Of a stretch of 51,575 nt of DNA, positions 1 to 51,575 are shown piece by piece. Origin of the DNA: Octopus bimaculoides (Eukaryota). The notes beneath the pieces are model-generated. The model was not told the DNA's origin, did no database searches, and saw only the letters and a program-made list of their open reading frames with translations. The translations under genes and the position numbers were made by a program. Numbering within the stretch: the stretch's first letter is position 1; each line of letters starts with the position of its first letter. The DNA lies in the NCBI RefSeq assembly GCF_001194135.2, contig NC_068983.1, positions 154,745,905 through 154,797,479 of the forward strand. The letters are read 5' to 3'.

Positions 1-10783: not shown

Positions 10784-11207
10784 GGCGGCGAGCTGGCAGA
10801 AACGTTAGCACGCCGGGCAAAATTCTAAGCGGTATTTCATCTACCGCTACGTTCTAAGTTCAAATTCCGCCGAGGTCGACTTTTCCTTTCGGGGTCGATT
10901 AAATAATTACCAGTTAGGCACTGGGGTCGGTATTATCGACTTAATCCGTTGGTCTGTCCTTGTTTGTCCCCTTTGTGTGTAGCTACTTGTGGGCAGTAAA
11001 GAAATAAGAAACGTTAGCACGCCGGGTGAAATGCTTAGCTGTATTTCGTTTGTCATAACGTTTTGAGTTCAAATTCTGCTGAGGTCGACTTTACCTTTCA
11101 TTCTTTCGGGGGCGATAAATTAAGTACCAGTTGCGTACTGGGGTCGATCTAATCGACTAGCCCCCTTCCCCAAACTTTCGGGCTTTGTGCATAGAGTAGA
11201 AAAGAAT
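10784..11207 (+). mobile_element. Dimeric SINE family B (monomer 1 with type-1 tail, monomer 2 with type-2 tail)
   Basis: GAAACGTTAGCACGCCGGG occurs twice (~10800 and ~11008), each followed by a GTTCAAATTC B box and GGTCGACTTT domain; the two tails differ. Confidence 0.9.
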
Positions 11208-11739
11208 ATGCACAAATATAGTGTTCCCATCAGCTATTCTCACAACCAGCCGTTGGTTATCAAGGAAGCACAAGTCATATTACTTAATTTTGATAGTGCC
11301 ATAACGGAAAATACATGTAGACCACACCTAAAGAAATTATTGGTTAATATGTATGGAAGTACTATTATATCTACATTTAGAAACGTAAGACAACAAGCTA
11401 TCGATAAAAACGGGGTGAATTAGAAGGTGGCATTCAAATAAACTGGCGTTGAATAGAATATCTCCTCCCACAGGGTGACACTGAAACATACAATTTTAAG
11501 GTTGTTCCTCTGAGATGGTTCATAACTAGGATCACATCCAGTCTGTTATAAAATGTTACGTTTAGTCTAGAGTGAACAAGATCTATCAGTCACCACACGT
11601 GATTTGTCATTAGCTTGTTAAATACAGATACAGTAACTGTATGACATGGAACCTTTCCTATAATACCTTTCAGTACCAGTGATTATTTCACAGAGCTTTC
11701 GAAACTGATGAGGTTTATGCAGATATTGGTTAGCGTGAA

Positions 11740-12290
11740 GATAAGTTTCATATCAACGTTTTTTTTTTTAAAGAAAATGAGAATGTGGAGTGGGGAAGGA
11801 TTCAGAAAGTTAAAAGTTTAATGGTGAAATAACTGTGAAAATTTGCTTAACGTTATGTCAGAAATAAGACACTGCAACGGTTGATAGGGAAAGCAAAAAT
11901 AAGTTGGAATAGTGAACCTGGGTGGGGACGGCATAAATTTGGCTTGTTCAGAAGAGCAAATGACAAGGTGGTAGCTATACAAATGGCAGAGAGAAGAATG
12001 AGAGAAGTTATGAAAACTTCAGGCCAGTGGCTGAGACATGTTCGTCTGTGAATCATTGCCAATGAATCGCGAGATCTTCAAGATGCAGGCTAGGATGCTT
12101 GTGATGTAGCGACCACATTGATCCATGGATGTGAATGATACTATAATGTAGGTCTTACTTGAGTTTTCGGGGACCAGGTATTCCCTGTCTCTAAAAGGAA
12201 ATCACTGTCTTTGTGGTGCATTTTTGACAAGTTATAGTATCGTGACACACATGACTGAAAGAGGGTAAGGAGGCACAAAATTGTTTCTTA
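11740..12290 (-). mobile_element. Degenerate CR1/Jockey-group LINE 3' fragment
   Basis: KTQVRPTL*YHSHPW; SLCHLYSYHLVICSSEQAKFMPSPPRF; F*ILPHSTF. Confidence 0.6.
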
Positions 12291-12402
12291 GATATCATTC
12301 GTTCAGCAACAAAACCCTAAGCTTGGGAAGGTTGGGTTAGTCTAAAGCTACCTTCTAATATTGCATTTCATTCAAGATGCGGCGGCTCAAAGTAAAAAGG
12401 GA

Positions 12403-12465
12403 GAAGAAGAAGAAGAAGAAGAAGAAGAAGAAGAAGAAGAAGAAGAAGAAGAAGAAGAAGAAGAA
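12403..12465. repeat. Perfect (GAA)21 microsatellite
   Basis: Direct inspection. Confidence 0.98.
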
Positions 12466-12810
12466 GGGATGTATATTTCACGCTCATTTTAATTTAATTT
12501 ATTTTATTTTATTGGCCTTTAGGTGTCTTCATTTCAGAAATCCTATGGGCGGAGGGTCACCATACGATTTTATTTTTGTTTTTTTTTTATTTTTTTTCAT
12601 TTTTGTAACGTTATCATATTCATGTGAATCATATCATTTACTTACTTACGCATTGCAGTCTAACTGGTGCCAAGTGAATTTCGTACATTTGAACAATAAA
12701 ACTCTCAGTAAAGTGATCTTATTACTTGCCAACAAAGCAGGTAACCTTGAACGAGCAAATATACAAAGATGATAGATAATAAATTCAAACAAATCCAGCT
12801 TTAAATTTCA

Positions 12811-12811
<1 letters not shown>

Positions 12812-12842
<31 letters not shown>

Positions 12843-12854
12843 TAATAATAATAA
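12812..12854. repeat. (TAA)n microsatellite
   Basis: Direct inspection. Confidence 0.95.
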
Positions 12855-13084
12855 TTCGGTTGGTAAGTTTAGTGGAGCTCGGTGTTATATTGTATGTGCA
12901 TATATATACTCATCCACATATTATGTGTATATACAATACTCATTCCATATATATATATAGGTATAAATATATCTATATATATATATATATACTTCACTGA
13001 TATTGAAAAGGTGAAAACAAGCAATGTTAATTCTCTAAATGAGGTATTAACAGTAACTGCACGATAAAGTGTAGTATATTGCCA

Positions 13085-13232
13085 CTTAAGTGTGGCTGAC
13101 CCCTAGGGGTGGATGTTACTGTTGCTTTTAGCCCCAGGAGGACATCTCCTCCAGCTGGCTTATCGACACACGACTGTGTCCTGTTTGCCAAGGGAGTTAT
13201 CCCTCTCACCACGGCCAGCAGCTAAAAGCAAC
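13085..13232. repeat. GC-richer segment with 12-bp inverted repeat, cut by a gap (possible MITE)
   Basis: GTTGCTTTTAGC (~13119-13130) and GCTAAAAGCAAC (13221-13232) are exact reverse complements. Confidence 0.45.
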
Positions 13233-13958
13233 NNNNNNNNNNNNNNNNNNNNNNNNNNNNNNNNNNNNNNNNNNNNNNNNNNNNNNNNNNNNNNNNNNNN
13301 NNNNNNNNNNNNNNNNNNNNNNNNNNNNNNNNNNNNNNNNNNNNNNNNNNNNNNNNNNNNNNNNNNNNNNNNNNNNNNNNNNNNNNNNNNNNNNNNNNNN
13401 NNNNNNNNNNNNNNNNNNNNNNNNNNNNNNNNNNNNNNNNNNNNNNNNNNNNNNNNNNNNNNNNNNNNNNNNNNNNNNNNNNNNNNNNNNNNNNNNNNNN
13501 NNNNNNNNNNNNNNNNNNNNNNNNNNNNNNNNNNNNNNNNNNNNNNNNNNNNNNNNNNNNNNNNNNNNNNNNNNNNNNNNNNNNNNNNNNNNNNNNNNNN
13601 NNNNNNNNNNNNNNNNNNNNNNNNNNNNNNNNNNNNNNNNNNNNNNNNNNNNNNNNNNNNNNNNNNNNNNNNNNNNNNNNNNNNNNNNNNNNNNNNNNNN
13701 NNNNNNNNNNNNNNNNNNNNNNNNNNNNNNNNNNNNNNNNNNNNNNNNNNNNNNNNNNNNNNNNNNNNNNNNNNNNNNNNNNNNNNNNNNNNNNNNNNNN
13801 NNNNNNNNNNNNNNNNNNNNNNNNNNNNNNNNNNNNNNNNNNNNNNNNNNNNNNNNNNNNNNNNNNNNNNNNNNNNNNNNNNNNNNNNNNNNNNNNNNNN
13901 NNNNNNNNNNNNNNNNNNNNNNNNNNNNNNNNNNNNNNNNNNNNNNNNNNNNNNNNNN
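13233..13958. other. Assembly gap (N-run)
   Basis: N-run. Confidence 1.
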
Positions 13959-14530
13959 TATATATATATATGTATCGGTTTTAGTCCATGCGTGTAAGAA
14001 TCAGTGTGGCGGCATCATTTTGTTTAACCATGCAGAGAAAGTTACGTCTGAAAGCTAGAAATGTTACTTTTATCTTTCTTGTTTTTCTGTTTTTAATAAA
14101 GTAAATTACGAAGAAAAACTTCTTTATCTGTCTTTCTTTGTGTATGTGTGCATTTTTTTTTTTCTTTTCTTACTCTTTCTTTTTTCCCTTTTAAAAGAAA
14201 TTGCCAAATGAGCTATTATGGCAATTTTTTTTTGAAAAGCAAACAGACGTGTTTTACAAACTGATATTTACTAAAATCTGCAAAATCTACAATCTTTATT
14301 TGCAGACAGTATTTACTTTTTCTTTGAGTGGACTCACTAACCTTTATCGCTAAAAAATTATCCATCTGGGTGGTCCCGATTAAGTACAGTGTGTTAATGT
14401 ATAAGTATACATGCATACGTACAAATATATATAGGTAAAAATGTAGATATACATATGTGTGTGTATGTGCATTATATACATATATATATACATAGTGAGA
14501 GAGAGAGATAAAGCTGCAACTATATATATA

Positions 14531-15271
14531 NNNNNNNNNNNNNNNNNNNNNNNNNNNNNNNNNNNNNNNNNNNNNNNNNNNNNNNNNNNNNNNNNNNNNN
14601 NNNNNNNNNNNNNNNNNNNNNNNNNNNNNNNNNNNNNNNNNNNNNNNNNNNNNNNNNNNNNNNNNNNNNNNNNNNNNNNNNNNNNNNNNNNNNNNNNNNN
14701 NNNNNNNNNNNNNNNNNNNNNNNNNNNNNNNNNNNNNNNNNNNNNNNNNNNNNNNNNNNNNNNNNNNNNNNNNNNNNNNNNNNNNNNNNNNNNNNNNNNN
14801 NNNNNNNNNNNNNNNNNNNNNNNNNNNNNNNNNNNNNNNNNNNNNNNNNNNNNNNNNNNNNNNNNNNNNNNNNNNNNNNNNNNNNNNNNNNNNNNNNNNN
14901 NNNNNNNNNNNNNNNNNNNNNNNNNNNNNNNNNNNNNNNNNNNNNNNNNNNNNNNNNNNNNNNNNNNNNNNNNNNNNNNNNNNNNNNNNNNNNNNNNNNN
15001 NNNNNNNNNNNNNNNNNNNNNNNNNNNNNNNNNNNNNNNNNNNNNNNNNNNNNNNNNNNNNNNNNNNNNNNNNNNNNNNNNNNNNNNNNNNNNNNNNNNN
15101 NNNNNNNNNNNNNNNNNNNNNNNNNNNNNNNNNNNNNNNNNNNNNNNNNNNNNNNNNNNNNNNNNNNNNNNNNNNNNNNNNNNNNNNNNNNNNNNNNNNN
15201 NNNNNNNNNNNNNNNNNNNNNNNNNNNNNNNNNNNNNNNNNNNNNNNNNNNNNNNNNNNNNNNNNNNNNNN
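14531..15271. other. Assembly gap (N-run)
   Basis: N-run. Confidence 1.
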
Positions 15272-15454
15272 TATATATATATATATGCTTGTGGGAGGCA
15301 TTGTAGCCGAATGCTTAAAAAAGTTTTCGTAATCACCAAGTTGCAGGTTCCATTGCGTGGTGTAGAATCTTCGGCAAGAACCGGTTATCATATCCTTCGA
15401 CTGCACCTTAAGTCTTGTAAATACATGGCACTATAATGTATCAGACACTTGAAG

Positions 15455-15698
15455 TGACTTAGACTCTACCAGAAGACAACTAAAAGGTTATACGTGTCTA
15501 TGGAATACTCATTCACTGTTCTATATTCTGTACGTTATTTATATTATTTACATTGGACAGATATGTGCTCTCACCTTGTTCGTTGTTACTCCCAACGTTT
15601 CGGCTGGTTTACTCTCCAGTCTTCATCAGGCGTCCTGGTAGAATTTTGAACCCAACCCTGGATTCTCATTCCTAAGGTATTTTTTGCTGATGTTATTA

Positions 15699-15778
<80 letters not shown>

Positions 15779-15780
15779 TA
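15455..15780 (-). mobile_element. Penelope-like tail/pLTR in inverted orientation: (TAA)n then CTGATGA...GAAACGTT motif
   Basis: Minus strand: (TAA)n, AAAATACCTTAGGAATGAGAATCC..., CCTGATGAAGACTGGAGAGTAAACCAGCCGAAACGTTG; directly abuts the 5'-truncated PLE ORF. Confidence 0.7.
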
Positions 15781-15796
15781 TTGTGCTCTAGCATAT

Positions 15797-16550
15797 GTGC
15801 CGCCTCTTTTAGTTTTCGTATTAATAACACACACCAAGTATGGATTCAGGACATCCGTATATCGCAAGCCAAACTTCACTGGACGATACCTCAACTTCAA
15901 TTCCCTCCATCCATACAGTGTAAAGAGAGGGATTGCTCAGTGCCTAAAACATCGATCAAAGAATATAAGTAGCGATCCTGATGCACGCCACGGAAACATG
16001 ATCAAGTTAAGTAACAATCTATTAAACAACAACTACCCAAAAAACATACGATCCACTCCAATTAGGAAGAGGAGAGAGGAAGAGACTCATAAACTGACCA
16101 CAATCTGTCTACCCTATGTGAAAGGCCCCTCTGAAAAGATACAAAAGATATACGGCCCATATGACATCAAGACAGTATTCAAGAGTAATACAACACTTTG
16201 CAAATATCTCCTTCGAGTAAAACCACCAATAGAAGAGAATATGACTAAGAACTGCGTGCATCCCATCTCATAGAGTTTTGATAGGTTATACAAAGGCGAA
16301 ACGTGTCGCCCACTCAAAATAAGGGTAGAGGAGCATCGTAAAGCTGTGACACGAGGAAATGTTGAAACATCGGGTATAGCTGATCATGTATGGAAAAGCG
16401 GAGACCACCTTCGTCTGTGGGATGAAGTTAGAATAATAGAGAACACTGCTGGAAAATACGAAAACTCAAAGAGGCAGTACGTATAACCTCCTAAGCAGAC
16501 CTAGTGCAGATATTAGTAGAATATGGGAACCGGTATTATGGAAAGATATA
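15797..16550 (+). pseudogene. Penelope-like element ORF 3' part (RT end plus GIY-YIG endonuclease), 5'-truncated
   Basis: TSVYRKPNFTGRYLNFNSLHP; ICLPYVKG; NCVHPIS*...YKGETCRPLKIRVEEHRKAV...SGIADHVW. Confidence 0.92.
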
Positions 16551-16595
16551 AAAATATTAGGTCTATTTGTAAAATATTAGGTCTATTTTGCCCAC

Positions 16596-16668
16596 GGGCA
16601 TATAGCGTAATGGTTAAGAGCACGGGCTACTAACCCCAAGATTGCGAGTTCAGTTCCACGCAGTACCT
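16596..16668 (+). promoter_or_regulatory. tRNA-like Pol III cassette (A box 16603-16613, B box 16646-16657); not a functional tRNA
   Basis: TAGCGTAATGG; anticodon-like arm GGG-CTACTAA-CCC; GAGTTCAGTTCC; no acceptor stem. Confidence 0.7.
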
Positions 16669-16674
16669 TGTATA

Positions 16675-16718
<44 letters not shown>
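16675..16718. repeat. (TAA)n tract following the tRNA-like cassette
   Basis: Direct inspection. Confidence 0.97.
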
Positions 16719-16719
<1 letters not shown>

Positions 16720-16982
16720 CACAACCGAGAAGGGAACTTCATGGGAAAAAGGTTCTTCTCTTTATCTGGTGGGATTGCAAAGGAGTAATTCACACAAGTC
16801 TACTCACAGCAATTAGAGCGTTTGAACCAAGCTTTGAAGAAAAGAAGACCCACTCTAGTGAATCGAAAAGGAGTGATGTTTCATCAGGACCATGCGCGAC
16901 CCCACATTGCAAAGATCACATCACAGAAGATCGAAGAGCTTGGTTGGGAAAAAAATTCCTCATCCACCTTACACATATTCCG
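16719..16982 (+). mobile_element. Mariner transposase fragment, internally deleted, no TIRs
   Basis: KKVLLFIWWDCKGVIH / QQLERLNQALKKRRPTLVNRKGVMFHQDHARPHIAK...GWEKIPHPPY. Confidence 0.9.
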
Positions 16983-17679
16983 TCACCTATCTCTCTTTCG
17001 CTTTCTTTCCTTACGCAAAGAATCCTTTCTCTCCCTATTCGTTACTTTCATCGCATCCTTTAACAATGCGTTTCTCTTCTCCCTCCCCCCTTACTTCCCT
17101 CTTTCTTTCGCTAGCTGTTAGTTTAGGGTTCTTCTTATTTTCTCTTTCTTTCCCCCTCCCTACGTTGAAGATATACTTCCTATCTCTCTTGTCTGTTATA
17201 ACTGACTTCTATATGTATACACCAAGAGATGTTTGTGCGCGTGCATGGTTACGTGCATATATGTATATATGTATTTGTGCGTATATTTGTGTCTTACATA
17301 TATATGCCTGCATATATATGTAACTATGTACATGCATCTGTGTATTCTGATGTCTGTATATTATAGATGGTCTTGTATGGGTATATACTGTTGTAAAATC
17401 TTTATGTAATACAGCGTGAAAATTTTAATTCTAATTTTAATGTATTAATTGACTTGCATTTAGTATATAATTATCTACAATATGTATTTTGAGTCTACTC
17501 TTCGATTTAAGGTTTTCATCGATTTTACAATTGGATGACTTTATATTGAATTCATTTATTTTATTCATTGCATACTTAAGATCGTTAATTGAAAGGACTA
17601 ATGAAACAAATCCGTTTTTAAAGGTGCATCCTTTAACTAGTTTTGATCATATCGTTATCTCTTTTCCATTTTAACAGAA

Positions 17680-17717
17680 CTGTCCGACGAACGGGAACGT
17701 GAAACTCTGAGTAACAG
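17680..17717 (+). ncRNA. Minimal type I hammerhead-ribozyme-like motif (PLE pLTR type) with one core substitution
   Basis: CTGT-CCGACGA-ACG(GGAA)CGT-GAAA-CTCTGAG-TA^ACAG. Stem I CTGT/ACAG, stem II ACG/CGT, GUA triplet; AATAAA follows ~30 nt downstream. Confidence 0.65.
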
Positions 17718-17780
17718 CTTTTGTTATATTTCTGCTGCTTTTAAATAAAGTATATATATATGTATATACATATATATACA

Positions 17781-17941
17781 TACACGACGGGCTTCTTTCA
17801 GTTTTTGTCTATCGAATCCACTCATAACGCCTTGGTCGGCCCGAGGCTATAGCAGAGAACACTTGCCCAAGGTACTACACAGTGTGATTGAACCTGGAAC
17901 CATATGGTTGAGAATCAAGCTTCTTACCACACAACCACGCA
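17781..17941 (-). mobile_element. SINE family A, 5' half ending at the internal microsatellite
   Basis: Reverse complement GCGTGGTTGTGTGGTAAGAAGCTTG...GGTTCAATC...TACCTTGGGCAAGTG...GAAAGAAGCCCGTCGTG. Confidence 0.85.
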
Positions 17942-18078
17942 TATGTATGTATATATATGTGCGTATATATGTGTGTGTGTATGTATATATATATATATAT
18001 GTATGTCGGTATATATATGCACGTATATGTGTGGATATATGTGTGTGCTTGTGGATGGGTGGCTGTGGTGAGTGTGGG

Positions 18079-18224
18079 NNNNNNNNNNNNNNNNNNNNNN
18101 NNNNNNNNNNNNNNNNNNNNNNNNNNNNNNNNNNNNNNNNNNNNNNNNNNNNNNNNNNNNNNNNNNNNNNNNNNNNNNNNNNNNNNNNNNNNNNNNNNNN
18201 NNNNNNNNNNNNNNNNNNNNNNNN
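18079..18224. other. Assembly gap (N-run)
   Basis: N-run. Confidence 1.
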
Positions 18225-18673
18225 TGGGTGTGGGTGTGATTGTATGCGTGTGTATTCTTACTGACAGATTTTTTTCACTCTTGCTCTACATCTCGGTATG
18301 CCCATCAGTATTCACATCTTAGAATTAATCTTATTTTAATTAAAGGAGGAACCACTGAATTTCTTCGCCCCACATTGGTAACGCTTCTCATCGGTAACGC
18401 TTTCCTGTATAAAGGCCTAAATGTATTTGTTTTCCCAAATAAATCTCACTTCATGTTTGAGGCTCTGATGAAACTTGGGCACTTAACTATGAATCCACCG
18501 CATCTTATAGTGGGAACAGCTGTAAGCTAATGAAATTCATAAGATAATAGTTTATTCCTTTGTCATTTTTTACTTTATTACCGCTCTGTCCTCGACTAAC
18601 GCTTCTTTCAAAAGCATAAGTATACTAATTTCTAGACCGGGTTATTAGTATTACAATATCTAAGCGAAATATT

Positions 18674-18791
18674 AGTTTCAAATTCTGGCACAAGACCAGC
18701 AAGTTTAGCAGAGGGCTAAGTTGATTTTTATGAGGCTCCGAAAGAACGAAAGGTAAACTCAACTTTGGCGGAATTTGAAGTCAGAACGCTG
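18674..18791 (-). mobile_element. 5'-truncated SINE family B (type-3 tail) with 13-bp TSD
   Basis: GTTCTGACTTCAAATTCCGCC...GTGCCAGAATTTGAAAC; TAAGCGAAATATT at 18661-18673 and 18792-18804. Confidence 0.75.
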
Positions 18792-19189
18792 TAAGCGAAA
18801 TATTGAGATATATATATATTCATGTACATGCACATATATGATACATGTAGATATATAAGATGCATATATGAATATGTACATGTATGTGTATGTATGTGCT
18901 TATCCTCAACTCCAGCAGACAAACACTCTTTCATTGAGTGTGTGTGTGCGTGTGCGTGCGCGTGCGTAGGGTGCGTGTGTGTGTGCTTGTAAACGTGTTT
19001 GTGTGCAAATATTTATACGTGCTTTTACATATGTAAGATATATTTATGAGTGCGTGTGATGTCTATATTATGAAGGTTTGTATACCTTTGTATTATATTA
19101 CTCTAGCTACATTGGCCTACATTGTAATGTAACTGCCATATGCATTCAAATTATAGATTAATCTCTTTTTGAGACCGAGACATGACTAA

Positions 19190-19294
19190 AGGAGAGAGAG
19201 AGAGAGAGAGAGAGAGCAAGCAAAGAGTAGCGGTTAGAGTGAGATTCAATGAGTGTTGTGTGGCATAAAATGTATGTGTGTGCGTGCATGGGTA

Positions 19295-19326
<32 letters not shown>

Positions 19327-19770
19327 AAACAGACAGACAGACAGACAACCAGACAGACAGATAGAATTACACGTGTGCGCGCACAGACGCACACACAACA
19401 CAAACCACACACACACACACACACACACACACATGGATATATCTATCCTTTTGTGTGTGTGATAGATCAATCGATCGATCGATCGATCGACAGATAGATG
19501 GATAGATAGATAGATAGATGGATAGATAGATAAATATTGTATGTTTGTGTACACGTGTATGTGTGCCACACAACTACGCCTATGTATGTATATATATGTG
19601 CGTATATATGTGTGTATGTATATATATATGTGTGTGTGTGTATGTATATATAAATATATATGTCGGTATATATATTTGTGTGTATGTATGTATATATAAA
19701 TATATATGTCGGTATATATATGTACGTATATGTGTGTATATATATGTGTGTGTGAGTGTGTGTGTGCGTG

Positions 19771-19810
<40 letters not shown>
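19190..19810. repeat. Compound (GA)n/(GACA)n/(CA)n/(GATC)n/(GATA)n/(TA,TG)n microsatellite block
   Basis: Direct inspection. Confidence 0.95.
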
Positions 19811-19812
<2 letters not shown>

Positions 19813-19960
19813 AATAATTGATAGAAAAGACAGAATGTACTGTAAGCTTTATTTAGCACGTCGATCGTTTCGTCCTAGATCTGCACTGCCCCCTAGTGGG
19901 TGGGGAACGATATAAAAGAATCGAATGCACCCCACAATTTAGAAGAAAACTCATCAGGTT
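19811..19960 (-). mobile_element. Probable PLE pLTR remnant with degenerate hammerhead core
   Basis: Minus strand CTGATGAG...(~80 nt)...GGACGAAACGATCGAC, then AATAAA. Confidence 0.4.
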
Positions 19961-20004
19961 ACATAATATATTACCATAATATATAATCTATATAAATATA
20001 TATA

Positions 20005-20047
<43 letters not shown>

Positions 20048-20057
20048 NNNNNNNNNN
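20048..20057. other. Assembly gap (10 N) inside (TA)n
   Basis: N-run. Confidence 1.
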
Positions 20058-20109
20058 GATTTTAATTGAGTTTTTTACCTGTAATTTTGGATTTTGTCCC
20101 TAATATTAT

Positions 20110-20164
<55 letters not shown>

Positions 20165-20176
20165 ATATATATTAAA

Positions 20177-20587
20177 CGCAGGTGTGGCTGTGTGGTAAGT
20201 AGCTTGCTCTTGCTTACCAAGCACATGATTCTGGGTTCAGTCCCACTGCGTGGCATCTTTGGCAAGTATCTTCTACTATAGCCTCGGGCTATAGTAGAAT
20301 TTGGTAGACGGAAACTAAAAGAAGCCCATCGTATATGTGTGTGTGTGCGTGTGTGCGTGCGTGTGTGTGAGTGTGTATGTGTGCTTGTGTGTCTGTGTTT
20401 ATCTCACCACTAACGCTTGACAGCCGATCTAGGTGCGTGTATATCCCCGTAACCTAGCTGTTCGGCAAAAGAGACCGATAGAATAAGTACTAGGCTTACA
20501 AAGAATAAGTCCTGGGGTCGATTTGTTCGACTAAAGGTGGTGCTCCAGCATGGCCACAGTCAAATGACTGAAACAAATAAAAGAATA
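20177..20587 (+). mobile_element. SINE family A, full length
   Basis: GCAGGTGTGGCTGTGTGGTAAG head, GGGTTCAGTCCC B box, internal (TG)n, tail ...GTCAAATGACTGAAACAAATAAAAGAAT. Confidence 0.92.
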
Positions 20588-20605
20588 TTTATATATATAT
20601 AGATA

Positions 20606-20670
20606 NNNNNNNNNNNNNNNNNNNNNNNNNNNNNNNNNNNNNNNNNNNNNNNNNNNNNNNNNNNNNNNNN
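20606..20670. other. Assembly gap (N-run)
   Basis: N-run. Confidence 1.
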
Positions 20671-21607
20671 TATATTTAGAGAGAGAGAGAGAGAGAGAGA
20701 GATTTAGACACATAGAGAGACAGACAGACAGACAGACAGACATACATACAGACAGACAGACAGACAGATAGACAGACAGACAGACAGATAGATAGATAGA
20801 CTAATATAAACAGAGACATAGTGTGAACTTGGAAGTCCCACAGTGACCAGCGATGTCTCAAGGCCGGGAAACCTCAGACTACGTAGAAGATTCTGCAAAA
20901 TATTTTATCTGTCGTTTGTCTCTTGGCTTGACATTTTTTACTATAATTTTTATAACATTATCAAACATTAAAATTATGCGATCTTTTAATAATAATTTAA
21001 GCAACCAACCATTTAATGGGACTCGACTAACCGAAGTATCCCTCGAAAGGAGAAGTTTTCTTTTTCTTATTTGCCTCCCACCCTCCCCCGTTTTCTTTGC
21101 AACGTTGAATTTGCGACCCTTGATTTTTTCAAAACATATTTCGAAATTTTTATGGGCCTTTAAATGTAGTTCTAATTACCATGACGATGTTAACTTTTTC
21201 ATCATTATTTCGTCATGCATAATCAAGCAGCTCATAAGCTTCATGGTTTGTCCCATAAAGTGTTTCTCTTTCCTTTTCTTCTTCCTTTTTTTAACTGTTT
21301 TGAAAGGTACATTGTTTACATCTAGGTCGATTGTACGTGTGTGCGTGCGTATATCAAAAGAAAAAATGAAAGAGGTATGATTAAGAGAAGAAAGAAGAAA
21401 GAAGAGAGCTAAAGGTGAGAAGAGTGTGTGTGAGCATGTGTATGTGTGTTAAGGTCTGAGGTAGGCGGGGAGTGTAAACATGTATAGTATGAAGGTGAGC
21501 GTGTATATGTGTAAGTATATTTGATCATATACCAACAGGAGAAGTGTAAAGGTATGTGAGATAGGTATAGAGAATAACGTATGCGTCGAGTAGGTATGTG
21601 TATAAGG

Positions 21608-21644
<37 letters not shown>

Positions 21645-21821
21645 TATTTGCTTGTGTATGAGAACAAATTTCCATCTTTCTATGTATATGATCTATCAAG
21701 ATAAAGATGAAAGAATAAGATTTTTCATGTCCTTGACCTTGGCAAACCCTCTAATACTGATACATGTTGATGTGGTTCAAGCGCAGATTAATGATTTGTT
21801 GGTCGATATAAATGGTTACAA

Positions 21822-22079
21822 CAGTGATTCTCAACCATCTTTTACCAGTGGTACCTTTGGTTCCTATTTTACTCTGGTGGATTTCATAACAATCCGATGT
21901 TTTAAAAAAATTCCTATTATATTTTTAGAATTGAATATTATTAGGAATTGTATTTAAAAAGATTGTTTAAATATTTTGTATATCGCAGAAGTCTAACCAA
22001 GCTTTTGCGTATAAATTTTAGCGATAAAATCTTATATGGACCCCACCAGAGTCAAATGAACCCCGACTGAGAACCATTG
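21822..22079. mobile_element. hAT-family MITE
   Basis: TIRs CAGTGATTCTCAACC / GACTGAGAACCATTG; 8-bp TSD GGTTACAA / GGTTATAA (7/8). Confidence 0.8.
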
Positions 22080-22699
22080 GGTTATAAAGAAGGCAGAGAA
22101 GAAATTCTAGCGGGTGACATCTTTTGAGAGAGGATTGGTGAAGCTATTTGTGAAGGTTCTGGAATGTGGGATACAATACTGTATGGTAACAGGTAAAAAT
22201 ACGTTTTTGTCATGTACTCTTACATAGAGGTCGTATTCTGAGGAATAAAGGTCTCTGTAGTTGTACATTTCGGATACTTGACTGGTCTAGAGAGAAAATG
22301 TACTCCATAGACATTAAAACCTACAAAATTTCGCAGAGATTTCGAAAGTATACACCAACAAGTAGATGCAAAAGAACCCCAAAATAATACCTTTCGAGTA
22401 AGCAACATAACTCATTCTCTAAAACATGAACAGAACGTAACTAATGGTGTCTCGTTGGCTTTGCTTTCAATGTTAAGCCTCATTATCCACGTAGATCTCC
22501 CATAGCGACCGCACAACCTTAATATATACAAGCACTGAATCTCAAAGACTAGATTTTCTCTTCAGTGTCAGTAAATATTTCAGCCTCATACAATTAGTCT
22601 TTCTACAAAGCTCAAGTTAGGTCTACACACCAGTGTAGCGCTTCCACATCTGAGATAGTACTGCTACTACTGCTACTGCTGTTGCACTTACATTATAGA

Positions 22700-23200
22700 C
22701 TTCATCAACAAAGCATTTGACTGATTAGCATAAAGTTAATCACTTACACACTACTGCCCCTAGCCAACAGACTCGTTATTCCGCCTCTTCTGCCTTTTCT
22801 ACTGTAATAAAACGGCTTCTGCATTTCGGAGCCGGCTGATAATGTACCGTATTCACTTCGGCACTCCCGAATTACTTGTTCCTCCTTCTTTCATCATCTG
22901 TATTTTTTTCCAACCCACCCTCCTAGCTTCGCATAACAGCTACGCCTATTCTTTGCTCACCAGAAATCACACACCGCTGAAACTCCTTTCTTTTATTCTT
23001 GTCTTTCCTGCAGGTGTCGGCTTGCAACAGCTCCAGCGAAACATTGATGACATCTATTTCGGAAGTCCAGCGAAAGCCATGACCACTATTTTGTCGTCCG
23101 AATCCAGCATGTGCAAAAGAATCTTGACATCGACGAGAAGAGGCTTCCATAGAAAGAGGAAAACTGAAAGGCTCTACCTCAGTAGAAAATACCTGTATGT
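22700..23200 (+). mobile_element. Degenerate CR1/Jockey-group LINE 3' fragment (same type as 11740 and 32740)
   Basis: KAFD; LCLFY...NGFCISEPADNVPYSLRHSRITCSS...YAYSLLTR...VFPAGVGLQQLQRNI. Confidence 0.6.
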
Positions 23201-23659
23201 ATGAATAACCGAGTTATTCATACATACATGCAGAGCAACACAAGGAATGCTGGTAGAATATTCCAATCAACTTTAGCCTTAAAAGCCTTAATATAGTTGT
23301 TTGGGACGAAAATTAATGTCTTGTGCACCCTTAGAGAAGACACTGTGCTGCAGATATGCCCCTTTTTCAGGAATCAGTGAGAAAGGGGAAAAATTGGTGT
23401 GCGTAGCTTAATTAGTAAATATTTAAATGAAAATCTTGAACAAGTAGGCTTTTCAAAGAAAGTAAGTTACCAGTTAACAAGCATTTTAGAAATACAATAA
23501 CAATATGCATAACTTTTCTAAAGTTCAGCAAGTAACACTTATCGTATTCGATACCCACTTTGCAGCGATAGAGTTTTGTTTAATTGTCAGGAACAAACAT
23601 CAATCCATATAGGAAAATTAAGATTAGAAAAAAACATAAATGCATACATGAATAATCAC

Positions 23660-24083
23660 ATACTTACATGCATTCATACATACATACATACACACACACA
23701 TACATACACAGTCACACACACACATACATACATACATACATACATACATACATACAGACATATATGCATGCGTACATACATACATACATACACACACACA
23801 GATACATAAACACACGTACATGCACAAGAACATATACACACACATATACATACATACACACACCTACATACATATATACACACAGACATACATACATACA
23901 TACATATATGCATGCATACATACATACATACACACACGTACATACACAAAAACATATACACACACATATACATACATACACACACATACATACATACATA
24001 TATACACACAGATATACATACATACGTACGTACGTACGTACATACATACATACATACATACATGCATACATACATACATACAT
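23660..24083. repeat. Long (TACA)n/(CA)n microsatellite immediately 5' of the R4/Dong-like LINE
   Basis: Direct inspection. Confidence 0.97.
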
Positions 24084-26080
24084 CGTAGGCCACCGTCTTG
24101 AAATTAAACACAAAGAGTGACTGTGTTATCACCGATAGAATACAATATCGCAAAGGCATATTCCAAGGAGACAGTCTCTCTGTGATGTTTATACTCTCTG
24201 TAAACCCCTTGTCATTCATGTTAAGAAAGTCTGAAAGATATCTCACTGGTTCACAAGGAAATAGAAACACCAAAATTACACACTCTTTCTTTGTGGATGA
24301 CTTGAAACTTTATGCAATGAATATGCATGAGATGAAAAAGAACCTTGACCTAGTTACAACATTCTCAAAAGATATAGGGTTGGAGTTTGGTCAGGATAAA
24401 TGTTGTTATATGGCTGTGAAAAGGACGAAAACTATAAACCAAACTAGTAACATCTCCGTCAGTTATTTTACTGTTTTTCGGTATCTGATGAGGAATATTA
24501 CAGGTATTTAGGGGTGAATGAAAATACATCTTACAATCGCACCTGTAACAAAACACGCATCACTAAAGAATATTACAGCCGAATAAAGAAAATTTGGACC
24601 TCAGAACTTTCTGCATTCAATAAAACAGTGGCCCACAATGTGTTTGCAGTGCCAGGACTCATACCAACATTTGGGCTGCTTGATTTGACGCTTGATGAGA
24701 TCCGAGTCATTGATGTAAAAACCTGAAAAATACTAACAAGCACACGTAATTTCCACATAAACAGTAATGTAGACTGCCTCTACCTAAAACGAAAACAAGG
24801 CAGAAGAGACTTAACATTGATCCAAAATGCCTTTTAATGTCGCATCATATCCCTTCGGCAACATCTTTTAACCACCAAGTGTCGAGGTGCATCCCTTGAC
24901 TAAGTATGCAAACGTGAGGCTGATAACATCATAAGACTTGGAAGGCAGCTACTTGAGCAACACTCTTTGTCGGATAACATGCCCGAAGAAGTCGCACGTC
25001 TCTACCGCAGCGCATCATCAGATGAAAGGATGAGCCTATATAGGCAGAAGACTTTGCATGGTTATGTTACTAGAAAGCTCCGTGACGATAGTAACATCGA
25101 TCATCAAAGCAGTTTATCATGGACGAATAGCCGGGTTACTAACTCGCACTTTGAAGTGTATGCGTTTGCAATCCAAGGACAGGAAATATCGACCAAATAC
25201 CTGATGCACAAAAGGGGTAGAGATGCAGGAAAAGCCATAAAATGTGACAACCGATGCAAACTTTGTAGAGTTCACACTGAAGATATCACTCACATCATAA
25301 GCAGTTGTCCGAAAATGTCATCACGGTGTTATCTACCGATGAGACATGACGTTGTAGCTAGGACACTCTATAATGAAATCCGTCAGAAGGATAATCCCGA
25401 CGATTAAGAAATAAGAACCCACAATATGGTAGAAGCCATAGCCACTCATAATAGAAAGGAATATTGGTGGAATATACCAGTGAAGACCTCAATAAAATGT
25501 AAGAACAACAGACCTGTCATAATGATTTAGGACAGAGAAGAGAAACTGTACACAGTTGTAGAAATTAGCTGTATAGCGGATGTTAACATAAAGCTGAAGA
25601 TCAGTGAAAAAGAGAACACCTATGCTAAACTATTGAGAAATCTGCAGTTGCTCTATCCAGATTACAAGTTCAGGTTTATGCCTGTAATTATTGGGGCCCT
25701 GGGATATGTAACAAATATGTAAAAATCTTGAGAAATTAGGCTTTTCACAACCAGAGAGGAGAAAGCTAATTCGAAGGCTACAGATCCAATCCGTCACTGG
25801 AACTGTAAAAATTTGTAAAATTTTCCAAAAGTTTATCATTTAAGTATATATGAGCATGTCTATGTAACTATATACAAAAGAATATATGCATAAAACATAA
25901 AAATCTTCACATCCTTCCATCCATCCATTCATCCATCCATCCATCCATACATACATACATACATACATACATACAAACTCTGTTGTTGATGCTGAAATTC
26001 CAATGAATGAACCTTGGATCTAGGTTAGAAACCAATTCTTTCTCTACTGGTAAAAAATCTTGAGATAAACTAAATAATGA
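24084..26080 (+). mobile_element. 5'-truncated R4/Dong-like non-LTR retrotransposon (RT, CCHC knuckle, restriction-like endonuclease, 3' UTR); pseudogenised
   Basis: KGIFQGDSLS, FFVDDLKLY, YRYLG; CKLCRVHTEDITHIISSC and RHD; NRP.IMI...VVEISC...EKENTYAKL. Multiple stops and frameshifts. Confidence 0.92.
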
Positions 26081-26341
26081 TATACATCTAATATTATAGA
26101 GGTCAGCAGCCAAGCAGATATAGATGTTTCGTGTAAAGAAATAAAAAAAGAAAACATCTGTGGTAAACTAATGCGGAACTATAAGCTCATGTAGCCAATT
26201 AATAAATTCTAACTCATACTTTTCATTAGAAATACACTGCAAAATTCAAAAGCGATGTACGTAAAAACCGGAAAACGCTGAGGTTTCAAGAAAAAGACAA
26301 ATCTAATGAAAGTGCATGCTCCAAATACAATCCACTACTAG

Positions 26342-26640
26342 TGAGGGTGCATGGCCTAGTGTTTAAGGTGTTGCAGTCGCGATCATGTGATAGAGGTTTC
26401 ACTTCCTACACCGGGTGATACCTTGTGTTCTTCAGCAAAACACTTCAACTCATGTTGCTCTGCGATCACTTCGACATCTGACGCGTGGTTCACCGTGCGT
26501 CAGATGTCGAACATCGATTTCGTGGAGAGAGTGAGTTAGTGTACGGCACATACACTTGGTCACTATAAACAAATTATTTGTGCAGGTCTATCAGCAAAAG
26601 CTGAACACTCATACATCGTCTTCGACGGGATATTCCATCA
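26342..26640 (+). mobile_element. SINE with family-C head and a different body/tail (tail 3)
   Basis: GCATGGCCTAGTGTTTAAGGTG head; TTGTGTTCTTCAGCAAAACACTTCA..ATGTTGCTC core shared with 44875; unrelated downstream. Confidence 0.7.
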
Positions 26641-26974
26641 CTGGTACAGGGAAATTTTGTAAAATCATTTCGAAGAATAACATTTGGGTGCAGTTTCATA
26701 TGACATGCATACATGCATAACAAGAAACCACGCATATTCTATTACTAGCGTGACACATTATATCCCAATTAAATGAGCGTAAACAAACACACCTGACATT
26801 CATGTACACGTTGTATATTCACAAATTTCGAGTAATCAGCTTAAATTCTGAGAACAGGAACATAAATTTCTTACGAAAATGTGCGTAGATATATATCTTG
26901 AAAGAAGATCAAGTTTCGGGTGGAGCTGTAGGAAAGAGAAGAAAATGACGCAATAAGAGAAACGAAAGGAAAAG

Positions 26975-27330
26975 TGACATTAAAACGCTTATGGTGATCC
27001 ATTTTTTCGACAGCAAAGGGCATCATTTACATCCACTGAGTTCTCTATGGCCAGAAGGTCAACAAAGAGTACTTTGTAGAGGTTTTGGGGGAGTTCAGGA
27101 AGAGACTTCGTCGCAAGAGGCCAGCTCTTCCGCTCGAGTCAGTGATACCTGCACCAGGACAATGCATCAATCCGCAATTCTATCCTAATAGCCAATAATT
27201 TGACAGAGATAATGGGCGTCAAAACCGTCCCCTCACCCTTCTTTCAGTTCCCTAAGTTGAAAGAGAAGATAAAGGACGCTGTGACAGGGACCCCGGAACA
27301 CCGTCACTTTGGAGGACTATCATGAGGGGC
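26975..27330 (+). mobile_element. Mariner transposase C-terminal fragment
   Basis: MVIHFFDSKG / VNKEYFVEVLGEFRKRLRRKRP / LHQDNA / MGVKTVP, with frameshifts. Confidence 0.85.
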
Positions 27331-28069
27331 TTCGTGATAAATCATAAATAAATAAATAAATTTATTAATCCAATTTATATTGTATATCTTTTATCGATTA
27401 TGAAAATTATTTTTCAGAAATTGCATGAAAAATCGGATTAAGCCCTTTCGCAGCTTTGCTGATTTGGGCAAGTTGGTAGGAGGTCAAAAAATAAGAAATA
27501 GATAGGTCAATAATTACATATATAAAAAAAAAGAAAGATCCTTTGCATGCAAGCAAGGCGGTCAAAAACGTATATAAAAAGTAAATCTCTCTAAGTCTAA
27601 AAAGATAAAATATTACAAACGCTATAAATACTTTAGGTTTATAAAATAAAGTTTATAAATGAGTTTGGTTCAGCAAGTGGGTTTTTAATGATTCTTTTGA
27701 AATTTGACAGCGAAAAAATTTTTGTTAGCTTTCGTGGTAAAATATTATTCCATGTTAGTACTGTTATAAATAAAACCATTTTTTTTTTTTTTTTTTGACA
27801 AATTGATATTTGACAAAAGGGCGCTTCAAAATTCAAGTCAATGATACCTCTTAGCTTGAGTGCAACAATAAGGGCGCTGAAATAAGAGAATCCTACTTTG
27901 AAGATCAGGGTCTTGTACATTTTGAAATTAATGTCTCCTGAAAAGTCTCAAAACGTCTGGAATGCGTCTTGTATGTACATATGTCCATGTGTGTGCATAT
28001 GTATTGTGCGTGTATGTGTGTGTATGTGTACATGTATGCATGTATTATGTGTGTGGGGGGGTGTTACCT

Positions 28070-28480
28070 TTAGTCTTGTACTGATTTCAACCAGAGGATG
28101 AGACACCTTTTAGCCTGATTGGGCTTCTTTTCTGTACTATTTCTGGTGATGTAGCGAGCTGGACAGAACTGCACTTCTTTATTCCTCCTGTCTCGATTTG
28201 GGTTCATCTGGAATCTCATAATAACTTGGTCACGTCTACACCTCACAAATTTATGAGTCTGTCTGACAGAATGTAGAATAGTTGTGGGTTCTTGAAATCC
28301 AAGCTGTTATAGTACTGTTTCCTTAGTCTAGATGGAGAAAGGGGATCTTTAGTACTATGCAGTACCGTCCAGTTTGGTGGTTGGTATAGCTTTCAGGTTC
28401 AAAGTCGGGAGCTTGACCATCCGGAATCTTCCATACGTATATCACTGCATGTCTATATAATCGTATTTCTATACCAGTAT
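28070..28480 (-). mobile_element. Degenerate CR1/L2-group LINE RT C-terminus
   Basis: One frame reads QLGFQ...HKFVR...MNPNRDRRNKEVQFCPARYITRN...LWLKSVQ (cf. LGFLxRN...VRP...WNP...EKVQRRAARYI...LxWxSL). Confidence 0.55.
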
Positions 28481-28504
28481 CTACACATAGGGGCTTACAC
28501 GGAA

Positions 28505-28740
28505 ATACATACATTCATACACACGCACACACACATACACATACACACATACACACATACATACATAAATGCATACATACATACATACATACATACATAC
28601 ATACATACATACATACATACATACATACAAAAATACCTTGTTGGTGTTGTTCAAATTCCAATGAAGGAGCCTTGGATCTGAGTTAGAAACCGGCATTTTC
28701 TCTATTGGCAAGAAATCTTGAAATAAAACTAAATAATATG
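28505..28740 (+). mobile_element. R4/Dong-like LINE 3' UTR fragment beginning within (TACA)n
   Basis: AAAAATACCTTGTT...AAATTCCAATGAAGGAGCCTTGGATC..GTTAGAAACCGG...AATCTTGAAATAAAAC matches 25975-26075 and the reverse complement of 3476-3580. Confidence 0.85.
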
Positions 28741-29544
28741 TACATATTTACACACACAGGTACACACACACTCTCACACACGCACACACACACACACACA
28801 CATACACACACACACACATACATATATAGATATAGATATATACACACACACAGCTGGATGAGAAACAGAGTATGACAGTTATAGAACAAGAGCTAAGGGA
28901 GGACGTAAGAGTGAAATAATGTATGTATGCGTGATTCTGTATGACTATGAAAGAAAACTGTGTCAGACTCCCCCAAAAAATGAAAAGAAACAAGTGAAAG
29001 GTAGAGACACTATTGTCGAAATAAGTCAATGTGAACAACAACAATAAGATCATAAGATCGTGTGTGTGTGTTCTTACATATACATATATTTTATGCATGT
29101 ATGTATGTATGTATGTATGTATGTATGTATGTATGTATGTATGTATGTATGTATAATAGCTAGCTCAGTAACTGTAGAAAACAAGTAGAGCAAATAAGAG
29201 AGAAGAATGGAGCAGAAAATTAGAAAGTGTTTAGAACAGGTAAAGCACAGGTAACTTGCTGATAAAACTGACAGACTGCAATGGTGTCCCAACGTATGTA
29301 GGATATATACATGTGTATTTGTGTGTGAGCGTGTGCATGTGTGTGTATGCGTATGTATGTATGTTTGTGAGTGTATGCGTGTGTGTATGTATGAGTCTGT
29401 GTATATGATGTGTGCATAAACATATTTATGAACATACATTATCGTCATCATTATCTAGTCGGGTGGCTAGTCCAGACATACCCTACATACAGACAGATAC
29501 ACATACACACACGTGTGTGTGTGTGTGTGTGTTGTGTGTACATA

Positions 29545-30015
29545 CATGCCATCCGAGAAAGAAACAGACTTTCCTGGGTTAAATATAGAAAATCCCCTTG
29601 TTGTTGAATACATGCATAACCATTAACACAAGCACTGTTAGTTGAACGTCCTCATAAAAGCTATCAACTTCAAGCATAGCAAGCAAGTTATCGTTGTTTG
29701 GCTCAGAGAAGAAAAAATAACTTCTGTCAGAGATCCACTGTCGTCGCTGTTGTGAAAATCTCTTCGATAATCAAAGCGAAGGAGGATAACAGCTTTGAAA
29801 CCTTCAGTTTTTATATCCAGATTGTAAATTCACGTTTATACAAATAACAATTGGTGCACTTTGTTTTGTGAGTAAATTACTAAGTAACACTGTGGATAAG
29901 CTAGGGCTTTCAGTAAAAGAAATCGACTAGCTAAAATGCTCACAACAAATACAATTTGTATATCTGTTAACGGAGCAATAAAAATATGCAAGACATTTAA
30001 CAAGTCCAAAATATT
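29545..30015 (+). mobile_element. Old R4/Dong-like LINE, RLE domain fragment
   Basis: LNVLIKAINFKHSKQVIVVWLREEK; NLQFLYPDCKFTFIQITIGAL...DKLGLS; ISVNGAIKICKTF. Confidence 0.75.
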
Positions 30016-30029
30016 AATTCGTTTTGATA

Positions 30030-32050
30030 GAAATCTAAAACTCTAACCTAGATGGAATAGCAACAGAGTTTTCGTCAGTTCGACATATCTTCTTTCCATT
30101 GAACTTTAGCATTATTTTGACATTTGGTGGACAAGTGATTTCAACGACTGTGTTGTGTTTAATTCCTTTTCTTTGTACCACATCATTATGTCTACAAGTA
30201 TTCCTTCCTATTACAGGTGTTTATGTACTCACACCGCAGCAGTTTCTTATAATTGTATTCTCCGGATTATCTTTACTCCAAATTTCGTGACAGCATCACA
30301 TGGAAACGTAATGTTATAATGGCATATGCGGGCAGTTACTTGCGATATGGATGACATCAAACTCTGCAGCAGCTGTCGGATCTACGTGGATTACCAGCAT
30401 TTCAGTACATTTTATTCTTCTTACTTTCTGCTTCTTAATTGTAAAAGTATATCCTTCAGAGTTAGAGCAAATATATAAGCCGTTTGTCGAAAACAGACAA
30501 TAGGTTGTTAGTGTTACTGTCATTTGAAGTCTTCTGGAAATATACTCATGCATGAGCATTTGCTGATACAACTCTTCTGATTTCTTGCACTGAGTTGTGC
30601 AACTTTCTTGGGTGTATTCTCTATATCATCAGTCAAGAAATGCTTACAAGAAATTCCTTTGCAGCGCTTATGATCTTATCGGCTTCATGTAAACAGACTT
30701 GATACATAGCTAGACATCGATGGTGGTTAATAAATGTTGGCGGCAAGATATGTTGCGACATTCAAAGGCTGTTTGAATCAATGTTAAACTTTGCTTCCTT
30801 TATTCATTCATCTATCTATCTAGCTAGCTTGCTAGCTAGCTGTGCATTTATCTATATTTGCTTATTCACTTATTTTCGTTTTAAGTGAGGCTGGTCTATA
30901 GCAATCTCGATGTTGATATTCCTGGTATGGGTTAAGAATGCTCGAATTTTAACATCGGTTGCTTGGATCTTATCTAGTGCCTAATCGAGTTGTCCAAATA
31001 TGGATATGAGTACTACTAAAGTAAAACCATAGTGAGTTAGTGATTTCTTGTGTATTCAGACAATATTTTCTTTATCCTGATATTATATTCCCCGGTTACA
31101 CGTTCCTTTTTATAGGTTTTATCACAGGAAATATTTTGAGCTATCCCTAGATATCTGTAACATTCAATATGGGAGAAATAATGAGGCCTTTGACAGAAAT
31201 ATTGCTTGTAGATTACTCTCACTTCACAACATGTAATAACATTTATCCTTGCCAAACACCATTCCAATATCTTCTAACAATGTGGAAACTATGACAAAGT
31301 CTTTTGTGATTCTGTTGGTAATCTTGGTGTATATTTTTAAATCGTTCACAAAGAAGCAACATGTTAAGTTGGTGTTAATATCTCCCTGTGAACCAAAGCC
31401 TTCAGATTTCTTTAAACAAAAATAAAACGATAAGAGATTTACATCAAGTACAAACAGCAAAGGCTCTCTAACATCAACTGGTGAGAAATAGAATCGAATG
31501 CTTCCTTATAAGTCAGGCTATCTGTAAATAAACTTCTTTGCTGTCACACTTTCGACATCGCAGTTTTATTGATTAGTTGTTGCTCAATAAATCTTTGGAC
31601 TTCCTTCTTTCGGCAGTTTGTTTGACTGAGATGATTTTGTATTACTACAGTGAACCTAGAGAAATAGATTCAGACAGGTTTTATTCATTTATGTATTAAA
31701 TTCCGGCATGCAATTAGCCGCAATTTCTTCGTCGCATGAGTGACTGTGCTTTTTGTTATCAGGCCGATATTTTGCCGATGCCAACTAGCTTCCAATATCT
31801 ATATCTCCAATCACAGTTTACTACTAAAAGTCAATCATACCTCTTCCTGATGCTCCCTATTCCGAAAATTTTTCATAATAATCTCAAGGATATCCCCATT
31901 AAAATTGTATGTTTCTGTGTGTGTAGTACAGGGACAATATTTCTTTTAGACTTCACCTACTCCACCACCTCCTTGCTAGATTCCTTTTTCCTTACTCCAC
32001 GTTTTACTACATAATAAATCCGTATCTTCCTGCGATCCAGCTTTACAGAG
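30030..32050 (-). mobile_element. Old R4/Dong-like LINE (RT to RLE), heavily decayed
   Basis: *GASGRGMIDF***; EQQLINK...YKEAFDSISH; FFVNDLKIY...DIGMVFGKDKC; YRYLGI; DIMMWYKEKE...VVEITCP; colinear with 24084-25700. Confidence 0.85.
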
Positions 32051-32287
32051 TATATTACTTAGAACTAAGGCTGGAGGTGCTTTCTTACATACATGGAATT
32101 AATCATTTCATATGGCCAGCAATGTACTGTTGCGTGTTTTCACACACATACAGACACACACACATATAAAGACTAGATTTTCATCCATAAAAAAATAGAC
32201 TTCACCTTATACACCGAAGTAATTAGAGATGAGTGTGAACTACTAAATAGATGTACAATATTATATGCCGATTTTCAGAGTTGTCAA

Positions 32288-32531
32288 GGTGGCGAGCTGG
32301 CAGAACCGTTAGCACGCCGGGCTAAATGCTTAGAGGTATTTCGTCTGCCGATACGTTTCTAAGTTCAAATTCCGCCGAGGTCGACTTTGCCTTTCATCTT
32401 TTCGATAAATTAAATACCAATGGTACTTAATGGGGTCGATAAATTAAGTACCAATGAAACACTGGGGTCGACGTCATCGACAAGTCCTCTCCCCACAAAT
32501 TTCGGACCTTGTGTCTTGAGTAGAAAGGATT
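32288..32531 (+). mobile_element. SINE family B, type-2 tail, with a local duplication-inversion
   Basis: GGTGGCGAGCTGGCAGAACCGTTAGCACGCCGGG...GTAGAAAGGAT. Confidence 0.88.
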
Positions 32532-32739
32532 TTCAGATTACCGAAATTAAAAAATAATTAAAATAATTCTAGTGAATGATTTATAATGACATTTTCTTCA
32601 ACTATTATTTCTAATTAGTTTCATTATAACTATTAACAATTCTTTAATGCTTTCCAGTGTGATATGCGCATGTGTGTACGTGTGCTCGTGCGCGTGCGCG
32701 TAAAAGACCAGAAGATAATTCAGGATGCAGCATTAATTG

Positions 32740-33170
32740 ACTCTCTACAAAACTCAGGTGATGCCCGCAACGGCGTATTGCCCACCCATCTGGAGCGGTA
32801 CTGCTGTTGCTCACTCACACATCTCAAACAGTAACCAGAAAAGGCCACCAGTATAAATTGTGACTGAAATAAAACCACTCGCAGACACACCGAGGCCTGT
32901 AAACTACGGGTATACGACGTCCTCTCTTGACTTGTCAGCCACTACTCTAACAGCGTCTGCTCCTCAGAGGTAGCTGGACTCATACCACCTTCACTCGGGC
33001 ATGCTCGTCTCACTAACCTTTCCTCCTTTCATCCTCTTTGCTGTGTATAACCGCACAGGCGCCGCACTTATCACCCAGAGCTTCAATCCAACTAGAATTC
33101 ATACCTCCTGCTCCTGTATTTACACGGGTGTTGATTTACAAAGGTTCAAGTCACCGGTCTAGTAGTGTCT
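32740..33170 (+). mobile_element. Degenerate CR1/Jockey-group LINE 3' fragment
   Basis: YKTQVMPATAYCPPIWSG; VCSSEVAGLIPPSLGHARLT...HP; VDLQRFKS. Confidence 0.7.
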
Positions 33171-33195
33171 ATAAATATCATAGAGTCAGATACAA

Positions 33196-33410
33196 CGATT
33201 TCAAATTTTGGTACAGGGCCAACTGTTTTTGAGGGTGGTGGGATGTCGATTACATCGACCCCAGTTCTTAACTGGTAATTATTTTCTCGACCCCGAAAGG
33301 ATGAAAGGAAAAGTCGACCCAGATAGAACTTGATCTCAAAACAGAACCATGGACGAAATGCAGGTAAACATTTTCTCCGGCGTGCTAACGATTCTGCCAC
33401 CGCGCCGCCT
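33196..33410 (-). mobile_element. SINE family B, type-3 tail
   Basis: Reverse complement GGCGGCGCGGTGGCAGAATCGTTAGCACGCCGG...CCTTTCATCCTTTCGGGGTCG...GTACCAAAATTTGAAATC. Confidence 0.85.
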
Positions 33411-33501
33411 AAGTTACCACACATAATTTTTAAAAATGTATGCATGCATGTATGAAAGGATGAATGTATTTGTTTCATTTGTATGTAAAAATTCAGGTGA
33501 A

Positions 33502-33695
33502 CTCTTTTTGATCATTGGACTGCGACCATGCTGGGGCCCCGCCTTAAAATGTTTAGTTGATCCCCAGAACTTTTTTTTCTTTAAGTCAAGTATTTATTCT
33601 GTCAGGTTCCTTGCCGAACCGCTAATGTTATACGGACGTAAACAAACCAGCACCAGATGTCTAGAGGTAGTCGGGCGGCGGCAAACACACATACA

Positions 33696-33729
<34 letters not shown>

Positions 33730-33907
33730 ACACACATAAAGAAATATATGTATATGTGTGTATGGAAACGTATACATATCATATACACACACACATGCAT
33801 ACACATACGACGGTTTTCGCACTGTTTCCGTTTTACCAGAGCCTTAGTAGAAGATACTTGCCCAAGGTACTGCGTAGTGTGAGCTTCTTAAACATGCAGT
33901 CACGCCT
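33502..33907 (-). mobile_element. SINE family A, diverged, with expanded internal microsatellite
   Basis: Reverse complement AGGCGTGACTGC...TACCTTGGGCAAGTATCTTCTACT...GCGGTTCGGCAAGG...CCCCAGCATGGTCGCAGTCC. Confidence 0.75.
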
Positions 33908-33949
33908 CTGACTAAATTAATATGATTCCATCAACTCTGTCATCACCAC

Positions 33950-34072
33950 TACCATCGTCGTCGTCGTCATCGGTGGCGGCTGTGACGGCGGCTGTGGCGG
34001 CGGTTGTGGCGGTGGGTGTGGCGGCGGCTGTGGCGGCGGCGGCGGCGGCTGTGGTGGCGGCGTCGTCGTTGT
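33950..34072. repeat. GC-rich (GTC)n plus 12-bp (GGCGGCTGTGGC)-like minisatellite
   Basis: Direct inspection. Confidence 0.9.
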
Positions 34073-34174
34073 TTTCTCATGATCTTTCAGCTCCTTCTAC
34101 TATTAGCTACGCCTTGTTCTAACTTTGTTCATACGGATGATCATTTGTTTAGATGTTTAGATAATTTATGCTTA

Positions 34175-34569
34175 NNNNNNNNNNNNNNNNNNNNNNNNNN
34201 NNNNNNNNNNNNNNNNNNNNNNNNNNNNNNNNNNNNNNNNNNNNNNNNNNNNNNNNNNNNNNNNNNNNNNNNNNNNNNNNNNNNNNNNNNNNNNNNNNNN
34301 NNNNNNNNNNNNNNNNNNNNNNNNNNNNNNNNNNNNNNNNNNNNNNNNNNNNNNNNNNNNNNNNNNNNNNNNNNNNNNNNNNNNNNNNNNNNNNNNNNNN
34401 NNNNNNNNNNNNNNNNNNNNNNNNNNNNNNNNNNNNNNNNNNNNNNNNNNNNNNNNNNNNNNNNNNNNNNNNNNNNNNNNNNNNNNNNNNNNNNNNNNNN
34501 NNNNNNNNNNNNNNNNNNNNNNNNNNNNNNNNNNNNNNNNNNNNNNNNNNNNNNNNNNNNNNNNNNNNN
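34175..34569. other. Assembly gap (N-run)
   Basis: N-run. Confidence 1.
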
Positions 34570-34609
34570 GATTAATATTAATGAGTTTTTTTTTTCTGCA
34601 TAATATCTC

Positions 34610-34773
34610 TAGCTGGCAGAGTCGTTACCGTACCTGTAAAAAATGCTTTACCGGCATGTCATCCGACTTTACATTCTGAGTTAAGATGCTGCAGGATTCG
34701 ACTTTGCCTTTCATCGTTTCGATGTACATAAAATAAGTAGCAGCTGATTACTGGAGTCAATGTAATCCACTCA
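34610..34773 (+). mobile_element. Old SINE family B, 3'-truncated
   Basis: GCTGGCAGAGTCGTTA...TCGACTTTGCCTTTCATCGTTTCG...CTGGAGTCAATGTAATC. Confidence 0.65.
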
Positions 34774-34775
34774 GC

Positions 34776-34990
34776 GGAGGCGCGTAGCTTAGTGGTTAGG
34801 GTGTTAGACTCATGATCGTATGATTGTGGTTTCGATTCCTGGACCGGGTGTCCAACCTACTCAGCTGGCAAAAATGAGTAATCCTGCGACGGACCGGTGT
34901 CCCTTCCAAGTGGGAAATTTATACGCCATGGAAACCTGGAAACCTGCCCTTATGAGTCGGTATGACTCGAGAAGATAACCTTTACCTAAC
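34776..34990 (+). mobile_element. SINE family C (tail 1) with internal deletion; ends in an ACCTTT-like unit
   Basis: GGAGGCGCGTAGCTTAGTGGTTAGGGTG, GGTTTCGATTCC, CTCAGCTGGCAAAAATGAGTA, CCTGCGACGGAC...GAAGATAACCTTTACC. Confidence 0.85.
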
Positions 34991-35169
34991 CCACTCCCCG
35001 AAATGGCCGGCCTTATGTCAAGATTTGGAACCATTTTGTGTCTACATATATGTTGGATGAGAGAGCGCGTGTATACGCATACACATACACATATACACAC
35101 ACATATATACATACATATATCTGTGTGTGGTGTGTGTGTATGTATGTATGTATGTATGTATGTATGTAT

Positions 35170-35640
35170 GACAAGGAGCCGAATCCCGATATCACAGGCA
35201 TGGCCTTCCAGCAGCAACCCTCTCCAGCCAGGGTTTGACGACAGTTTCCAGAAGTTTCATATGGTCACCTGATTTGAGTCTAAGGCCCTGTTTAAATGTG
35301 TAGGGCAGCATGCCGTCACCCTCAGTGGAGACACACCAAAAGACCGCCACAGTTTGGGAGAAACAGGTTTTCATGAAGTCATGCAGCCCTTACAATGTTC
35401 ACAGAGCAACAGTCACGATGTCAGCATTTTGATACCCGGTGCAACTCATCATGATACGAGGAATTCTTTTTCTAATATTCATTGGCTTCCTGTCCTCCAT
35501 GTCAGCTAACTTTTTCTCAACTACAACTTCAATCTTTCTGTTCTCCAACGCCATTGACTGTTCCCCAATGTGTCTAGAGAGAGACTTTCTTGAACGAAAA
35601 ACTAGTTTCAGGCGTTTCAGCAACATACATACATTAAGCC
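35170..35640 (-). mobile_element. Internally deleted maT-type (Tc1/mariner) transposon fragment
   Basis: N-terminal MEDRKP...GYQNADIVTVA joined to MKTCFSQTVAVFWCVSTEGDGMLP...VVKPWLERVAAGRP. Confidence 0.75.
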
Positions 35641-35807
35641 GGTTGTATTGATAGATCTTTTACTGTAGTTTCCCCCATCGCATATTTCGAGTATATGAGA
35701 CCTAGTTATAACTTCAAACTGCATCCAGTGGTGTGACTCTGGTACGGGAATTCCATAGCTTTCGGGAGTGTAGAATCACCTCTTAATCACTATGGTTCCT
35801 AGGTCGA

Positions 35808-36024
35808 TGAGGGGGTGCTGAAAAGTTCCAGGCTTTAAGGGTAGCATGGAAGGCTTGGTTGGTGGCCTGATCTTTCAAGTGTTTTTACAAGGCTTAGAAA
35901 AACTGAAGGATTGTTGAAGTAAGTGTGTGAATCTGAGAGGGGAATGTGTTGAACTAAATCATAATTAAAATTATCTTTCTGTATTTTCTTTTACTTAAAG
36001 CCAGGATCTATTCAGCACCCCTTG
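35808..36024 (+). mobile_element. Mariner-derived MITE
   Basis: TIRs TGAGGGGGTGCTGAAAAGTTCCAGGCTTTAAG / CTTAAAGCCAGGATCTATTCAGCACCCCTTG-TA; interior LQGLEKLK...KCVNLRGECVE matches a mariner C-terminus. Confidence 0.85.
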
Positions 36025-36750
36025 TATTCTGACCTAGAGTGGTAGCACCTGTTACGATCACAGTTATGGATTAATCAGCATGTGAGTTACTGGGAGTCAA
36101 GGGCCCTTAGTTCTCGTTGTAACTTCCTTCTACGAGAAGGTAAACTGGAATGAAAAAAAAATGAAGTACAGTTGGTTTCTGGTTGTCTCAACCTCTGTCG
36201 TGCAACTGGTTTTGTAGCTGATTGCATGGAATAGTGAGCTCTCTGCAGTGCAACACATCATCCACACAACACAAATTCGCACACAGGAATATCTTGGATT
36301 CTAGGGACGTTTGCACGGATTTACTGAACTTAGAAAGTCGTCATTCGAGATCAGAAGCTGACTTTCACCACATACACATATATATGTAATCTACGTGTGT
36401 GTGTGGAGATAGGTTAATGTGAGATAGGTTGGTGTGTAACTCAAGCCATATCAACAGACAAGCACACAAATGTATATTGATATACATTTCAGCATTTGTG
36501 TACAAAAAATGTATGTACAGGCTGTGTGTGAATGTAATGCTTTTATTAACCATTTTTTCTAACTTCTTTACAGACAATATTATCATGTTAGAACAAACCA
36601 AATTTAAAAAGATGTACGTCTTTTCAGAGAAATAAATATAAGTATAGAAGTGAGCAAATATAGACCTAAACATGCACATACACACACACACTGACACACA
36701 CACACACACGCACACGCGCGCGCACACACACACACACACATACATAAATA

Positions 36751-37949
36751 CTGGGTGCTGTGAATAAATAGTCGTCTAAATTACGCAAAAATGAAAATAA
36801 CACTGACATTATATTTTAACAGATATATTTACCAAAGTTACATAAAAAATATCTTGAAATACTAAAATCGCCATTGGCTTCAACCACGGCCTGCAGACGA
36901 CTTCGGAATCTCCTGCAACTCTTCCGGGCAGCCTCTTTATTTAAGTTGGTCAATGCTGCTGTATTGGTCTCTTGCTCAACATAATAATCAAGGGTGTTGC
37001 AGTCTGGGGAATTAGGTGGCCCAATGTTAGCGGTGATGTGGTCGCAGAAATTGTCTGACAGCCATGACTGGGTTCTCCTACTTGTGTGGCATGGTGCAGA
37101 GTCCTGCTACCAGACATAAGGTCTCCTAGCAGCCATCCTCTTGACCCAAGGCAGCACTACCTCCTCCAGGCACTTGATGTAGGTCTCTGTGTTGAGTCTG
37201 AGGCCGTGTGGGAAGATGAATGGAGACATAACGTCACCATCACTAGTGATTACGTCAAACACCATGATGTTCACTGGATGTTTGATTTTTATCACTCTCA
37301 ACAGGCCAACAGTTGTTCTGTGTGTTCACGATCTAATCCTGGCAGAAATTTTTCTTATCTGAGAAAAACCAATGCATGTTCGGTTAGAGGAGATGCTTGA
37401 GTTTGTTTAAAAGCTTCGTAGCGCGGTCTTTCCTCTTGTCCTTGATGGCTTGAGATAAAAATTGGCCCTTTCTCATCTTGTATGAGGAATACCGAATGTC
37501 TTCATGCACTACCTACCTGATCAGAAACTCAGACACTCCCATGTCCCTGGTGATAGACTTGATTGATTTGGAGGGATCGTTGTGAATCATGGCCTGGATC
37601 TCACCAACAAATTCAGAAGTTCTTTTCTTATCAGAACGATCAGAGTGAGTTTTCCAAGCTGCCGCACCTTCGTAATCATCATTAGATTCATCCAACTCTT
37701 TCCGAATCCTCTGCACTGTCTTCAGATTGACACTCAAACACTCTGAAATGTTTGTATTGGAGCGTCCGGTGTGAATGCCAATCAGTACAACATGTCATTT
37801 CCAAATTTCTTGGAAACAGAATTGTGTCATGGTGCTGCTTTTCTCACAGACGGTACTCAACTGAACTTATTATACTGTGTAGTCGATAAAATCCAAAATA
37901 AACAATGCGCATGCGCAAAATTAAAAATATAAAGTGGCGACGCACCCTC
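36751..37949 (-). mobile_element. Near-full-length maT (DD37D) Tc1/mariner element; transposase broken
   Basis: TA-flanked ends CTGGGTGC / GAGGGTGC; QDSAPCHTS...PPNSPDCNTLD has 37 residues between the two Asp; ORF pieces 37513-37737 and 37107-37301. Confidence 0.9.
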
Positions 37950-37963
37950 TATATATACGTGCA

Positions 37964-38031
<68 letters not shown>

Positions 38032-39146
38032 CATATATATATATATAAAAGTTTATAAAATGTTCTCACGTTCAAAATGCTATTATTTTGCATTATATAA
38101 AGACGGTAGTTGTTGTCAGGGATCCCTTAATTTCATGGTACAGAGCGCTCAACCGGAATTTGAGAGGCATAGTTTCTAGTCGCAGTAGAGGCTTGCTGGC
38201 CACTTTTCCCCCATAAAGGTATTTACCCGATGTTCTAAGTTGTCTTCACAGCCATCCCGCGTTCGAGAATTACCTTATTTTCTGTAGAATACCGACTTAC
38301 TAGACACTTCTAAAATTGTTTACAAAAGGTTCTTATATGTATGTGTGTGTGTGTATGCTACTTAATGTGAATGTTTTATTAGAACGCTGAATATTGCAGC
38401 ATTTGCCTTATATATAAACGCACGGTTCAAAGGGCACTGTTGTATATTGTAGCAAACAAGAACTGTCTGATAAAGACGCCGGAACTGCCAGATCACGTCA
38501 TTTCAACATACTTAGCTTCCTCATTGGCAGGCGTCCGTTTACCACATACCAGCCAAACGCCATTGCCTACATTATATACAATAACAGAGATTTTCTTTCT
38601 ATCACTGACGTCGCGAATAGCCCAATGACTTATTGAAAAATAAATAATAGTGACGGAAGCAGTAATAATACCGAATTACAATCTTCACATCCAATTTAAT
38701 GTTGATGTATTATTTGAACGCTGAATACTATGGTATTTACCTCAAGAGGTCCTCTTTTATAAACGTATGGTGCTTAGAGCACATATGTATATCGTAGCAG
38801 ACGATAACCGAGAGGTATGAGTGCTGATATTTATTTTTTGATAAGCCTGTATATATATTTTTGTTTGTGTTATGTGTATATTTGTGTCAGTCTGTGTCTC
38901 TCTACGTATGCGTGAGTAAGCATGATTTTGCATAGTGTTATTGCATTCGATTTATTCACATAAATATAAAAAATAAGGGTGCGTTTGCTTCTTTCTTTTT
39001 AACCTTTATAGTACTCATGTTTTGTTATTAGATAAAAATAAAAAAAAGTAGAAAAGACTGAAAACGGATCACTGGCAACAAAGTAAAAGAAAGAAAAAAG
39101 AATGAAGTAAGAAAAAAATGAAAGAAGGAAAGAAAAAAGGTAGCGA

Positions 39147-39178
<32 letters not shown>

Positions 39179-39842
39179 GATAAAAAGAAGTGGAAATGCT
39201 TGTTGATGTGAGAAGCAATATTTGAAAACAGGTTTGTTTTATGGTGTTTTTGCTTTCTTTGGTTCAAAGAAAAAAGCGTGTTATTTTTTTCTGATTTGTT
39301 GAAGTTTAGTGAAAAGTAGTTGCTCTTATACGCTACAAGACCCACTTAAAAGAAGAGACTGACAATATATGAACTTACGAAGGGGGGAAAGTTTCGCCTT
39401 TGCAACTACAATTCTCTATAAAATATAGGCATGCTGGCAACAGCGAATTGACAATGCTGGCAGAGTATCAGATAGAATTCCGAGTAGAATTTGTATTAGA
39501 AATCTGCACTCTGAAATCAAATCTTGTCGAAGGTAAATTCACAATCCTTCGTGTTTAACTTGACAAAGAAAAGTACCTATTTTGTCGGCCGTGCCTTTCA
39601 AAGAAATGCTAAGTCGCGGGGACGTAAACAATCCAACAACGGTTGTCATGCGGTGGTGGGCAATAAACACAAACACAAAGACACGCTTGTGTGCACGCAC
39701 GCACACACACACACACACATATTGTTCGACTTGCATTGAGTCAAATCTCCCAAGAATCAGAATTTCGGATCTTACGAGAGTAAAGGTACATTGAATAATG
39801 ATTAGCTTTCTATACGCGAGGCAAAGAAAGACAGAGAATAGT

Positions 39843-39965
39843 AATAGCTGGAATGTCTTTGATCAAATATCTACTCAGTTACAGCTGACTTCAGGTTAAA
39901 CAAAAACAAAAACATCATAGTAGTTAAATCATCCTCAAACTACACCTTACTGCCTTAAAGAAAGG
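39843..39965 (+). repeat. Old unclassified dispersed repeat (two modules, also present at 40925-41095)
   Basis: GCTGGAATGTCTTTGATCA...GCTGACTTCAGGTTAAACAA resembles 41030-41092; CACCTTACTGCCTTAAA resembles 40950-40975. Confidence 0.4.
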
Positions 39966-41769
39966 AAACGAAAGACATAGGAATTTCAGGCCTGAATATA
40001 CATTACGGCACATGCAACGAAGAGAAGGAAAAAAGATGGAAAGAAGCGACTTTATTTTGTTAAGAAAGCTGCACGAAATATTCCTACATAGAAATCTTTA
40101 ATTTCCTATCATTAGCTGAATAGCTTTGAGATATAAAATAAGTCTCTTTATTTTTTATTATCATTTTATAGCAATCGTTGATGGATGTAATATAATATTC
40201 ATTCTAAGGAATCCCTGGAAACATAAGTTGAACGATAAAAGAACTATTGTGCAAGAAGACCAAATTCTTACATAATTCCGATGACAACTGGTGTCTATAA
40301 CGAACTTTCATCTCCCACATTTTTTTTTTTTGTAGTTAGGAGTAGGATAAAAGTGGGGAACATCTTTTCACCAGAAAAAGTATTACATTGATAAAGATAA
40401 TTGATTATTCTTGAAACAAACCCCTACTGTTGTCTTAACTGTCAGATTTTCCTGTTCAAAAGACTTGGAACTACTAAGATAACACGATGTCGGCAATTCT
40501 AAGCAAGAAGATCTACCTGCTGATATCGCAGTCAAATACAATTCTATCAAAGAAATCTCAGATACAATTCCCTTAAAGAGCACCATAACAATTAAAGCTG
40601 AAATGAATTGTCTTCAATTAACTTTATATTGTGATTTTCCAGCTGGATATAATCTCCCTCGTTCAAAACACTAATCACCCAAGCGTGAAGTAGAAGTGGA
40701 TTTAATTGCCGCTAAGTTAACGGAGGAACGCAGTGAACTGTGTTTTGTTAAGAGGACAAGAGAAGCTTCTATAGAGAATGTGCAACAAATGTAAACATTC
40801 TGTTCTTTAGTTGATGTTTTTTCTTACTTGTAATTCATTAATTTAAACCATCTAATCTATAGACCTATTTATATCATCTTCTGCCCCAGGATAGTACCTA
40901 CACGTAGTCATTCGAATACGTAGAAATAGCAGCTAATTCTTGCCAAAAACGTATCCTACTGTCTTTAAAAAAGAAATTTAGGATACGTTAAAACGTCGTC
41001 CTAGACAACTAAAGAGAAAGGAAAATCAAAGCTGAACCACTTTTGATAATACGTCTGCTCAATCAAAGCTGATCTGAAGTTAAAGAATAACAACTACGAC
41101 AGTCACAATGGCGACAACATCAACAACAACAACAACCACAACCACAACAATAACTAGTTCGTGGTTTTCACGCTGTTTCTGTTGAATAACCTTGGGTTCA
41201 TGTTTGGTAAAGACTAATATAGCAAGTTGATAGGTCAGTGACTTCGTAGCAGTTTTATTATCCAAGCTACATAACATTAGCAGATGGTTTAGCTACGGAT
41301 ACAATAATGAATAGTGCCTTAAGATTTCTATGAAAAGTTTCTGAGGAAAATTTCGTCTAAATTTACTGAAATTTTGTGAAGGGAATTCAATATTTGTTGA
41401 CCTTTAAATGCCAAACGGTTGTATCATATAGATTCCTGATATCTGTATGGCGAGAAATTAGGCCATGGATATCGCACTTATATCTGATTCACTTCTGGTT
41501 TTGTTCTTTGTTTGTTTTTCTTTTCTTTTACCTCTTTCTATGCCATGGTTTCAAGTTGCACTCTTAACGAATCTCCAGATTAATGCAGAAATAGAGAATT
41601 ATAAAGATATAACAATAACTCTAATACATCTTAGAACTGACAAACCTCTAATGTGTATGTGTGTGTACGCGCGCACGCGTGGAGAGAGAGACACGTAGAC
41701 AGACAGACAGAGAGACAGACCAACAGATAGATTGACAGGTAGAATGATACATAGATAGATAAATAGAGT

Positions 41770-41771
<2 letters not shown>

Positions 41772-41824
<53 letters not shown>
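41772..41824. repeat. (GA)n microsatellite running into a gap
   Basis: Direct inspection. Confidence 0.95.
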
Positions 41825-42506
41825 NNNNNNNNNNNNNNNNNNNNNNNNNNNNNNNNNNNNNNNNNNNNNNNNNNNNNNNNNNNNNNNNNNNNNNNNNNNN
41901 NNNNNNNNNNNNNNNNNNNNNNNNNNNNNNNNNNNNNNNNNNNNNNNNNNNNNNNNNNNNNNNNNNNNNNNNNNNNNNNNNNNNNNNNNNNNNNNNNNNN
42001 NNNNNNNNNNNNNNNNNNNNNNNNNNNNNNNNNNNNNNNNNNNNNNNNNNNNNNNNNNNNNNNNNNNNNNNNNNNNNNNNNNNNNNNNNNNNNNNNNNNN
42101 NNNNNNNNNNNNNNNNNNNNNNNNNNNNNNNNNNNNNNNNNNNNNNNNNNNNNNNNNNNNNNNNNNNNNNNNNNNNNNNNNNNNNNNNNNNNNNNNNNNN
42201 NNNNNNNNNNNNNNNNNNNNNNNNNNNNNNNNNNNNNNNNNNNNNNNNNNNNNNNNNNNNNNNNNNNNNNNNNNNNNNNNNNNNNNNNNNNNNNNNNNNN
42301 NNNNNNNNNNNNNNNNNNNNNNNNNNNNNNNNNNNNNNNNNNNNNNNNNNNNNNNNNNNNNNNNNNNNNNNNNNNNNNNNNNNNNNNNNNNNNNNNNNNN
42401 NNNNNNNNNNNNNNNNNNNNNNNNNNNNNNNNNNNNNNNNNNNNNNNNNNNNNNNNNNNNNNNNNNNNNNNNNNNNNNNNNNNNNNNNNNNNNNNNNNNN
42501 NNNNNC
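41825..42506. other. Assembly gap (N-run)
   Basis: N-run. Confidence 1.
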
Positions 42507-43388
42507 CCACAGGTCCGAAATGGTTGGACACTGCACGAGTGCGTGCAGAACGGTTTCGTCGCTCTGACCGCGTCTCGGGCAAGTCGGTCCGGTGTGTCTC
42601 GAACCGTGCCTGTAGAGCTTATCCCGAACGGGTAATGGTTCTCGATAGCACTGCCAGGCCAGGGATCTTTGATGATTGTCCATAGGTCCCGGCCCGAAAG
42701 TTGTCCTGAACAGGTGGGTCAGGTGTTCCTCGTCTATGCCCAGATTCTGCCCCAGAACGTCGTCGCACCTCCCCTCCGCTAATCCTCTATAGAACGCCTT
42801 TGTTGTAATGAAGTCGCACAAGTTTGGCCTGAGTACAACGCGACACTCACGTTGCCATTCGCCTAGCTTCGGTCTCTGTTTGATCCACGACTGCACTTAG
42901 GCCAAGGAGACGAGCTACGAGAAAGCACGCCGCACAAACTGCGACCACACCTTTTTACCGTAATCTATGAAGCACCGGAGATGTTGCAGACTCAGCGCAT
43001 GTCTGCGCATCATCAACCGCAGCATGCCTAGCCCTCCATTTAGCGGGTATTGACAGCAGATGGATCATCTAACAATCGGAACGCTTCCCTTCCACAAGAA
43101 GCGGAAGAGTATGCGTTCCAGTTTGGTAATGGTAAGGTCGGGACAAGGCACGACGGTCAGATGGTAATCGATAACGGATGCGATGTACGCGTTCGCCATC
43201 TCCGCCCGACCTTTTAGGGATACCTTCCTCTCGGCCCATTGGTGGGTGAGAGTGGCCACCCTAGTCGTTACTTCACCCCAGTTCTTCTCCAATTGAAGGT
43301 CCGGACCGAACCACACTCTGAGCAATTTAGCCGGTCCGTCGGTCCAGCGTACCATGATGGAGACGCGGTTGGGCGGCATGGGCTTGCT
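42507..43388 (-). mobile_element. Tx1/L1-clade LINE copy 1 (5'-truncated; 3' end lost in the gap)
   Basis: WAERKVSLKGRAEMAN...LFRFLWKG; AWQCYREPLPVRDKL...CPR.GQSDETVLHALVQCP (zf-RVT type). Confidence 0.88.

Positions 43389-43478
<90 letters not shown>
43389..43478. repeat. Perfect (GATA)n (~22 units) separating two Tx1 copies
   Basis: Direct inspection. Confidence 0.98.
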
Positions 43479-43479
<1 letters not shown>

Positions 43480-44843
43480 TGTTTCTTTCTTAGCCACAAA
43501 GAGCTGAACACAGACGGGACAAAATATAAAGTAGAGCTTTTCTTTTTTGGGAAGGAAAGAAAAAAAGTGGGGTAGAATTTCGATCAAAAGGGATCCTGGA
43601 AAGAAAAGAAAAAAAAAGGAAGCCGATCAATAGGGATCGTGTATCACAGAAATATCATAATGTAAAAGGGGAAACAGATTAGGTTTATCTGTGGAAAGAA
43701 AAGCCTACGGAAAAGACCACGGTAACCTCGGGCAATCATGCCATGCAAAAAACACATTACAGTAAGTGACTCTCTTTTTTCCTTTCTTTTCCTTGTTCAT
43801 AGGATTATGCTCAAGGTGGCTCCGTCATTCACACGTGCCATCCTTGCTACATTCACCCATCTTTTTTTGAAACATTCACTAGACAAAACTTCCCTCTCTA
43901 CTCTCACCTTTTTCTTCAAGTGATACTTGAAGAAGTTGATGAGAGATTCACCAGAGAGGAAAGTGTTTGTTTCTAGATCCTTCGGGCGCGTCGACTATAC
44001 ACATTCTTTCGCCATGGCCACAAGTACAGTGAAAACGGCTCTTCCTTCCAGTTTCAAGGAAGGAGGCGCGACAATATTCGCGATAGACTCGGTTGATAAA
44101 CTGACTCGTCCCACACGCGATAGCAGTCCTTTGACAGGTCGGAAATGGTTAGACACTGCACGAGTGCGTGCAGAACGGTTTTGTCGCTCTGACCACATCT
44201 TGGGAAGGTCGGCCCCGTGTTTCTTGAGCCATGCCTGTAGAGCTTATCCCGAAAGGGTAACGCTTCTCGATAGCACTGCCAGGCCAGGGATCTCTGGAAG
44301 TTGTCCATAGGCTCCGGCTCGAAAGTCGTCCTGAACAGGCAGGTCAGGTAATCCTCATTGATGCCCAGGTTCGCTCCGAGATCGTCGTCGTACCTCCCCT
44401 CCACTAATCCCCTATAGAATGTTTTGGTTGTGTTCCAGTCGCTCAAGGCCGACCCGGGACTGCATAGTTGCTCGAGAGCAACGCGACACTCACGGTGCCA
44501 TTCGCCCTTCCTCGGCCTCTTTTTGAATCCACGACTGCAATTCGGTCATGGAGACGAGGTGCGCAAAGTGCGCCTCACAAACGGCGATCATACCTGTTCA
44601 TCGTCGTCTACGTAGAGCCAGAGATGTCGCAGTCTCAGCACATGTCTGCGCATCATCAACCACGGCATGCCCAGCCCTCCATTTAACTAGTATTGGCAGG
44701 AAACGGATCGCCTGACCATCGGAACGCATCTTTTCCACAAGAAGCGTAAGAGAATGCGTTCCAGTTTGGTAATGGTAGGGTCAGGACAAGGCACGATGGT
44801 CAGGCGGTAGTAGATGACGGACGCGATGTAAGTGTTCGCCACG
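43479..44843 (-). mobile_element. Tx1/L1-clade LINE copy 2 (5'-truncated; complete pyrimidine-rich 3' UTR)
   Basis: Colinear with copy 1 (roughly 80-90% by eye); ORF end ...KKRWVNVARMARVNDGATLSIIL*; UTR ends GCTCTTTGTGGCTAAGAAAGAAACAC. Confidence 0.9.
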
Positions 44844-44874
44844 TAATTGTGTGTATACATATTTATTAATTGTA

Positions 44875-45195
44875 AAGACGCGTGGCTTAGTGGTCAGGGT
44901 ATTTGTCTCACGATCGTAAAATCATGAGTTCGATTACCGGCGGCGCATTGTGTCTTTGAACAAGACACTTCATTTCATGTTGCTCCAGTTCTCTCAGCTA
45001 TCAAAAACGAGTAGTACCTGTAATTCAAAGGGCCAGCCTTGTCAATATTGTGTCAAGCTGAATCTCCCTGAGAACTATGTTATGGGTAAACGTGTCTGTG
45101 GATCGCTCAGCCACTTGCACATTAATTTCACGTGCAGGCTGTTCCGTTGATCGGATCAACTGGAACCACTCGTCGCCATGACCGACAGAGTGTCA
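44875..45195 (+). mobile_element. SINE: family-C head and core with tail 2
   Basis: GACGCGTGGCTTAGTGGTCAGGG, GAGTTCGATT, CTCAGCTATCAAAAACGAGTA, then GTACCTGTAATTCAAAGGG...GATCGGATCAACTGGAACC shared with 49451-49928. Confidence 0.85.
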
Positions 45196-46546
45196 GTATG
45201 TACTGATACATCATTTGGAATGGATGGCTTGCCTTCTCGTCATTCGGATATCATGAATCTGTACGATACAATCATTTAGCATTTCTGGTCTATAAACGTT
45301 CAGTTCTTCACCGAAATGTTCAATAAATTTGGACGAAATTTTACTCAGAAATTTTTAATTGAAATTTGACGGCATCTTTTACTATTATTGTCTTGGTTGC
45401 GAAACCATCTGATATGTATTATAAAATAAAACTATCAGGAAGTCACTAATCTATCAACTAGCAGTATTAGCCATTACCAAATATGGTTATTCATTTCAAA
45501 TGATCTAAAATTCTGATAGCTGCTACTCAAAAGCCTACGACCTCAGCTCATTTTCTTTAATGCTGTGTTTAGTAATAAATATGTTTCTATCTTACTAATA
45601 AGAAACAGGAGTGGACATAATATCCAGTCAGCTGGTGATTATTTTTGTATCTCACATTTTTTGACAGACACACATACATACACACTCAGACACGCACACG
45701 CACACACACACGCACACACACACACGCACACACACACGCACACAAACATACGTTTGCGTATGTGAGTCAGTATAAGTGTATATTGAGTGTGTGTATGCGT
45801 TTGTTTCAATGATCGTGTGAACAATAGGTACCAATTACTTGTTATGTAGACTCCAATTTGTTCAAAATTGGTTAGTAAGAAGAGGAAATATATTAATATT
45901 ACCAAAATTAATAATTAACCAGTAATGAGATAAGCTCACATGTCCTTGAGCAAGAATCATCAGAGTGAAGGGGGAATTGTGTTGTTTTAGATAATTTGTC
46001 GTGTATACACAATGAAAAATTTTATACTCGAGGAGTCTTAAAATGGGGAAGAGTGCTTTCAGAATGTCTTTTCCTTTAAGTCGTGTCAGGTTTTAAGAAT
46101 TCTTCCTTCTAGGAATTATCTCTTCTCATTTGAAGTTGGTTCTAAACACCACCAAGTTCTTGTTCTACTTTTTTAACAGCAGAGATAATTTTGAAGGATT
46201 CTAGAATTTATCTTGAATGATACACTATATATCATAAATTTTTCAGTCTTTGATCAATTTATGTAATTTTACAGCTGTTTAAGCCTAAAGTCAGGAGGCC
46301 TCAGAAGTGAATATAGATTTATCTAACCATGTGACTTCCATACGATTACCGCCGTTTCGCAACCTTCTTCATATAGTGTTGATTTCAGCTTTTTAAAAAT
46401 TTTTTCAGCATTAATTTTCAGTTTTATATGGATACTTAAAATTACGCTACTTCGTAATTGATTAATACGCGAACTGATAGCCGATACAGTAAAAGGTGCT
46501 AACTGTGATAACCGCACGATTCTCCGATCTATATCTTACACTCCCC

Positions 46547-46605
<59 letters not shown>

Positions 46606-46683
46606 AATACACACACATGCACATAAATACATACATGCATGCATATATTCACGCATACACAAACACACACGCAAACACACTCA

Positions 46684-46745
46684 TATGGCCGAGTGGTTAA
46701 TACGTTTATACTACTATAAAATTGGTGGTAGGGAGTTCGATCTTA
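46684..46745 (+). other. Isolated tRNA-like A/B-box remnant (SINE head or tRNA pseudogene)
   Basis: TGGCCGAGTGG (46686-46696) and GAGTTCGATCT (46733-46743) at tRNA spacing; no acceptor stem. Confidence 0.45.
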
Positions 46746-46849
46746 CTGTTTGGTATCTAGAGCCAGTGTCTGAGGAATCCTTAGTCATTTGCAGCATCTT
46801 TGACACCAATGAAAGATCCCTTTTATTTATTTACCTATTTATTTACATC

Positions 46850-47310
46850 GTCGTCAGCAATCCTTCGAGTTCGACAAGATTGATTTAACTATTATAGACT
46901 ACTCACATGAAGTTTTGTCGGTAAATGTGATATTCTCAAATCTAGTCACAGATGAATCATTTTCATTTTCTCATGTAAGGCATAACAAAATGGCCGTTGT
47001 CTTTCAGTCATTTCGCAGTGCTTTTTACAACCACATTTATCATTAAGATGTTAAGTCTGTGCTGCGTCCAAGTATTTGGCTCCCTCATACATAGTCCGTC
47101 TCCACTTGTGTCGATTATTTGCTGACAATTTCTATATATACACGTTGAGGCAACACTTTTAAAATTTCCTTTAAGTACGTCTTTGAATTGTTCCCCCTGT
47201 CTGATTTGTGTACGCTTTCTTCCTTAGGGCTGTTAATAGAATAGTTGTTGGCGCAATCAGTTTGCGATCTCACTTCAATATTAATCGAACATGTTTTTAT
47301 CGGCAGCAAT
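46850..47310 (-). mobile_element. Old RTE-clade (Bov-B-like) LINE 3' fragment
   Basis: RLRQQLFY...GRKR; FKDVLKGNFK; ANNRHKWRRTMYEGAKY; FICD. Confidence 0.6.
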
Positions 47311-47397
47311 ATTAAAAATATAGTAAAATCTTATTAATTGTATGTGTGACATTGAATACATGTATATAAGTATCTCTGTATGGCGTACATTATATAT

Positions 47398-47662
47398 AGA
47401 ATTTAAGAAACAAATTTATATAAATAAGGATAAGATCGATATTTAAATACCGATTTTATCAAGTGGCCAGCATGGGAATAAAGACCATCAAGAGGAATAA
47501 CTATTTAAAATTATAATTTAGGGTATCTAAGATATACCACCACGCTGGAAATAGCAGTCAAATTTATTGTGGTTTTAGAGTCAAGCTTTGACTGCTCTTT
47601 CCAGCGTGGTGGTATCTCTTAGATACCCTAAATTATAATTTCAAAGAATTTAAGAAACAAAT
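47398..47662. repeat. Fold-back insertion: 55-bp inverted arms inside a segment flanked by 18-bp direct repeats
   Basis: Arms 47508-47562 and 47587-47641 (2 mismatches); AGAATTTAAGAAACAAAT at 47398-47415 and 47645-47662. Confidence 0.8.
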
Positions 47663-47809
47663 ATATCTACATGAATGATGTGAGTACTATAGTTTCATAC
47701 AATTGGCCGAATATTTGCTATAAAGAAACTTCCTTAAGAATTTTTTTCCCAATCCTTCGGTAACATGAAACATCATTTATTGTGTAGGTGAATACAACCA
47801 CTGTGTAAC

Positions 47810-48095
47810 TTAATTCCCATTTCTTGGTTGATTATAGCACGGCCCAGCATGAACTAGTTGGCTACAAGCATAAATTTAATATTCATATTTATATCCTTCA
47901 TTACTGTGTCGGCAGTTACAATTCTAGCATCTAATTAATCCATCTGCTCCCCATCATTCGTGAATATGGCCACTTAATTCTCCACTTGTGTCAGTGATAA
48001 CCCACTAACATGCAGATTGTCTTGAGATGACATTCTTGAGAGGACCAATATCTCAGTCTTCTCACCATTAATCCTTATCCCTGTCTTGCATTTAG
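47810..48095 (-). mobile_element. RTE-clade (Expander/Rex3-like) LINE, inverted 5' segment
   Basis: CKTGIRINGEKTEILVLSR...LTQVE...FTNDG...LDARIVTADTVMK. Confidence 0.75.
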
Positions 48096-48635
48096 AAAAT
48101 GAGCGGTTGGTAAAAAAAAGTCACTCACTATCATCAGTTCGGTTTTCCTGATTATTCTCACCGAGGTTCGTAAATGCTGGGAAATGACCGAAACAGTTCG
48201 ATTGCGAATACAAGCGACGGAAATGGGGTACCGTTGAAAGATCTCTCCAATAGCGTTACTCGATGGGGTGCGTAGCTCGGTAATCGGGGAATTTCACCAG
48301 ATTGAGCCGCTACTTCTCTAGACTGAAAGGTTACAGCTCCAGTATTGTGGATACGAGATCAGAATGTTGTAGAAAGAATTACAAGACTGATTCTTCAACG
48401 TGAGCCAACCGGCAAGAGACCTACGGGTAGCCCAAGAAAGAGATGGCAAGGCGATATCCATAGCCTCAGTTGGTCACGATTGAGAATCTTGCTGGAAATT
48501 CTAATGACGATTGCTTCTGATAACACTCAGTGGACAAGATCCCTGAGGACTCTACCCCCACCACAACCCTCCCAGGAATGGGGAACGTTGAAAAAAGGAA
48601 GATGGATGGATGGATGGATGGATGGATGGATGGAC
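48096..48635 (+). mobile_element. RTE-clade (Expander/Rex3-like) LINE 3' segment with (GATG)n tail
   Basis: WEMTETVRLRIQATEMGY...VRSSVI...IEPLLL; GKRPTGSPRKRW...LSWSRL...LPPPQP. Confidence 0.85.
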
Positions 48636-48831
48636 CCCTCATTAATAATGTATGTCAACTGTTTTAGCATTGTGTTGTAATATTAGTTTTGCGTTGTTTC
48701 TTGGAGGGGAATGTAAAGTAATGATTTCACCACTGACATTTTCTGTGTTTATGGATGGATATTCACTGTTTCTGTATAGGGATAGATATTTATTTATACA
48801 TTTACTGTAGACGGCCGTGATATATCTGTTA

Positions 48832-48985
<154 letters not shown>

Positions 48986-49450
48986 TTATTTGGAAACAGA
49001 ATTATTGCATAGCTAGAAGTTTTATTTAGGCTGTTCTTCATATGGAATTTTAGTACTAAATTGGCTTCCAAGTCATCTTTTAATCTTTCGACAATTTCTT
49101 GTGTATCTTGATATTAACGGAAGACCTAGAAAAGAACTCTCTATTGAAATTCAGTGTGCAGAACAGTGATGAAATCTCTACTTAGAAGAGCATTTATTTA
49201 GATTCACCTCCATAAATGAAACATTATAACATTAAAAAATACAAAATAAAACAAACGCTAATCAACAACTGCGATACAAACAAACTAGCTGACCAAGCCA
49301 TACAACCTTATGGATACACATTCAACGCTTAAAATGAATTAGACAACACACTTATTAAAACTACACAAACCATGCATATGCATAAATCAAATGTACAGTA
49401 ATTACAAAATAGATTTGTTTAAATATAAAAATGCATAGAACATTGCATAA

Positions 49451-49652
49451 TGTTGTTGTTGGCACTCCGTCGCTTACGACGTCGAGGGTTCCAGTTGATC
49501 CGATCAACGAAACAGACTGCTCGGGAAATTAACGTGCAAGTGGCTGAGCACTCCACAGACACGTGTACCCTTAACGTAGTTCTCAGGAATATTCAGCGTG
49601 ACACAGTGTGACAAGGCTGACCCTTTGAATTGCAGGTACAACAGAAACAGGA
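49451..49652 (-). mobile_element. SINE tail-2 3' half ending in (CAA)n
   Basis: Matches 45015-45195 and 49797-49928. Confidence 0.88.
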
Positions 49653-49928
49653 TCATAGGATCGCGGTTTCGATTCCCAGACCGGGCGTTGTGAGTGTTTA
49701 TTGAGCGAAAACACCTAAAAGCTCCACGAGGCTCCGGCAGGGGATTGTGGTGAACCATGCTGTACTCTTCCGCCACAACTTTCTCTCACTCTTAATTCCT
49801 GTTTCTGTTGTGCCTGTAATTCAAAGGGTCAGCCTTGTCACACTGTGTCACGCTGAATATCCCCGAGAACTACGTTAAGAGTACACGTGTCTGTGGAGTG
49901 CTCAGCCACTTGCACGTTAATTTCACGA
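49653..49928 (+). mobile_element. SINE with tRNA B box, distinct middle domain and tail 2; truncated at both ends
   Basis: GGTTTCGATTCCCAGACCGGGCG, then GAGCGAAAACACCTAAAAGCTCCACGAGG middle, then tail 2. Confidence 0.85.
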
Positions 49929-50953
49929 ATTGCTAACTTCGCACTTACGTAGAGAACGCTGGATCGATCAGTTCCTACAATGTGCTGCGCTCAGTGAATA
50001 GTCACAGCCAACGCAAAAATACAGTACCATGATCACATCGCCTCGGAGGACACGTCAGGTCCCAGTTTCGATCCCACTCAGTCGAATCTTGTGTGTTTAC
50101 CCTCCAACACACACACACACACACACACAGTCCTTCAGATTGATTAAAGCTACGGTAGTGAAACTGGACAAACAGAAACAGTGAAAGCCATTCGATTGAC
50201 GATATCCGTAACTTAAAAGTCTTGGCTTGCTCCATACATTAGGCTCTTTCGGTATGAACCTTACGTCACATGCAAATAATTATAACGTGTGTATGTACAT
50301 AATTTTAACGTGTACGTACTTACGTTGGCCCAACAAGAACACTCTGCCGAAACGAACTGATGACATATCTTATATAACTATACTTAATAACATGATATGA
50401 GTTCTTTTTTCTTTCATTCTCACAGCAAAAAAATTGTGTGAATATGCACATACATGCGTGTGAGTGGGTGTATGTATAAGTAGCAATTCTATCACGAAAT
50501 AGCCATTTCAACTGGCTAAAGAATCACGAAAAACTTTTCCATTTACTTTTCATTTATTTCTTGATGCAAAAAATACTCCACATGAAACCGAGTTAACCAC
50601 CAGGTCACAGGTGTGTGACGAAAAGGTTGACACTTCAACAGATATATCAGCAGTGAATTAAGCAGATTTATTCTTTCTTGTTTCAATGTCTCAAATTACT
50701 CTTTCGCGATGCATTTGTTTCATTTCAACACATGGTCTGTGTCTCAGAGCAACTCGCTTAATACACACGTACAACATAGAAACACACACACACACACACA
50801 CACGTCAATGTGTGTGTATGTGTGTGCGTGTGTGTACGTATGCATATGTAGGTAGGAGGCAAATAGGTGTTCATATATATATGTATAATGATTATATGCA
50901 TGTATATGTGTGTATATAAATAATTATATATAATATATATTATATGTATATAA

Positions 50954-50993
<40 letters not shown>

Positions 50994-51039
50994 CAATACA
51001 TATATAATCACTACAATATATATAATAAACATGTCATAT

Positions 51040-51262
51040 ATACATAATACACATACATACATATATATCTAAAAATATAGATATATACACACACATGTGA
51101 TATGCATATATGTTTGCAAGCATGCTTGTAATAAATGTGTGTGTGTGTACATGCATATATACATGTATGTATGTATGCAGGTATGTATGCATGTATGTAT
51201 GTACGTATGTATGTATGTATGTATGTGTGTATGTATGTATGTATGTATGTATGTATGTATGC
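51040..51262. repeat. (CATA)n/(TATG)n microsatellite block
   Basis: Direct inspection. Confidence 0.93.
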
Positions 51263-51575
51263 TCGTATATAAACGTGAGACAAAAAGCAGAGAACAAAGT
51301 TTCTTTGTATGCAAAAAAAAAAAAATGGAAAGAAAAATGAAAAATTATTTTCACACAGTTGGCTCATACTTCAAAAGTGCTTTAGTGAAAATAGTAAGAC
51401 ATGAAATAAAAAGAAAAAGAAATCCTAGCAATATTAATAGTAACGAAAAGAACATTAATAACAATAAAGAATGGTGTAGGAAATATATCCTGTTGAGTTA
51501 ATGTATAGTTGGAATTGTCACAAATGTGACTTTGATTTCCTTCAGATATTGTTGGAGATGTTCGCATATATATAT

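Follow-up and report, generated by a model that had tools for sequence, protein, structure and literature searches.

A 3' tail shared by octopod SINEs and a LINE of the L1 superfamily, probably Tx1-like

We analysed a stretch of 51,575 nt of the Octopus bimaculoides genome (hereafter the window) and found that the last ~45 nt of a subfamily of its SINEs match the terminal sequence of an L1-superfamily LINE, probably a Tx1-like one, at its 3' end. We give a probability of roughly three in four to the reading, based on sequence comparison, that the two form a tail-sharing ("stringent") SINE/LINE partnership in octopods. Very probably it is this LINE lineage that copies the SINEs, because the terminal ~45 bases are shared and because the pairing recurs in the genome of an argonaut.

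The SINE and LINE 3' ends in the window

The SINE body occurs seven times in the window, as copies or as fragments. These elements are short, non-coding, dispersed, and associated with target duplications of 10–16 bp that vary in sequence and in most cases start with TAT or ATT. Two copies carry the tail studied here, which we call type 1 (Table 1). The full-length copy on the minus strand starts with GGCGGCAAACTGGCAG... at 593 and ends with ...GTAGTAAAGAAATA at 363. The two copies of its 13-bp target duplication are identical at 12 of 13 positions, and the last G of the 5' copy is also the first base of the SINE. The second type-1 copy forms a pair with a truncated SINE (10784–11207). A single repeat, ATGCACAAA, borders this pair on both sides (10769–10777 and 11208–11216), and its 5' copy lies six bases away from the SINE head. 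Neither type-1 copy has a (CTAT)n repeat: the terminus of the former (...GAAATA) adjoins the target duplication and that of the latter (...GAAATA(AG)) abuts the truncated SINE at 11007. Head-to-tail chains of joined elements are common in this region.

Table 1. Coordinates of the SINE and LINE features in the window
Feature	Position	Strand	Details
Full-length SINE copy, type-1 tail	363..593	-	231 nt; 88% identity to the copy at 10784-11007
SINE type-1 tail	363..406	-	RNA sense TTTGTCCCCTCTGTGTGTAGCCCCTTGTGGGTAGTAAAGAAATA
Target-site duplication of SINE 363-593, 3' copy	350..362		ACACATGTATATG on minus strand
Target-site duplication of SINE 363-593, 5' copy	593..605		ACACATATATATG on minus strand
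Second SINE copy, type-1 tail	10784..11007	+	tail at 10962-11007
5'-truncated SINE, body as in type-1 copies, different tail	11007..11207	+	directly joined to the end of the type-1 copy
LINE copy A, 5'-truncated ORF2 remnant	42506..43389	-	one frame, three stops; 80% identity to copy B
(CTAT)~22 microsatellite after the tail of LINE copy B	43390..43479	-	followed by the second 5'-truncated LINE copy (A)
LINE copy B, unique 3' tail	43480..43523	-	RNA sense TTTGTCCCGTCTGTGTTCAGCTCTTTGTGGCTAAGAAAGAAACA
LINE copy B, 3' UTR (~317 nt)	43480..43796	-	ORF2 frame ends ...GATLSIIL* at 43797-43799
LINE copy B, ORF2 remnant, 5'-truncated, decayed	43797..44839	-	post-RT region with CCHC finger; frameshifts and stops

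We looked for poly(A) tails in the SINE copies examined in the window and in Argonauta and found none. An Alu-like element, i.e., a passenger of L1 under relaxed, poly(A)-dependent recognition, was considered and ruled out on the absence of poly(A) and the presence of a unique tail common to SINE and LINE. ARAGORN and Rfam identified no tRNA or other Rfam head in the window SINE, and the Rfam search of the window was also empty. By eye, the SINE shows a B-box-like motif (GTTCAAATTCC) and an acceptor-like pairing (GGCGG...CCGCC). For the second Argonauta SINE family, a tRNA match stayed below the threshold (21.8 bits, E 0.045).

Only copy B shows its 3' end within the window; copy A runs into an assembly gap (41825–42505) that leaves its own 3' end out of view. 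The ORF2 remnant of copy B is 80% identical in nucleotides to copy A and 77% identical to L003, the nearest relative whose reading frame is intact. The 3' UTR of copy B aligns with that of L003 up to the end of the L003 contig, which lies inside the tail. At 80% mutual identity the window LINE copies are older than the two type-1 SINE copies (88%).

The tail match itself had been reported in a sequence-only reading of the window as an ungapped alignment of 363–406 with 43480–43523 on the plus strand with 35/44 identities, and we reproduced it exactly. As claimed there, the matching segments are the extreme 3' termini of their elements in the same orientation. We refine this in two respects: the minus strand carries both elements, and the unique tail of the LINE is followed by (CTAT)~22 and then by the second truncated LINE. 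The third occurrence of the tail, previously placed at 10962–11007, was recovered by scanning both strands of the window (~103,000 positions) with the 44-mer, which scored 40/44 at 10963–11006 on the reverse strand; outside these sites the best score was 24/44.

The significance of the alignment, which the sequence-only reading had left to be checked, was assessed with 1000 dinucleotide shuffles, using the whole SINE (234 nt) and the whole LINE 3' UTR (327 nt). The best local alignment covers the last 42 nt of both (34/42 identities) and stops 2 nt from both termini. Its score for the SINE at 363–593 is 44, vs 18.1 ± 2.4 in the shuffles (maximum 30), i.e., z = 10.8, and the SINE at 10784–11007 gives z = 6.7.

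The tail in other elements

The LINE 3' ends of the relatives, three from Argonauta hians and one from an ENA contig, all finish with C[C/T]TTGTGGC[T/C]AA...GAAAT and a microsatellite. The near-full-length Argonauta LINE L002 ends in ...GCCCTTGTGGCTAATAAAAGAAAT(ATT)n, and the same sequence carries another LINE 3' end with the tail motif at 4828–4848. The LINE end of L008 reads ...GCGCCCATGTGGCTAATAAAGAAAT(CTAT)5, and that of L005 ...CCTCTTGTGGCCAATCAA(CA)n. The sequence of L003 stops inside the tail. LINE tails precede (CTAT)n or (ATT)n repeats, and the (CTAT) repeat of the window is also found after the tail of Argonauta LINE family 3. Five LINE copies or families end in the motif. The ORFs of the tail-bearing families are 65–77% identical, and their 3' UTRs can be aligned between families in the last ~45 nt only, the remainder being unalignable.

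Across 20.8 kb of Argonauta sequence the tail motif occurs 27 times, 25 of them away from LINE 3' ends, and most of these 25 close recognisable SINE copies, whose bodies fall into at least two unrelated types. Both Argonauta SINE families align with the LINE tails at z = 8.3–11.8, at the termini in every case, and the window SINE aligns with the Argonauta LINE tail (z = 11.0) as well as with the tail of its own LINE. Scans of metagenomes and of a genome collection, with protein queries and with a DNA pattern, returned no further octopod copies.

We built cross-species profiles that avoid circularity, using either the Argonauta SINE tails alone or the other LINE tails alone. With the former, the top match in the window is the LINE B tail (E 1.1e-5), and the window SINE tails are matched with E 1.3e-4 (363–406) and E 0.56 (second copy). 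With the latter, the top three matches are the same three window sites, with E 3.2e-4 for 363–406. The earlier proposal that the SINE tail is a LINE 3' end, and that the two elements are tail-sharing partners, is well supported, and is extended by a second genus, where the pairing recurs, and by profiles that recover exactly the three window sites.

These data bear on two other explanations. The shared region is short and T/G-rich, which could favour a chance or low-complexity similarity, yet 35/44 identities against a window maximum of 24/44, a z-score of 10.8 and the agreement of the cross-species profiles on the same sites make this explanation practically negligible. It is also very improbable that 43480–43523 is a 5'-truncated SINE fragment abutting the LINE. 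Given how common head-to-tail chains are, adjacency alone would prove little; against this, the 3' UTR of L003 aligns continuously into the tail, and in four other LINE 3' ends (from two Argonauta contigs and the ENA contig) the motif stands directly before the microsatellite. The segment is the LINE's own end, since reading frame, stop codon, 3' UTR and (CTAT)n follow each other in this order.

Classification of the LINE and recognition of the tail

The LINE belongs to the L1 superfamily and is probably a Tx1-like element. The ORF2 of its full-length Argonauta relative matches Exo_endo_phos, RVT_1 and zf-RVT. The endonuclease scores 43 bits with Exo_endo_phos vs 16.8 bits, below the cut-off, with Exo_endo_phos_2, a preference that we take to favour an endonuclease of the L1/Tx1 type and not of the jockey/CR1 type. 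The LINE is collinear with residues 7–523 (E 1e-12) and 567–882 (E 5e-22) of human L1 ORF2p, across endonuclease, linker and reverse transcriptase and with nearly equal spacing; the PDB offers no APE-type LINE besides L1 for contrast. The combination of APE endonuclease, reverse transcriptase and Cys-His motif is necessary for Tx1 and not sufficient, as it is common to L1 and several other clades. Likewise, zf-RVT alone is not diagnostic, because a Dong/R4-like LINE fragment in the window scores 26.9 bits with it; LINE copy A scores 25.7 bits, just under the cut-off.

The Argonauta ORF1 has a putative CCHC zinc knuckle (a weak zf-CCHC match, E 0.062), lacks Transposase_22 and has no relative that we could find in the PDB. 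Such an ORF1 has been described in animals as consistent with Tx1 (PMC5203782). A fish relative whose ORF2 is 29% identical to that of Argonauta encodes ZCCHC3-type RNA-binding domains and CCHC; BLASTP between the ORF1 regions of the two was not significant, and we found no link between ZCCHC3 and Tx1 in the literature searched. The named relatives of the LINE protein, from Argonauta, fishes, mussels and sea cucumbers, are annotated as 'hypothetical' or 'pol-like', and none of the protein searches, the representative search or the cluster look-ups returned a protein named Tx1. The flanks of the fish relative P0084 showed no Rfam gene (U2, 5S) and no clear target. The insertions are dispersed, unlike the strict target specificity of many, though not all, Tx1 families; few LINE copies have both ends. 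In octopus genomes surveyed with RepeatMasker, the sole LINE class listed for the L1 superfamily is L1-Tx1 (PMC13282606, PMC8967140).

The tail may form a small conserved hairpin of 3–4 bp, a candidate structure for which the evidence is only suggestive. The sequence-only reading had suggested looking for a stem-loop with covariation. In eight family-level sequences, 81% of the cells of the stem are paired vs 69% in shuffles (5/500), and covariation is 0.43 vs 0.20 (4/500), with three double-sided changes. In 30 genomic copies the stem does no better than the shuffles (81.7% vs 79.3% of cells paired), RNAalifold predicted no consensus structure, and the MFE z-scores of the tail are mostly below significance. 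We do not claim the hairpin, given the empty RNAalifold result and a copy-level covariation no better than that of shuffles. The other SINE tails, attributed earlier to a proposed partner switching, do exist; none aligned significantly to the LINE 3' UTRs that we compared, and none had a match elsewhere in the window. L009, which resembles one of them by eye, was rejected as its partner (z ≤ 3.8, with the alignment away from the tails).

Tail conservation suggests stringent-type recognition, in which the tail would be what the LINE protein recognises and the terminal repeat would provide microhomology for priming. The ORF2 protein, with its APE endonuclease and reverse transcriptase, would recognise the terminal motif of its own RNA, ...TTTGTC..TCTGTGTT..C[C/T]TTGTGGC[T/C]AA..AGAAAT followed by a short (CUAU)n or (AUU)n repeat, possibly displayed as a hairpin of 3–4 bp with a C(U/A)UGU loop. 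The endonuclease would nick A/T-rich DNA, and the nicked end (...ATA-3') could then pair with the UAU at the RNA terminus and prime reverse transcription, the microsatellite and the TAT-rich target supplying the microhomology. SINE RNAs with the same tail would be copied in trans.

Two further alternatives concern the enzyme. In the first, which we regard as unlikely, the tail is shared by descent and the partnership belongs to the past: a LINE end was at some time captured by the SINE, whose present copies have been moved by another LINE, or by one that does not read the tail and acts in a relaxed way, through the terminal repeat only. The weak evidence for the hairpin and the lack of (CTAT)n in the window SINE copies are compatible with this. 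The chimeric SINE-SINE insertion suggests that the enzyme can continue on differently tailed RNAs, and other LINE classes recently active in octopus are available (RTE, CR1 and Dong-R4; PMC13282606). It is countered by the conservation of the terminal ~45 nt across LINE families whose ORFs have diverged to 65–77% identity and whose UTRs are otherwise unalignable, and by SINE bodies that are unrelated and yet keep one tail in two genera. Unless the tail was under selection in active copies, this pattern is difficult to account for. The other alternative accepts the partnership and places the LINE outside Tx1, in L1 proper or in another APE clade with a C-terminal Cys-His motif. It keeps a real, if minor, share of the probability: Tx1 names are absent among the protein matches, the insertions are not strictly site-specific, and zf-RVT also scores on the Dong/R4-like fragment. 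We favour a Tx1-like LINE over this alternative on the collinearity with L1 ORF2p at nearly equal spacing, the ORF1 with a putative zinc knuckle and without Transposase_22, the better fit to Exo_endo_phos than to Exo_endo_phos_2, and the standing of L1-Tx1 as the sole L1-type class reported in octopus.

Relation to known partnerships

The octopod pair is of an ordinary partnership type, with an unusual partner. UnaL2 and UnaSINE1 of the eel, together with other SINEs partnered with CR1, L2 or RTE, form pairs of the stringent type (Kajikawa and Okada 2002, cited in PMC4494074 and PMC3747384). As in the eel, the 3' end of the octopod SINE is homologous to that of a LINE from the genome in which it resides, the unique tail precedes a short terminal repeat, there are target duplications, and one would expect a stem-loop whose loop is conserved. 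The octopod pair differs in that the partner is of the L1 superfamily, not L2, CR1 or RTE, and in that the hairpin has 3–4 bp and is statistically insecure.

Tail-sharing pairs within the L1 clade have been described in maize and sorghum (LINE1-1_ZM with ZmSINE2/3) and in Chlamydomonas (L1-1_CR with SINEX-3_CR; PMC3472496, PMC3747384). In these pairs as in the octopod one, an L1-type LINE has a conserved end of ~45 nt that is shared with SINEs (tRNA-type in the plant and algal pairs), which implies specific recognition of the 3' end. The plant and algal elements end in (T)n or poly(A), whereas the octopod ones are from an animal, end in (CTAT)n or (ATT)n, and are probably on the Tx1 side. The part examined of the 2013 table of 58 pairs (PMC3747384) includes neither a cephalopod SINE nor a LINE with a Tx1 name, and a search of that paper gave no mention of molluscs or squid.

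A partnership between Tx1 and a SINE has already been published, with SINEU mobilised by Tx1-Mar in crocodilians (PMC4494074). That case rests on a shared target, the Mariner transposon, and on shared snRNA-derived heads; the tails are poly(A) and no LINE matched the 3' half (PMC4494074). Both proposals link a LINE of the Tx1 clade to a SINE in animals. The octopod evidence is of another kind, namely a shared unique 3' tail, with possibly tRNA-like heads and dispersed insertions. The resemblance to Alu or B1 and mammalian L1 lies in an L1-superfamily enzyme acting in trans on a short RNA, whose terminal repeat probably anneals to the primer as poly(A) does. Unlike Alu and B1, which are relaxed and poly(A)-based, the octopod SINE has no poly(A) and carries a unique shared tail before the repeat.

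In the literature searched, no paper describes a SINE/LINE tail pair from octopus, and none names the LINE that moves octopus SINEs. SINEs are exceptionally abundant in octopus genomes; they make up ~11.6% of that of O. vulgaris, where nearly all are 'unclassified' (PMC13282606). It is possible, if on balance doubtful, that an animal Tx1-like lineage with specific 3'-end recognition drives a large share of the octopod SINE expansion, with the other tails (a short stem and a YNUGU loop) being variants for sister LINE families and tails and enzymes co-diversifying. The conserved shared tail names a concrete candidate for the mover of these SINEs, a lineage of the L1 superfamily, probably Tx1-like, that two or more genera of octopods possess. 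With this pair, the few L1-type elements that apparently read a specific 3' end and not poly(A) would gain a representative from animals, which bears on the origin of relaxed recognition in mammalian L1.

A tail common to a SINE and a LINE in the window

The window DNA is eukaryotic, rich in repeats and interrupted by ten assembly gaps. One SINE body occurs in seven copies or fragments, two of which carry the type-1 tail, i.e., the ~45 nt that also close a LINE (see the table of features). This match is far above chance. The sequence-only reading had reported 35 identities over 44 ungapped positions between 363-406 and 43480-43523, with the same tail again at 10962-11007, and both observations were reproduced. 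The tail at 10963-11006, on the opposite strand, shares 40 of 44 positions with 363-406, and no remaining position exceeded 24/44 when the 44-mer was slid along both strands of the whole window. Aligning the whole SINE with the whole LINE 3' UTR gave, as the best local alignment, the terminal 42 nt of each (34/42), with a score of 44 against 18.1 ± 2.4 in 1000 dinucleotide shuffles (z = 10.8). The second SINE copy reached z = 6.7 against the same UTR.

The tail lies at the extreme 3' end of both elements. The 3' end of the first SINE copy is fixed to the base, because a 13-bp target duplication bounds the copy. The LINE is present as two decayed, 5'-truncated copies (A and B) arranged head to tail. 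Since the ORF2 stop of copy B is followed by the 3' UTR and then by a microsatellite, 43480-43523 is the end of the unique sequence of the LINE, as originally claimed. One of the ten N runs hides the 3' end of copy A, a potential second LINE tail in the window.

Main features of the window (minus-strand elements are read from high to low coordinates)
Feature	Position	Strand	Remarks
First type-1 SINE copy	363-593	-	
Its target duplication	593-605 and 350-362		13 bp, ACACAT(A/G)TATATG
Second type-1 SINE copy	10784-11007	+	last base fused to next SINE
5'-truncated SINE, same body, other tail	11007-11207		fused to end of second type-1 copy
Single repeat ATGCACAAA	10769-10777 and 11208-11216		both sides of fused SINE pair
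Other SINE tails (two types)	11140-11207, 32464-32531, 33193-33262 (-), 18668-18732 (-)		A-rich ...GAAA end
LINE copy B	44839 to 43480	-	ORF2 frame ends ...GATLSIIL* at 43797-43799
LINE copy B 3' UTR		-	~317 nt, closes with 44-nt tail
(CTAT)~22 microsatellite	43390-43479	-	after copy B tail
LINE copy A	43389 to gap at 42505	-	begins directly after (CTAT)~22
Assembly gap	41825-42505		
LINE fragment, probably Dong/R4-like	24098-25975	+	
Unrelated tRNA-like SINE	~606-850 (+), ~34775-34950 (+), ~44880-45000 (-)		

None of the SINE copies examined in the window has a poly(A) tail. The SINE head is tRNA-like by eye; ARAGORN made no tRNA call on it, nor did Rfam. The second type-1 copy and the truncated SINE fused to it are flanked by a single repeat, of which the 5' copy is set off from the SINE head by six bases, so that the duplication is not clean. 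The pair (10769-11216) looks like one chimeric insertion that arose when the template was switched from one SINE RNA to another. Partner switching had also been proposed: two further tail types do exist, in both of which a YNUGU loop closed by a short stem can be seen by eye (e.g., GGAC/CUUGU/GUCU and CUGGU/CUUGU/GCCAG), but neither aligned significantly with any available LINE 3' UTR, and partner switching is hypothetical. A second, unrelated tRNA-like SINE (...GCTTAGTGGTTA...GTTTCGATTCC...) has one copy adjoining a type-1 SINE and another just upstream of LINE copy B.

The tail in related LINEs and in Argonauta SINEs

Relatives of the LINE were obtained via the protein collection, and the closest named relatives of the window LINE proteins are in the octopod Argonauta hians, for which reason the window is regarded here as octopod DNA. 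One Argonauta locus (L002) holds a near-full-length LINE (ORF1 at 5558-7477, ORF2 at 7468-10969 with two frameshifts), whose 3' UTR ends in ...TCGTCCCCTCTATGTTTTTGCCCTTGTGGCTAATAAAAGAAAT followed by (ATT)n, and a 100-nt LINE 3' fragment ending in ...GGACCCTTGTGGTCAATAAAAGAAT(TAT)n. Another LINE family of Argonauta (L008) ends in ...GCGCCCATGTGGCTAATAAAGAAAT(CTAT)5, a repeat identical to that of the window LINE, and an unassigned ENA contig (L005) has a LINE end ...CCTCTTGTGGCCAATCAA(CA)n. The closest relative of copy B (L003), whose reading frame is intact, can be aligned through the UTR as far as the end of its contig, which falls within the tail. Coding DNA of the tail-bearing LINEs is only 65-77% identical, and their 3' UTRs can be aligned in the last ~45 nt only. 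When only the terminus is conserved, this usually marks a 3' end needed by the element. These comparisons show that the tail belongs to the LINE itself.

The tail is also frequent on SINEs of Argonauta. The motif CCTTGTGGCTAATAGAGAAAT, with up to five mismatches allowed, occurs 27 times in 20.8 kb of L002; two occurrences are LINE ends, and most of the other 25 terminate recognisable SINE copies. Their bodies fall into at least two unrelated types, a homologue of the window SINE and a simple element of ~157 nt with a sub-threshold match to a tRNA-like head. In both, the match to Argonauta LINE tails lies at the extreme ends (25/27 including CTAT, z = 11.8); against the tail of the other Argonauta LINE family, z was 8.3-8.6. 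The window SINE tail aligned equally well with the Argonauta LINE tail (z = 11.0) and with the window LINE. As a non-circular check, nhmmer profiles were built from tails outside the window and searched against it. A profile built solely from 24 Argonauta SINE tails retrieved the tail of LINE copy B (E = 1.1e-5) and the two SINE tails (1.3e-4 and 0.56), and a profile built solely from three other LINE tails retrieved the SINE tails (3.2e-4 and 0.022) and the copy B tail (0.024). The similarity therefore persists at the family level, and the LINE consensus ends in this tail; two outcomes that the sequence-only reading had named as refuting the partnership thus did not occur. The partnership suggested from the window is well supported and extends to a second octopod genus.

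Possible hairpin, target sites and chained insertions

The tail motif can be folded by eye into a 4-bp stem with a CUUGU loop, e.g., GGCC/GGCU. Compensatory stem changes are seen in some family-level sequences: the window SINE has GCCC/GGGU, one Argonauta LINE has GACC/GGUC, and the locus L009 has GGC/GCC. Among eight family-level sequences, 81% of stem cells are paired against 69% in shuffles (5/500 as high), the covariation score is 0.43 against 0.20 (4/500), and three cells carry double-sided changes. Yet in 30 genomic copies pairing is 81.7% against 79.3% in shuffles, and RNAalifold returned no consensus structure for them. Single-sequence folds gave the hairpin in four of five cases, with a z-score reaching -2.0 in only one. 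Conservation is highest in the loop TTGT and in the A-rich columns 3' of the stem. The predicted hairpin is thus suggestive only.

Clear target duplications of 10-16 bp flank nine SINE copies in L002. Because most of those in Argonauta start with TAT or ATT, we assigned the TAT in ...GAAATC|TAT to the target. The 100-nt LINE fragment of L002 was inserted at an ATT-rich site. An APE-type endonuclease would nick A/T-rich DNA, which fits these sites, and the nicked end would anneal to the (CUAU)n or (AUU)n with which the RNA terminates; the microsatellites at LINE ends would thereby be explained. Microhomology between TAT/ATT and (CTAT)n or (ATT)n at the ends of LINE RNAs is a likely priming mechanism.

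Elements of both kinds form head-to-tail chains. LINE copies B and A are joined by the microsatellite (42506-44839, minus strand), positions 4600-5360 of L002 hold a SINE, the 100-nt LINE end with its (ATT)n and three more SINEs, in that order, and L009 carries full-length LINEs in tandem (348-12180, period ~7.5 kb). Such chains, the SINE-SINE chimera included, may result from template switching or from a preference for integrating beside tails already present. With 80% mutual identity, against 88% for the two type-1 SINE copies, the LINE copies of the window are somewhat older. The ages of LINE and SINE are not incompatible, since public assemblies contain LINE relatives whose reading frames are intact (L001, L003).

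Clade of the LINE and known SINE/LINE pairs

The Argonauta LINE encodes Exo_endo_phos, RVT_1 and zf-RVT domains. Its N-terminal half is collinear with positions 7-523 of human L1 ORF2p, covering the endonuclease, the linker and the start of the reverse transcriptase (E = 1e-12), and its reverse transcriptase half matches positions 567-882 with E = 5e-22, against 1e-13 or worse for R2 proteins. In its ORF1 we found one CCHC knuckle, a weak match (E = 0.062), and no Transposase_22. In animals, an ORF1 of the RRM/CCHC type is reported to be compatible with Tx1 membership (PMC5203782). In RepeatMasker-based surveys of octopuses, L1-Tx1 is the sole L1-type class, and 13 of its families were recently active in O. 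vulgaris (PMC13282606, PMC8967140). Given this collinearity, the domains, the ORF1 and the surveys, the LINE is probably Tx1-like. No Tx1-labelled protein was among the relatives returned by protein and cluster searches. The zf-RVT domain alone is not diagnostic, because the probably Dong/R4-like fragment of the window also scores on it (at 24098-25800; 26.9 bits, below the cut-off).

This fragment contains RVT_1 and a CCHC motif followed by a PD...E stretch resembling a restriction-like endonuclease; close to its end lies (CATC)n/(CATA)n (25910-25975). Two plus-strand ORFs (15797-16273 and 48345-48680), without Pfam match, look like remnants of other retroelements. The nearest named non-cephalopod ORF2 relatives are fish proteins (L006/L007, Metynnis hypsauchen). 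In this fish a single annotated product combines a ZCCHC3-type ORF1, with two RNA-binding domains and a CCHC, with endonuclease, reverse transcriptase and zf-RVT, and several copies cluster on the same chromosomes.

SINEs commonly borrow the 3' end of the LINE that mobilises them. A 2013 compilation contains 58 SINE/LINE pairs, mostly with CR1, L2 or RTE partners (PMC3747384), and its L1-clade pairs are confined to maize/sorghum and Chlamydomonas (PMC3747384, PMC3472496). In the parts covered there is no cephalopod SINE or Tx1-named LINE, and the strings "mollus" and "squid" are absent from the paper (PMC3747384). For the crocodilian SINEU, a Tx1 partnership was proposed from a common insertion target and common heads (PMC4494074). 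SINEU has poly(A) tails and a 3' half without any LINE match (PMC4494074), whereas the octopod SINE and LINE have in common a unique 3' tail without poly(A). We found no tail-sharing pair of cephalopods in published papers, although Repbase or Dfam entries may already note one. The octopod pair is a further case of a well-known kind of system, although its partner clade is somewhat unusual, and the tail partnership names a candidate driver of the large SINE load of octopods.
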